This document shows positions 1 to 64,000 of a stretch of 64,000 nt of DNA, in pieces. Origin of the DNA: Tetramitus jugosus (lineage: Eukaryota; Protista; Heterolobosea). The DNA lies in assembly GCA_937625935.1 (NCBI GenBank), contig OW569375.1, positions 401,874-465,873 on the forward strand, read 5' to 3'. A program made the position numbers and the translations under genes. Position 1 is the stretch's first letter; the number at the start of each line of letters is the position of its first letter. The notes beneath the pieces are model-generated. The model saw only the letters and a list, made by a program, of their open reading frames with translations. It made no database searches and was not told where the DNA came from.

Positions 1-379
1 CATATTGATTTTGAGTCAAAGAACGTTTTGGCTTGAACACACTCTTTTGTTTCGAAGCAACTTGACTCCTCATCAGATTTTCATGATAGTTTTGGTCCCA
101 GGACAATGGAGAGTGACTCAGTTCGTCAGTCTTTATGAGACGAGATCGCTGTTGGTTTCCTAGAGTTGGCTCACCCGATAAGGTTAATTCAATGGTTAGT
201 GCCTTGCTATTGGTGTTATTGTGACCGAACTTTTGTTTGGAAGGAGATTGGTTTCTGGACAATCCTGAGCTCGCAGATTTTACTCTCCTGGGTTGAGTCA
301 TTTGTACAATGGGTTTTGGTTCGGTCGTCCTGTAATGGTAGTCATGTGCTATCGTATGGTTTGAAGCCTGAGAGCGCAT
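1..379 (-). CDS. 5' part of a hypothetical protein running off the window start
   Basis: ATG at 379 (MRSQASNHT...MTQPRRVKSASSG...) is open with no stop down to base 1; divergent from RRP40. No recognisable domain. Confidence 0.45.
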   Translation of the reverse strand, partial: MRSQASNHTIAHDYHYRTTEPKPIVQMTQPRRVKSASSGLSRNQSPSKQKFGHNNTNSKALTIELTLSGEPTLGNQQRSRLIKTDELSHSPLSWDQNYHENLMRSQVASKQKSVFKPKRSLTQNQY

Positions 380-676
380 TAGAGGTAAGTAACTCTATTT
401 TCCAAAGCAACGGATGCTTGAGCTTTTCACTGAACACGGGAACTCTAATTTCACCTGAAACGGCGCGAGTTCTCCGTAAATGAAAAGTTCCCGCCAAAAA
501 TCAATCATCAGCTTTGGATCAATCAATGGCCTGGTCCTCAACTCCAATGAGATCAGCTCATGACTTGAACAGTCGGTCGTGATCTTGCCTTCATAAAAAC
601 GGTGAGTTTGCTTGGAACTTTCTTCTTCAATGAATTTGTTGAAGTATTTTTTGTTGTGAAAAAAAACACAAAAACA

Positions 677-1549
677 ATGCAAGTGAATGAAAAGCTCATT
701 GACACACTGGTCATGCCCGGTGACGTGATCACACTGTCCACCAAGAGTAGCTCTCAAGAACAAGGACGAAAACCAATACGGATCGGTCAAGGTATCGCTG
801 CCAACGGACCTCAGCTTGTTTCGCAGAAATTCGGAGTTTTACGTTATTTATCCGCTCAGAACAAGTACTTTGTGGAGAGCGCGCAACAGACTGTGTACAA
901 TCAATTAGCACAGGATGACATGGTCATTGGTGTCATCAAGGAGAGAGCTGGAGAGAACTACAAGGTTGAGATCAATGCACCTCACACTGCCACTCTGAAT
1001 TTGACTTCGTTCGATGGTGCGACCAAGAGAAACAGACCAGATTTGAAACCGGGAAGTCTTGTCTATGCACGAGTCTCGACAGTCAACAGAGATTTAGATC
1101 CAGAGATTACGTGTGTCTCTTCGAATGCAGCCATGAGAAAGGATTGGGTGACTGGACTGAGCACGTTTGGAGAACTAAAGGACGGTTACATGATTCAAGT
1201 TGGTTGCGACGTGTGCAGAAGTTTGTTGCAACCGGACAATGAACTGTTGAAACAACTGGGAGAGAGAGTGCCATTTGAGATTGCTGTGGGGTTGAACGGT
1301 AGAGTCTGGGTTTGTGCCATGGATCAACCAGCGCCATCGTCACTCATGCCATCTACAACACCATCCACAATTGATGCGTCACGTGCTGTAGATGCCCATG
1401 TCAAGGACACCATTCTGATTGCCAATGCCATTCAAAACATTCAATACCTGAGCAATGCACAACAAATTAAGCAATTGTTAGACAGATTATTCAGTGCACC
1501 ACAGACACCAGCAAAGAGCGCTGTTGCTGGACGCAAGAAGAAAAAGTAA
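677..1549 (+). CDS. RRP40: Exosome complex component RRP40 (S1 + KH)
   Basis: VMPGDVI, IGQGI, DMVIGVI, FDGATKRNRPDLKPGSLVYARV, FGELKDGY and PFEIAVGLNGRVWV are all hallmark Rrp40/EXOSC3 motifs; ATG at 677 follows an A-rich leader. Confidence 0.95.
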   Translation: MQVNEKLIDTLVMPGDVITLSTKSSSQEQGRKPIRIGQGIAANGPQLVSQKFGVLRYLSAQNKYFVESAQQTVYNQLAQDDMVIGVIKERAGENYKVEINAPHTATLNLTSFDGATKRNRPDLKPGSLVYARVSTVNRDLDPEITCVSSNAAMRKDWVTGLSTFGELKDGYMIQVGCDVCRSLLQPDNELLKQLGERVPFEIAVGLNGRVWVCAMDQPAPSSLMPSTTPSTIDASRAVDAHVKDTILIANAIQNIQYLSNAQQIKQLLDRLFSAPQTPAKSAVAGRKKKK

Positions 1550-1864
1550 AGAGTTGTTAAAAAAATTGTAATCCACTCAAAAATAGCGACTGGCAGCAAG
1601 CATTGAATCCTTCCAGGTATGATCCTGAAATATCGGGTCACATGTGCAACCATCATCACCCATCTCATCTTTTCGAAAGGGGGGAATTTTGATGACAATT
1701 TTAGCCTCTGCGCCTAGCACTAACTTTTTCGCCAGATGTTGCAAATAACAGGTCGCTGAAGGCAAGTTGCCAGTGTCTGTAACAAAGTATTTAAAACAAC
1801 AACACAACAACAATATCAAATACCTACCCAAACTATCATCTCTTATCAAGATTATTATCTGGAC

Positions 1865-2647
1865 ATGACTTTTTCGAAGATTATTCTTTCACTGCTCGTG
1901 CTGTGTCTTGTCACTTACACCTGTACCGCTAGATTACTAGAGTTCTCTGCTGGAACTAGAGGAATTTACAAGGGCGAACTATCTATGGGAGCATTCACCA
2001 TGGATGTCTCTCTAGATCCACCAGCAGTCTCCTTCAAATGTACTACCAAGGCAGATAATACTGCTTGCCCTGTTACCAAAGTATCAAACGCCACAGTTAC
2101 AATTGGTGCTGACTATGTTCTCGTTTCTGTGCCTGCTTCGGGTTCTGCTGCGGACAAGTGCTCCCAAGTTCCTGCATTCCAATATGGTGTCGAATCCATT
2201 GTTGAGTCCAATGGAATATCCAAGGGATTCCTAGTTGTTTATTATAATCAACAGAACGTCACCATTGGTGAGAGATGTATCACTGTTGATGCCACTAAGG
2301 CAATGGTGGGTATTGATTGGATTAATGATCAGAACTGTGTCGCTCTATCTGCAACAACAACTGCTGGATGTACCTCAACAGCTGCTAACCAAGCTGCAAC
2401 AAGCTTTGTTGTCGCTGGAGCTTTGAGTGATAGAGAAGTTCTTCCAGAACCTTCTCCTTCAGCCACACCTTCCACATCTGGACAGAGCAGCACTGATCCA
2501 TCTCATTCTCACGCTGACAGCAGCACACAACCCAGAGATTCATCCAAGAAGAACACTGCTACAAGATCATACTTGTATTCAGCAGTTGCTGTTGCCATTG
2601 TGATAGGAACCATTATTGTGTCCCATTTGAACATTCTCAAGCAATAA
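1865..2647 (+). CDS. Secreted/surface protein with Cys-containing ectodomain, S/T/P stalk and C-terminal TM or GPI signal
   Basis: N-terminal signal peptide (MTFSKIILSLLVLCLVTYTCTA), several Cys, PEPSPSATPSTS stalk, terminal hydrophobic segment AVAVAIVIGTIIV. Confidence 0.8.
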   Translation: MTFSKIILSLLVLCLVTYTCTARLLEFSAGTRGIYKGELSMGAFTMDVSLDPPAVSFKCTTKADNTACPVTKVSNATVTIGADYVLVSVPASGSAADKCSQVPAFQYGVESIVESNGISKGFLVVYYNQQNVTIGERCITVDATKAMVGIDWINDQNCVALSATTTAGCTSTAANQAATSFVVAGALSDREVLPEPSPSATPSTSGQSSTDPSHSHADSSTQPRDSSKKNTATRSYLYSAVAVAIVIGTIIVSHLNILKQ

Positions 2648-2729
2648 GCTCCCAAATGCTACATGTGTAAACAAAAAACAGAAACTAACATCTGTTGCAA
2701 AATAAAATCAAAAACGACCACTACGTTCC

Positions 2730-3212
2730 ATGGAAGATCACCAATCATCAACAACAACAAACAACACTATTTTTCTCGTCAAACAAATAAACACGTATCT
2801 CAGTGATCGAAGTTCTCGATCTCATCTTCTCCAATTGCCCACTGTCCGAACCATTGGTCTTCTCAAGTGCTTTGATGTCAGTGAAAGCAAGGCTACTGTT
2901 GAAGATGAAGGATCTGTTCTTCATATTGACACTTCATTGATCCCTCAGTTTCATGCCCACTCAAACACTTGGTACACGTTTATTGGACAGATGGAGCAGC
3001 GCAATACCTTGCTAGAAGAAGCAGCAGAAGAAGAAAATCACCCCATGAGTCGTCGCCACAATATTTATTATGTGCTCAAAGCAAAAATCGCACACGAGAT
3101 GCACGGAATGGACTCTAGTTCCATCAAATTGTGGAAGCAGAGTCTTTTGGCGTGTCAAAAATTTTTAGGCGACAATGACATCCAGGAATACAATCGAAAT
3201 TTGGACAGCTGA
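2730..3212 (+). CDS. TEN1: CST complex subunit TEN1 (OB fold)
   Basis: TVRTIGLLKCFDV..SKATV, IDTSLIPQFHA...YTFIGQME and VLKAKI..MHGMD align by eye with human TEN1 (TLRTFGRLCLYD, TKLVEPFHA..YIVLGEL, VVKARVL..EGMN). Confidence 0.8.
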   Translation: MEDHQSSTTTNNTIFLVKQINTYLSDRSSRSHLLQLPTVRTIGLLKCFDVSESKATVEDEGSVLHIDTSLIPQFHAHSNTWYTFIGQMEQRNTLLEEAAEEENHPMSRRHNIYYVLKAKIAHEMHGMDSSSIKLWKQSLLACQKFLGDNDIQEYNRNLDS

Positions 3213-3670
3213 GAAGTGGAACAATGGCAAACTAGTTTTGAGCAGAATATATATTCGTTGTGAACAAACTCCCATAAGCTGAAATATTTGTCCTTGGACA
3301 GAATGCAACTTCGAATTCCCTTCAATAGTCAAACGCCGTGATAAGAATTCCCGGACATTGCCGGAGTTAATGTTCGTGTTTTTGTTCGAAAGAGGAATTT
3401 TCAAGTCTGGAATTTCCAGCCTATCGATGTCACTCATCGACATCTAGCAGCACTCGAGGATATAGGGGGCATACATGCTGTGGTGATCAGTCAGTTGATT
3501 AAATGATTAGCCCGCTTCTCTTCTTTCAGCTTTGGTTGAACTGAACAACTGAGTTGTACGCGTGTGTTTTCCCTGGACAGAAACACGCATGCTTCCAACC
3601 ATAAAATCATTTGTAGCTTACACAACAACAAAAAAACAAACAAAAACACCAAAAAACTAGCAAGAAAAAC

Positions 3671-6232
3671 ATGTCCATGGGAAGAAGCACACGATTCCTG
3701 TGCTACCTACTGCTCCTCGTGAGCATCATGGTCACATTCGCCACAGCAATCGACCCCAAATATCAACTGTTCAACCTTGAGAGAACACCCACTGGTTACC
3801 AAGGCCAATTGAAGCTCCAAGAGGGTAGTGGTCCATTCGGTAACGATATTCAAGACCTCAAATTCCAAATGTTCTACGAGACGAACACTCGTCTTCACAT
3901 CAAGATCACTGATCTCAATGAACAAAGATGGCAACTACCAAAGCAATTACTCAAGAGTGAATTGCCAAGTGTTGCTGCTGCCAATCCAAAGTACAATGTC
4001 GAATTCCAAAAGTATCCATTCGGATTCAAGGTCACTAGAAACGGTGGTGGAGGTGATAATGTCATTTTTGACAGCAGTACCAAGCCATTTATTTTTGAGG
4101 ATCAGTTTATTCAGATTGGAACCCAGTTTTCAAGAAGAGATCCAAACATTTATGGATTGGGTGAGAGAGTGCATCCATTGAGACTCAACACGTCTGATGT
4201 TGCGTACACAATGTTCAATTTGGACAATTTGAATCGTTTTAGAGAGAATTTGTACGGTACTCATCCATTTTATATGGAGTTGAAGGATGATCGCACAGCC
4301 TATGGTGTCTTCTTGTTCAATGGTAATGCCATGGATGTTCGATTAGAGCCAAATGCACTCAGCTATAGAACCATTGGTGGTGTCATTGATTTGTACATAT
4401 TTTTGGGACCTGAGCCAGAAACTGTTGTGAAGCAGTATCAAGAAGTGATTGGTAAGCCAATTTTGCCACCATTTTGGTCATTCGGATGGCATCAGTGCAA
4501 GTATGGATACAAGGATCTGGATGAAGTGAAGGCTGTTGTGAATACCTATGCAAAGTACAAGCTTCCATTGGAAGCCATGTGGAACGATATTGACTACATG
4601 GATGCCTACAAGGATTTCACATGGGATCCACAGAGATACAACATTGAACAAGTGAAGAAGTTTGTTGATGATTTGCACAACAAGGATCAACGCTACGTTG
4701 TCATTATTGATCCTGCCATTGCAAATGAACCTGGATATGCTCCATATGACGAAGGTGTTCAAAAGAACATTTTCATCAATAGTGCACAGACTGGAAAGGC
4801 ATTGGTGAACAAGCAATGGCCTGGATTGTCTGTCTTCCCTGATTTCACTAACCCAGCCACCACTGAATACTGGGCAAAGTTTGTTGAAAAGTTTATTACT
4901 GATGTGCCAATTGATGCCTTGTGGTTGGACATGAACGAAATCTCCGGATTCTGTGACGGTGTCTGTAACACTACTAGCAAAGTTAGAAAGACAAAGGCTG
5001 GACCATTCAGAGATGTGAACAATCCACCATTTGTTCCAGATAATGGCGGTACCAGAACATTGGACTACAAGACTATGAGTATGGACGCAAAGCACTACCT
5101 CGGACAACAGTATGATGTGCACAACATTTTTGCAAACTTTGAGATCAATGCTACTTTGCCATCTCTCCAGAAGGTCACAGGTAAGAGACCATGGATCGTC
5201 ACTCGTGCTTCCTATGCTGGTATGGGTAGTCTTGCTACTCACTGGCTCGGTGACAATGAATCCACTTGGGAGTCTTTGAAGCTTTCCATTTCCGGAATGT
5301 TGAACATGAACATTTTCGGTATTCCGATGGTTGGTGCTGATATCTGTGGCTTCATGGGTAACACTACCATGGAGTTGTGTGCCAGATGGACTCAATTGGG
5401 CTCATTCTATCCATTTGCTAGAAATCATAACACTTTGGGCTCTATCCCTCAAGAACCATACGTCTTCGGTCAGGCATTCGTCGATATGACCAAGAACCTG
5501 TTGGCTGTCAGATACTCATTGTTGAACTATTTCTACACTTTGTTCGCCGATGTTCACAAACACGGTGGTACTGTTGTCAGACCATTGTTCTTCGAGTTCA
5601 GCGATCCAAAGTTGGAATTTATTGACACTCAGTTCATGATTGGTAGTGGTCTTTTGATTTCTCCAGTTGTCGCTGAAGGCGCAAGAGTCAGAGATGCTTA
5701 CTTCCCAGGTGAGGACAAGTGGTACGACTTCTACTCTGGTGCATTCTTGACCAAGGGTGGTGTGAGCAAGTCCTTGTATGCTCCACTGACCTTCATTCCT
5801 GTTCACGTCCGTGGTGGATCTGTTATTCCAAAGCAGTTCCCTGGTTTGACAACTTCTGAAGTGCGTAACAATCCATTTGAGATCTTGATTGCTCTCGATG
5901 ATTATCACTCTGCTTATGGTACACTGATCTTGGATGATGGCGACAGTGTTGACACATTGGAGAATGGTCAATACACTGAGATTAGCTATGATGCTGGAAA
6001 GATGGACGCAGGCACTATTTCTCTGAGCTCAAAGGTTGGAAAGAACGGATATGCAGCTGCTTCTCAAAGAATTGTTGGCCAAGTGACTGTATTTGGTGTT
6101 CCAAGCATCTGCCAAGTTTCAATCAACGGACAACCTACCGCCAACTATGAAGTGAACAAGGAGTTCAATGTTCTAAGAATCAAGACTACATTGACTCTGA
6201 CTGATCCATTCACAGTTTCTTTCGGATGTTAA
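3671..6232 (+). CDS. Glycoside hydrolase family 31 (lysosomal/acid alpha-glucosidase)
   Basis: Signal peptide; YGLGE, WNDIDYMD, catalytic WLDMNE, HWLGDN, GADICGF, FYPFARNHN. Confidence 0.95.
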   Translation: MSMGRSTRFLCYLLLLVSIMVTFATAIDPKYQLFNLERTPTGYQGQLKLQEGSGPFGNDIQDLKFQMFYETNTRLHIKITDLNEQRWQLPKQLLKSELPSVAAANPKYNVEFQKYPFGFKVTRNGGGGDNVIFDSSTKPFIFEDQFIQIGTQFSRRDPNIYGLGERVHPLRLNTSDVAYTMFNLDNLNRFRENLYGTHPFYMELKDDRTAYGVFLFNGNAMDVRLEPNALSYRTIGGVIDLYIFLGPEPETVVKQYQEVIGKPILPPFWSFGWHQCKYGYKDLDEVKAVVNTYAKYKLPLEAMWNDIDYMDAYKDFTWDPQRYNIEQVKKFVDDLHNKDQRYVVIIDPAIANEPGYAPYDEGVQKNIFINSAQTGKALVNKQWPGLSVFPDFTNPATTEYWAKFVEKFITDVPIDALWLDMNEISGFCDGVCNTTSKVRKTKAGPFRDVNNPPFVPDNGGTRTLDYKTMSMDAKHYLGQQYDVHNIFANFEINATLPSLQKVTGKRPWIVTRASYAGMGSLATHWLGDNESTWESLKLSISGMLNMNIFGIPMVGADICGFMGNTTMELCARWTQLGSFYPFARNHNTLGSIPQEPYVFGQAFVDMTKNLLAVRYSLLNYFYTLFADVHKHGGTVVRPLFFEFSDPKLEFIDTQFMIGSGLLISPVVAEGARVRDAYFPGEDKWYDFYSGAFLTKGGVSKSLYAPLTFIPVHVRGGSVIPKQFPGLTTSEVRNNPFEILIALDDYHSAYGTLILDDGDSVDTLENGQYTEISYDAGKMDAGTISLSSKVGKNGYAAASQRIVGQVTVFGVPSICQVSINGQPTANYEVNKEFNVLRIKTTLTLTDPFTVSFGC

Positions 6233-6325
6233 ATTAATATACACTTTTTCTTGCGGTTTGAATTTTTACTTTGCATGTGCATACTTTGAAGTTGAGAATT
6301 TTGTATGTTGCCAAAAGGTGACTCT

Positions 6326-7027
6326 TTAGTTCTTTTGGATCGGTAAGAATAATTTGAATTCGCTTGGTAGTTCATTCTCCGAATACAATCGATCACTAAA
6401 GTAGATTCGTCTAATCCTGCAATTGGCATGAATTTGCACTTGCAGAGTTTCTAGATAGTTCGTTCCGTAGGCTCTTCTTGTAAAATCTGATAAATTGAAT
6501 TGTATTTGATTCCAACCTTCGTCTAAACGCATAGGCATCGTACAAATGAATGGTTTTACTCTTGTTGTCGTCTGGTAATTACTAGCCCGGAACCTTCTCT
6601 TTATATTCTTGTCATCCAGTACTTGGACCTCAAATGTAAAGTACTTTTTCAGCTATTGATTTAAAAATGGAGTGAATAAATGGGTCAAAGGGAGAACTCA
6701 CTTAACACAACTTACATTTTTAATAATCATCACAAGAAAGGGTAGTTTTATACCAAGTGTTTTCTTTGCATCTGCTGGACATGTGATAAAAGTGGTGCTG
6801 ACATTTGTTCCAATAATTTCAAGCACAGATGATTGAATGTCTTGATCAGTGATTCTCTTGATGTGACCGTTCCTCACTAACGAATCAATCAGAGTCAATT
6901 TATGGATCATATCACTGCTTGTTCACACACAAGAGAACATACCTTGTTTATCCCAAATTTGTAATGGTTTAGAACCAATGCTGTAAAGAATGGACAGAAA
7001 TCCGGATTGGAATGTGTTTTTAAACAT
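6326..7027 (-). CDS. CFAP20: Cilia- and flagella-associated protein 20 (BUG22), 3 exons
   Basis: Exons 7027-6943, 6876-6716 and 6652-6326 joined at GT-AG introns give [44 protein letters not shown]...[30 protein letters not shown], near-identical to CFAP20. Confidence 0.97.
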
Positions 7028-7260
7028 GGTATGTACAGATAGATGGGATGTTGGGTTCACGACTTTAAAGTGTAAATGAACTATTGAGAAATGTAGGTTT
7101 TCGTTTCAGAAGCGGTAGATGAGCAGTTTTGTTGGTTACCACGATCGTTTTTCAGTAGTTGCAACGTTGGGAATTCAGGCGCGCAAATAAAAAGGCGGCA
7201 GTCTTTCGCTCGCGAACAAATAGCTCATTTCCAGAAAATCGGCGAACTCCACATTTCCTC

Positions 7261-8910
7261 ATGAGTTTGGAAGCACAAGCAAAACAAAATCAAACAGAAA
7301 ACAAAGCAATGAACAACTACGAAAACGACGATGAATATGACGACGAAGACAACCACCATAACCACCACGAGATTCTCGTCAACAACCACTTTCGCCACAT
7401 TCCTGGTCCAGCCGGAGAAATTTTCATCAGTGATGATCATTTGAAGAATCAGCAACTGTATCAGCAACAGTTTACTCAAATGCAACAAAGTAAAAAAAAT
7501 TCAAGTAATAACAGTAACAATAATAATAATAGTAACATGAACAATAGTAACAAGGAAAAGAAGCTACAAGAGGAATTTGAGAAAAATTTGCGAAATTCAT
7601 TGGAAAAGTTTTTGATTGATAATGGATTACCTAATGGCATGGACATTTGTCGAAACAATAGTATCATTTTTATGAAGAGTGGTAATCATTTTGAGAAGAA
7701 GGTGACGTTGGCTGCCATGTGCGTAAAGAATATCATTCGATATGATTCTGTTCAATCGGCTAGTGTTTTACTGTGTGATTTCTATCGGTCTCCTTCATCG
7801 TCATCGACTACGCATCACTCTTCCTCACCACAACCTCATGGTGTAGGTAGCAGTAGTGGTACTAGTGTTGCATCGTCGAACACGGGTGGATTATCGGATG
7901 AAAATCTGATTGAAGCAACTATTCATCGATCTGTGATTGAAAAGTATCCCCATGTGCTGACACCGGGAACGTTGTTACTACTCAAAAAGTTTTGTTTGTT
8001 TCATCCTTCGCCAAGAACGCATCACTTGATATTGACACCAAAGAATATTGTCAACATTTTTTCATCTGGAGCGGCTCAGAAGCGAATCGAGAAGAGTTTG
8101 GGGATTAGTTCGTCTCAGACAAGTTCAGTCTCTTCTTCATCTTCTTCCTCATCGAGCAGTACTAGAAGACCCGAGAAACAAACAGATAGGAGCTCAGTCT
8201 CCACGACAAATGTAGATAGAGTTGAAGAGAGCAGATCTTATCACCACCATGAAGAGGAGCGAGTGATGGAAAATGTGGAAGAGAGAAGATCACATGAACA
8301 ATTGAGCACTGTTGTTCGGTTTTCGAGTCACAATAAGGATAGTGGTGCTGATAGAATTAGTAACGATGCTCCTCGGAGACCATTCGTATTACCTCCACCA
8401 CCCAGTACAATCAAACAAAAGAACAAGAGAACATTGGAAGAGCAGCAACGAGCATCAGTGTACCCCAAGCCACAGTTTTCAAGTGTCTGAAACAATAGTA
8501 ACAACAACGAAATCGATACAGATATGGAAATCACTGATACAATGGATGTATTGTCAGACGCAAAGGAATTGTTGAATTATCCTGATCAAGCATCTCAAGT
8601 CCTAATACCTGATGGGGATACTGAGCAAAATGATATGCAAATCAATGATGAGCCTCCTCAAAAGAAGGCACGCTTAATGGAGGATGATGATGACGATGAG
8701 GAGGAGGAGGATAATGTTAGTGATGACAAACAACAACAACAAACACAAAGCACCCAATCAAAGGAACAACACTATGCTCCAGCAGATGATTTTGATATGT
8801 TTAATCATGAACTCTATGCAGATGAAGAGCAAGATGAGAGACACACCCTAGGAGACCACATTGACAACTTGGAAGTTGAAGATATCCAGAACGAGGACGA
8901 GTTCTTCTAG
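7261..8910 (+). CDS. HROB: HROB/MCM8IP-like OB-fold protein (DUF4539) with acidic tail
   Basis: IPGPAG motif plus IEATIHRSVIEKYP..LTPGTLLLLKKFCLFHPSPRTHHLILTPKNIVNIF. The 8491-8910 acidic segment is in the same frame beyond a single TGA at 8488-8490, so the 3' structure is uncertain. Confidence 0.8.
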
Positions 8911-9066
8911 GAGATTATCCTTTTGTATTTATTCGGAGTAAATTCTCCGCTTTTCTTCTTGCAAAATTTGGAACTTTCAAAAAAATGACCGTTACATTCG
9001 AGAAACTTTTCAAACAAATCAAAATTCTCGAGAAACGAAGCTCGAAACCATATTGATCGAAACCAT

Positions 9067-10488
9067 ATGAGAAAAAGTGTCATTCCATTGAATAATCGGC
9101 GCAGACTTGCGCTACAGAAGCAGCAACAAGAAGAAGCTTCTTCGAAACGACCTGACTTTCAAAACCTGGAACAAGTCATTGAGTATTACTTGTGCTTATC
9201 ATTAAAACAAGATGATGCTGTTGTTGGTTCCTTCATGTTGAATAGTACAGGTGGTTCCCAGTCGAGTGAACCAGAGAATCGAAGCAACACGTACCACAGT
9301 CCATTTAGTCAACGAGAATTTTCTCAGGTGCAATTCTCCTCTCCCGCCCTCGCCCGATCGAATGTTCCAACACAATCAACGCCAACTACGGCTGAACAAG
9401 GCGAGACGGAATGTTTGTCGTCGGCGGAACTTCAAAGGAAATATCGAGAATTGTATCCGATTGGCTTGTCTAATGTGATCCCAGAGGTGTTCCATGCTCT
9501 GAATGAGACATCAGACCGATTATTGTCTCAAATGAGCAAGGAACAGCACAGTGATCATGAAACGGTTGTTGAAGAAGACTTCAATTCTCAATCGAATGAG
9601 AGTAATGGTAAACGTGTGAGTGAATCGATGGCAAAGGCTCACTTTAACAATGAACATGTTCAGAGCTTGTTTCGGAATTTGTTTAAGCCCAAACTTTTTT
9701 TGCTAAAGAGTTATGACCAAGGGTTAAGAGAGCAGTTGGATCAAGTCAAATTGAAAGCCACGAGGGACAAGTTTATTCGTGAGCTTCAAATTCAAGTCCT
9801 GCTTAGCTTTTTGTTCTTGTTAAAGCTGTACTCGACAGATCGAATCAAACCAAAGAAATTAGACATGATTTCTGGATTGTTGAGCACTTGCAAGGGATTC
9901 TATTATGACTCGGATGAAATGTTCAATGTCTTTCTGCGGAAAACAATGTTAATCGAACCATTGCTGTCAAAGTTTCCTCGTGCACTTATAGCCCTGTTCA
10001 AAAAGTTTTTGTTACCTGTTCCACCAGAGCTCCAATCAAGTGCTAATAAGAAGAACAATCGTTTAATCTTGATGAATGGTAGTAGTGAGAATAATCATTT
10101 GACATTCCAAGAAGAAGCAGTTGGCGGAAGCACTCCTGGAGATAAGAAGATTGATGATGATGAAGAGGACGCGTATCAGGAAAGCAATACTTACGAGGAG
10201 TTAATGGCTAATATGAAGAAGAAAACAGATGTTTTCAGTCGTCGTCTGTTGCTCGATACACCATCTAGGACCTTTAGAATGCCCTCTTCCATGACTCCAA
10301 TGGGACCACCTCCACCGACACCAGAGGTCACCTACACTCGAGGTGTGAATGTTGCACCTACTCCAGATTTCGGTATTGCAACAACAGGCAGAAAGAAGAA
10401 GCGAAAATTCATGCAAACGAAGAAGATTCTAAACTTTAGTTTGCCAGAGGGTGATCCTGAACCAAAGCGACAAAAGGTTGCAACCTAG
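9067..10488 (+). CDS. Probable Treslin/Sld3-like replication initiation factor
   Basis: KFIRELQIQVLLSFLFL resembles the Sld3/Treslin core (K.RE.QLQ+++.LE); C-terminal cluster of TP CDK-type sites (DTPS, MTPM, PTPE, PTPD) and a basic NLS. Confidence 0.5.
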   Translation: MRKSVIPLNNRRRLALQKQQQEEASSKRPDFQNLEQVIEYYLCLSLKQDDAVVGSFMLNSTGGSQSSEPENRSNTYHSPFSQREFSQVQFSSPALARSNVPTQSTPTTAEQGETECLSSAELQRKYRELYPIGLSNVIPEVFHALNETSDRLLSQMSKEQHSDHETVVEEDFNSQSNESNGKRVSESMAKAHFNNEHVQSLFRNLFKPKLFLLKSYDQGLREQLDQVKLKATRDKFIRELQIQVLLSFLFLLKLYSTDRIKPKKLDMISGLLSTCKGFYYDSDEMFNVFLRKTMLIEPLLSKFPRALIALFKKFLLPVPPELQSSANKKNNRLILMNGSSENNHLTFQEEAVGGSTPGDKKIDDDEEDAYQESNTYEELMANMKKKTDVFSRRLLLDTPSRTFRMPSSMTPMGPPPPTPEVTYTRGVNVAPTPDFGIATTGRKKKRKFMQTKKILNFSLPEGDPEPKRQKVAT

Positions 10489-10566
10489 TTATGAGGATTC
10501 AGTACTGTATAAAAATGTTGATATTGCCATTGTTTGGAACAATGGGAACTTAACCAAATAATCAGT

Positions 10567-13500
10567 TTATCGATCTATTTTATCAGCAGTTTCAAAGATT
10601 GAGTCGACAAATGACAACGCCAATCCGTAATCTGTCCTGATCCGGATCTGGGTGCTCACTGATTCGTCTTGCTCTGTGATGGGTTGGCACCAAAGGAGTA
10701 AATGATACTTTGGTGGCAGGAATACAATGGCACATTCGGGTTTGGATGGAACAATAAATGGAGCTAATGTAGGACAGTTGTCTTTGAAATTCCAATCTTT
10801 GTGCATGACTCGAACAGACTCTGTCCATTCGGTTGACTTCACATTCTTATGTTTCGGTGATCGAAGAGAGTTCGTGCTCGAATTGGTTGGAATCTTTCTT
10901 CTTCGTTGTCTCGTCTCTAACAAAATATCTGTGGCTTTCATTGTCCATATGGCATCGAACAAAATCTCCTCCAAACATTGATGTGAGTACTTCTGGCGAA
11001 GTAGATCAGTGAGTGGCAGCGGCAGGAACAAATCCTTAAAATTGATATTTAAGTTGTTCAGTTGTGTGACGCATAGAACCCCTGTGTCAATGTGATTGGT
11101 TCCAAAATGATCTACGGACTCATCTCGATTGTTCTGAGCGCTATTAGACGCAGTGAACTGAGCATTGACTTGGAATACTCCAGGTAAAGGCCTAGTGGGA
11201 TAGAAATGAAGTGTAAAAACATGCTCTGATAGTGAGGTTGCATTCTGGGCAATCGGAGGACTCAAGAAGGGAACCCTAACTGGCTTGATATTGGTCAAAT
11301 GATGTGTTTGAGCACCTGAAAAGCTCATTGTTAAGCCATAAACCTTGGCAGATGGCATCATTGGATCGCCTAGCTCCTCTCTGCTCTGAACTCTTTGCTT
11401 ATTTACTTCCTCCCTTGTGGCATATCGCAACTTGAATTGCAACTCAATTTTGACAGCTGATATTGCAGACTCTGATGGTATGTTTGGTTCTGGTAGAAGA
11501 CTTTCGTTGATATTATTTCCATGAGTCAATTTGAGAAGTTTGTTCATTTTAACCAAATGAACGTAGTGAGATCTGACAATATCTGCTATGGTTTCGTCAC
11601 TGCACTCTTGTTTTCGGTTAATCGCTTCCTTTTGTTGAGTATCTGACACATCGTTTGTTTCGATACGTTCTAGATACAAGAATGGTAGAATGCGTTGTAT
11701 TTGATTAGATGGCTTGTTAATGGCCGATTTTGTGCGCAACATTCTCATAGTATCTCTATACTGAGCAGCTCGTTCATTCTCATCCAATGATAGAATATCT
11801 TGCAAGATAAATGCGAGCTTCTCCCCTTGTAGTGTAGTAAATAATCGATAATAGATATTGGCCCTATCCTTAATATCAACATTTTCATAATTTTTGCTCA
11901 ACACGTGCAGTAAATTAATAAGGGGATCATAGGCTGCGTGCGTTGATTTATCACTATCTCTAATACTAATGTTCACCATTGCTAATCGACAAGTCTTTAA
12001 AATTTCATCGCCAACTTCCCAATCTCCCGCCTGGCAAATGTGCTCCTGTCTCATATATTGGTATAAATAAGTTAATAAATTAAATGGGTCTATGAATGGA
12101 TCCTCTGCAATGCGTTGTATGAGAGGAAAATAATAATGGATACTTTGAGAACGACTAGATAGCAGGCACAAGCGAGATTCCAATGAAGATAAGAATGATT
12201 TCGTGATTGTGAGATACTGTTCTGGATCTGCAACTGATTTTGCAAATTCTTCGTACTTGTCAATAAAGTGTATCACGTTTTCTAGAATAAATGACTGTAT
12301 CTTCCGATTTACACTTTGTGCTTCGACCTCTCGGTCAATCATTTGAACCATATAATAATAGATGCGATTGTAATAAGAGGGTTGCTTCTGTAGCAACCGG
12401 AATAGAAAATCGAAAATGATATCGACTCGTCTGTTCTGTCCCCTCAGCTCCTTAAAGAAAAAGTAATCGTTCAAACAAACGAGAACATCCAACAGATTAT
12501 CGCCTTTTTGGACAGTCCCACTACCTCTTGAAGCTGTTACATTATTGCTATATGACGCCGTTATACACTTGAGTTTCGCCTCCTTCAAAATAAGATCATC
12601 GAGAGACATTGGGAAAAATTGTCGATAGTATTGTTGCAGGAAGGAGGAATTTTGCGCATGTACCGTCCTTAATAGAGATATCATCCAATGCACTGCTAAT
12701 GTTCTAAAATGAGAAGGCATCGAATAGTCTCTCATCATCCATGTCAACTTCATCAGCAACACTGACTCGTCATTCACATTCACCTCCATGTTTGTGCTGC
12801 TAAAATGCTTCAAAACTCGGTAAAAGTAGTGGAACTGAAGCGGATTCATTCCATAAATTTCACCCTTGAAGCAGTTACGAATCACATGAATGGGAAACTC
12901 TGTGAATGGAACAATGCGAAACAAGTGCTCCAATATGGTCGTTTCTCCCCAAACAGAAAACAAGGCACAATTCTCAACAACAAACGATAAGCACTGATGC
13001 ACTTCCTTCTTCAAATCTGGAAGCAAGTAAGGTACAGTAATATTGTTTGACAGTGGAGACATCATATTGCTTGATCCATAACTCTGCATTACACTCGGAA
13101 TAACAAATTTGATGGCAATACCATGACCGTCATTCCCTACTCCAGTACTATAGTGCTGGTGATTGACATAAAAGTCATTATTGACAGCAAATCGATTTCC
13201 TCCACTGCTCACCGCAGTCGTCATTGTTGCCGTAGGTTGCTGTTGATGATAAAGCATCAATATTTTCTGTATCCAATTGTCCAAAACAATCATCAACAGT
13301 GTCGTATACGATTGAAGAATGTGAGAGCTTTCATTCTGACACAGTCGCAACAAATGAAACACATAGGACGACAGGAGACCAGGGTATTGACACTCTAGTT
13401 CATAGAGACACTCACAACACATTTGACGAATCATTCGATTTTGAGAGCTCTGAGAAGACACACATGTCAACAGATAGGACACAAATGATTGAAATGTAGA

Positions 13501-14026
13501 TTGATCCTTCTGGATCACATCCAATTCAATCATCATTGAACCAATGCATGTAATAATCTAATAAACAGCACACAAACACGATATCAAACAACCAACAACA
13601 TCCATCATACCACATGGATCAACTTTTAATCATATGAAAACAACAACAACAACAAAATTTACATTAAATAGAGAAAAATATCGTACGTACATGTGAATCA
13701 ACAAAAGCATTATTCTGATGATTACGATTCTGTTGTAAAATGGCCATTAATCGCTCAAATGTCTCACAAAACAATGAAATATTGTTCTTGAAGAGAGGAG
13801 AACACTGATCCTGCAGATAATGTAAATGATAGAGTTGAAAAGAATGATTATAAATGTCATTGGCACTTAAAACCACAAAATCTTGTTGTAGGTTCTGCTG
13901 CTGTTGTTGTTGTGAGCTTGAATGTTGTAAGATGTGAACAATTTGATTGATAATTTCAATCACAGCTGATGTGTTGTTGTTGTTATGGTGAAGGAGCAAC
14001 CCTTCATCGAACAACAAGGGAAACAT
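10567..14026 (-). CDS. AP5B1: AP-5 complex subunit beta-1 (at least 2 exons)
   Basis: RQMCCECLYELECQYPGLL, DIKDRANIYYRL, FLPPKYHLLL and IRTDY are AP5B1 motifs; upstream exon 14026-~13690 and an intron around 13550-13690 (boundaries approximate). Confidence 0.85.
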
Positions 14027-14201
14027 GTGAAAGCTTTTTATGTTTGTTCTCTCTGCAAATACGCGGGTATTTTCTCCGGTTGCATCGGTGTATTTCCGGC
14101 AGCTAAAAATTCTGATTGGTTGGAGGTGAATTTGAGTTGTTTTGAGAGAAGATGTGCCAGCTGGGAATTGAAAACCAACAACACAAAAAGATCATAACAC
14201 C

Positions 14202-15116
14202 ATGGAGTCTTCTTTCTTGAAAGGAAGAGATTTGGATCAGAATCTCATCCCTGTTATTTCACTTGAAAACTATGAGCAAAACTATGAGAGAATAGCTCAG
14301 GAGATCAAGAGAGCATGTGAGACCATTGGTTTCTTCTATTTGAGTAACCATGGGTTAGAGGAACAAGCACGTGAAGTGTTTCGATACTCGCAGCAAATGT
14401 TCACCGGTCTGACACAGAGCCAGAAGGATCAATTCAAGATTACGAGTCACAGTGGAAATCGTGGCTATTGTTTGAATGCTGCCGAGGAGTTGCAAAAGGG
14501 TGTTGTCGATAACAAGGAAGCTTTCAATGTTGGCAAGCCAGAAACGGATGATAATCAATCGTGTTGGCCAAGCGATTTAGATTTGCCAGAGCAGATTGCA
14601 GATTTTAGGCCAAAGATGCAATCCTTTTATGACTCGTGTCATGAATTTGTAACGAACAGATTGTTGAATTGTTTGGCAATTGGTCTGGGTTGGGAGGAGA
14701 ACTTTTTTCAATTGAATCATACCGAGAAGCCTCATACGTTCCGATTGTTGCACTATCCACCTGCGAGAGAAGCGTCTGGAGAATTGAGTATTGCTGCAGG
14801 AGAGCACTCGGACTATGGTACGATCACTCTATTGTTCCAGGATCAAACTGGTGGCTTGCAGGTCCGTGATTTGAATAACGATTGGGTCAATGTGACACCA
14901 ATTGAAGGAACCATCGTGGTCAATATTGCAGACCTGTTGCAGAAATGGACCGATGGTAAATATGTGAGCACAAAGCACAGAGTCATTCAAAAGAAGAGTA
15001 GCTCTGATCGATACTCTATGGCCTACTTTGTCCACCCAAATCCAAAAACGCCAGTCAAGGAGACTACAGCCATCGAGTACTTACTGATGCGTCTCAACGA
15101 CACGCACAAGTATTGA
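14202..15116 (+). CDS. 2-oxoglutarate/Fe(II)-dependent dioxygenase (IPNS/DIOX_N family)
   Basis: IPVISL, ACETIGFFYLSNHG, RLLHYPP, iron ligands HSD...STKHRV, and RYS 2OG-binding motif. Confidence 0.93.
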   Translation: MESSFLKGRDLDQNLIPVISLENYEQNYERIAQEIKRACETIGFFYLSNHGLEEQAREVFRYSQQMFTGLTQSQKDQFKITSHSGNRGYCLNAAEELQKGVVDNKEAFNVGKPETDDNQSCWPSDLDLPEQIADFRPKMQSFYDSCHEFVTNRLLNCLAIGLGWEENFFQLNHTEKPHTFRLLHYPPAREASGELSIAAGEHSDYGTITLLFQDQTGGLQVRDLNNDWVNVTPIEGTIVVNIADLLQKWTDGKYVSTKHRVIQKKSSSDRYSMAYFVHPNPKTPVKETTAIEYLLMRLNDTHKY

Positions 15117-15359
15117 TATTGGACATCAATCGTATTTGCTTCCATTATAAATTATTTTGGATGATACTTTGCAGTGTGGAAAGTTACACAATTTTGGTTG
15201 TATTCATTTATTCCGATGTTCTTTTTTTATGGTCCGGGTATGGGCTTGGTCAACTGAGTGGTCGCGACTTTCATCTTTCGGACAACATGAGCCGCTCTTC
15301 CAACAGAGAAACCAAACCTCTACTTCCATACTACCTTCATACTCCCGATCTCAAATACA

Positions 15360-16238
15360 ATGGTTGAGACAAAAACCAAACGAAAGAAAAAGAACTCCTT
15401 TGTCAAAGATGACGTGAATCAGGAAGCAACAATTAAAACAGATACTGTTACAATCGAACACATGGACCCTGTATTGGACAAGGTAGAAACATCATTTGAG
15501 AAACAAGTCGTTCACAAGGACAATGTCCACGAACATCACATCCAACCAACAATCGAAGTCCGGGAGAAGCCCATCGAACGACAAATTTATCACCCAGAGG
15601 AGTGTATCACTGTCAAGGAAGAAGCAATTTACTCCACTCAAGGAGAGAAAGGGATTGATGATGCATTGAAGAACCTTGGATTGGGCGAGAGTATATCTAA
15701 CCAGATTAAATCTCAAATCATGTCCTCTGTGGAGCGAACAAGGGTCGATGAGGCCAATGAAGATACAATCCAAGTCAGTGTGTCCGAGAGGCCCTCCTCC
15801 TCATCCACGACTGTCCGATCATCGATGCCTATCGAAACGAATTCTGAAGTGAGAATCGAAAGGGAAATCATTGTTCGAAGAGTGACAAGAGAAGTTCACG
15901 TTCAACCAGTCATCTATATCCACGAACCGAGAATTGTCGAAGAAAAGGTGTTTAGAGAAGTCGAAACAGTGCCCACGAGGTCCATTGTCGAAGATTCATC
16001 AATCACCATTGGTCACAGTCCAAGAATTGTCGAACAACCAAGATCTATCTCTTTTGTTGATCGTCTCAGAGATGCATTCTTTGCCAAGCGAGACTCTCAC
16101 CAGAGGATTATTCCTCATCGAGCTCCGATTCGCTCTCAGATTGGAGATATCCATATCCTGGGTCCTCCACCTCCACGAGTTGAACCCAAAGAACGAATCA
16201 CTACTCGAACTACCACCTATGGAACAACATCATATTAG
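15360..16238 (+). CDS. Hypothetical V/E/I/R-rich protein
   Basis: 292-aa ORF with two internal repeats of EHHIQPTIEVRE / EVHVQPVIYIHE; function unknown. Confidence 0.65.
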   Translation: MVETKTKRKKKNSFVKDDVNQEATIKTDTVTIEHMDPVLDKVETSFEKQVVHKDNVHEHHIQPTIEVREKPIERQIYHPEECITVKEEAIYSTQGEKGIDDALKNLGLGESISNQIKSQIMSSVERTRVDEANEDTIQVSVSERPSSSSTTVRSSMPIETNSEVRIEREIIVRRVTREVHVQPVIYIHEPRIVEEKVFREVETVPTRSIVEDSSITIGHSPRIVEQPRSISFVDRLRDAFFAKRDSHQRIIPHRAPIRSQIGDIHILGPPPPRVEPKERITTRTTTYGTTSY

Positions 16239-16838
16239 CCACTGACACCTCATGCATTCTGTATTTGAAGGGTATAAACAATTCTCGTATTTAGAACTTT
16301 TTCCCGCATTTTTTGCGGCGTTTTCCTGCGGACCAGAACTTTCTTCCGCGTTTCTTCACTTTGTTGAAGCCAAGCAATTCCAGCCCTCTTTGATTTGAAT
16401 TCTCCAACGGAGTCAAAAACAACTCAGAGCTGCGCACCCAACATTTCTCTGTTGTGAGCAATCATTCTTTCGTGATCCTTGTTGAAATTTCCTTCCAGCT
16501 CAGCAACTTCATATTTAATCAACAACCAACACGACTACCCAACACACAGCAATAACGAATAGCTATTTTGTTGTTTTTTGAAGTTCAAAATAGCTCAATT
16601 CATCCATCCATCTCAACGTTCTCTCAAAGTTGATTCATCTTATCACGATTGTTGGGTCCCACTCATCCACACCCCCCAACTCAAACAACCACCCCTGTTT
16701 TGTTAAAATCAAATACCGCTTCAATTCAAATTGATTTGCGTGAGAGAATCTCTATTTTCACAACCAACAACCAACAAAACAACCAACCAATAGACAACAT
16801 AAATTATAGTAGAATACAAAAATTGTATCCTGCACGAA

Positions 16839-19800
16839 ATGACCATCCGAGAACTGAATCGCGAACAGCGACCAAAATACAAAAATCATCATGTCGATGA
16901 TGACAATGATGATGAAGAAGCAACGACATCACCATTGGATGACATGATGATACGGCCCATTGATGACAACAACAACAACAACAACAATAGCAACATACCA
17001 TCTCCACCTTCTTCTCCACTGCAAGTGACTTTTGATGACAACAACAACAACAATCATAGTAGTAGTACGAGTAGTGACTCATTTGATGAAAATTCCAATA
17101 GTAATAACAATAACAATAGTAGTAGTAGCAGCAGTAGTAGTAGTAGTGGTAGTAGTATGCCTCGGATACCGAGTATTGGAAGTTCATTAATGATGATGAG
17201 TCCACTCACCGGAAATCCATTTAGTTTTCCTCATTTACGGTCCAGTAATTCTCTCTACGAGTTGGAAACATTGTCCAAATCTGCATCTTCGATATCATTG
17301 TCAAGTTACCTCAAAGACTTTCCCATTTCTTCCAGCAGTAGTAGCAGTAGTTTGAATCATAATAATAATAATAACAGTAATAGTAATAATAACAATAATA
17401 ATAATAGTAATAACAGTCAAAATAATGATCAAGTGGATTTGATGAAATCAGCGTCGACTTATTCATTGAGTGATTATGTGAGTTCGGCCAATTTGTTGAA
17501 ATCACCATCGACTAGTTCTCTCAGTGCACTTCAAAAATCATCATCTAGTTCATCATTATCCGAATTGCATGCTTCTTCACTGTTAAAGAGCAGCTCTTGT
17601 GCTTCCTTTAGCAAGTATCAAGTGTGTGATGATGTTGATGATGATGATGGCGTAGATGTGAATGTAGATGTGGATGGTATCGGTTGTGATCATAACGAGA
17701 ATGATGATGATCAACATCACAAGAGTAGCAATATTGATTCATCTGGAGATGGAAGTGGTGTAAATAACATGAATAATAACAATCAGAAAAAGAAGAAAAA
17801 GAAGAGTAAGAAGAAGAAGAAGAAGAATTTGAATGATGATGATGATGAGAGGAGTGAGAATTTGAGTGATGAAACGATGAACAGGAATGAACGTGAACAA
17901 TTGTCTTCCTCTTCACGAATGACTCGTCCATTGTCCAGTGGTGTAAATTTACTGCCTTCTTCAGCATCGATCATTAGTCCATTGGATTCTGCTGTGAATA
18001 GTGTTGATCATGGTGCTGTTGTTGTGAATAATCGAAACAATAACAGCCTACTTCCATCGCTGTATGATCGATTATTGGGCAGTTCTGGATCTGCACAGAA
18101 CAGGAACGCCCCGGCAATCAATGTTACGCAACCAATTCCTCCACTGTCACAACAGAATCATCATCATCAGCATCCTCATCCTCATAATCACAATCATCAT
18201 TCATCATCTAACCACTCTCATATGACTTCTGCTTCTTCCTCCTCACCACCACCTCCACCATACTCTCATGTTCCTCAGTCTCATTCTCATTCTCACTCAC
18301 ATTCTTATCCTGCACCATCGGCTACTCCTGCTCACCATCCACATCATCCACAGCATCACCACCATCCTCATTGTCCTCATCATCCATATTCTCATCACCA
18401 TCAGCCATCCTATCAGCACTCTTATCCTGTTGCTCCACCATCCTCCTCATCTGAACTGCCTCCCAATAACCCTCATCTGTACAAGCAATATTCAGCAGCA
18501 TTTGGTAGCGCTCCTCAGAACACCACTGCGCCACTTTCATATCCACCATTTGGTTTCAACCCTGTTCAACCATCTGGATCATCGATACGTATGCTCGAAA
18601 ATCATCCCTATTTGAACGTAGTAGCTCCCACGGATCCTTATGTGCCTCAGAGTCATTTGCCTCATCAACATCATCAACATCCATCGATCAATATTCAACA
18701 GCAGCAAGAGAGTGCGCACATTCATCCATCTTCGGTCAAAGTGCACAATTATTCTATGCATACTCATCAAGAAGCGCCACCACAGCGATCCTCGTCGCCT
18801 CCAATCTCTACGTTTGAACAATTTAACAAAAGACAGAGCGAAGAACAGCCAATGTATGTACCAAAGCAGATGTAACTGTATTTTTTTCTCCTTACGCGTT
18901 CAATAGCACTCACTAACTTCTCATTTTAGTTTGAATCCAACTCTGGACCCGAACATTCAAGTACCACAGGGAGAATATGTAAAGATCAATGGAGAAATGT
19001 ACAATGATCGCGGTTACAAAATTTGTGGTCACTTAAATCAACATAGTAAGCCCTGTCAGAGAATAGGAAAGTGTCCCTTCCATTGGAAGCTAACCAAGGA
19101 TAAGGAAGAGGGTGAAAGTACAGCAGGAACAGGGAACGATAACGGATCTCCGGCATCAAATACGGAGGAGTCCGATTCAACTCCCGTAAAGAACGAAGTG
19201 GCAATTTCTGAGCAATTCAACCAAACTGCCACAGCAGTTATGCCTGCACCGCCACAGAGGACACCCATGAAACGCGGCCCATACAAGCAGGGATGGTCAA
19301 AAGAAGAACATTTATTGTTCCTCAAGGGTCTAAAACAACACGGCAAGGGAGCATGGAAGGAAATATCAACCATTGTCGGAACTCGTACACCCACTCAAAT
19401 TCAGAGTCACGCCCAAAAGTACTTTTTACGCCAGAAGCAAAAGGTGAAGAATAAGAGAAGTATCCACGACATTACAATGGATGATTTGAGTGGAAATAAT
19501 AATGGTAGAGGTGGTAGAGATGATCCAGATGAAGAGGAGAGTGATAGCGATTCCTCTGAGGAAGAGATCACTCAAAGTGCAAACAAGAGAGCAAAAACAA
19601 TGCATGATGCTCCCAGTAACACAATGGATGCTCCCCCAGCAGCTATTGTGACAACACAAGCACGGTCATCACCTCCTTTGCCAATGAATCAGCTCACTCC
19701 TCAAGCGCTTCACAATGCCCATGCAGATTTCCAAAAGATGGTTACCATGTTTCCAAACATCCATCCAAATGTGCTGGCTCAGCTTATTGCTATGAACTCT

Positions 19801-19905
19801 TTGCAAGCCACTACTGCGAACCAACAGCCTGAAGGCACCAACAATTCTTCGCCACCAACAATTGATTACTCTCTTCTCGCGGACCAGAGACAAAAAACAA
19901 CGTGA
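16839..19905 (+). CDS. SHAQKYF-class Myb transcription factor with long low-complexity N-terminus, 2 exons
   Basis: Intron 18854-18929 (GTATGT...TTTTAG) joins the two ORFs in frame; WSKEEHLLFLKGLKQHGKGAWKEIS...TRTPTQIQSHAQKYF; poly-N/S/H tracts. Confidence 0.9.
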
Positions 19906-19985
19906 CACAATTAGTTTTGATAAAGGACCAACTATCAGCAAAAACTAAGCATGATTATAGGAGCAGAATTGAGATCCGCCAGCAA

Positions 19986-20305
19986 TCAGCCATATAGAGG
20001 GTGAATGCCAGTCAAGTGTGGAAATGCACCGTCTGTAATTTGAGTACAACCACTCATATCGAGTGTATGAATACCCTCTGTGATATTCATGCAGCCACTC
20101 ATATCGAGCCCATCTCCCAAAGTTCGTATGAGTGTTCTCTTATTGGACATAAATAATTGATTGAATTTGAACAGATTAATGCCTTTGCAAGTGTAACTCA
20201 ATTGTAACCATTCTCGAGTGTCACAAAACTCAATAATGTTCAACCATGTATCCCTGCAAAGCGCAGAACAAATTTCAATTGTGGACCGTTCCTTTCATTG
20301 CGCAT
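19986..20305 (-). pseudogene. Internally deleted F-box/LRR paralog
   Basis: Near-identical F-box N-terminus to 22231-23322 (NIIEFCDTREWLQLSYTCKGIN) but only ~2 LRRs remain before a stop. Confidence 0.75.
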
Positions 20306-21230
20306 GGTTTCATCAGTCACACGTCCTCAAACAAGATGTGATCGTTCAAGTGATCCAGAAGTGAAAGAAGTCTCGAAGCAATTCTTGATAAATTACACTG
20401 CTCGAACTATGGAGGGAGCTCAATTTGTTCGCTGAGAGACCACATGAAAGATTACCAGGTTTATAGTGATCAATCCAGGAATGGGAAGAGAGCTGGTTAA
20501 GGAACGTGATTTATTGGTGGAAATCATCAGAATTTTCTATGGGACTGAACGAAACAGCTTGAAGGAGGCTGGAAGATGTGGTCATCGACAATTCACAGAT
20601 ATGCGCTTCAACATGAATCTGGTTCATATCCTCCACGGCCGTTTAAGAAAAGAAGGGTTCTTTTCTGAATTCTCCTCCATGTAACTCGGAATATTATTGT
20701 TGTAAGGCATTCTTTTACGGTTACCGAAGCTTTTAAAAGTTAACGCAAATTGTTTGAGGAGAACCAACAACCATCAAAACAAATCGATATTGCAAACCCC
20801 GGCCCCCTCATATGTCCCTCTAGTTATGAGTTCAAAAGTGGAGAGAGTTCAATTGGCTGAAACAAAGAAGGCTGACAAAGGTGAACACACGAAACAACCA
20901 AAACAACAAAAGCCAAAAGACTGTAAGAGAAAGAGATCTGCGGATGAGCAGCGAATTGAAGCAGAATTTAAGAAACTCATGGAAATAATGAATGAAGGCT
21001 ACGACCCGGTGCCATTTTAATACACTAAATGCCAAGCCTATCCTAGAACTTGACACACTAGTAATAAAAATCCGCAAATGTAGTGATTTATCAGAAGGGG
21101 AAATGTGAAACTGACAAAATGACAGTACGGGACCAACAATTGATTACTCTCTTCTCGCAGACCAGAGACAAAAAACAACATGATACAATTAGTTTTGATA
21201 AAGGACCAACTATATGTTTATCAGCAAAAA

Positions 21231-22118
21231 CTAAGTATGATTATAGTTCTTCATCCCAAGAAGAGTGATCGAATTGGACTCACAATAGCCAACCACTTTT
21301 TCAATGAAAGTCTTGTCTCTTCCACTCTCAGACCAACCGAGAGTGTGAATTCCCTTCAAATACAAAAGTCCCCTCTCGGTAATTGATTCTTGATCGCATC
21401 CATTCATTTCAAGTCTGTGAATGCCTGTCAAGTAACGAAATGCATCATCAGTGATATTCTTACACCAACTCATATAGAGTGTGTGAATGCCAGTCAAATG
21501 AGGGAAGGCTTCGTCCGTGATTTGTTGACAACCACTCATATAGAGAGTGTGAACTCCGGCCAGATGAGAAAATGCCTTGTCTGTGATATTCTCACAACCA
21601 ATGAGGCAGAGTGTATGAATGCCAGTCAAATGAGGAGCGGAATTATCGGTGATCCGCCAGCAGTCAGCCATGTAGAGAGTGTGAATGCCAGTCAAGTAAG
21701 GAAAAGCACTGTCTGTAACTTGGGCACAACCACTCATATCGAGAGTATGGATGCCCTTAATGTGACAAAATGCACGATCTGTGATATTCTTGCAGCCACT
21801 CATATCGAGTGTGTGAATACCTTCCAAAAATTGGAAATGCTCATCCGTAACAGATGGATTCTCAGTCAAGTAAACATTAAACAATGTTCCTCTTCCCACT
21901 TGAAACCAGTGGTCAATTTCCTTCTTACTCAATGTGTGCTTTAGAGATCTCCTCTTGTTGAACATGAGCGATCGATTGAATTTGAATTCATTGATGCCCC
22001 TGCAAGTATAACTCAATTTCAACCATGAATGAGTGCTACAAAACTCGATTATTCTCGACCAGGCGTCCTTGCAGAGCGCAGAACCAATCTCTGTCATTTG
22101 TGTGAAACTCTTTTCCAA
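21231..22118 (-). CDS. F-box + 22-aa cysteine-containing LRR protein
   Basis: F-box-like LCKDAWSRIIEFC...LSYTCR followed by ~7 repeats of GIHTLxMSGCxxITDxAFxHL; true start probably the ATG near 22097. Confidence 0.85.
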   Translation of the reverse strand: MEKSFTQMTEIGSALCKDAWSRIIEFCSTHSWLKLSYTCRGINEFKFNRSLMFNKRRSLKHTLSKKEIDHWFQVGRGTLFNVYLTENPSVTDEHFQFLEGIHTLDMSGCKNITDRAFCHIKGIHTLDMSGCAQVTDSAFPYLTGIHTLYMADCWRITDNSAPHLTGIHTLCLIGCENITDKAFSHLAGVHTLYMSGCQQITDEAFPHLTGIHTLYMSWCKNITDDAFRYLTGIHRLEMNGCDQESITERGLLYLKGIHTLGWSESGRDKTFIEKVVGYCESNSITLLGMKNYNHT

Positions 22119-22230
22119 GTTTCTTGCTTTTGGAACTTCTCATTGTTTGAATAATTTCCCGCGGTGTTACAATAAAAGAGGCACTTTTACTTTCCCTTCT
22201 TAGTGACCGCTCGAGGTTGTGAAAACCGAG

Positions 22231-23322
22231 CTAAGTTGATCGGAGTTTCATCCCAGCAAGTACAATTGAATTAAACTCGCAATGGGCAACCACCTTTGCT
22301 ATGAAACGTTTGTCTCGGTTGTTAAAGAACCAAGTAAGTCTGTGGAGACTCCTCAAATACGATAATACTTTCACTGTGATCGATTGTTGATCACATCCAT
22401 CAAGATCAAGCGCGTGAAGATCAGTCAAACGAGCAAATGCTTTATCTGAAATATTCTTGCAGCCAGTCATATTGAGTGTGTGAATGCCACTTATATGAAC
22501 AAAAGCCTTGTCAGTGATTTGGTGACAACCTGTCATATTGAGTGTGTGAATACCACCCAAATGAGAGAATGCACTGTCTGTTATTTGACTGCAATAACTT
22601 ATATCAAGTGTGTGAATACCGGTCAAGTAATGAAATGCTTGATCTGTAACTTGCTTACAACTACCAATATCAAGTTCGTGGATTCCGACCAAATGACGGA
22701 ATGAATGATCTGTTATTTGACTGCAATTACTCATATTCAATGTATGAATGCCGGTCAAGAATTGAAGGGCTTGATCCGTGATCTGACTACAACCATCCAT
22801 ATCAAGTGTGTGAATACCTGTCAGATAGGGAAATGCCTTGTCCGTAATCCGAAAGCACTTTCGCATATAGAGTGAATGAATGCCCACCAAATTTGTAAAC
22901 GCGTTGTCAGTGATATCCTCGCAAAAAGACATAGAGAGTGTATGAATGCCCTTCAAGTTCTTAAATGCTTGATCTGTGACTCGTGCACAATGATTCATAC
23001 TCAGTTTATGAATGCCCTCCAAAAACTGAAAATGCCCATCCAACACTTTTGTGTTTCCGTTCAAGTGAACATTGAACAGTGTTCCTCTTGCCAATTGAAA
23101 CCCTTGCTCAATCTCGATTTCTCCCAAAGTTCGAATGAGTGTTCTTCTCTTATTACGCATGAACAATCGATTGAATTTACACTGATTAATTCCTTTGCAA
23201 GTGTAACTCAGTTGTAACCATTCTCGAGTGTCACAAAACTCAATAATGTTCGACCATGTGTCCTTGCAAAGTGCAGAACAAATGTCCACCGTGGATTCAT
23301 GCACATGACCATGTCGTTGCAT
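22231..23322 (-). CDS. F-box + 22-aa cysteine-containing LRR protein
   Basis: Same architecture as the adjacent paralog, with ~10 GIHTLxMxxCxxITDxAF repeats. Confidence 0.88.
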   Translation of the reverse strand: MQRHGHVHESTVDICSALCKDTWSNIIEFCDTREWLQLSYTCKGINQCKFNRLFMRNKRRTLIRTLGEIEIEQGFQLARGTLFNVHLNGNTKVLDGHFQFLEGIHKLSMNHCARVTDQAFKNLKGIHTLSMSFCEDITDNAFTNLVGIHSLYMRKCFRITDKAFPYLTGIHTLDMDGCSQITDQALQFLTGIHTLNMSNCSQITDHSFRHLVGIHELDIGSCKQVTDQAFHYLTGIHTLDISYCSQITDSAFSHLGGIHTLNMTGCHQITDKAFVHISGIHTLNMTGCKNISDKAFARLTDLHALDLDGCDQQSITVKVLSYLRSLHRLTWFFNNRDKRFIAKVVAHCEFNSIVLAGMKLRST

Positions 23323-23370
23323 TGTTCTCTTTATTTTGTTGTTCTACTTTCAAAGAACACAGATCGGACT

Positions 23371-24705
23371 TTATCCTGACCCGAAGGTTTTTTGATCGAA
23401 ACTGAAGGCAGCAATTAAATCATGGGGAACCTGGTGACCCATATTGTAGGTATCCTTTGTTGATAAGTCTGCACACCAACGATACTTGAAGTACGAAACT
23501 AATTGTTGGCCCTCTGAAAATACCTCGAGTGGCAGCCTGCACTTCAAATAGGTGTTGTGTGACTTGTTCTGTTCGAACAACTCATCACTCGATTGACTCA
23601 CAGGTGATATCCTTCCATGAGAACTCACCCAAGCCTCATAACCAATGAGCAGATCTTTTTTCGAGTCACATGTCTCTTCTTTGATTAGTGCATGAATCTC
23701 CCTCACGAGATCAAACAACCAGAGCATACTCTCCTCTGCGAATCCATCACGCCATATTTCATTGTCCGTGTCGACAACATTTGCAGCCAAATGAAGTAAG
23801 TCCAGTTGGGAGTAACTGGCTTCGAACTCTGCTTGCCATAATTTGAAATCTTCAAACACCCACTTATGACCCTGAAAGCAATGGATCACTTCATGAAACA
23901 GAGTGATCACTCGGAACTCATAGTCTCTGAACAGTCGTCGCGAACCTACCTTGTGAGATGTCCTCACCTCTTTCCAATACTTCCAATGTTCGTCAGTGAA
24001 CAAATTGGCATCGGGAAACAGGACTACTCCACTAGAGCTTGCTGAGTAGTTCCACTGATGTTCTGCTGTAAACTCTAAATTCTCATCATCTGGTTCTATG
24101 TGGAGCTTTTCACCATGTACCACCTTCTTTGTGTCGAGTACATACCCTGTTTGTTCTTGCACAAACGACAATACCTTTATGGCGGAATTAAGGACCTCCA
24201 CATTCAATCTCTCATAATCGAACACATTCGTGTGCTGCAGTTTTGCTTCAATTATTTCAATGAGCCACAATCGATCTTCTTCGTCCAAGCATTCACCGCC
24301 ATTGGTTATCGTACTCGCATCACCACCATACTCTTTTGTCTCCATAGAAATGCTATGCCGGATGAATACAACGACACCCTTTTCCTTCTCCTTGTTGCCG
24401 CTTGCTAACTCCGCAGATTTTCTCCCTTCCAACAACAATGATACCTCATTCCATTCCAGTATGAGATCAAAGAGCAAAAGATCCTTCTGAAGGGCATGAC
24501 TGGCCTTCTTGAGAAACCTGACAAAGAATGCATGGTGACGTCGACCAAGTGACGACACAGGCTTGTCCTCAAACAAGGTGTGATCGTTCAAGTGATCCAG
24601 AAGTGAAAGAAGTCTAGAAGCAGCTCTGGCACTCAACTCTTGATGAATTACATTGCTCCAATGTTTTCTCCTGTCCACCACCAGACCATGGTCATTGTTC
24701 ATCAT
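23371..24705 (-). CDS. Putative zincin-type (HExxH) metallopeptidase-like protein
   Basis: ITLFHEVIHCFQ followed ~15 aa later by EFEASY (possible third ligand); no signal peptide. Confidence 0.6.
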   Translation of the reverse strand: MMNNDHGLVVDRRKHWSNVIHQELSARAASRLLSLLDHLNDHTLFEDKPVSSLGRRHHAFFVRFLKKASHALQKDLLLFDLILEWNEVSLLLEGRKSAELASGNKEKEKGVVVFIRHSISMETKEYGGDASTITNGGECLDEEDRLWLIEIIEAKLQHTNVFDYERLNVEVLNSAIKVLSFVQEQTGYVLDTKKVVHGEKLHIEPDDENLEFTAEHQWNYSASSSGVVLFPDANLFTDEHWKYWKEVRTSHKVGSRRLFRDYEFRVITLFHEVIHCFQGHKWVFEDFKLWQAEFEASYSQLDLLHLAANVVDTDNEIWRDGFAEESMLWLFDLVREIHALIKEETCDSKKDLLIGYEAWVSSHGRISPVSQSSDELFEQNKSHNTYLKCRLPLEVFSEGQQLVSYFKYRWCADLSTKDTYNMGHQVPHDLIAAFSFDQKTFGSG

Positions 24706-25355
24706 GATCAGCAGAAACAGCTTTTACGCAGAAAGAAAAGCAGAATGAAATGTTCTGATGGATCCTCCAAAAATACCTTTCCTCCAAAGATGAATGTGAT
24801 GGTTCAACCCAACCAGAACAAGATTGCTTGAACAACATTCTGCTCAAGCAAGAAGAACAACATTCTGTGAGATTTCGAGGTGCGTGCGGCAAATTATGAG
24901 GAAATTTTAGCACAGACCGGAGCGCCACTCTTAGACTTTGCGATTTTGCCTGCCACTACCCATACGAGAAAAAAAACACAAACACCAAAAAAACCTTCAT
25001 ATCATTATCACGATACAAAACGATACACACACACATAGAGAGAACATAAAAACACTCAACCCTTCCAACAACAAACTACCAACCCCTCTTTGATTGATCA
25101 AAAAAAAACATACACTTTTTTTTCCCGCCCAAAATCAATCAAATTTTTTTTACACCCTCTAGAGCTTTTCTTCTCAACAACTCACCACTACCACACTTTT
25201 AGAGAGAGAACAATACAAAATATTTGTTCAAACAAGTATTATCATTAACGAACACAGAGACACACACGACACTTGCACTCAACAGTTTCATATATAAACT
25301 ACGCACGTACACAAAGATCAACAACAACAACAACAACAACAAGAAACTAGAAAAA

Positions 25356-26221
25356 ATGTCCACCACAACAGCTGAAACTAACAACAACGAGAACACTATC
25401 GCCACTACTGCTACTGAGGCACAAGAAGTTCAAGACTCTCCACGTTCAACTAAATCAGTTATTCAACATCCATTGGAGCACACATGGGCACTGTGGTTCC
25501 ACAATCCTTCACAAAAGACAAATGCTGCCAATTTTTTCATGAATTTGAATCAAGTGTATGCTGTTTCAACCATTGAACAATTCTGGGGTTTGTATAACCA
25601 TGTGATGACTCCAAGTAAGCTTGGTATGGGTTGTACCTACTATTTGGTATGTGTCAATGCTAGATTGTGATTATGTTGCTTTTTTTCTGCTGTTTGAATG
25701 CTTTTTTTTGCAACTCCAATTTTGTTCAATACTAACACACACATTCACTCGCATCCATTCTTATTCTATTTTCTCCATGATACTACTACTATACTCAGTT
25801 CAGACAAGGTGTTCAACCAAAGTGGGAAGATGAAAACTGTGTTGGTGGAGGTGAATGGTTGCTTCCATTGGACACAAAGGGCATCAAACCAGATCAAGCC
25901 AAACAATTGATGGATCAATATTGGTTGAATGCTATGCTTGCATGCATTTCTGGTGATGCATTTGGTGAGTATGAAGAGTACATTTGTGGTGTTGCAGCCA
26001 TGATTAGAAAACAACCAAGGATAAGTCTGTGGATCCGTAAGACACCTGATGACAAGACTATTTTGGCCATTGGCGAAATATTTAGAAATGTGGTTCTCTT
26101 GTTGGATGCTGACTTGAGTGACGAAGAAAAGAGACAAGCTTCCATGTTCAAGGTTCAATTCAAATCATTTGCTGATCAAATGAAATTCATCAGAGATCCA
26201 AGATTCCAAATTCCAAAGTAA
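25356..26221 (+). CDS. eIF4E: Eukaryotic translation initiation factor 4E, 2 exons
   Basis: HPLEHTWALWF, STIEQFWGLYN; intron 25647-25798, then FRQGVQPKWED..GGEW, ICGV, RISLWI. Confidence 0.95.
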
Positions 26222-26904
26222 GATCAACAAGCCCTTGATTTTACTGTTGTCAAGTGTGTGGGTAATGCGTGATTTTTCACAGTCATGAGCACTTGATAAT
26301 GATGATCACTTAATGGTGTGATGAATGTAGTCGTCATCAAATAGAGTCGTAGGAGGTGGTGATGGTGGTGTGATGGTGGTGATGATGAGTATGGTGTGAA
26401 ATGCGTGTGTGTTTGTGCGGTGTTGTTGATCCGTCCATGGAGTACATGATTATCTCACACAGTTGGCATGTCTGTTGCAATTATTGAACCTAAAATGCAA
26501 GACTCTCCTCTGTGTGTATAGTCATCATTATCGTCATGATGTGATCTTGCCTCTATTTGTTAACCAATGCCCACTCACTCAGTCACGCATCCATCCACTC
26601 CTCTCACATTATCACACTTGCTGCTTTGGGTGAGAAACAGTGATGACCTATTCTATTTTCACTGTTTCTACCTCAGAATCACTTCCATTACTTGATCAGT
26701 ACTGGACCATTCATTACCCACACCGTTTCGCAAGAAGCTTTTTACTCATTCCCAACAATCATTATTAGAAATACAACAACAACGAAAACATCAAAGAAAA
26801 AAACATCAATAAAACCGAACCAAAACCACAACATTCAAAGTGCATCCTTCACTTTTCTCCAACCAACAAAAAACACCGCAACAGCAAATACCAAGTGAAC
26901 TACA

Positions 26905-28077
26905 ATGGGAGAAGAACAAGATCAAGAAGTGAACGTCTCCTCTCCATTGCCAACCACCACCACAACTTCATCATCTACCGATGTTGATCATCAATCAAAC
27001 AATACCAATGACAATAACAACAATCCAACAACCACAATAATCACAACAACAAATGAAGGCGAACAAGATGAAAAAAGATACTCCAAATACCTTCAAAACT
27101 TTTTCCCATACCTCACATCAAAGATCCAATACGACTCTGAAGATGCACTCTCCTATCTCACACCATGGAAGGACGCCATAGAAGTAGCAGACGAAATCAA
27201 CAAAATTTGTCGCATGCACACTGGTCAATACCCCAATCATATCATTGATGGCACGGGTGGACTCGGTGGAAACACTCTTGGCTTTCTCAACTATTTTTGG
27301 AATCATCGATTAAGTGGAAAACGTGTGACAATGATTGAGATGAACAAGCAGAGGTATCCCATGTCACTCAACAATGTGAAACTGTTTATTGATGATCATA
27401 GAGCAAACCAAGAACAACACAGTAGAAGTGGTAGAAGTAGTGGTAGTTATGATGATGCAGTATCATTTCAGTCATTTAATGAAAATTTTGTGTCGTGGTG
27501 GAGACGAGAAGGCTCTAGAAAGTACAACAATTTTGCAACGTTGGTGTTCATGGATCCTCCATGGGGAGGACAAGATTACAAGCAACATGAAACGATTCAT
27601 GACTTGTATTTGGATGATGAACAATCAACAACAGTCAATGATGATGATGATGATGATGATAAGGTCAATAAGAATGCAAGTGAAAATGATGAAGGTGAAA
27701 AAAAGACGAAACAAATTTCAATCAAGGACTTGGTCATGGAGATTTTGTCGAGTGGTGTCATGGGTGTTGTTCTCAAGGTGCCTCACAATTACAGAGATCG
27801 TACTCTAACGGAACATGACTCTCGCATGAGATTGAGGTGCTATGTCATGAAAAAGGTCAAGTACATCATTATGTTTGCACCTGGTAGTGGTGGGAGTGGT
27901 GGTGGCAGTCGCAGTAACAAGCCAGCTCCCTCTGTTGGTGATAGAAGTCGGTCAACAGCGAGAGATCAAGGAAGGTATGAATCGAGTAGAGATGGTGGTA
28001 GCTATGGAGGTCGATCCGATAGATCTTCTTCGTCGTACAGAGAAAGTCGTCATCATCCATACACTCGCCGAAATTAA
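26905..28077 (+). CDS. RNA cap guanine-N2 methyltransferase (TGS family), DPPWGG type
   Basis: SYLTPW, IIDGTGGLGGNTLGF (SAM motif I), IEMN, VFMDPPWGGQDY, LKVPHNY; RS/RG-rich tail ending RHHPY. Confidence 0.85.
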   Translation: MGEEQDQEVNVSSPLPTTTTTSSSTDVDHQSNNTNDNNNNPTTTIITTTNEGEQDEKRYSKYLQNFFPYLTSKIQYDSEDALSYLTPWKDAIEVADEINKICRMHTGQYPNHIIDGTGGLGGNTLGFLNYFWNHRLSGKRVTMIEMNKQRYPMSLNNVKLFIDDHRANQEQHSRSGRSSGSYDDAVSFQSFNENFVSWWRREGSRKYNNFATLVFMDPPWGGQDYKQHETIHDLYLDDEQSTTVNDDDDDDDKVNKNASENDEGEKKTKQISIKDLVMEILSSGVMGVVLKVPHNYRDRTLTEHDSRMRLRCYVMKKVKYIIMFAPGSGGSGGGSRSNKPAPSVGDRSRSTARDQGRYESSRDGGSYGGRSDRSSSSYRESRHHPYTRRN

Positions 28078-28435
28078 AACATGTTCTTAAACGAAATGGT
28101 GGTACTTCACTTTGCCACCTCACTCACTGTAAATTCCTCGTCGTCACGCCCACTCATTCGACTGGTTTACAATGAACTATACCTTCAGGTTACTCAAAGG
28201 ACTTCAGCCTGGACCTGTCTAAGCCAGTCCAGCATGAATCATTCAGACATTAGCACGTCAGAGACCGGGCTGAAAATCGATGGCGGAGAAATTGATTACC
28301 TCGCCTTGGAAGGCAGCGAAGATTCTACGCGGGCACATCATCCAACAGAAAAGCTTTTCTCTCACAACATCCCAAACAACCACAAACAAATATTCATATC
28401 ACCCACCATAGTATCATTCTTATTTTTTTGTGACC

Positions 28436-29313
28436 ATGGCCACCCAACAACAACAACAAGCTAAACCAACTGCTGAATACCTGTACAAAATCCTTGTCGT
28501 TGGTGATATAGGTACTGGAAAAACGAGTATCATCAAACGTTATGTTCACAACATTTTCTCTGGTAGTTACAAATCCACTGTATGTCATCAAACTTGTGTT
28601 TTTTCAACATTTTCAAATTTGTAAGCTTTTGAGTGTCTACTGACAAAAATTAAAAATATGATGATTTATTGACCTATCCATTTCTATACAGATTGGTGTT
28701 GATTTTGCACTCAAAGTTCTTCAATGGGACAATCAAACTGTGATTCGATTGCAATTGTGGGATATTGCTGTATGTATTCATCATTTCTCATCATCTCTCA
28801 TCTCTCATCGTTCACACTGTTTTCTCATGTTCGCTCTTGATGACTCACACACATACACAAACAACACAATAACAGGGACAAGAGAGATTCGGTAACATGA
28901 CAAGAGTGTATTATAAGGAAGCTGTGGGTGCGTTGGTAGTGTTTGACATTACTCGTCCACCAACATTTGACGCTGTTTTGAAATGGAAGAGCGATATTGA
29001 ACACAAGGTATTCCTGCCTGATGAGAGACCTATTCCTTGTGTCCTATTGGCCAACAAGTGTGACTTGGCCAATGCAATCAACAAGTCTCAAGAAGAGATG
29101 AACAGTTATTGTGCAGAGAGTGGATTTGCTGGTTGGTTCGAAACGAGTGCCAAAGATTGCAAGAACATTGAAGAAGCAGTCAAATTTTTAGTGGAGAAGA
29201 TTTTGGAGAATCATGTGGAGATGAATCAAGCAAACAATAGTGATGCTTTGAATTTGAATGATGTGCAACAAAATTCATCTGCTGAGAAGCCAAAGGGTGG
29301 ATGCTGTGGTTAA
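28436..29313 (+). CDS. RAB32: Rab32/38/29-family GTPase, 3 exons
   Basis: Exons 28436-28579, 28692-28769 and 28876-29313; GDIGTGKT, IGVDFALK, diagnostic WDIAGQERFGNMTRVYY, NKCD, ETSAK, CC prenylation end. Confidence 0.93.
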
Positions 29314-29533
29314 GTATGACCATCATCAATTATCATCAACCTCTCCACTCTCATTTGTGTTATGATCCCAACGATGATAACAACAATAATCATCATATAA
29401 TTATTTTGTGCAATAAAACAAAGCAACTAATTTTGTAGCTGTGATTGTTACTGTATGTGCACAGGCAGAGACTTGGAGAAGAATGGTGCTTTTCCGTATT
29501 GTTTACATGCTTTGATTTTTACTTGTGGATAAT

Positions 29534-30826
29534 TTACTTGGTCACTCTGTACTTCTTGACTTGGTCCAAAAGCTTGCGTGCTTCAGCATTGTTCTTGAAG
29601 TGATCTCTGACTGGTTGCAAGATACCGTTCAGTGCCTTGGCAAGAGATGGCTTGACATCACCTGGATGCAATGCACCACTCTTAAAGTCCTCTTCGAATG
29701 TTTCATATTCTTCGTACAACTTGTTTCCACCATTCTTCTCTGATCGCTCGACTTCAAACTTGCCGTTTCTTGGGAAGATAATGTACTTGACGTATTCAAC
29801 AACAGGGTTTCCATCAATCACCTTCTCTGGACAGAATGCACTCTTAATCTTGGAGTTGACTTCAGTTTCACTGTCTTCCATGAAAATGGCAGATCTTGGA
29901 TCAGACTTGGACATCTTCTCACCAGTCAAACCGAGAAGCATGTGATGAGAGAGAATCACAGGCTTAAACTTGCGCTTTGGCTCAGACTTGTCGCAGTATT
30001 CTCTAGCGAGAACGTTAACCTTTCTCTGATCCATACCCAATTGGCAAATATCGGCCTTCAAGAAGAAGATATCAGCACATTGCATACATGGATAAAAGAT
30101 TTGAGCAGCACTGAGGTCATCCTTCTCTGATCTGCCCATAATTTGAGAACATCTCAAAATTCTGGCCAAATTGTTCTTTCTGGCAATGTCCAGAACAAGC
30201 ATCCAGTACTCATTTGGCTTCTCATTGATAATTTGACTGCTCCAGACAAATTCAACATTGTCAAGGTTCATTCCAGCACTCTTCCACACTTCAATCATGT
30301 ATTTTCCAACAGTTTGAATCTTCTTCAAGTCTCCACCCATCTTGTTGTTCATCAGAGCGAACCAATCAGCAACCAAAAAGATGAATTTGCAACCAGAATC
30401 AGTCAACTTGTTGACATTGATTGCCTTCATGATACCTTGAGCAATGTGAACTCTGCCTGATGGCTCAAATCCATCATAGCAAACGGGTTGTGGCTTCTTG
30501 CTGACCAATAGTCTCAATTCTTCTTCTTGGATGCACTCTTCACCGACAGACAACATTTGCTTGACTCTTGCTTCATCAGCTTCACTCAATTCAATAGCAC
30601 TGTGTTGATTTTTTGTTGTGTGTGTGAGAAACTGACAAAATATTCATTCATGCAAAAGCTAAGCACAAAAAAAAAATATCTCAATGAAAATAATTTACCT
30701 CTTTTCAAGCTTTTTGGCACCTTCTTCATCGTTGGCGATTGGTTGTTCTTGAACAATTTGTTCAGCAACAGTTGTTGCTTGTGGTTGTTGTTCCTCTTGT
30801 TGTGTTGGTTGTTGCGTGTCAGACAT
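29534..30826 (-). CDS. YARS: Cytosolic tyrosyl-tRNA synthetase (short form, no EMAP-II domain), 2 exons
   Basis: YDGFEPSGRVHIAQG, YPCMQCADIF, GMDQRKVN, KMSKS; exon 30826-30699 splices in frame to 30599 (GTAAAT...ACACAG). Confidence 0.95.
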
Positions 30827-30963
30827 GTTTGTTTTCGCTTTTTTTGTTGTTGGGTTGTTGAGAGAGCTGGAAGATTTCCTGTGAATCGGGGAATATGCAG
30901 GTGCACTTTACAAAATGAATAGTCGTAGATCTTTTATGCAGTGGTTGGATGTCACGCATAGAC

Positions 30964-33900
30964 TTATAGCTTTCCAAACTTGAACTTGTTGTAGATGAAG
31001 GAGGACAGTTTGCCTGCCGGCTTTTGAAGTACTTGGTTGGAGAATGGTGCCCATATCTCCAGTCCATTCATTTGACTGGCTGCGGCAAAGAGTACCCATG
31101 ATATCTCTTGCATGAGCAGCAAATTTCTTTGACAGTGCTCCTTTTCGGTGTGGGATTTTTGGATGGCGATCCATTCATTGTCACTGGCATAGGGCGGAGT
31201 GAGCAGATTGTAGTTGCATGAATCGGTGTTTGGTCTCATCTGAGCAAATTCCAATCTTGCATTCTCATCAAACAGATCGACACCCAATGTTTGATTGGAG
31301 AGTCTCCTTGCAACAGAGAATCCTCTCGATTTGTTCATCTTTTGTTTCATGTACAAATTAAGGAAGAACTTGTCGTCAGTCTTCTCAAAGTGTCCCACGT
31401 CGATAACGAACAGATCTCTCAGATGATATCGCTTTGAGTGCTTCTTGTCATGATCCTTCTTTGTGTAATCGTACTTGACAGTGTAGTAGGACTTATCGGT
31501 CAGCAGCAAGAATCTCTCCTGCTTCAGTCCGTCCTTGTTGATCTTGATAACCTTGTACGCCTTGATAAACTTCTCCTCAAACAATAAAACTTGCTGTTTC
31601 ATCTTTGCGATCGCTCCTTCATCTGACGCGGGCAACTTGTTGTACGGTTCATTATTGACCAAATTAATCACGGCTTGTAGTTGTAATGGCCCATTGACTG
31701 CCTCTCGTGCTAATTTTTCGAGCACTTCGATTGGGTTTTGGAGAGCATTTGATAGAACATCTGGCCGAGGAACACTGATCATGCTCTCGGTATCCTTTGG
31801 ATTCAACGTTGAAGTACGTTTGAATTTCTTAATGTTACTCATGAACAAATTGTTCAACTGGGCAACAAAGTCTTTGACTGGAATACTGTTCATTTCATCA
31901 AATCCCACATTGTAGTACAGTGTTCCATCGTTTAATGCGTGGACACTTGACTTTTCCTTGGATGGTTCATATAGTACAGATGATATTTCCGCGAATTGTA
32001 CTACAATACGCCTCACAGCTTGCAACAAAGCTTGACTGTGGTGAGTAGACTGATCGCAATACGTACCAATGCTCGTTCTCAGATTGTCCCACATGTTTCG
32101 CTTGAGAAGATGGAGCGCTGATCGTTTTTGATCATCAGTTTTCAGATTGTCAAAAAACGTCCAGTCAACTTCAATTGCCAGAGAGTCAAAGGCAGTTGTA
32201 TTCGAAGCTTGAATCGAACTTCTTTTGATCATGGATTCATACTGACGCACATATGTTGATTCAATGTCTTTCTTCTTCTGTTCATAGTCAATGTTTGATC
32301 TCTTTACGAGCTCGAAGGCCTTTCGCTGTAGGGATCTAACATCAATTTGCTTAAAGTGATTAAGAGCCATTTGAGCGAACAAGGACAACAATTGATCATC
32401 ACTCTCGACAAGATTTTGGATCTTCTCGTAAGCACCGTTTTGTACCAGTATCTCTCTACAGTCTGATGATAATGCAGTATTGCATAGCACGTTGCATACA
32501 GTCTCCTGAATGGTAGAGTTTTCGCAATCGAGTAGAACAACTAAGATCTCACATTGTGCAATCTGTTTCCTATTTGCGTCAATGCTGCTCAAGTGTAGAA
32601 GAGATGCAACAACGTTTTCAACCAGAGAGGAGGATAAGGAGTGACAGTACGGTATCAGAGCCTCTACAGCACGCAGTTTTGTGGCATATATCGAGTTTTG
32701 TTCCAGTTCTACCAAGCTCTTCACGCAACTATTGAGGAGTAGTTGAATCTTGTGTGTTCGACTGCTGGTGGATTCACAGTTGATCGATTTACTTGGGGAT
32801 CCGTGATTAGTGTTCGCAAATTTGTGCAGCAAACGAATCAACATCTGCAAGCCACCCAGTTCGGCCACAGTTATCTGAGTCATTCGATTCTTATCGGACA
32901 TTTTGCTAATAATTGTAATCACATCCACAAAATAGTCACTGGTGTCGTGTGCAAGCATTGGCACTACTAACTCCATACCACCCAAGCGCACAAATTGGTC
33001 ACGCACTTGACTACTCTTTGCCAGTCGACCAATCATGAACAAACTAATCTCTTTGAAAACACTTGATTTCAAAAGCTCGATTAATAGTGGGAGAAGGCCA
33101 AGATGTGCCACTTGATCACCAGATACTTTCTCCTTTGCTACATGATTCTTTAGTGCTTCAAGCAACACAAACAATATTTTTTGGTTTGATTCAACTCTAT
33201 AGTCCAGTTGTAACATCCAATCAACTGAACGATGTATTGGTATGCTTTTGTCGAGCAATTGAATGCAATTATTGATTAAAGTTTCATTCTCCAGGTTCAT
33301 ATGTCTCAATATTAAGAATCCTGCAGTTTGCAATGTGCTATTATTTGATTCACCTAACAAAAGAGACATTGTATTCGCCATGTCCCTTTGGATAATGTCA
33401 GAAATGCCTGACAGATTCTCTCTGTTAGAAATAATATTGCCCAGTAGTTTGGCTAAATTTAGACGTGTGGATTCCTCTACTGTACTCGATTTTAAGAATG
33501 AGAGGCATTTAACATAGAAACTATCCTTGCCATTGAATTTATCAATGACCGTAATGATTGTTCTTGGTTCATACTCTGCAATCTCAGCCAAAAACAATGA
33601 GAGCTCGGATGCATAGGTCAAGTTGGATGACATGAATTGGTTCATAATTAATTTTGCTCCGTTCATTGGCTTACCTTGAACGAGAACATAGAAATTGTCT
33701 TCCTCCACTGGCTTATCGACCTTTAATTGCGCAATTAGATAGTCTCGTGCAATCTTTGTGGAACATAGCTTTGATAGAATATTGACGATAATATTGAAGC
33801 AAGAGTCAACATTGTGTGGCACTGTTGAGCTTTGCTTACGTTCAGTTGCCTGCAAAAAACATAAAATTGACAACAACAATTCAATGACGTTCATGCCCTC

Positions 33901-35148
33901 CAAATGAGTAATCTCTTCCACTCTATTCTGCTTTGCGCATACTAGCTTGATCACGAGCAAGAGTTTCTCTAGCATCGTAACAAACTCTGGTTCATGAATA
34001 GGCATTGTTTTCACTGACAAGCTGGCATTGTAATCTTTGCGCGATGGTTTAAGAAGTTCTATCAATGTGTTGATCAGTGGTTTCAATGGACACTTTTGAC
34101 CAATGGTCTCACAATTGTTACTATTGCCCGTGCTGAGTACACACAGCGCACAAATGCTCGATTGGATCACAAATTTATCGCGACTCGTCTCAATTACGGA
34201 CATGACAGCATTCACGCCATTGAGCTCAGGTATCAGAGTCTTATTGGCATCTATTCGCAAAAAAAGGTTTCAAAGAGTGTAAATATCATGAACTTTGCGA
34301 TTGTTTCAAAGATTACAATGATCAAACATACCGTTCAATGAGATCGCTTCCAGTAGACTAGCTGCTACTTTTTGAATTTTTGAGTTTTCAGACTTGATAT
34401 TGTCCAATATGAGTCTAATACCTCTGAGTTCTCTCACTTGCACTCGAATATCATCTGTTTTGAAAATAATTGAAATGGAATTATTGTTATTGTTGTTGTT
34501 GTTGTTAGTTTGTATATTACAGAACATCGACAAACAGTAAACAAACACAAGCAACATTGATCAAACACAAAGCAAACTATTGTTCTTACCATTGACTTTA
34601 GCACACACGGTCAACAATTTCATTCCAAGAATTTTCATTCGTGCATCATTGTTTGATTTCTGAGACATGAGACAACTGGCCAGGATCAACTTAATGAATT
34701 CTTTGCCATATTTCGTAGACCAGTGCATCGCATTGTTGCTCTGATTCTGATGATGATTGTTGTTGAGCAATAGCTCATGAATGGCGCACAACCAACACAT
34801 CAAATTCTCATAATTCTGTTTTCTATAGTACATTTGAATCAACAGATACAATTGATCATGGATGGCATTGTAAATCTTGGTCTTTTCAGCTGGACTCGAC
34901 ACTTGACACAATTGTTCACCTATTCTTTGATCTTGTGATACTTTGTTGTTTGATTTTTTCTTCATGGTTGATGTAGAGTTATTGTTGTTGTTGGATGACA
35001 AAATGTTTCTCAGCGATTGACTCAACTGTTCCAATTCACTCTGACTCAATTCACTTTTCCATGTTGGTTTCTTGTTATTGTTTTTGTTTTTGTTTTGACT
35101 ATCGGGCTCTCCGTCATTGTCTATATAGGCATAATAGTTGCTGCTCAT
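30964..35148 (-). CDS. Armadillo-repeat protein with C-terminal hSac2-like PH domain, 3 exons
   Basis: Exons ~35148-34590, 34454-34332 and 34250-30964; ARM repeats (ELNGVNAVM, RLGGMELVVPML, ELGGLQMLIRLL); KINKDGLKQERFLLLTDKSYYTVKYD resembles hSac2. Confidence 0.75.
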
Positions 35149-35467
35149 GGTGATATTGAGTGATGATGATCTGAGATGTTATTGTGTTGTTGTTTCACGA
35201 CTAGTACGACCGATCGCCAAAGAGAAGAGTTCTTGTTGTTCTCGTTTTTTTGAGCAAAAAAGAGAGTTTAGGTGTTGTGCGAGAAAGTACCTGAGTGTGT
35301 GTGGTGTGTGGTGCTGTGAACCAACTGTTGTTGTTGTCAAAGACTTGTGTTTGGTGTGTTTTGTGGCTTGCACCTGTGAGGTTTTTTGTTTGGGTGTTTT
35401 CGGGCAGGATTGCCCAAATGCCGATACATGACACTTGATGGATTGGTGATTGGCCGATGTTGACAAT

Positions 35468-36630
35468 TTACAGAGCGGACATGATGAACTCGTAAAGGAA
35501 AAAGTTAATGGCCGCTCCAGGACCTACTCGAAGAATTTTGGCTGAGAGGCCAGAGTAGAGAGCTGAAAATCTGATAGAGAAGGAAGGTTTCAGAGTTTTG
35601 ATGTTGGCTTTGGAGTGTTTGTTGAAATTGGTACATACCCTTCTGTTCTGTAAATCTTTTGCAGAACGTGCAATGGACCAAGGATTGTTGAATTGTGGAG
35701 AACAGGATTCATAAAGGTGTCGTTTTGAATCCTTGTTTTCACGACATCAAGCGGATTGTTCGAAATGGAACCTATTGTTCCAGCCAAGAGCCCAGATAAG
35801 AAGAAACAGAGTTGATTCCAACCAGATAGGTATGATAGCAGGTTACTCTTCACAATTTGGTAAATGACAAAATAAACAGAAGAGAATACCATCTGTCGAT
35901 AACATGTAGCGGTATATCCTTTGAGGAATCCTACAATACCCTCTCCTCTGTATATTTTGGCCCAACAGTCCCATTCACTCTTGTACATTCTCTCCTATTG
36001 TTAGGAGTCAGAAAGAAGTCGACTTAAAGTTGAAACATTCGATGTACATACAATTCTGAGCTGGTCTGACATGATTGATATCTTTACGACTTCAAATGGA
36101 GTTAAAATGAGTGATTCTATTACACCTACTCCTAGACCTGCAAGAAAGTGATGCAAAATTGTAGCTCGAGCAGATCCGGTAATATTTACCAATACTTTGC
36201 TTAGCTGATAGAAAGACATCAGCTTTACAGCTCTCCAAGGCAAAGCACATAACAATGGAGCACCAACTCCTTTCCAAATGCTCCAGACACTAGGTCCCCG
36301 TTGAACTGCTTTGTCAGTCATGGCGTGATTAATGAAACGGAATCAAAGTGGAACACCATACCTACCACCCCTAGGGTGGACAATCGATCGAAGAGTTGAT
36401 CCAATATTCCTATCATCTCTGCTTCTCATCATCGCTCTGGTTTTGATCACATCCAAAGGATAAGTGCATACCACTTCAATCATGCCAGCGATCGCTCCGG
36501 CAATGATTTGCTTTCCAATCTCTGAGATTGTGGATGACTTGTTGATATCTTTGTCGTCCTTGCGCTCTTGAGCAGAAACGAGAATTAAACTTGCAAACAG
36601 CAGTATGAATGAAAGAAGGTTGATCGTCAT
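35468..36630 (-). CDS. Mitochondrial carrier family (SLC25) protein, 2-oxodicarboxylate-carrier-like, 4 exons
   Basis: Three carrier signatures PLDVIKTR, PFEVVKIS and PLDVVKTR; last exon FSALYSGLSAKILRVGPGAAINFFLYE* ends at 35468. Confidence 0.88.
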
Positions 36631-36747
36631 GATTTGGATTTGATTTTTGATCTGGCGTGATAATTTTATCAAGCAAAGTACAATCAAACCGGTTGTATAT
36701 TTTAATTTGTGGACATCCGAATTACAAGGCTGAATTACACGAAAAAA

Positions 36748-37779
36748 TTAAGCAGTCTTGCTCTTTGGGTTCTTCCTTGTGGCTGCTGGAGCGGTCTTGG
36801 TTGGTGCTGGAGCAACAGTAGTGCTGGAAATACCCTTGACATCAATCTTCTTTGCAGCAACTGGAGAACTGCGAGTGAAGAACTTGGCAGAGAATCTGTT
36901 GGAGAAGTAGAACAACCACAGAGCAATGAAACAAGTCTGGACAATCAACTCGGGAGTGAATTGAACAACAAGAGAAACCTTTCCTTGTTGGATTGTGTAG
37001 TTAAATGGTTCAAAATCAATGACCTGAGTGGAGACATAGTAGAAAATGGCAGCAAGCATTGGAATTTTGATGCCCAAGGTAGGTTGAGACAAAACTGTGC
37101 TTTCGACTGGTTGACCAACATATTGATTCTATAGAATAGTGTGAATAGGCAGAAAAAAATCAAAAGCGTGAGCAGTCAGATTTCGTCCATCAGCCAGTTC
37201 AAAACAGAAAACAGAAAACAGAAAATAGATGAAACTTACAGTGAAGAAAGGTCTCAGAATGGCTCCACCACAGGCAGACAATGTACCAATAAGGATAGGT
37301 GCAAACATGGAGTCAGGGTATTCCTTGACTGCAGAATTGACGGCTCCAATCACAATATTTCCAACAAACAATCCTTCGACAGCATAGGAAAACACTTCAA
37401 TCAATGGGAATGTGGTAATGAATCGAATGAGACCAAATGGGAAGTAAAGTGTCAAGATCCAAGTACTCATAAACAACACAATCATGTTATCATTGGACAA
37501 GAAGAGTTGAGGCTTTCCTTGAATGAGAGAATTAATGATCGAACCACCTAATCCAGTAGCAAAGACACACAGGAGACCAACAAGGAAGGGAATTTCCTTG
37601 ATCAAGTTTGTAGCTTTCAATTGTGAGAATCTTTCGTGAACAACGTTTGAAACAATGAATGCATGATTCAAAAAATAGAGCAAAAAAGTGGTGGTTGCAT
37701 CTAGAGAGGCCAATTTCTCAGAGATTTGAGTAATGTACGATTGAACGATCTGCAGGGTTTGTTCTTCTACAACTGCCAT
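36748..37779 (-). CDS. TRIC/TMEM38-type trimeric intracellular cation channel, 2 exons
   Basis: Two internal GG motifs ATGLGGSII...GKP and IGTLSACGGAIL; ~7 TM segments; intron ~37239-37132. Confidence 0.75.
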
Positions 37780-38057
37780 TTTGTTTTGTTGTTGTGGTAT
37801 AATGGGTGATGAGATGGTTTTGTTGATAATGTTTTTTTGTTTCAGGGCTTCTCTCTTGAGTGGATTGCGCCATTTCTGTTTCCCAGCAAGTCACGAGATA
37901 AGAATAGAACTTCATTTTCATCGCCAGTTTTCCCTCAACTACAATTAGAAAAAGTTCTGAACTCAAGAGATTTGGGTGTTTTGTCCGAAAAAAACTGTCA
38001 ACAAAAACGATTCCTGCCAGAATAATGCTCAACTCACCTCTTGCAGAAACAAGGGTC

Positions 38058-40606
38058 ATGTCCAGAAAAGGTCGAAAGAGAAAAAGAAAAATCTTGGCTT
38101 CAACAGGTGTGTCAGGAGAAGGTGCGTTCCTCTCGGAAAACTCCCCTCGTTGGACGTGTGACTCACTTGTTAGTGAATTTGTCAAACACGAGTACTCAAA
38201 GAACAACAAGACCGAGTTCATTGAAGATGATTTGGAGGTGCTTCGAAAAAATCAAATTTGTGTGTTAAGCGACTGGAAAAAATTGTCAAACAACTCCAAG
38301 AATGTAATGACGTCTAAGGCTGTCGCTCCAATCCCCGTGGTGTTGGCAGAACTCCTTGACTCGTTCTGTTCTCCAGGAAAAATGGTAAACTGGAGAGATC
38401 CAAGCTCAACATTGAACGTGTTGCTAAGAGAGTATCCACGAGACGAATATTTATCATTCAAGGTAGTCATCATTCCTTCGTATTCATTTACAGTTGCACG
38501 ACATGCTGACACCACTTTGCATAATAGTTGATTAAATCCATTGGTGGTGAGTTTCCTCTTGTCAATAGAGAGCAAATGGGAGATGTAATGTTTAAAGAAA
38601 CGCTCAAGAGATAAGAGATATAAGAACCGCCACTACAATGACAGACTGTTACATAATATCATGGTGTTAGGAGCAGGTCCAGGAACAGGAAAGTCCAGAG
38701 TCAATATGGAAGCTGTTGAAATGATGAAATCTGCCGCAAAGAGATTTTTAGTTGATGTTCAAGGCGAAGAGAGAAAACAAGCTGAGGAACTTTTGGAGTT
38801 ATTAAACTGTGCTGTATCCATCAATTTGACTTATGGGAACGGTTCTTCAATTGAAAGTGTTGATACTGACGATGGAAAATTCTCTTTGGGAAGAAGAATC
38901 ATTCACCAATATTTTGTTGGTAAAAGGGTAATCCTAAACCAATTTGATTCTTGGTTGGAAGGTAATTTGCCAACAATCTCAGAAGCGCTCGATGTTGTGA
39001 AAGAACATAAACAGAGGGAGCTTGGAGATAGGAACAAATTAGTGTTAATATATGTTGGAATTGATGAATACAACAAGTACAGCGAAGGATCACGGCAACA
39101 ATTTAGGCAGATGTTCAATACAGTTGGCGGTCTCATGTGTCACACTCCCAAACACATCTTCTTTCAACCATTATTCACAGGTATTGACAACCGAGACGTG
39201 GTGATGTTTACTAATTCGATGCACCGATATGTGTTCCTCGAGCCATCATTATTAGAATTCAAGAACTTGTGCCATATAGTTGAATCCCTAGTTGAATCAA
39301 CGGCCGAAAATGCTTCCTTTCTCAAAGACTGGCATCTTTCCAGGGATTTCAAACGAATGATGGCTGATACTGGCGGTCATCCACGAACATTTGAAGTCCT
39401 TTTAACGCAGTCCATCGAATTGTGCAAGCTAGTTCAGAAGACCATTACCTCGGCGCTTCTTCCAACACAACATCACCAACCATCAATTCGACTGTGGGAC
39501 AGTGTTGTCACTCAAATCTCACTCTCCTATCCGAAACAAGGATTCCATGTCTCACAACTGGAAGAATGCATGATCGATTCTGTTTTGGAAAGACCAATAA
39601 GTATACTAGGCGAAACTGCAACCAACAAATATAAGGTATTATACGAATTGGGGATGATAATGCTATCCCAAAGAGCAGATGGATTTTATGTAATAACTGT
39701 TCCTCTCATATGGTTCCACGTCTTCAAGCGTGATATCAGTTTCCAAACTTCTCAATTTCTCCTGGATGTTACTCAGCTTCTGTCACCAAGTGTTGACAGC
39801 AACCTTGCCTTTGAGAAATTTGTGGTCAACTTCAATCTTCTGATGAACAATATTCGAGTTGCAAGAGGTATCCATCAAATCACGTTGGGGGAATTGATTC
39901 GCGATGGAATTTTTCAGAATGAGGAGATGAAGCAATGGACTATCAAACTTCAAACTATGTCCTTCTGTTCTTCTAGTTATCAGTATAAAGGTAATAGCTT
40001 GGAAGTCATAGACATAGAGACTGATAAACCGATTGATTGGGAGAATGGTGAATATTTTGTGCACAATGCCCCAGGGGCGCCATTTGCTGACTTTTTCAAT
40101 GTTTTCCAGCTATCAAATTCTCAAGGCCGAATTGTACACCTGGGTCAAGTCAAACACAGATCTGCATCGGCCAAAACGGCAAATCCAACACTTACGATTC
40201 AAAAAATTGAGAAGGAACATCTAAAAGCCACACAAGATGATGAAAACCCCAAAGCTTTCCTTGACTCGTTCCAAGATTATGTTTTTGTCATGTACACCAT
40301 GCAGACTTTCCAGAAAACAGACTTTGACAAATTGCCTAAAAATACTGTCATTATTGACTCCAGCAACTTTAGCAAATATTTTGGAAGTATTTTGTCAACA
40401 AGAGCTGAATTAGAGTATATTGCCAATCAGCACTGCTATCCAAATCTTTTACCGATTTGATGGCTGTGTTGAATAATCAGCCTTTGTGTTATCACATTAG
40501 AGAGATGAGAGGAACACAAGCATTCAAAAGCTATGACGATTTGGTGAATCGTCTCAAGAAAAACCACCAAAAGTTCATCACAGAGAAGGACAGATTTCAT
40601 TTTTAA
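38058..40606 (+). pseudogene. Crinkler/RHS-like effector: small N-terminal domain + P-loop NTPase + PD-(D/E)xK nuclease + HhH-like tail, frameshifted twice
   Basis: Intron 38463-38527 gives ...YLSFK|LIKSIGGEFPLVNRE; Walker A GAGPGTGKS, Walker B YVGIDE, DTGGHPR, NAPGAPFADFF..QVKH. A 7-bp duplication at 38606-38619 and a shift near 40440 break the frame. Confidence 0.75.
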
Positions 40607-40826
40607 GGTGGCGGTTGTGAAGAAATTCCAAAGAGTTGAGACAATCATGTCATTCAGAGGTTTGAAGCACTTTTGTAAAGATTGGAGTTTGAGAACGAAA
40701 GAACCAGTGTCTCTTATTTCTTCTCGTCTTCTCCTGGATTATCATCAGAATCTGTAAATATCTGTCCTTCCTTCGAAGAATTCTCATACTTGCCCAGTTT
40801 TCAATTAACAAGCAGTTGTTGTTACT

Positions 40827-42665
40827 TTATTTTTGACTTGCAACTTCGAACCATTGATCAAATGTGAGACCATCAGGATCAGGTTTCTCTGTTTCTTTTG
40901 TCACTCCATACTCTGCCAACAGTCGTGTGATGGTATCGAGAATTTCAGAATTTGGAGATCTAATACCATATCTGTGGTAGGCTATGCGCAATGCGCTCAT
41001 ATAGGTATTGTGATAGTATTGATCATCGCTGAAAAAGAAGGGTGTTGGATCGGCGCCACACTCGATAAACCATCTCACCTTTTCGTAACTTCCTTCTGAA
41101 TAGGAAAAATTGGAGACTACACCCAAGAGTGGTGGAAAATTGGATGACCATCTTGTTCCACTACCGATCTTGTTTGGGTCTGCCCCATGATTGGAGAGGA
41201 ATTGGAACATTTTGAAGGTAAATCTATCAGAGCTCAGATAATCGAATACGGGTAGGTGAGAAACACTTCCACCAGCATCCAATAACAATTCCATGCATTG
41301 GATAATCTCGAGTTCTTCAGTGCATCTATGAGTCTCCAGTAGGGACAAAAACGGATCATTAATCGAATAATAATAATGATTTTCTTGGTCAACCACGGGT
41401 TTCATTCTTAATCCACGTGAGCACAAGTATTGTATCAACTCAAATGTCTTCGATGATGACTTAGATATGACAGCAGAAGTAAAGGCATGCTCTGATATGG
41501 ATGAAATTTCAATTTGATACTTCTCTATAATCGATTGAATCCAAGACAATTCGTAGTCAAAAATGGAGTGATAGCACTCATTATGGTACGCTGGACGACT
41601 CCCCAAAACTGAGACAAGCATTTCTTTTCGATTGGGCTCGTACACTTCTTCAAGAATGAGATCAATCATATCTAGACTGACAAATTCTTTGATGGCAACC
41701 GAAAGAGGTATAGAAGACATCAGTGTGTCTTCTGTCGTCACTGTTGAGTTGAAAAAGAGTTTCTTTTGAGTGGTCTTGTTCTGAATAATACCTTGGTTGT
41801 GCAAAGGAATAAACTCTCTCAAAACTTGCAAATTTTTCATCTTGATTGTGAGGAGAAGTGGTGCCTGACCATTTCCTTCTTCACTTGCATCAATATGATA
41901 TTGATTCACAAGTTGTTTGAGAAGAAGAATAATTCTTTGCACCAAAGAGTCAGCATCTTCACTGTTAACAGAAAGATCTTCCTTTGATCTTAATAGAATT
42001 CCACTGACGAAATAAAAAAGAAAGCTCTTGCTGCTATTCTTGGCGTTCCAGAGGATGGTTTCTTGACGCTGAATTCGCATCAACTCTTCCTCGTGCTCCT
42101 CGGATGAGTCACTAGTAAACGCACTCAAATTATTGTTCTTCACAGCTTCTTCAAACAATTGAAACATCTCTGAGATCGATTGTGCATCTCGCATTCGTTT
42201 CAAAATCTTAATCATATTGGTCCTCAACCGCCGAATCACACCACTAAAGAACAATTGTTTCAAACTGTTATAAATGGAATAGACAGCGTACTGACGACTG
42301 AAGTCTTCATCTGCTTCATCTATTTGATTGCTGTCATCATCATCATCATCGCTACTATCCATATCATGATGAGTTCTGCTGCGAGACTCAAATCGTCTCA
42401 AAAGTTCTTCTTGATTCTTCAAACGATTGCACAATTGACGAGTAATCTTGACCGTCTTTTTCTGATTCTCTGGCAGTTTCAAATAGGCAATCTCAGCCAT
42501 CAAGTAATAATTGAGTTGATTCATCCAGATGAACTTTGCATGATCAGATGCGGTCATCTGACCATGCAATGAAGGACATGTGAGAAGTAAGGAGCGTACA
42601 GCATGCAAATCAAGAAATGAAGTAATGTCATACAGACAATCGAACGGAAGACAAATGAGTGACAT
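40827..42665 (-). CDS. F-box + ankyrin-repeat protein
   Basis: MSLICLPFDCLYDITSFLD..VRSLLLTCPSL (F-box); ankyrin-like ends LLLDAGGSVS, FLSNHGADPN, WFIECGADP. Confidence 0.82.
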   Translation of the reverse strand: MSLICLPFDCLYDITSFLDLHAVRSLLLTCPSLHGQMTASDHAKFIWMNQLNYYLMAEIAYLKLPENQKKTVKITRQLCNRLKNQEELLRRFESRSRTHHDMDSSDDDDDDSNQIDEADEDFSRQYAVYSIYNSLKQLFFSGVIRRLRTNMIKILKRMRDAQSISEMFQLFEEAVKNNNLSAFTSDSSEEHEEELMRIQRQETILWNAKNSSKSFLFYFVSGILLRSKEDLSVNSEDADSLVQRIILLLKQLVNQYHIDASEEGNGQAPLLLTIKMKNLQVLREFIPLHNQGIIQNKTTQKKLFFNSTVTTEDTLMSSIPLSVAIKEFVSLDMIDLILEEVYEPNRKEMLVSVLGSRPAYHNECYHSIFDYELSWIQSIIEKYQIEISSISEHAFTSAVISKSSSKTFELIQYLCSRGLRMKPVVDQENHYYYSINDPFLSLLETHRCTEELEIIQCMELLLDAGGSVSHLPVFDYLSSDRFTFKMFQFLSNHGADPNKIGSGTRWSSNFPPLLGVVSNFSYSEGSYEKVRWFIECGADPTPFFFSDDQYYHNTYMSALRIAYHRYGIRSPNSEILDTITRLLAEYGVTKETEKPDPDGLTFDQWFEVASQK

Positions 42666-43284
42666 GTGTGAAAAGAGAGGACAACAAATTTGTTTGGTTT
42701 TGTTTTTGTTCGCTGCGATTTGTTCTTGTGAAAAAAGTTCCAAATAGCATGAAGTTGGGAAATTTTGAAGGCCTTCCAATTTCAAGAATGCAGCCTATTT
42801 GCTGGGGGTCCATTCACTTGGCAGAAAAGGGCTTTCGCTTCGATGGCATACAGCTTAAGCTGATAATCACCGAGTTGACATAATACTTATCACATGTTAG
42901 TCGAGAAGCACAATGTTTTCACAGTTTTGACCCCAGCTGCTTGACTTTGATTTTGTGAGGGACACACCAGCTGACTCAATCCCCCTTCAAGAGATTGTCA
43001 CTGCAACAGAGGCACACAACTGCAAAGCACTGGGGCAAAAGGTAACAATAAGACAACTGACTTCTTCGGCTCATCCACTGGATTGGAAAGGCGTTGATCC
43101 TCTTCTTGCCAACAAGTGACCAACTTGCTGCCCCCAACTTTCAAAGAATTGCTAACACAGAGATCGAATCATGTCAAGAGACCCAGATCACAGAGGAAGG
43201 AAAAACGATTCAACCAAGCAATTTCGATTAAAAGCTTCCCAAGATCATTGAACTTTGCTCCATAGTAACTGGCTCTCAGATTCT

Positions 43285-44700
43285 TCACTCTAGGTAGATG
43301 AAGTACCTTGCTCTCCTTCCAGCGTTGTCAGAGTATACATATGACTTTCTGCCAGATTTAGACAAGTACTTGTCATACAGTTCTTTGGTTTTAATACCAT
43401 TGATCTGTTTCTCATCAGCAATAAGGATAAAATGACTGTTTTTGCCCAATTGCATATTGTACTTCCGATCTGGATGTAGAAACTGCAGCATTTCATTGAC
43501 TAACTTTGTCACAATGAACATGAACTGGTAATGTGTAAATCTTCGCATGATATATCTCGCTCTACCAAATAGACCTTCCGACCTATTCGTCAGAAATAGT
43601 CTAGTGCTGAAGATCATTACCTTATTGTTCATGATATGGTTCATCTGATAAGTTATCAGCTTATTGATTCCAGTGACATTCATCTTCAACTCTTCGTACC
43701 CTTGATCTGTAATGCCAAATGATCCATCCAAGTACTTGGTTAGATCTCTCATTTCTTCGACAATGAGTAATGCTTGCTCCATACTGTCTTTCTGATCATA
43801 TCCATTCCCTCCTGCACAATGTAACCTGTGCAAGTGATCTTTGGTGTAAAACTACTGCACCGAAATGTAAGATGTTCAAAACTGTGTCTCTTAATATACA
43901 GGGAGAACTTCAGAGAGAAATTAGTACCCTTCTGTGGATCAACCAATTCTATACGATATCCACCCTCTAACTTATCATCGAAGTATGCAGACAGCCGTCT
44001 TTTGTGATACGAGCTTCGAAAAATGGATCTGGACGATTCCCTTTCAAGATCAGAAGATTAAAGTCTTCTCCCACATCAGATATCTCAACTGATAAAGTTA
44101 AGACCTGGGTGATGTATCTTGCTGTTGTACTGATCCGTATTACTGCAATGGCATTAACACTGATCTATGATGTTTCGCGTCTGAAAGTAATACATTACTA
44201 AACGTCTTAGAGAGATGACACACACAGCTTACTCCAGATATATCGAACTCTTGAGTTACAGTTCTCACTACTTCTGCATTAGCTCCATCTGAATTGATCG
44301 CCTGTACGTTGGTACTGTTCTCTCTGCATACATTCATTGTATCACGAAGCGCTTACACATGCAGCAACAATACCAAAGCTGTTCGAAGAATGGCAAAGCA
44401 GAACTACAGTTGCTTTTCTTGCCAAGTGTTCCAGTGCCTTCAAATTAGTGAAGATCCGTTCCTGCAGTACATCATTCGAACTGAGTGCAGCGAGCTTAAA
44501 TTGAACTCTATACTCGTGTCACTCCGGGGTGATGTGTCACATGACCATTACTATTGTATGAGCCACAACTGCGTCCAGAGATCGTAATGGGCAGATGAGG
44601 CATAAGGATGATACTTGCAGGATCCAGAGTCAAGAATTCCAAGGCAGAATTCATCCTTCTAATTGCAATGAGCATCACCATTCCGGAGATTTCAAGTTCC
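43285..44700 (-). mobile_element. Degenerate P-element-like DDE transposase relic
   Basis: Fragments in changing frames, in P/THAP9 order: SLDAVV (first D), AINSDGANA (second D), CVCHLSKTFSNVLL (x-x-x-H-L-x-K-x-x-x-N motif), FGITDQGYEELKMNV, STRLFLTNRSEGLFGRAR (catalytic E helix); several stops. No TIRs identified. Confidence 0.55.
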
Positions 44701-44759
44701 TTTCGAGGCTTTGAAAAACACATACTATCAAAACATAAGAGCTCAATATATTCATGCCA

Positions 44760-46218
44760 CACCTTGTAAAGCCATATCATTACAAAAGGAGTGGCTGGGT
44801 GTGAATATACCCACGACTCAGTACGACCCGACCGTCTACAGCTATGATTCCATGGTGGAAGCTCTCGTCTCTCTCAACATCTCTCACGTCAGAGTACCTG
44901 TTCAATGGTGGTGGTTAGAACCTGTGAATGGTACCATGTCTCAATTGTATTTGGATCGACTAGATTCCATTATGCAGAAATTTTCTGTGGCACATGTCAA
45001 GACCTTGTTCTTCTTTGTTGGATCACCTGTATGGCTCACGACAGATCCGTTGAAACAAGTGGATACATATCCACCTGCGGATTATAACTTGTACTATGAT
45101 AGAGTGAAATTTCTGATTAATCGATATGAGTCACTGGGACTTGATTCGATTCAAATTTGGAATGAGGTAAACATTCCTGGTTTCTGGAGACCTAAAGAAG
45201 ACCCTGCAGCCTACTCTGAACTACTAAGAGGCTCATACAACATGGTCAAGTCCATGAATCAGACACATGTTAAAGTTGTGATGGCAGGTATGGCCTACTT
45301 CAGCGAAATGCCCAACTACAACTACGATTGGATGCTCAGAGTACTTAGAGACAATGGAAGTTTTAGTTATTGTGATGCTGTTGCATATCATCCATATTAT
45401 TTCACTCCAGAAGGTAATGATCCAAACGATCTGTTCTCCTTTGAAGACAAGGCCACCTTGGTCAACTCCAATTTGAATGGGAAGAGTGTATGGGCAACAG
45501 AATGGGGCTGGTCAACCTACACTACCAATATGGAGGAACAACCTTTCATTACCGAGTTGCAGCAAGGCGATTATATCTTGAAGAGAATGACTATGCTCAT
45601 GCACTTGTGTTTTGATAGAGTGTACCAATTCACTCTACATGATCTATCAAATGGTGTTGGTGGTAGAGACGAGTTTTATGGAATGTTGAGAGCAACTCAA
45701 GATGGTTCCATCGTGGGCAAGCCTTCCTACTTGCCATGCGAAACTTTTTATCCTTTATCAGCAATAGTAGTGATAACACTATTTTGGAGCCTGTGGATCC
45801 CATTAAACCAGAAGTCGAACCTGGTAACATGCACTCTCTTACAGTTAAAGATTCAAGTTCTGGTTCTATTTTCTGGTTCTATTGGGCCAATAGAGAACTC
45901 AATGTAACTATTAAGCTGAACACAACAATGATATTAGGCTCCTACACTGACACACCACAAATTCAGATGACTTTTTATGAACCGTTGAATGGAACCAGTG
46001 TTATTCAAGTATTGAATACGACCACTTCGAAGCGTGAAGTGTCCGTGGAAGTGAAGGTGTGGACAGGACTGAGAATAGTCAAAATTTCTCAAGCTCAGCA
46101 GAATCAAGCTCAACAGAGTGAAGTCCAGCAGAGTGAAGTTTCGCAAGCGGCCCTTAGTACCACACAACACCATTTTATTCTTGCCGTGTTGCTGTGTTTA
46201 TTCATTTTCTTGTACTAG
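44760..46218 (+). pseudogene. PslG-like GH39/GH5-clan glycoside hydrolase with GPI-type tail; 5'-truncated and frameshifted
   Basis: LGVN, VGSP, YPP.D, QIWNEVNIPGFWRPKEDP, AGMAYFSEMP, YHPY..PEGN, WATEWGWSTY, QGDYILKRM, FTLHDL. A 1-nt loss at ~45731 separates KPSY from AMRNFL; hydrophobic C-terminus HFILAVLLCLFIFLY; no ATG or signal peptide before the domain. Confidence 0.8.
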
Positions 46219-46349
46219 AAGAATGTTGGCTCGTACAAAGTGGCAGGAACTTCAATAAATCTCAAGATTGCTCAAGTTCATCCCGTACCAATCTTTTTTA
46301 TGGGTGTGTGTTGTTGGCGTTAATTTTTGAATTGGAAACAAAACAAACA

Positions 46350-49300
46350 ATGACTTGGAGCATCTATGATTGTTGCAATCTAGATCACGTTCATTTCAAG
46401 CCACAGAACGAGAATGTCACACTGCTGAGCAGAGTTGCCCTTTTTGGTGGTCTGACCAAACAAGATAGATGCAAATTACAATTGAATGAACGAAGCCAGT
46501 ATTCGAGGAACTTTGATCGAGGTGTTCACAAGGTATCTGATGATACCATTTCTCAAAGGATACGACAAGAAGTCATGGAAAACAAGAATGAAAATTTCAA
46601 GTTGGGCTTTTTTGCACTAAGTGGTGCGAAGGACAGTGGTAGTCAACCGATTCCCAGAGATGTGCTTCACTTGATCATGTCTTTTATTCCAGCATTTCCC
46701 TATTATTTCGTGCTGAAGTCAGTGTGTCGTCAGTGGTTCCACGAATTTCAAGAACATATTTTTGCCAAAGTTGAACATTTGAGTCTGGTGGATGATGGAA
46801 AACCAAAGTACTATTTCAGAAGAGAAGATGATGGTCATGAAATATTAGTTCAGTTTAAACCCATTGGTTTGATTGGAACTCAAGGTCGGATGAGTGATTT
46901 TTGTTATCCGATGCTCAATCCTGACAAAACTCATCTGTTTGAGTTCTTGGCTCAATCATTTCCCAATGTGAAACATCTTCGATTGGGTTTGGGGTCTATT
47001 GATTGCACCCATTTCAAACAATGTGTGCCAGCAATGTTTCCAAAGTTGACACAGCTGGAAACTTTGGATATTATAGATACTGTGAATTATTACCAGAGGG
47101 GTCCATTTTGGGTGATGCAGAAAGATATATTGGAGATGATTGCTCGTTCATTGCCAAGTTCAACCAAGAACCTAAACTTTATTGGAGTAACCTTGTTAAG
47201 AATGTCAGAGTTGGAGATGCTCAAGATGTTTTCGAAGAAAGGAAGACAATCAATCTCAGAATCGTTACATCCATCATCGATGGTGGAGCAGAATCCATCT
47301 GTGGATATTCAGAACTTGTCTTTGTCTTACTCGTTCTTGGATGGCTTGAATATCGATGATTGCAGATCTCTCAAGGAAATGTACTCAGACTGTGAGATGT
47401 CAGTGGTGGATTCGAGATCTCACAGTGATTCAGCATCTTCGCTTCCAGTTTTCTCCTATGTTGAGTATTTGAATTACATGTCAAAGAAGGAGGGAATTGT
47501 CTTGTCAGTCATGAAAGATGTACAGAGACGTTTGATGAGCGACACTTCTGAAATTATTGAAACCGTGATTGATATTGCTGTGCAAGAACACTCTTACTTT
47601 CAACCTCTTCTCTCTCTTCCAGCAGCGAAAACAGGGATTCAGATCGAATCACGAACCAAACTAGATGCAGAGTTTATGCTCAGGACCGAGAAAGAGTTTT
47701 TACCCAAGATGCTGGAGTTGCTCGCTGATCCAAGTCGAATGAAATACTCTGAATTGGTCTTCAACATTGATAGTACCTTTATTTATGAAGAGAAGCCAAG
47801 AACCCTCCTCAACGGTTTGATATCAAACTGCTACAGTGAACAAGATTTTAACATGATCAAGACAATCATTGAGACTTACAAACCTTCATTGGCTGTCAAT
47901 GGTGTTAATAATTATCTTTACGAGACGTCCTTCAGTTCACTCACTCCGGTTCGAACTGAATTGATGAAATATTTGGTGTGTTTGAAGCCTGACTTGATCA
48001 ACTTGGGAGATTCAGAAGGAATCATCAATGATAGTCAAAAAGATCTTCCAATCATTCAGTTGATTCTCTCCCGGTGGTACCCTGCCATAGAATGTTTGGA
48101 AGAAATCAAATTCTTGGTATCAGCAGGAGCGTTGCTCACTCAAGTAGACAAACATGGAAACAATATTCTTCACTCTGCCTGTGAGTGTATGGAGATTGAG
48201 TTAGTGAAATATTTGTCGTTAGTTTGTCCTGAGAGTTTTATGTTCGAAAGAAACAAGCGGAACCAAACTCCTCTGGAATTACTGTTTACTCGTCCCTTGC
48301 GTGCTTCTCTTCGCCCACAGTTTCTGAACGAAGTTGTACATTTACCTTGCTTCAAGGATCAACCACTCAAAGATTACAAGACATCATGTGGCAATCTCCT
48401 TCATGCTGCCCTGTACACTCCACATCTCGAGACCATCCAATGGTTCCTTCAGAATGGATTTGATGCAAATGCATTGAATGAGAATGGAGAAAACGCATTT
48501 TTCCGTTGCATTTCAAGAAAGGAGTCAGGTTATGGACCTGGATTTGTGGATGAAATTGCTGTTGAACTGATCAAAGCAGGAGCACAAATTGAACTTGAGA
48601 ACAAGGAGCGAAATACCGTTGTTACATTTGGACTTCAAAACAACAAGAACTACCGAATGGTTAAATTCCTTGTCCAGACAGCAGGATCACTTTCGTCGAA
48701 ACTATGGTCAACTCTCTTGGCTCCAAGAATGAAACATGGATTGAACGCTCTGCATTATTTTGTCAAGAAAATGGTTGAGATCATGGACTCCTACTCAGAG
48801 ATCAACAGAGATAAAGCATGGTCTCAACATAGCGATTGTCCTATTGCGAAACATTGTGCACTCCTTTGTCTTGAACATCACCCTGAAATGCTCTATGAGC
48901 GTTCTGAACCATCAGATGAACAGGATCTGAAATATATTTGTGGTGTGAGTCCACTTCAAATGTTGCTTGAAGCCCGTCATGGATTGTATTTATTGAGTGA
49001 ATTATCAATCAAGTTGAGTGATATTGCCAATCAACCAGTTTTTAAGAGCAAGAATACTGCTGATGATATGGCTGCTCCCATTCCTGTCATGTATCTCGCA
49101 TCGGAAGTGGCGATAGATATTTCAATGTTTGATGAATTGATGAAACTTACTGACAATGTTCTTGTCAGGGATGAAGCACGAGAAACAAGACCCAATCTTT
49201 TGCACATTGCAGCAGAAAGAAGTGTTTCTTTATGTGAGTGTATCATAAAGCATTGGAAAGAAAGGTATCCTGATCCAGGAGAGTTGTCACAATTGATTAA

Positions 49301-49412
49301 TCAATCACTTGAGAATGATGGAAGAAGATATGCTGCTACAATTGCCTCGAGTTCAGGTTTTTACGATATAGTTCGCATGCTCTGTTCATTGATGGAGGCT
49401 GTAGACAGTTGA
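46350..49412 (+). CDS. F-box + LRR-like + ankyrin-repeat protein
   Basis: IPRDVLHLIMSFIP...VLKSVCRQW (F-box); FPNVKHLRL / LTQLETLDI (LRR-like); DKHGNNILHSAC, GNLLHAAL..FLQNGFDAN, NLLHIAA (ankyrin). Confidence 0.85.
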   Translation: MTWSIYDCCNLDHVHFKPQNENVTLLSRVALFGGLTKQDRCKLQLNERSQYSRNFDRGVHKVSDDTISQRIRQEVMENKNENFKLGFFALSGAKDSGSQPIPRDVLHLIMSFIPAFPYYFVLKSVCRQWFHEFQEHIFAKVEHLSLVDDGKPKYYFRREDDGHEILVQFKPIGLIGTQGRMSDFCYPMLNPDKTHLFEFLAQSFPNVKHLRLGLGSIDCTHFKQCVPAMFPKLTQLETLDIIDTVNYYQRGPFWVMQKDILEMIARSLPSSTKNLNFIGVTLLRMSELEMLKMFSKKGRQSISESLHPSSMVEQNPSVDIQNLSLSYSFLDGLNIDDCRSLKEMYSDCEMSVVDSRSHSDSASSLPVFSYVEYLNYMSKKEGIVLSVMKDVQRRLMSDTSEIIETVIDIAVQEHSYFQPLLSLPAAKTGIQIESRTKLDAEFMLRTEKEFLPKMLELLADPSRMKYSELVFNIDSTFIYEEKPRTLLNGLISNCYSEQDFNMIKTIIETYKPSLAVNGVNNYLYETSFSSLTPVRTELMKYLVCLKPDLINLGDSEGIINDSQKDLPIIQLILSRWYPAIECLEEIKFLVSAGALLTQVDKHGNNILHSACECMEIELVKYLSLVCPESFMFERNKRNQTPLELLFTRPLRASLRPQFLNEVVHLPCFKDQPLKDYKTSCGNLLHAALYTPHLETIQWFLQNGFDANALNENGENAFFRCISRKESGYGPGFVDEIAVELIKAGAQIELENKERNTVVTFGLQNNKNYRMVKFLVQTAGSLSSKLWSTLLAPRMKHGLNALHYFVKKMVEIMDSYSEINRDKAWSQHSDCPIAKHCALLCLEHHPEMLYERSEPSDEQDLKYICGVSPLQMLLEARHGLYLLSELSIKLSDIANQPVFKSKNTADDMAAPIPVMYLASEVAIDISMFDELMKLTDNVLVRDEARETRPNLLHIAAERSVSLCECIIKHWKERYPDPGELSQLINQSLENDGRRYAATIASSSGFYDIVRMLCSLMEAVDS

Positions 49413-49621
49413 TGAGGCGAGTGTGCAATCTCTTGGCAATGTTGTCAAACGTTCTTGTAAATCTATCTATCCTTTGCAACACATCATCCTTGTTAACTGA
49501 TTTGTTAAAAAGAAACATATTGTCTCTGGCTTTGAATTGCCTGTAGTCCATATGATCTGCTCTCACAATCGAAAACACAATTTGATCAATTCGAAAGCTT
49601 ACACAACAAAACAAGATCAAA

Positions 49622-50387
49622 ATGAGTGAAACACAAAGAGTTTGGTTAATCACAGGTACTTCTTCTGGATTCGGTAGAGAATTCGTTCGCACCATCCTTA
49701 ATCGTGGTGACAAGGTTATTGCTACTGCCAGAGACTTAAGCAAAATTCAAGATTTGGCCGACGCAGGAGCTCACACTCTGCGTCTTGACGTAACAAGTGG
49801 TCTTCCTGCTCTGACAACCATTATGGAAGAAGCCATCAAGGTTTATGGACGTATTGATGTTCTGATCAATAATGCTGCTCTTGTCGTACATGGCACCATT
49901 GAAGATGTTTCACCTGAAGAAACATTTAAACAATTTGATACAATTGTGTTTGGTTTGTTGAACACGACGAGAGCTGTATTGCCACATATGCGTGCTCGTA
50001 AAAGTGGTACAATTGTGATGATTGGATCAATTGGAGGATTTAGAGGCACATCTCGGTATAAAGGTATTGTTGGTTGAACCGGGTTATTTTAGAACTTCGC
50101 TGTTAGCTCCACAGAACATGTCATCTGCGGAGAATAGACTTGCTGATTATGATCAAGTTTACAAGGCTGTGAATCTTGAATCTGTGCACTCAAAGCAGCC
50201 AGGTGATCCTAAAAAACTGGCAGAAAGAGTGGTTGACGTAGTGACTGGAACTGGTGCAGAGGGAAGAGAGATGCCCTTCAGATTACCATTGGGTACCGAT
50301 GCGTTTTCATATGTACTGGACAAGTGTGACGAGGTGAAAAAACAGATTGAACCGTGGGAAGATGTCATTAAACGCACAGATTTCTAA
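49622..50387 (+). pseudogene. Short-chain dehydrogenase/reductase lacking the catalytic YxxxK segment
   Basis: WLITGTSSGFG, LDVT, IDVLINNA, GSIGG, then a jump by frameshift directly to LGIKVLLVEPGYFRT; the ~25-30 aa with YxxxK are absent. Confidence 0.8.
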
Positions 50388-50735
50388 GGTCAAACGGGTT
50401 TCACAGTGTGAGTGTTGGTCCAGCGACGTTCTTGCATTGAGGCAACAAGACCATCTGAATTTCATCTGCTCGAACTATTACAATCAAAATTCACCAACTG
50501 GTGATGTACAGTATTTCAGTTGCGACATTGATTTATTCGGCCTGTGTTTGAAGTTAAAGCATAACTCTCAAATATGTGTGGGTGATCATTACATTCAGCT
50601 AGACTGGAACTTCCAGATCCTGACAATGCCTTGAACGGTTGGGATGTGTTTTTGAGAACCACGATTTGTAGTGTAACGTTTTCCAGTTTTTTGTTTACGA
50701 AAAAACATAGTGAACTTCGAAAAAAATCACTAAGA

Positions 50736-52304
50736 ATGGCTTTTGAAGTAATCGATGTAGCCAGGTACATCTTGGAAACTGAAACCACACTGCCACCCAT
50801 CAAACTTCAGAACTTGTGTTTTTACACTCAATGCTTCCACTTGGTTATTAGGGGTGCTCCTCTATTTGATGGTGATTTCGAAAAATGGAAAGATGGACCT
50901 GTTCATTATTGTACTTGGAAGACTTTGCGTCCATTCTGCTCCAATTATTGTATCTATGACATATCAGATGTTGATTTTCCTGGTGATTCTTCCAAAATAC
51001 CCAGTCAAGATAAAGATTTTATCAAGGCAGTCGTTCAACAGTTTAAGAACAATTCGTGCAGACAACTCTCAAAACGTACTCATGACGAGGATCCATGGAT
51101 AAACGTTCATTATAATGAAACTATCGAAAAGCAAAGTATGAAAGACTTCTATAGCACAAATGATCAGGCTATGATCGATCTTGTGGGATGTTTATGTTTC
51201 ATTGGTGATGATAGTTTGAAAAAAGACATTGTCGTGGCAGTACAGCAATACATCACACGAACCAATGGTTCGTTCTTTGACATTTACGTTTCAATAGTCG
51301 ACAAACAACAGGACCCGGAAAACAATTTATCAAGCGAATTCCAAAAGTGGAGAAAACAAAGTCAAGTAGATGCACTTGTCTGTAAATTGTTTATGCCTGC
51401 AGAACTAGTGACACTCGATCGGTTCAACTCGTACTATAAAATTCCATCGATTATCGATAGGGTTCAAATCTGTGCTAAGGCTAAGAACCCACTCGCGCAA
51501 TACCATTTGCACGTTTTCATGAAATCTTATCTTTATAACTTACTCCAGGGTAATAAGGATGAAGATTCTGATGACGACGTTGTACCAGAGAAGTATCAAG
51601 CGATAAAAAAGTTTGTTGATGAACTTTATAGTGACTGCAACTCAGTGAAGCTCACTGACGCAGAAAATCTCTTCGAAGCAGGTTGTTTGATGTGGCTCTT
51701 GTTCAGAAGACCTGAAGCGAAGCAAGCATTTGAAAAAGCAAATACAACTGAGGCATTCTATACACTTGGTGAATTGTATAAGAACAAAGAATATTACTTG
51801 AAAGCCCTTCAAATTAATCCTAATAATTTTAAGGCAAACGCTCGATTACTCGAATGCGAAGGAAAAAGGGATGAAGCCATCGAAGTACTCAAGAAAGTCA
51901 AAGACAATCACCCAGATGCGAATGTTCTCCTGTACTACATGACCTCCGATAAGAAAGAAACCTCTGAAGATAAGATTGAATATCTTGTTGAGGCTGCGAA
52001 AAAATGGAATGATTCAACCTTGTATGAAACAGCTGCCCTTGTATGCCGAAACAAGAGAAAATACAATGAAGCATTCAAATTTTATGAGGAAGCTGCGCGC
52101 ATAGGAAACCCCCACGCTTACTTTGAAATGTGGCAGATGAAGAAGAAACAGCGCAAGGACACAGAGGTTGAAACATACAAAGAAAAAGCTCATGCTGGGG
52201 GGTATTTTTGCTTTGGATATACCGACAAAGATATAGAAATGTATAAAGAGGAAGTATTCACTCTTCTGCAAAATATTCAGAGATTTGTCAAGGAAGGAGT
52301 GTAG
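50736..52304 (+). CDS. Panacea (DUF4065/SocA/GepA/PanA) domain fused to TPR/Sel1-like repeats
   Basis: VIDVARYIL..LPPIKLQNLCFYTQ..HL..G.PLF.GDFEKWKDGPV...LSKRTHDEDPW is the Panacea consensus; NPLAQYHL, EAFYTLGELY, YLKALQINPNN and AFKFYEEAARIGNPHAY are TPR/Sel1; intronless, 522 aa. Confidence 0.85.
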   Translation: MAFEVIDVARYILETETTLPPIKLQNLCFYTQCFHLVIRGAPLFDGDFEKWKDGPVHYCTWKTLRPFCSNYCIYDISDVDFPGDSSKIPSQDKDFIKAVVQQFKNNSCRQLSKRTHDEDPWINVHYNETIEKQSMKDFYSTNDQAMIDLVGCLCFIGDDSLKKDIVVAVQQYITRTNGSFFDIYVSIVDKQQDPENNLSSEFQKWRKQSQVDALVCKLFMPAELVTLDRFNSYYKIPSIIDRVQICAKAKNPLAQYHLHVFMKSYLYNLLQGNKDEDSDDDVVPEKYQAIKKFVDELYSDCNSVKLTDAENLFEAGCLMWLLFRRPEAKQAFEKANTTEAFYTLGELYKNKEYYLKALQINPNNFKANARLLECEGKRDEAIEVLKKVKDNHPDANVLLYYMTSDKKETSEDKIEYLVEAAKKWNDSTLYETAALVCRNKRKYNEAFKFYEEAARIGNPHAYFEMWQMKKKQRKDTEVETYKEKAHAGGYFCFGYTDKDIEMYKEEVFTLLQNIQRFVKEGV

Positions 52305-52329
52305 ATTTCAAGATTCGACAATACTGGTG

Positions 52330-52934
52330 TCTGTCTCATGAATCGATACTTTGTGATCAGAGAACTGGAAATTACAACATAAATTGGGCTTTGGTTCAAT
52401 TTTACATACAAGTTTATTGTTTACCATGGAAGAGTAGATCCATCTATGGCAAAGAATTTTCCACTTCCATCATCTCCAATCAATGCAGCTGTGATTACAC
52501 TCTCGGCAGCATCTTGCACTTTTCTATAACCTTGATGACCATTCAAATCTGGAATTTTAATGGAATAAAATTCAGAGTTTGGAGTGGAACAAGAAGAAGA
52601 GGCTTTACGAAATTTTGAGACAGAATACATTGAAACCACATCAATGCATTGTTTCGCACCATGCTCATTGGGACAAGGCACCAATAAACCCAATTTCCAC
52701 CACATGTTGGACGGCGAACGCACAGTCTCCACTGTGGAGAGAGACAAGGAATTATCCTCTGATGACTCTTCTGACGAAGAAAGTGATGACTCATCATCAT
52801 CTAGTGATTCTGATTTTGAATTGTTGTTATCTGATGACAATTCATCATCAGATGAAACAGCTCCAGAAAATGAACAATATGGAGGGTGCAGCTTTAATAC
52901 ACCAATAATTGGTGAGGAACACAATCAAGAGTAG
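52330..52934 (+). pseudogene. Degraded gene fragment with acidic S/D/E tail
   Basis: Coding-like IGLWFNFTYKFIVYHGRVDP...EQEEEALRNFETE...SSDDSSDEESDD interrupted by stops; no clear start. Confidence 0.35.
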
Positions 52935-53293
52935 TTAAGATCTAGAGCCGAATCTCAGTCTCAAGTCACCAACAACCATCAAGTCTTTAAGTCTTTGCAA
53001 TGCTTTGTTAATGCAACGCACAGTCGCTCTTTATTACTCTTTCCTCTCTTGTCAGTTAGCGTTATGATGGCTTTGTGTGAGGAGTTGAAATGGCAAAGTG
53101 TAAAACAAAATTTGACCTAGTTACATCGATGTTGGAAGACATAACACCAGACAGACAAACGAAGAACTTACTATCTGCATATGACAACATTTGTCTCTAC
53201 TTCTGGGGCAACTAGGTCAAAGATTGGTAACTTGCAATACTCTGTTTCTTGATATTGAATTAAAACAAAAGCCAGGTCAAGACCAACAAGAGA

Positions 53294-54333
53294 CTAATCC
53301 GCTCTGCTATTAATACCATCTTTGACTTTGACATAGCACAAGTAAGTATATGTCAGAGGTTCTTCCAACAGCTCTGGATACTTCTTTGCAATCTCTTCAT
53401 TGGTAAACAATGGTTGAATGTTTGAAAGCTCTTCGTGCTTTTCCCTCATGCTCATAGATCTTGCAGATTCGAACACTTTATCGCATAGTGGTGGTATTTC
53501 TTGATATGTCTGCAACATGTTTTTCCAGAAGTAGTATGCACTCAAATGCTCATCCCACCTCCTTTTTACCTGAGTGCGACCAAAGTCATCTGGCACTTCC
53601 AAGATTGCTAGTGCATCTCCTCCTTTAACAAAATTAGAGTTTGAACCAAAACTACTGTCAAACTTTGGCCAATGTCTGTGGAAGATCCAATTAAATGAAT
53701 AATTGTCTCCAGAGAACGCTGGATAATTATCCTCAAATATGTAATGCTTAATGTTGTATCGATACAATCCTTGCCACACTCTCTTAGAGGCAGATTGATG
53801 GTCATCCATAAATGCAAGGATTTGATCAGCTGGAACTCTTTTTGCATCCTTGTGGATAGTAGGATTACTTTCTGTTGTATCTTCATAGAAGATCCATTCT
53901 GGAAGATTGTCAAAGTCCATGAACTGTGAATTGGTCAGAAATATTTGAGTAATACCCTTGTCCTCTCTCTTCACATTTGTACTATGGGGATCCAAGGATA
54001 CGAGCCTACTTCCAGGTTCCAATGCCTCAGCAATGATCCAAGTACTCACACCCCTGAACACTCCAGACTCAATGACCATTCTCGGTTTGAGTTTCTTTAC
54101 CACTGCCCATGTTGCAAAGATGTGAGGAACAGTCATTCCACCCCTACCATTCACATTGTCACCCAACATGGCCTTGGTTCTTGGAAATCGTTTGTACACG
54201 TTTATAAATTCATCAAACATGCTTCTTAGTTCATGTCGAGTGTTAAACAATGGTGTACCAACCACTGTTGAGTGCTCTGTTGTCTGAATCTTGCAATTCA
54301 GCTCGTCGGAGATTACGCAATGTACGATTAGTT
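53294..54333 (-). CDS. Class I SAM-dependent methyltransferase-like protein, 5' end missing or unresolved
   Basis: GGMTVPHIFATW..LKPRMVIESGVFRGVSTW, SLDP, FMDDHQ, IFEDNY; the frame is open to ~54333 with no ATG and abuts the transposon left end. Confidence 0.65.
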
Positions 54334-54484
54334 CCTATGAAGGATGTATCTCACTCATGTCATTGAAAATCATTCGCGAAAATGTGTTTTAGCCATTTTC
54401 CAAAAAGTGTGACGTTTTTTTGCGTTTTTGAGCGTTTACACCACTAGCCAAGGCGGTAGAGAGAGAGCGGTATACCACGTTTGC

Positions 54485-56584
54485 TTACCACGTTTTGTGG
54501 TGGAAGGCGGTATCTAGTAGTGCATATCCATCAGTTGTTGTGATCAAATCACCAACTCTAAATGTTATATTCTTGTATGAAGCAGTTCTGAAGGACTTAA
54601 TAGATGTCGTAGGTGATCTTGCACAATCTGAACATACTCTAGCTTTCAGTTGATCTGTGAGAGAGATGGAATCTTTCAGAACCAGATCATTATCATTCAA
54701 TTGGTCCATTGTTGCCATATGCTTGAGAGCTTTGTACAGGATTGTTTTGGCATCATTGCGGTTATTGGTGTTAGTCAGCAGACGCTTCATTAGTTGATGC
54801 TTGGCTTCATATCTCATACAATATATACCAACAAGTGGACCAAATGCTCTTATCGCTTCAACAAAATGCAGTCTGTAATGGGACTTGGGACAGAATGAAT
54901 CTGGATAAGCTTTGGCCCACAAGTCCATATGCGCTTTCACCAATAGGTCAAGTTTTGTGAGATCTGAATCAGTGAATGACCATTGCAGAGTGATCTGCAA
55001 GTACTCCAAGTGCTTCATCAGTGATCTGAATTGAATACTATCTTTGATGTCTGACCATGCAGATAATTGAGTACAAATGAATGGCATTAATGTTGAAAGT
55101 GAATACACCTGTCCTGCTGTTAACTCATTCGAACTTGGATTATTGTAGAACTTGTCTGAAACATCTGGTGGAACAAACGATTTCAGATCAAGCAGTTGTC
55201 TCCACGTCATTAAAGCATTATTGAATTGATCAATTGTAAACCACCCATCTGTGACACCATGTCTCAGTAGGAAGCACAACTCGCGTTTTAACTCTCCTTC
55301 AAATTCAGTATGCATCAGATCTGGTGGTAATTTAGTGATGACGTGGAAGAAAGGTATGTCACTCAAGACAGAGTACTTCTGGACACCATACATAGATTTC
55401 AATCCTTCCACATTACATCCACCCTCTATAGCTTCAACAATTCTGTCGTGGATTTCAGGTGTTCGAAGAATGAACTTTGTCTGATCAGTAGATCCTATAT
55501 CACTACGATGCAAGAAACAATGTCTGCAGAATCGCTTCATATTAGAAAAAGAGGTGGAGAATCCACCTAGCTCATGAGCTGCTTTGTGATCAAGCAATGC
55601 AACAACAACTTGTCCTCTGAACCTTCTATAACTGTTGTTGTATATCTTTATGTCAACTCCATCAGAAGCGAATGGTATGAATTGTGACAATATGGGTTGT
55701 ATTACTCCATCCCCAGCACTTTTGATCAGCTTTGATGGGATTGCAGCCATCGGCAATATGTTGTGCAGCTGACACCTGGTGTATGTTGGAAAATTGCCGA
55801 GATTACAGTAGATCATCATGTATTCTGTACGATCCTTCAAATAGCATTCATCTAAATACAATATGAACTGTAGAGCATCCTTATACTTCTGAAAGAACTG
55901 CGACTCTCGAACAATTGATCCATCACATATATCATTGTATATTCCAGGTTCTGATGCACGATCTGCAGATAAATCTATCCAATCTAAATTCTTCTTCTTG
56001 TTGAATAATGCTGTCAGCAGCCCTTTTAAGGGTAGATAATATATCTTCTGACCAGCATAAGTTGCTTCTTCTGGATGACATTCAAAGAATCGCCTTGCGA
56101 TTTCTTCATCTCGTTTCTTATCATTTAATAAGATACTGATATTAGGTATGCAATTGACAATATTAGCTTCAGTTTCTGCATCAAAGTTAGTAGCAATACT
56201 CTTGATACTTTCATATAAAAGACGAAATGTTTCATCTATTGATGTACGTGGTACTTTATGCTGTGTTTCTGATACCATTGCGTGCTTCAGAAACTTGTCT
56301 AATAATTCATTTTGTATCTTTGTGTGATTCATGGATGTTGTAAGCATAATATCATCGGTCATACTTTGGCTACCAAACATTTCATAACTGTCATTCATCA
56401 TATTATCGTGTTCACTATCCATCATATTGCTTTGACCATCAAATGAATCAGGCACTGCGCACTGTGTAACATTGCTGTTGTGATTGTCTCTTGAGTGCTT
56501 CTGCTCATGTTTGTATCTCCCACTACGAGTGCAGAAAGGTAATTGACAATATCTGCATTCGTATTGTTTGCTAACTCGTGGCAT
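54485..56584 (-). CDS. EnSpm/CACTA-type transposase with N-terminal C2H2 zinc finger (699 aa)
   Basis: YECRYC...HEQKH; YNDICDG, LYLDE, LGNFP..R..HNI, LLDHKAAH..GF...FCRHC, PPDLMHTEFEG, PKSH..LH..IRAFGPL...CMRYEAKH. Confidence 0.9.
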   Translation of the reverse strand: MPRVSKQYECRYCQLPFCTRSGRYKHEQKHSRDNHNSNVTQCAVPDSFDGQSNMMDSEHDNMMNDSYEMFGSQSMTDDIMLTTSMNHTKIQNELLDKFLKHAMVSETQHKVPRTSIDETFRLLYESIKSIATNFDAETEANIVNCIPNISILLNDKKRDEEIARRFFECHPEEATYAGQKIYYLPLKGLLTALFNKKKNLDWIDLSADRASEPGIYNDICDGSIVRESQFFQKYKDALQFILYLDECYLKDRTEYMMIYCNLGNFPTYTRCQLHNILPMAAIPSKLIKSAGDGVIQPILSQFIPFASDGVDIKIYNNSYRRFRGQVVVALLDHKAAHELGGFSTSFSNMKRFCRHCFLHRSDIGSTDQTKFILRTPEIHDRIVEAIEGGCNVEGLKSMYGVQKYSVLSDIPFFHVITKLPPDLMHTEFEGELKRELCFLLRHGVTDGWFTIDQFNNALMTWRQLLDLKSFVPPDVSDKFYNNPSSNELTAGQVYSLSTLMPFICTQLSAWSDIKDSIQFRSLMKHLEYLQITLQWSFTDSDLTKLDLLVKAHMDLWAKAYPDSFCPKSHYRLHFVEAIRAFGPLVGIYCMRYEAKHQLMKRLLTNTNNRNDAKTILYKALKHMATMDQLNDNDLVLKDSISLTDQLKARVCSDCARSPTTSIKSFRTASYKNITFRVGDLITTTDGYALLDTAFHHKTW

Positions 56585-56720
56585 GTGATGTTTACTGTAC
56601 TTGATGAATTGATATTTCTTATCTCCGGAAATTTCTGTGGAACCCGATTTCCGATTCACAAACGTCGCAGAACAACAGCACAACACTTGAACATACATAA
56701 AGGATACTTGAACTCAAAGG

Positions 56721-59340
56721 ATGAACAACAATCAACACGATCATTCAAGCACTTCCCAACAACCACCACAGCAGTTCTTCGGTCAGCTGACCAACGAACA
56801 ACAACAACAGTTGTTCGCAATGGTGCAAGCATTGGTTCAACAAACATTAACTCAACAACCACCAGTCAATACTGTTCAGCAACATGCCAATCATATGCAA
56901 CAAACGCACAACATCCAACAGGGAGGACCAGTTCAAACCAATCAAGAACCACAGCAGTCAGTAGAACAACCACAACAACCAGAACAGCAGGTAAAACGAC
57001 AGCGAAAAGGTTATATGTCTATATTGGAGAACAATTTTACATTCAATATACCTAATGAAACTTTGAATGGATTATTCGATGCGACTAACAAGAAGAAGCT
57101 ATTCAATGAAAGTAAGAAGATAGAACTTGTGAAACGATCTCTGTAATAGAATTCTTAAGCAGAGAAGAATTCTATTACAGAAGACAGAATGACATAATGA
57201 AGAAAGCTTTGAGTGACATATTACCACATGCCAGTGACAATCACATTTCAATCTTAGTTGCAGCTATTAATGATTATAGAAGGAATCATTGGACGAAGAA
57301 AGGGATGCCTTATCATGATATGTGGAAGCAAGAGAAGAAGTACAAGAATCTAGACTTTCGTAAGGGCACAACATTTCATGATACTCATAAGAATAAATCA
57401 GATACGCATGGAAAGCCTAAGGGGATAATACTTCCTCAAGTAATGAAAGATACTGCACAGCTAGAAAGTATCAGATTTGATCTATTGAAATGCCACAAGA
57501 GTGACTCAGCCAGTCCAGATACTATTGCAACATTACTCGAAGCATCATACTATGAGCGTATTTGTAAGCTGAGGTCACCATCTGATGGATACAACTTCAA
57601 GGATTATCTGAAGCAATTTCCCATTCTCACCAATATTCAGTGGCTATATTATGAATGGAGATTGGTTAAGGCATACCTGAAGGAGGAATGCTCTTTGGAG
57701 ATGGCAGATTTCGAGAAGAAACTTATGGATCTGACAAGATTTATGGTATTGTACATGATCACTATTGAAGATCACGAGTTATTATTGGATCGTATGAAAA
57801 TATTCTTCCAGAGAAAGGCCAGAGCTAATCTTGAAGCCAGAGAGGAGACCATTGATGATGATTCTATCAAGCATGAATTGCAGTGTATGCATATGGAAAC
57901 TGTATTGAAGCAGCTAATCTGCAGTGAAGAAGACTGGAAGCAGTACTGTGACCAACTATTATTAGCTTTCATTCAGTACATTGACAAAAGATGGAGATTA
58001 ACTAAGAGTACCCCCATACTTGTTGAATGCACAACAGAGTCCACATCTATTACTCATGCTTACATTGCTGCGATGAATCCCAGAGTGGATGGTACTTACA
58101 GACACTATTCAGCTATGATTGATAAAACTGTAATTGTCAAGAGTGACAATTTGTCCGAGGTATTCATAATGTACTATTGTGCATGTGGGATTGGAGCTAG
58201 AAAGTTGGGAAATGCACTCATGAATACATTACTTGATGAAGCAATTGTTGGAGAGACGAGGGAAAGACGGTCTTACTTTATATCATTTGTGGGGAAGCTA
58301 CAAGATGCATACAACAAAGAGGATGATATGCATGATCTCTTCCCACAATTTCTCCAGTTTGCCAATCGCTCAGCTTCTAAGAGATCATCGCCAGTATTTG
58401 ACATTAATAGCTTACTAGTGCAGACAACAAAGAGAGCAAGTTCTCACAAGAGTAAGAAACCAACGAAGAAGGACTTGAAGAGCCATAAGTACTCGAAGAA
58501 GAAGGCCAGCAACAAACGAAGCATATCAGAAGCGAGTGAGAGTGACATGTCAGAAGAAGAACCACAGAGAAAGGGCACCAAATATCAAACTACTTCTCGC
58601 AAGAAGAAGACTAGGAAGCAATTGAGATCTGATCATGAATCTGATGATGAAGATATAGGTCAGTCTGATGAAGACGAAACACAGATTGAACCTCTGACAG
58701 GCATTCTCAATGTAAACAACTTCAGAACCAATAGATTACCCACACATATGATAATTAGGACGTAGAAATGCTCTGAGTCCTGAACAGTCAAAAAGAAAAA
58801 AGGTTGGGTAAGGGTTTATACACTGAGCCATCTATGGCAACTACATTATATGAAGATGATGTATTGCTTGAAGAGCAGGACCAACATCCTGGCACCCAGA
58901 ATGCTAATCCCTCGTTTCATTCAGATCAGTTTGAAGAGAATGAGTCAGTACTCATGTTGCTTGATGGTTACACATATGTCTTCGCTACCATATTCAAGAA
59001 ACACTCTGGTACATTTGTAGTCCACCACAGATCTTACGACCCTTTGGAGTTTGCTGATTTATTAGTGCAGCGTATTGACTCTAGATATGCAGATCTTAGT
59101 ATTGATGGCGAGATTCCAGAGGAGGGCTCCAGGATTGCATGGAGATGGGATCAACTCAGCAACATTAAGGCAAAGCTACCTCAGACATCACAGCCCCCAC
59201 AGCATGAATCACAACAAGAACCACAGCAGCTCAGAGCTTCCAGGAGAAAGATCACTCCAACATGTTGTTCTGCTTGTGGAAAGCTGCCTGTGGAGCGTAG
59301 GGGTAAGCGTCTGCCATACTGTAAATCCTGTTCTGAATAG
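56721..59340 (+). CDS. Second, divergently transcribed transposon gene (TnpA-like accessory protein), probably spliced
   Basis: A 38-nt GT-AG intron at 57143-57180 joins ORFs 56721 and 57197 in frame; the join to 58804 is uncertain (26-nt candidate 58762-58787). Q-rich start, basic/acidic NLS region, C-terminal CSAC...CKSC zinc ribbon. Confidence 0.6.
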
Positions 59341-60500
59341 ATTACCATTATCTTCTCAATATAGCGTGTTACTTCAATTAATCCAGCGACCAACAGTCCA
59401 GATCACCAGGACCACTGGATACTTTACCACTTTCTCACCACGTTCTTTACCACGTTCTTACCTAGTCTGAGCTACCACGTTTTGAAACCCGGTGAAAAGG
59501 GTTTCCGACCAGGTAATCTTTACTCTAGTAAAACTACCGCCTTGGCTCGTGGTGACTTGTAGATTAAGGATGAGAAAGATACTGTTCATCAGCCCAAAGA
59601 CGTTTGCAGTGGAGGAAGAATGGATTGATATCACCTGCACTTATGCTATTGTTCGTGTCTGAGTTGAATGCAATTAGACTTGAGGTGCAGAACGAAAAGA
59701 GGAAAGCTTCGAATCTGTTGTAAAGAAGTTTGATTTTGGTGATAAATATTGATGGGTTGACTTGTGTATTTCCGAAAGTCCAAAACTGAAGGAAACCTTG
59801 TTGAAAATTGATCATAGTAATTGTGTTCTAATATATTGTAGACGATTCATACTATCATATTAACACTTGTGATCCCAGTGGTTGTTGTTCGAATAACAAA
59901 AATTGACATATAGATGTATTAGAGTACAACTGTGAAGCTGCACGGAGTTTTCACAAGACATGGTTGATGAGGAATACACCATTCTGATTGAGCAGTATTA
60001 AAATGGATGTATTACTTGACATATGACGACCATATCTCTAGCTGAGACCAGAGTAAAGTAGTTTTCAGCACTTGTATTCCACATATATAGTTAATATATT
60101 CTTATGCGGGTGCGATAATCACTTCACTCAAGTCGTATTGTTGGCAAATGAGTGGATGTTCAGCACAAAAATTATTCACTGGGACACAACTGAGAATGAA
60201 TGATGGCAACATACTCCAAACACTATGAGCTGGTATTAGATAACCATCACTCGTTATATCTGCACGCTCAAGACTCCATGATTAATAGTATGAGTTATTG
60301 ACATACTGTTCCTCTCAAAAACTGATCACACATGTCACATAATATGTGTCACCAGAGTCAAGTGCATTTCTCAACTTGTACTCGACGTATGATACCAACA
60401 TATTCATATAATGGTGCTAGGATTACTTGACTCAGGTCCCACAGCTGGCAAGTGACTTCATCTCATGTCAAGTTTTTCAACTATGACACTCCAGTTCGGA

Positions 60501-61140
60501 CTATCCATGTATCATTGCTTGTTTCTTTGACGTCGTCTCACTGTGGATTTCACTGGCTTCTTCACCGACTTCTTCACGGGTTTCTCTTGGTGATATTGTA
60601 CAGCGATGAATGATATGCCAGAGGAATTGCAGTTTCTGTGATTGATCAACACTCGGGATCAGTGCTAAATTCTCGAGAGCTGGATGTCCCAGTACCTTCT
60701 TGGCTTTGACGTATTTGACACAGTTCCCTGGTTGAGATGAGAAACTGAAATCAGTCAATTCTTCATTATCAAACTTCTCATTGTAGATCTGACTCTGCTC
60801 AGATGTCATCTCTACATACACAAGAAACTCATGTTTCTTTGACCAATTACTCATTCCAGCATCATCTGGTAGTGAGATGAAGACGTCTGACTTCTGGATA
60901 GTGCTTCTATCTTCCTTCACATACTGTACAACATCCTGAATGACAGCTTGCCTGTTACGCACTGTCATGTTATGCATCGTATCAGGTTTGATGAATTCAG
61001 AGTACATTGCTTGGTACTGCATCTTTGGCCCATCTGGATATAGTCGACTCATACTTCTCAGCGTTCCAGCTTCTGCAATTCAGTACTTTAATGAAGATGG
61101 GTTCCAGATTCTTTTGTGTGATCCACTTCTCAATTCCTAG
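60501..61140 (-). pseudogene. Gene fragment truncated at a telomere-repeat island
   Basis: Coding-like frames (LGIEKWITQKNLEPIF..., VIQDVVQYVKEDR...) begin abruptly at ~61140 with frame changes; no recognised family. Confidence 0.35.
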
Positions 61141-61158
61141 TGTCACAGGGCAAACGAT

Positions 61159-61214
61159 GGGTTGGGTTTGGATTTGGTGTTACATCCGCGTTTTGGTAAA
61201 CCCATACCCAACCC
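61159..61214. repeat. Inverted pair of degenerate telomeric repeats
   Basis: GGGTTGGGTTTGGATTT (61159-61175) and AAACCCATACCCAACCC (61198-61214) are 15/17 complementary with a 22-nt loop. Confidence 0.8.
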
Positions 61215-62162
61215 GAAAATTATTCCGATGTTTTTTTGAGTTTTGAGAGTACTGGAGGCTTCAGCTGACAGTACGGAACAGTGTGGCGGTATTTTTACCG
61301 AAGTTTGAGAAGTGTCGTCTCGAAGACGATCTATCTCTACTGTATTTAACAGTTTTCTCTGCAACATGGTTAAAACTGCAACATATTGTTTCTGACAGTG
61401 TTTTTAAGAAAAGTATGTGATGACACTGGACTGTCAGATCAGAGAACTGTTTTTTCAGATTTTGGACTGACATTCTAGATATCTGGTGTGTTTTTGGAGC
61501 GTTCATTCTCTAATTTCTATTAACTTTTTGTTGATTTTTGGCAGAATGAGTTGCGTTTCAGTGCTTTGACCTTGGAATGACTTGAAATTCTTTTGAAATG
61601 GAGAAGTCAACCGATTTATGAGAACTGATGATTATGAATGCGATACTTCATTCTGGAGAGGGACTCTTTGACAGTTTTTACTGACAGAATGAGATCTAAA
61701 CGTTTCAGTTTGTCAGATGAATGCAGAGCTGAAGTCCCAGATCCAACACCTCATATATCAAGTGTAGTTACTCTTTGCTGAATAAGAAATTATATCTATG
61801 GACGTAATTGACTGAGAAATATTGCAGAAAATACACTTTAGGAGGGAGTTTAGCTCATGAGAGAAATATATATATCTTGTGTTCAGAATTCCTTGAGTGC
61901 AGAGTTGACTACCCAGACCCAACCCGTCATAACTCAAGTAGAATAGAAATAATTGCTCATAAACCGTGTATTGACTAACTTGATTGTCTCGAGTCCTTTC
62001 AAATGTTGAGCATTTGACGAGAATATTTCTGTTTTCGACAAAGACTAAGGGATGAGGATCAAGAGATGAGAGTAGAAGTGAATTGCGTAATTTCAACTTG
62101 GATAGATATTGATCGATCATTTTTCAGATGATAGATCGACTCTGTTTTGAATTTGGATGAAA

Positions 62163-62182
62163 TTTGGGTTTGGGTTTGGGTT
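62163..62182 (+). repeat. Interstitial telomeric repeat (TTTGGG)3
   Basis: TTTGGGTTTGGGTTTGGGTT read directly. Confidence 0.9.
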
Positions 62183-62405
62183 GTCACATATCGGCTAGCC
62201 AAGACTGGCTGAATACAGTCAACTGTACGTTGTAAAGGTTGTTTTTGTATTCTCCGTGGTTTGAAATGTTCAACTTAAGCTTTGTATGGAAAAACTCACT
62301 ATAGATTCTGAACTATCCCCCAAACTGTGATATGGAGTTGGGTTTTGAACTCGGAAAACCCAAATCTCTATGAGCTATTGACTGATGAGTCGCGAAAAAA
62401 TAGGC

Positions 62406-62729
62406 GGAACCAGCCATTTCGGCCTAGAAAAGCTTTTTTACAGAGGAACTATCTGGTTCGGCCTAAAAGTTGGACTCACAAGCGGAACCAGCTGGTTCCG
62501 CCTAAAAGAGCTTTTTTTCAGAGGAACTATCTGGTTCCGCCTAAATTTTCGACTTTACAGAGGAACCAGCTGGTTCCGCCTAAAACTTGACTTTGTCAGT
62601 GGAACTCTCTGGTTCCGCCTGTAATATGACTTTTTCAGTGGAACCAGCTGGTTCCACCTAAATGCACACATGTCTAAGAGGAACCAGATAGTTCCGCATA
62701 AAAAGATTTCTACAGAGGAACTTGGAACT
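62406..62729. repeat. 39-bp-period subtelomeric array with palindromic core GGAACCAGCTGGTTCC
   Basis: GGAAC starts at 62406, 62445, 62484, 62523, 62562, 62601, 62640, 62680 and 62717 (8 units plus a stub). Confidence 0.95.
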
Positions 62730-63199
62730 GAGATCAGAAAGGTTCGAACATCTGAAGGAAGATACATTGTGACAGAGACGGTTGAACTGCAAGATTGAAG
62801 TCCTTCATAAATTGTTTGTAATGCTTAGTCGGTGAATACAATAGCCTGATGAATGCATTCTCGACTGGGAATGACATTGTCCAGTAACCGAAACGTGGGA
62901 AAGGAAAAGACTAAGGACACGGCAGGAAATATTTTGTAACAAAGAATGATGAAGGAACTTAAACTCCTTTGATGAAGGTTCAACATGGATGAAGGAGTGT
63001 TGTTAGGATTACAATGAGAGTTTTGACATCGAGTGCAGAGATGCATGGAGCGAAAGATTGAGTGAGATGAAGTTGTAACACGTGTTAGGAAGAAGTATCA
63101 AGGAAGTGAGAACAAGATTACAATGGTGGACATTGTATTCCTGCATAAAAATTGATTTTCAGATGATTTTGTGATTTTGATGAGAAAATAGATTTTGAC

Positions 63200-64000
63200 T
63201 TGGGTTTGGGTTTGGGTTTGGGTTTGGGTTTGGGTTTGGGTTTGGGTTTGGGTTTGGGTTTGGGTTTGGGTTTGGGTTTGGGTTTGGGTTTGGGTTTGGG
63301 TTTGGGTTTGGGTTTGGGTTTGGGTTTGGGTTTGGGTTTGGGTTTGGGTTTGGGTTTGGGTTTGGGTTTGGGTTTGGGTTTGGGTTTGGGTTTGGGTTTG
63401 GGTTTGGGTTTGGGTTTGGGTTTGGGTTTGGGTTTGGGTTTGGGTTTGGGTTTGGGTTTGGGTTTGGGTTTGGGTTTGGGTTTGGGTTTGGGTTTGGGTT
63501 TGGGTTTGGGTTTGGGTTTGGGTTTGGGTTTGGGTTTGGGTTTGGGTTTGGGTTTGGGTTTGGGTTTGGGTTTGGGTTTGGGTTTGGGTTTGGGTTTGGG
63601 TTTGGGTTTGGGTTTGGGTTTGGGTTTGGGTTTGGGTTTGGGTTTGGGTTTGGGTTTGGGTTTGGGTTTGGGTTTGGGTTTGGGTTTGGGTTTGGGTTTG
63701 GGTTTGGGTTTGGGTTTGGGTTTGGGTTTGGGTTTGGGTTTGGGTTTGGGTTTGGGTTTGGGTTTGGGTTTGGGTTTGGGTTTGGGTTTGGGTTTGGGTT
63801 TGGGTTTGGGTTTGGGTTTGGGTTTGGGTTTGGGTTTGGGTTTGGGTTTGGGTTTGGGTTTGGGTTTGGGTTTGGGTTTGGGTTTGGGTTTGGGTTTGGG
63901 TTTGGGTTTGGGTTTGGGTTTGGGTTTGGGTTTGGGTTTGGGTTTGGGTTTGGGTTTGGGTTTGGGTTTGGGTTTGGGTTTGGGTTTGGGTTTGGGTTTG
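63200..64000 (+). repeat. Telomere, (TTTGGG)n
   Basis: ~800 bp of uninterrupted TTTGGG with the G-rich strand running 5'->3' toward the window end. Confidence 0.98.

Follow-up and report, generated by a model that had tools for sequence, protein, structure and literature searches.

A decayed subtelomeric duplicate of a PslG-family glycoside hydrolase gene, of probable bacterial origin, in a heterolobosean amoeba

The window considered here is a stretch of 64,000 nucleotides (G000:C32:401874-465873) from an assembly of 26.35 Mb in 56 contigs. On its forward strand, positions 44749-46218 hold a close relative of PslG from Pseudomonas aeruginosa; two adjoining forward frames, 44711-45907 and 45736-46218, jointly read as a single glycoside hydrolase. 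An intact paralog is present on another contig of the same assembly (C1), and the parts of the window copy, all on the forward strand, are described relative to it. At the upstream edge lies a deletion junction (44746-44748), where 3 bases replace 121 bp of the intact copy according to the blastn alignment with C1. The first reading frame (44749-45730), matched by phmmer to PslG in the PDB, covers most of a (beta/alpha)8 catalytic domain; it corresponds to residues 38-364 of the intact protein, with 100% amino-acid identity. Both catalytic glutamates announced in the initial annotation are retained in this frame, aligned to E165 and E276 of PslG (PslG residue numbers being the 5bx9 chain position plus 26). 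The acid/base residue, in an NE motif, is encoded by GAG at 45164-45166 (E176 of the intact protein) and was placed by alignment to 5bx9_A; the nucleophile, in a TEWGW motif, is encoded by GAA at 45500-45502 (E288 of the intact protein) and falls in a column that is invariant in two multi-sequence alignments. At 45731-45732 the assembly, and the assembly only, reads TT in place of the TTT of the intact copy; the frame is shifted by this loss of 1 bp (TAC TTG at 45728-45733 versus TAC TTT G in the paralog). The second reading frame (45733-46092), delimited from the open frame 45736-46218, AlphaFold2 and Foldseek, comprises the end of the catalytic domain and a C-terminal beta-sandwich (about 45784-46092). 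It continues into a Gln/Ser/Glu-rich stalk of 15-bp repeat units (46093-46140), marked by a 15-bp gap relative to C1 and by pLDDT <50 at residues 492-509, and ends in a tail resembling a GPI-attachment signal (46141-46218), composed of S-x-A, an 8-residue polar spacer and 14 hydrophobic residues up to the last codon, followed by a TAG stop. The N-glycosylation sequons, the stalk and the hydrophobic tail noticed earlier are all present.

Assignment to the PslG family relies on sequence and on predicted structure. In a phmmer search of window positions 44777-45730 against PDB sequences, the PslG chains 5bx9 and 4zn2 are matched with E 1.8e-51 over 303 residues; the next matches are GH39 xylosidases, which are weak (E 0.003) and lie around the NE motif. 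Of the five PslG motifs cited in the initial annotation, the first four are visible in this alignment, the fifth (KPVYLALQRFL) being located beyond its end. Pfam scans of the two frame pieces of the broken protein, searched separately and not joined across the break, detect no family up to E 10, PF01229 included, save a chance match to NUMOD1. As these scans matched nothing relevant, it is the PDB sequence search, and not Pfam, that classifies the domain. Several bacterial members of the family have precomputed matches to PF01229, PF00150 or PF02449. The AlphaFold2 model of the intact protein, built from a 60-sequence alignment, has a mean pLDDT of 88.5 and displays a helix at residues 10-28 (signal sequence), a (beta/alpha)8 barrel, a beta-sandwich at 383-485, disorder at 492-509 and a helix at 508-530. 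In a Foldseek search with this model, the best PDB match is PslG 5bx9, with TM 0.93 and rmsd 2.3 Å over both domains (∼450 columns aligned to the roughly 414-residue PslG chain), and the next GH39 enzyme reaches a TM of only 0.58. By sequence comparison and modelled fold, the amoeba protein belongs with PslG, as the initial annotation had proposed.

Two lesions distinguish the window copy from a functional gene, and they differ in how they appear in sequencing reads. The first is the missing 5' end, an early observation that stands. The absent 121 bp are C1 686719-686839 and contain the ATG at 686730 with codons 1-37, which encode the signal peptide. Read evidence comes from Logan contigs of runs X1, X3, X8 and X10, in which near-identical copies are collapsed; X1 and X3 are labelled with the source organism. 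The deletion junction is spanned with 0 differences by record 5 of X1 (44641-44778) and by record 14 of X3 (44641-44777), and a loose end at 44749 in X1 displays the signal-peptide form of the other copy. Since contigs of two source-organism runs cross the junction without difference, the 5' loss is real. The second lesion is the frameshift reported near 45731. The TT form at 45731-45732 is indeed that of the assembly, but it occurs in none of the covering contigs of X1, X3, X8 and X10, which all carry the extra T, and for this reason the frameshift is putative. In X1, the C1 form is found at every variable site, a picture that bubble collapsing would also give, so that the silence of this run on TT says little. 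In X3, both alleles are seen at several SNP sites, but the T-bearing contig stands alone at 45730. The frameshift may be an assembly error, or else a variant dropped during contig building.

A six-frame search of the whole assembly reveals exactly one further copy, at C1:686868-687821, within a 537-aa open frame. The corresponding gene (G000:C1:686730-688325) is intact and encodes 531 aa from its ATG, with an N-terminus made of a basic stretch followed by an 18-residue hydrophobic core. An intact paralog bearing a signal peptide does therefore exist elsewhere, as had been predicted. The two copies belong to a duplicated block at 44538-50233 (forward strand), which matches C1 686512-692105 plus 696732-696916 in a blastn comparison with the last 33 kb of C1. 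Between the window and C1, identity in the ∼5.5-kb block reaches 99.24% over 4755 bp and is 96-97% in the flanking pieces. Within the block lie the PslG-like gene and a 1072-aa ankyrin-repeat gene (46194-49412, identified by ankyrin Pfam matches), and both copies point the same way. Both are subtelomeric, because GGGTTT repeats end both contigs: on C1 (699,783 bp) the gene lies ∼12 kb from the terminal repeat array, and in the window ∼17 kb from the start of the telomeric repeat. Besides the three indels, few substitutions separate the two coding regions; the third indel is in the stalk, which is one 15-bp unit shorter in the window copy, and read-derived contigs show both length forms.

The window copy is a pseudogene. 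The 5' loss alone suffices for this conclusion, whatever the status of the frameshift, and no secreted enzyme can be made any longer from a copy deprived of start codon and signal peptide. That the window copy still works, with the frameshift as an assembly error and another start in use, would agree with the extra T carried by every contig covering 45730 in the four runs and with the paucity of base differences between the two coding regions once indels are set aside. This is nevertheless highly improbable, given the loss of the ATG and signal peptide seen in two runs and the absence of any in-frame ATG before codon 46 of the open frame 44711-45907; the first ATG, 45 codons in, falls within the initial strands of the barrel, and a start there would produce a truncated, cytosolic protein. 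The window copy is a dead copy stemming from a recent duplication of a subtelomeric block: a 5.5-kb segment would have been duplicated, after which the start codon and signal peptide, and perhaps the frame too, would have been lost. The C1 copy of 531 aa would be the working gene.

A relative of a bacterial enzyme in a protist assembly raises the question of contamination or of an assembly mis-join, and the nearest non-eukaryotic relatives of the protein are all bacterial. Such an origin is refuted by several observations and retains a negligible probability. The GC content is uniform at 40% across the 64-kb window. The gene is flanked by eukaryotic genes, before telomeric repeats and on a contig of >465 kb, and its second copy is on another telomere-ended contig. 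Orthologs occur in three Naegleria genomes, one of them with a spliceosomal intron, and identity to bacterial proteins is low. Residence in a eukaryotic chromosome, as first assumed, is borne out by the telomere-ended contigs, the flat GC and the Naegleria orthologs. These orthologs also show that the gene is common to three Naegleria species and not peculiar to the source organism.

The relatives fall into a few amoebal sequences and many bacterial ones. In a word-index search with the intact protein, two Naegleria proteins lead the named matches: one from N. lovaniensis, of 571 aa and 43% identical (E 1e-114), and one from N. gruberi, of 570 aa and 42% identical. Bacterial proteins follow at a distance, with 430-470 aa and 30-38% identity, and are named beta-xylosidase, PslG or cellulase-family. 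An exhaustive search of 1.84 billion cluster representatives gives 4911 relatives, 24 of them at E 1e-30 or better, and among these 4911 only five clusters are of eukaryotic type: that of the source organism itself, an N. gruberi type, an N. lovaniensis/N. fowleri type that includes N. fowleri XP_044567135, and two metagenomic ones. One metagenomic homolog can be taken as eukaryotic, as its contig carries an adjoining calreticulin gene. When one genome per bacterial or archaeal species is searched, 264 stretches match; the best 80 of these 264 are all bacterial, with identity of at most 37%, and come from Pseudomonas, Dyella, Aquabacterium, Chromobacterium and other Gamma- and Betaproteobacteria. 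Naegleria records name the orthologs hypothetical, predicted or by a generic glycoside-hydrolase domain, and a literature search that included GH39, horizontal gene transfer and biofilm found no paper tying these Naegleria proteins to PslG.

The N. lovaniensis gene contains an 87-nt intron, read from the three-frame translation, and the N. fowleri copy is gapped at the same place; the two genes share neighbours, with ABC transporter genes on one side and AOX plus an LRR gene on the other. The intron, the matching gap and the shared neighbours together indicate long residence in eukaryotes. The N. fowleri copy has two frame changes and looks broken. Closer to the source organism, the JGI metagenome fragment P0001 is 98% identical and reads intact. 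Two contigs from RNA libraries, both ∼97-98% identical to the gene and bounded by it, extend this picture: a soil metatranscriptome contig of 1737 nt has the signal-peptide 5' end and stops ∼110 nt past the stop codon, and an oligo-dT library contig of 1220 nt ends 18 nt past the stop codon. These contigs suggest natural transcription of the intact form among close relatives.

The origin of the gene was addressed by a maximum-likelihood tree of 73 sequences and 442 columns, under LG+C20+F+G4 by PMSF. The seven eukaryotic rows constitute one clade (100/100) nested inside a bacterial subclade, on a long branch of 1.0 changes per site and with skewed composition. Nearest to this clade are P0096 and P0099 (98/93), then P0098 (100/95). 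These sisters are uncultured bacteria and unnamed metagenome proteins, among which P0239, from the P0098 cluster, is the one shown to reside on a clearly bacterial contig, with genes for LpxB, a Ser/Thr kinase, a GH38 alpha-mannosidase and a rhamnosidase-like protein. An AU test, in which the group was named after the tree had been seen, rejects the best tree uniting the 61 ingroup bacterial rows (log-likelihood difference 40.7, p 0.0002). Vertical inheritance within eukaryotes is rejected in view of the nested clade, the AU test, the few eukaryotic clusters and the otherwise bacterial relatives. Pseudomonas as donor is likewise rejected, with the Pseudomonas PslG group placed elsewhere in the tree, at a distance, and with uncultured bacteria as sisters. 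The bacterial origin proposed in the initial annotation is thus supported by the tree and the AU test; as to its placement beside PslG, the amoebal proteins do nest among bacterial PslG-like proteins, but with uncultured lineages as sisters in place of Pseudomonas PslG. Collectively, the tree and the distribution of homologs indicate one transfer from a bacterium to an ancestor of the source amoeba and Naegleria, with a donor related to the Pseudomonas PslG lineage but other than that lineage. The gene acquired by this ancestor would have been of the PslG family, i.e. of CAZy GH39 type.

Conservation at the active site is complete where catalysis occurs and poor where distant sugars are held. 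A 2025 study describes PslG as an endo-beta-glucanase, solved with a bound Psl-like pentasaccharide, and this structure defines the residues that contact the -1 sugar and those that contact distal sugars (PMC11912335). The column of E165 shows no variation among 54 of 54 bacterial sequences, nor among the five of six aligned eukaryotic sequences that reach it; that of E276 is invariant in every covering sequence. In the 60-sequence alignment, the -1 subsite (N164, E165, E276, F319, R331 and D332) is entirely kept, and the amoeba protein shares N164, F319, R331 and D332 with all Naegleria sequences covering these columns. This conservation lends good support to a retaining beta-glycosidase mechanism, and the amoeba enzyme very likely cuts a beta-linked polysaccharide, as judged from these alignments. 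By contrast, five of the six distal contacts with Psl (sugars -2 to -5) differ, D133 alone being kept. H81, a residue of the -3 subsite, is replaced by Q in both amoeba copies, Q89 of the intact protein, and is H in all 54 bacterial and three Naegleria sequences; D83 and R84 are W and Q134 is T in the amoeba protein, three positions that also vary among bacterial members; and Y114 is F in five of five eukaryotic sequences covering that column. With these distal contacts altered, the substrate could well be a polymer other than Psl.

The intact protein has features expected of a secreted and tethered glycoprotein. Its signal peptide, recognized by inspection, reaches a maximal 15-residue Kyte-Doolittle mean of 2.4, and the full-length Naegleria orthologs also have an N-terminal signal peptide by inspection. 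There are 10 sequons in the intact protein versus 5.2 expected from shuffles (p 0.03), and 0-2 in the five bacterial relatives counted. At the other end, the last 14 residues have a mean Kyte-Doolittle value of 3.1. Six of six eukaryotic homologs, and no bacterial member, end in a low-complexity polar stalk followed by a triplet of small residues (S-S-G in N. gruberi, otherwise S-x-A), a short polar spacer and a hydrophobic run of 14-20 residues; by inspection and hydropathy count, this layout is that of a GPI-attachment signal. The genome also encodes GPI transamidase subunits, with homologs of Gpi16/PIG-T (E 3e-128, its family confirmed by a further protein search) and Gaa1 (E 5e-48), and contains three C13 peptidase loci. 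A GPI anchor on the intact protein is therefore plausible from its sequence. Alternatively, the C-terminal hydrophobic stretch could be a plain membrane span, or the N-terminal one a signal anchor, and the protein would carry no GPI lipid. AlphaFold2 models residues 508-530 as a helix and bacterial PslG homologs are held by an N-terminal hydrophobic segment, as this alternative would have it. Yet no cytosolic or basic tail follows the hydrophobic run, which extends to the final residue; small residues and a short polar spacer precede it throughout the eukaryotic set, and the transamidase subunits are encoded, so that a tether of this other kind seems unlikely. The C1 protein would enter the secretory pathway, be N-glycosylated and stay attached to the exterior side of the plasma membrane, a side equivalent to the phagosome lumen, with a GPI anchor as the most likely tether.

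Retained on the surface, the C1 protein would cleave a beta-linked heteropolysaccharide by a retaining mechanism, most plausibly a bacterial exopolysaccharide met during grazing. Digestion of the prey matrix fits a location on the cell surface, which also faces the phagosome lumen. Alternatively, rather than prey biofilm, the enzyme may attack glycans of the amoeba itself (e.g. the cyst wall, the surface coat, or a beta-glucan that is stored or secreted). In P. aeruginosa, PslG is reported to belong to the Psl biosynthesis machinery and to act on a self-made polymer (PMC9075953, PMC6813494), a role that the amoeba enzyme would then mirror, and the distal subsites of the amoeba protein have diverged from the Psl-binding pattern. 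On the other hand, no psl-type synthesis genes lie beside either copy, both being lone genes adjoining an ankyrin gene in subtelomeres; the closest bacterial relative with a known context sits among catabolic genes, those for the GH38 mannosidase and the rhamnosidase-like protein, outside a synthesis operon; and the decay seen in N. fowleri and in the window copy indicates that the gene can be dispensed with. A role on self-made glycans is a serious though less probable alternative. Taken together, the data make it probable, with good though incomplete confidence, that the window holds a decayed duplicate of a bacterial-derived PslG-family gene whose C1 copy is a working surface-tethered glycanase. 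Cleavage of Psl or of biofilm by the amoeba protein is, for its part, purely conjectural. It is tempting to go further and propose that a lipid-anchored endo-glycanase of bacterial descent, exposed on the cell surface, cuts Psl-like exopolysaccharide on contact and serves biofilm grazing by heterolobosean amoebae, but this is speculative and rather unlikely to be right in full. If true, a predator would wield the matrix-release tool of its prey, drawn from a family that bacteria use to leave their own biofilm matrix.

To our knowledge, little is understood of the way in which amoebae pass the polysaccharide matrix protecting bacteria in biofilms. The PslG-like gene offers a concrete candidate, with an intact active site in its C1 copy, apparently refitted for a eukaryotic surface and retained by at least two heterolobosean genera. 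PslG has been studied as an anti-biofilm agent, and family members from nature whose distal subsites are changed may act on other polysaccharides. That N. fowleri has apparently let the gene decay, against its retention in the non-pathogenic sister species, is a small lead on lifestyle differences. The window itself holds no more than the dead copy.

What is new is a eukaryotic, secretory and probably lipid-anchored form of PslG, restricted to heterolobosean amoebae. Compared with PslG itself (PDB 5bx9, 4zn2 and 9g17; CAZy GH39), the amoeba protein shares the fold of barrel plus beta-sandwich, with ∼31% identity over ∼410 residues. It differs in being encoded in a eukaryotic nucleus by a lone gene outside any psl operon, in the addition of a signal peptide, the 10 sequons, a disordered stalk and a GPI-signal-like tail, and in its grouping with uncultured bacterial relatives, outside the Pseudomonas clade. 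The Naegleria orthologs (N. lovaniensis C9374_003856, the N. gruberi ‘predicted protein’ and N. fowleri FDP41_011352) have the same five-part layout at 41-43% identity; their genes are chromosome-internal, syntenic and with an intron, whereas the gene of the source amoeba is intronless, subtelomeric and duplicated. Domesticated bacterial genes with antibacterial activity are known in eukaryotes, such as those for GH25 muramidases and for Tae/Dae amidases, which cut peptidoglycan. The amoeba gene would likewise represent a bacterial hydrolase taken up by a eukaryote and possibly turned on bacteria, with the difference that the PslG-like enzyme would cut exopolysaccharide and that its antibacterial role is putative.

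His81 in PslG, the biofilm-polysaccharide hydrolase of Pseudomonas aeruginosa, contacts the -3 sugar (PMC11912335), and histidine stands at this position in 54 of 54 bacterial and 3 of 3 Naegleria sequences examined. Both Tetramitus jugosus copies (that in the window and the intact subtelomeric paralog, L002) carry glutamine there, directly followed by Trp-Trp. This is residue 89 of the intact protein, encoded at about 44900-44902 of the window and with its equivalent in L002.

Copies differ in the stalk that precedes the GPI-signal-like tail (window 46093-46140 and the corresponding region of L002), which is built of 15-bp units encoding Q-S-E-V-type pentapeptides; the number of units varies between the window copy, the L002 copy, a JGI metagenome fragment and environmental RNA contigs. 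Over window positions 44809-46098, contigs assembled from X3, a sequencing run labelled as the source organism, contain both assembled forms and a third set of variants (e.g. at 44833, 44845, 45625, 45780 and 45828). Because this third set agrees with the environmental RNA contigs, it hints at a further gene copy or a mixed sample. The duplicated subtelomeric block includes, along with the PslG-like gene, the 1072-aa ankyrin-repeat gene directly 3' of it (window 46194-49412), the reading frame of which is open across the homology region in both copies.

The closest bacterial relative with a known gene context lies on a bacterial metagenome contig from SRR10663363 (L012:5257-12405, neighbours included), where a GH38 alpha-mannosidase gene adjoins it, along with a rhamnosidase-like gene and one for an AraC regulator. 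This is a catabolic set that fits the Psl sugars mannose and rhamnose, and not a synthesis operon.

In Naegleria, ABC transporters, AOX and an LRR gene flank the ortholog in both N. lovaniensis (L016:6001-7803) and N. fowleri (L015:2766-4306; GCA_008403515.1, contig VFQX01000009.1). The match of the intact N. lovaniensis protein to the N. fowleri locus is split into four pieces: besides the intron gap described next, the frame changes twice, near residue 114 and near residue 341. Genes called on independent contigs from ENA and Logan break at the same positions, so the gene appears to be in decay in N. fowleri but is intact in N. lovaniensis. An intron gap is common to the two Naegleria genes; in N. 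lovaniensis it corresponds to the single intron of the catalytic domain, 87 nt long and immediately upstream of a conserved R-D pair, a position at which the Tetramitus jugosus gene has no intron.
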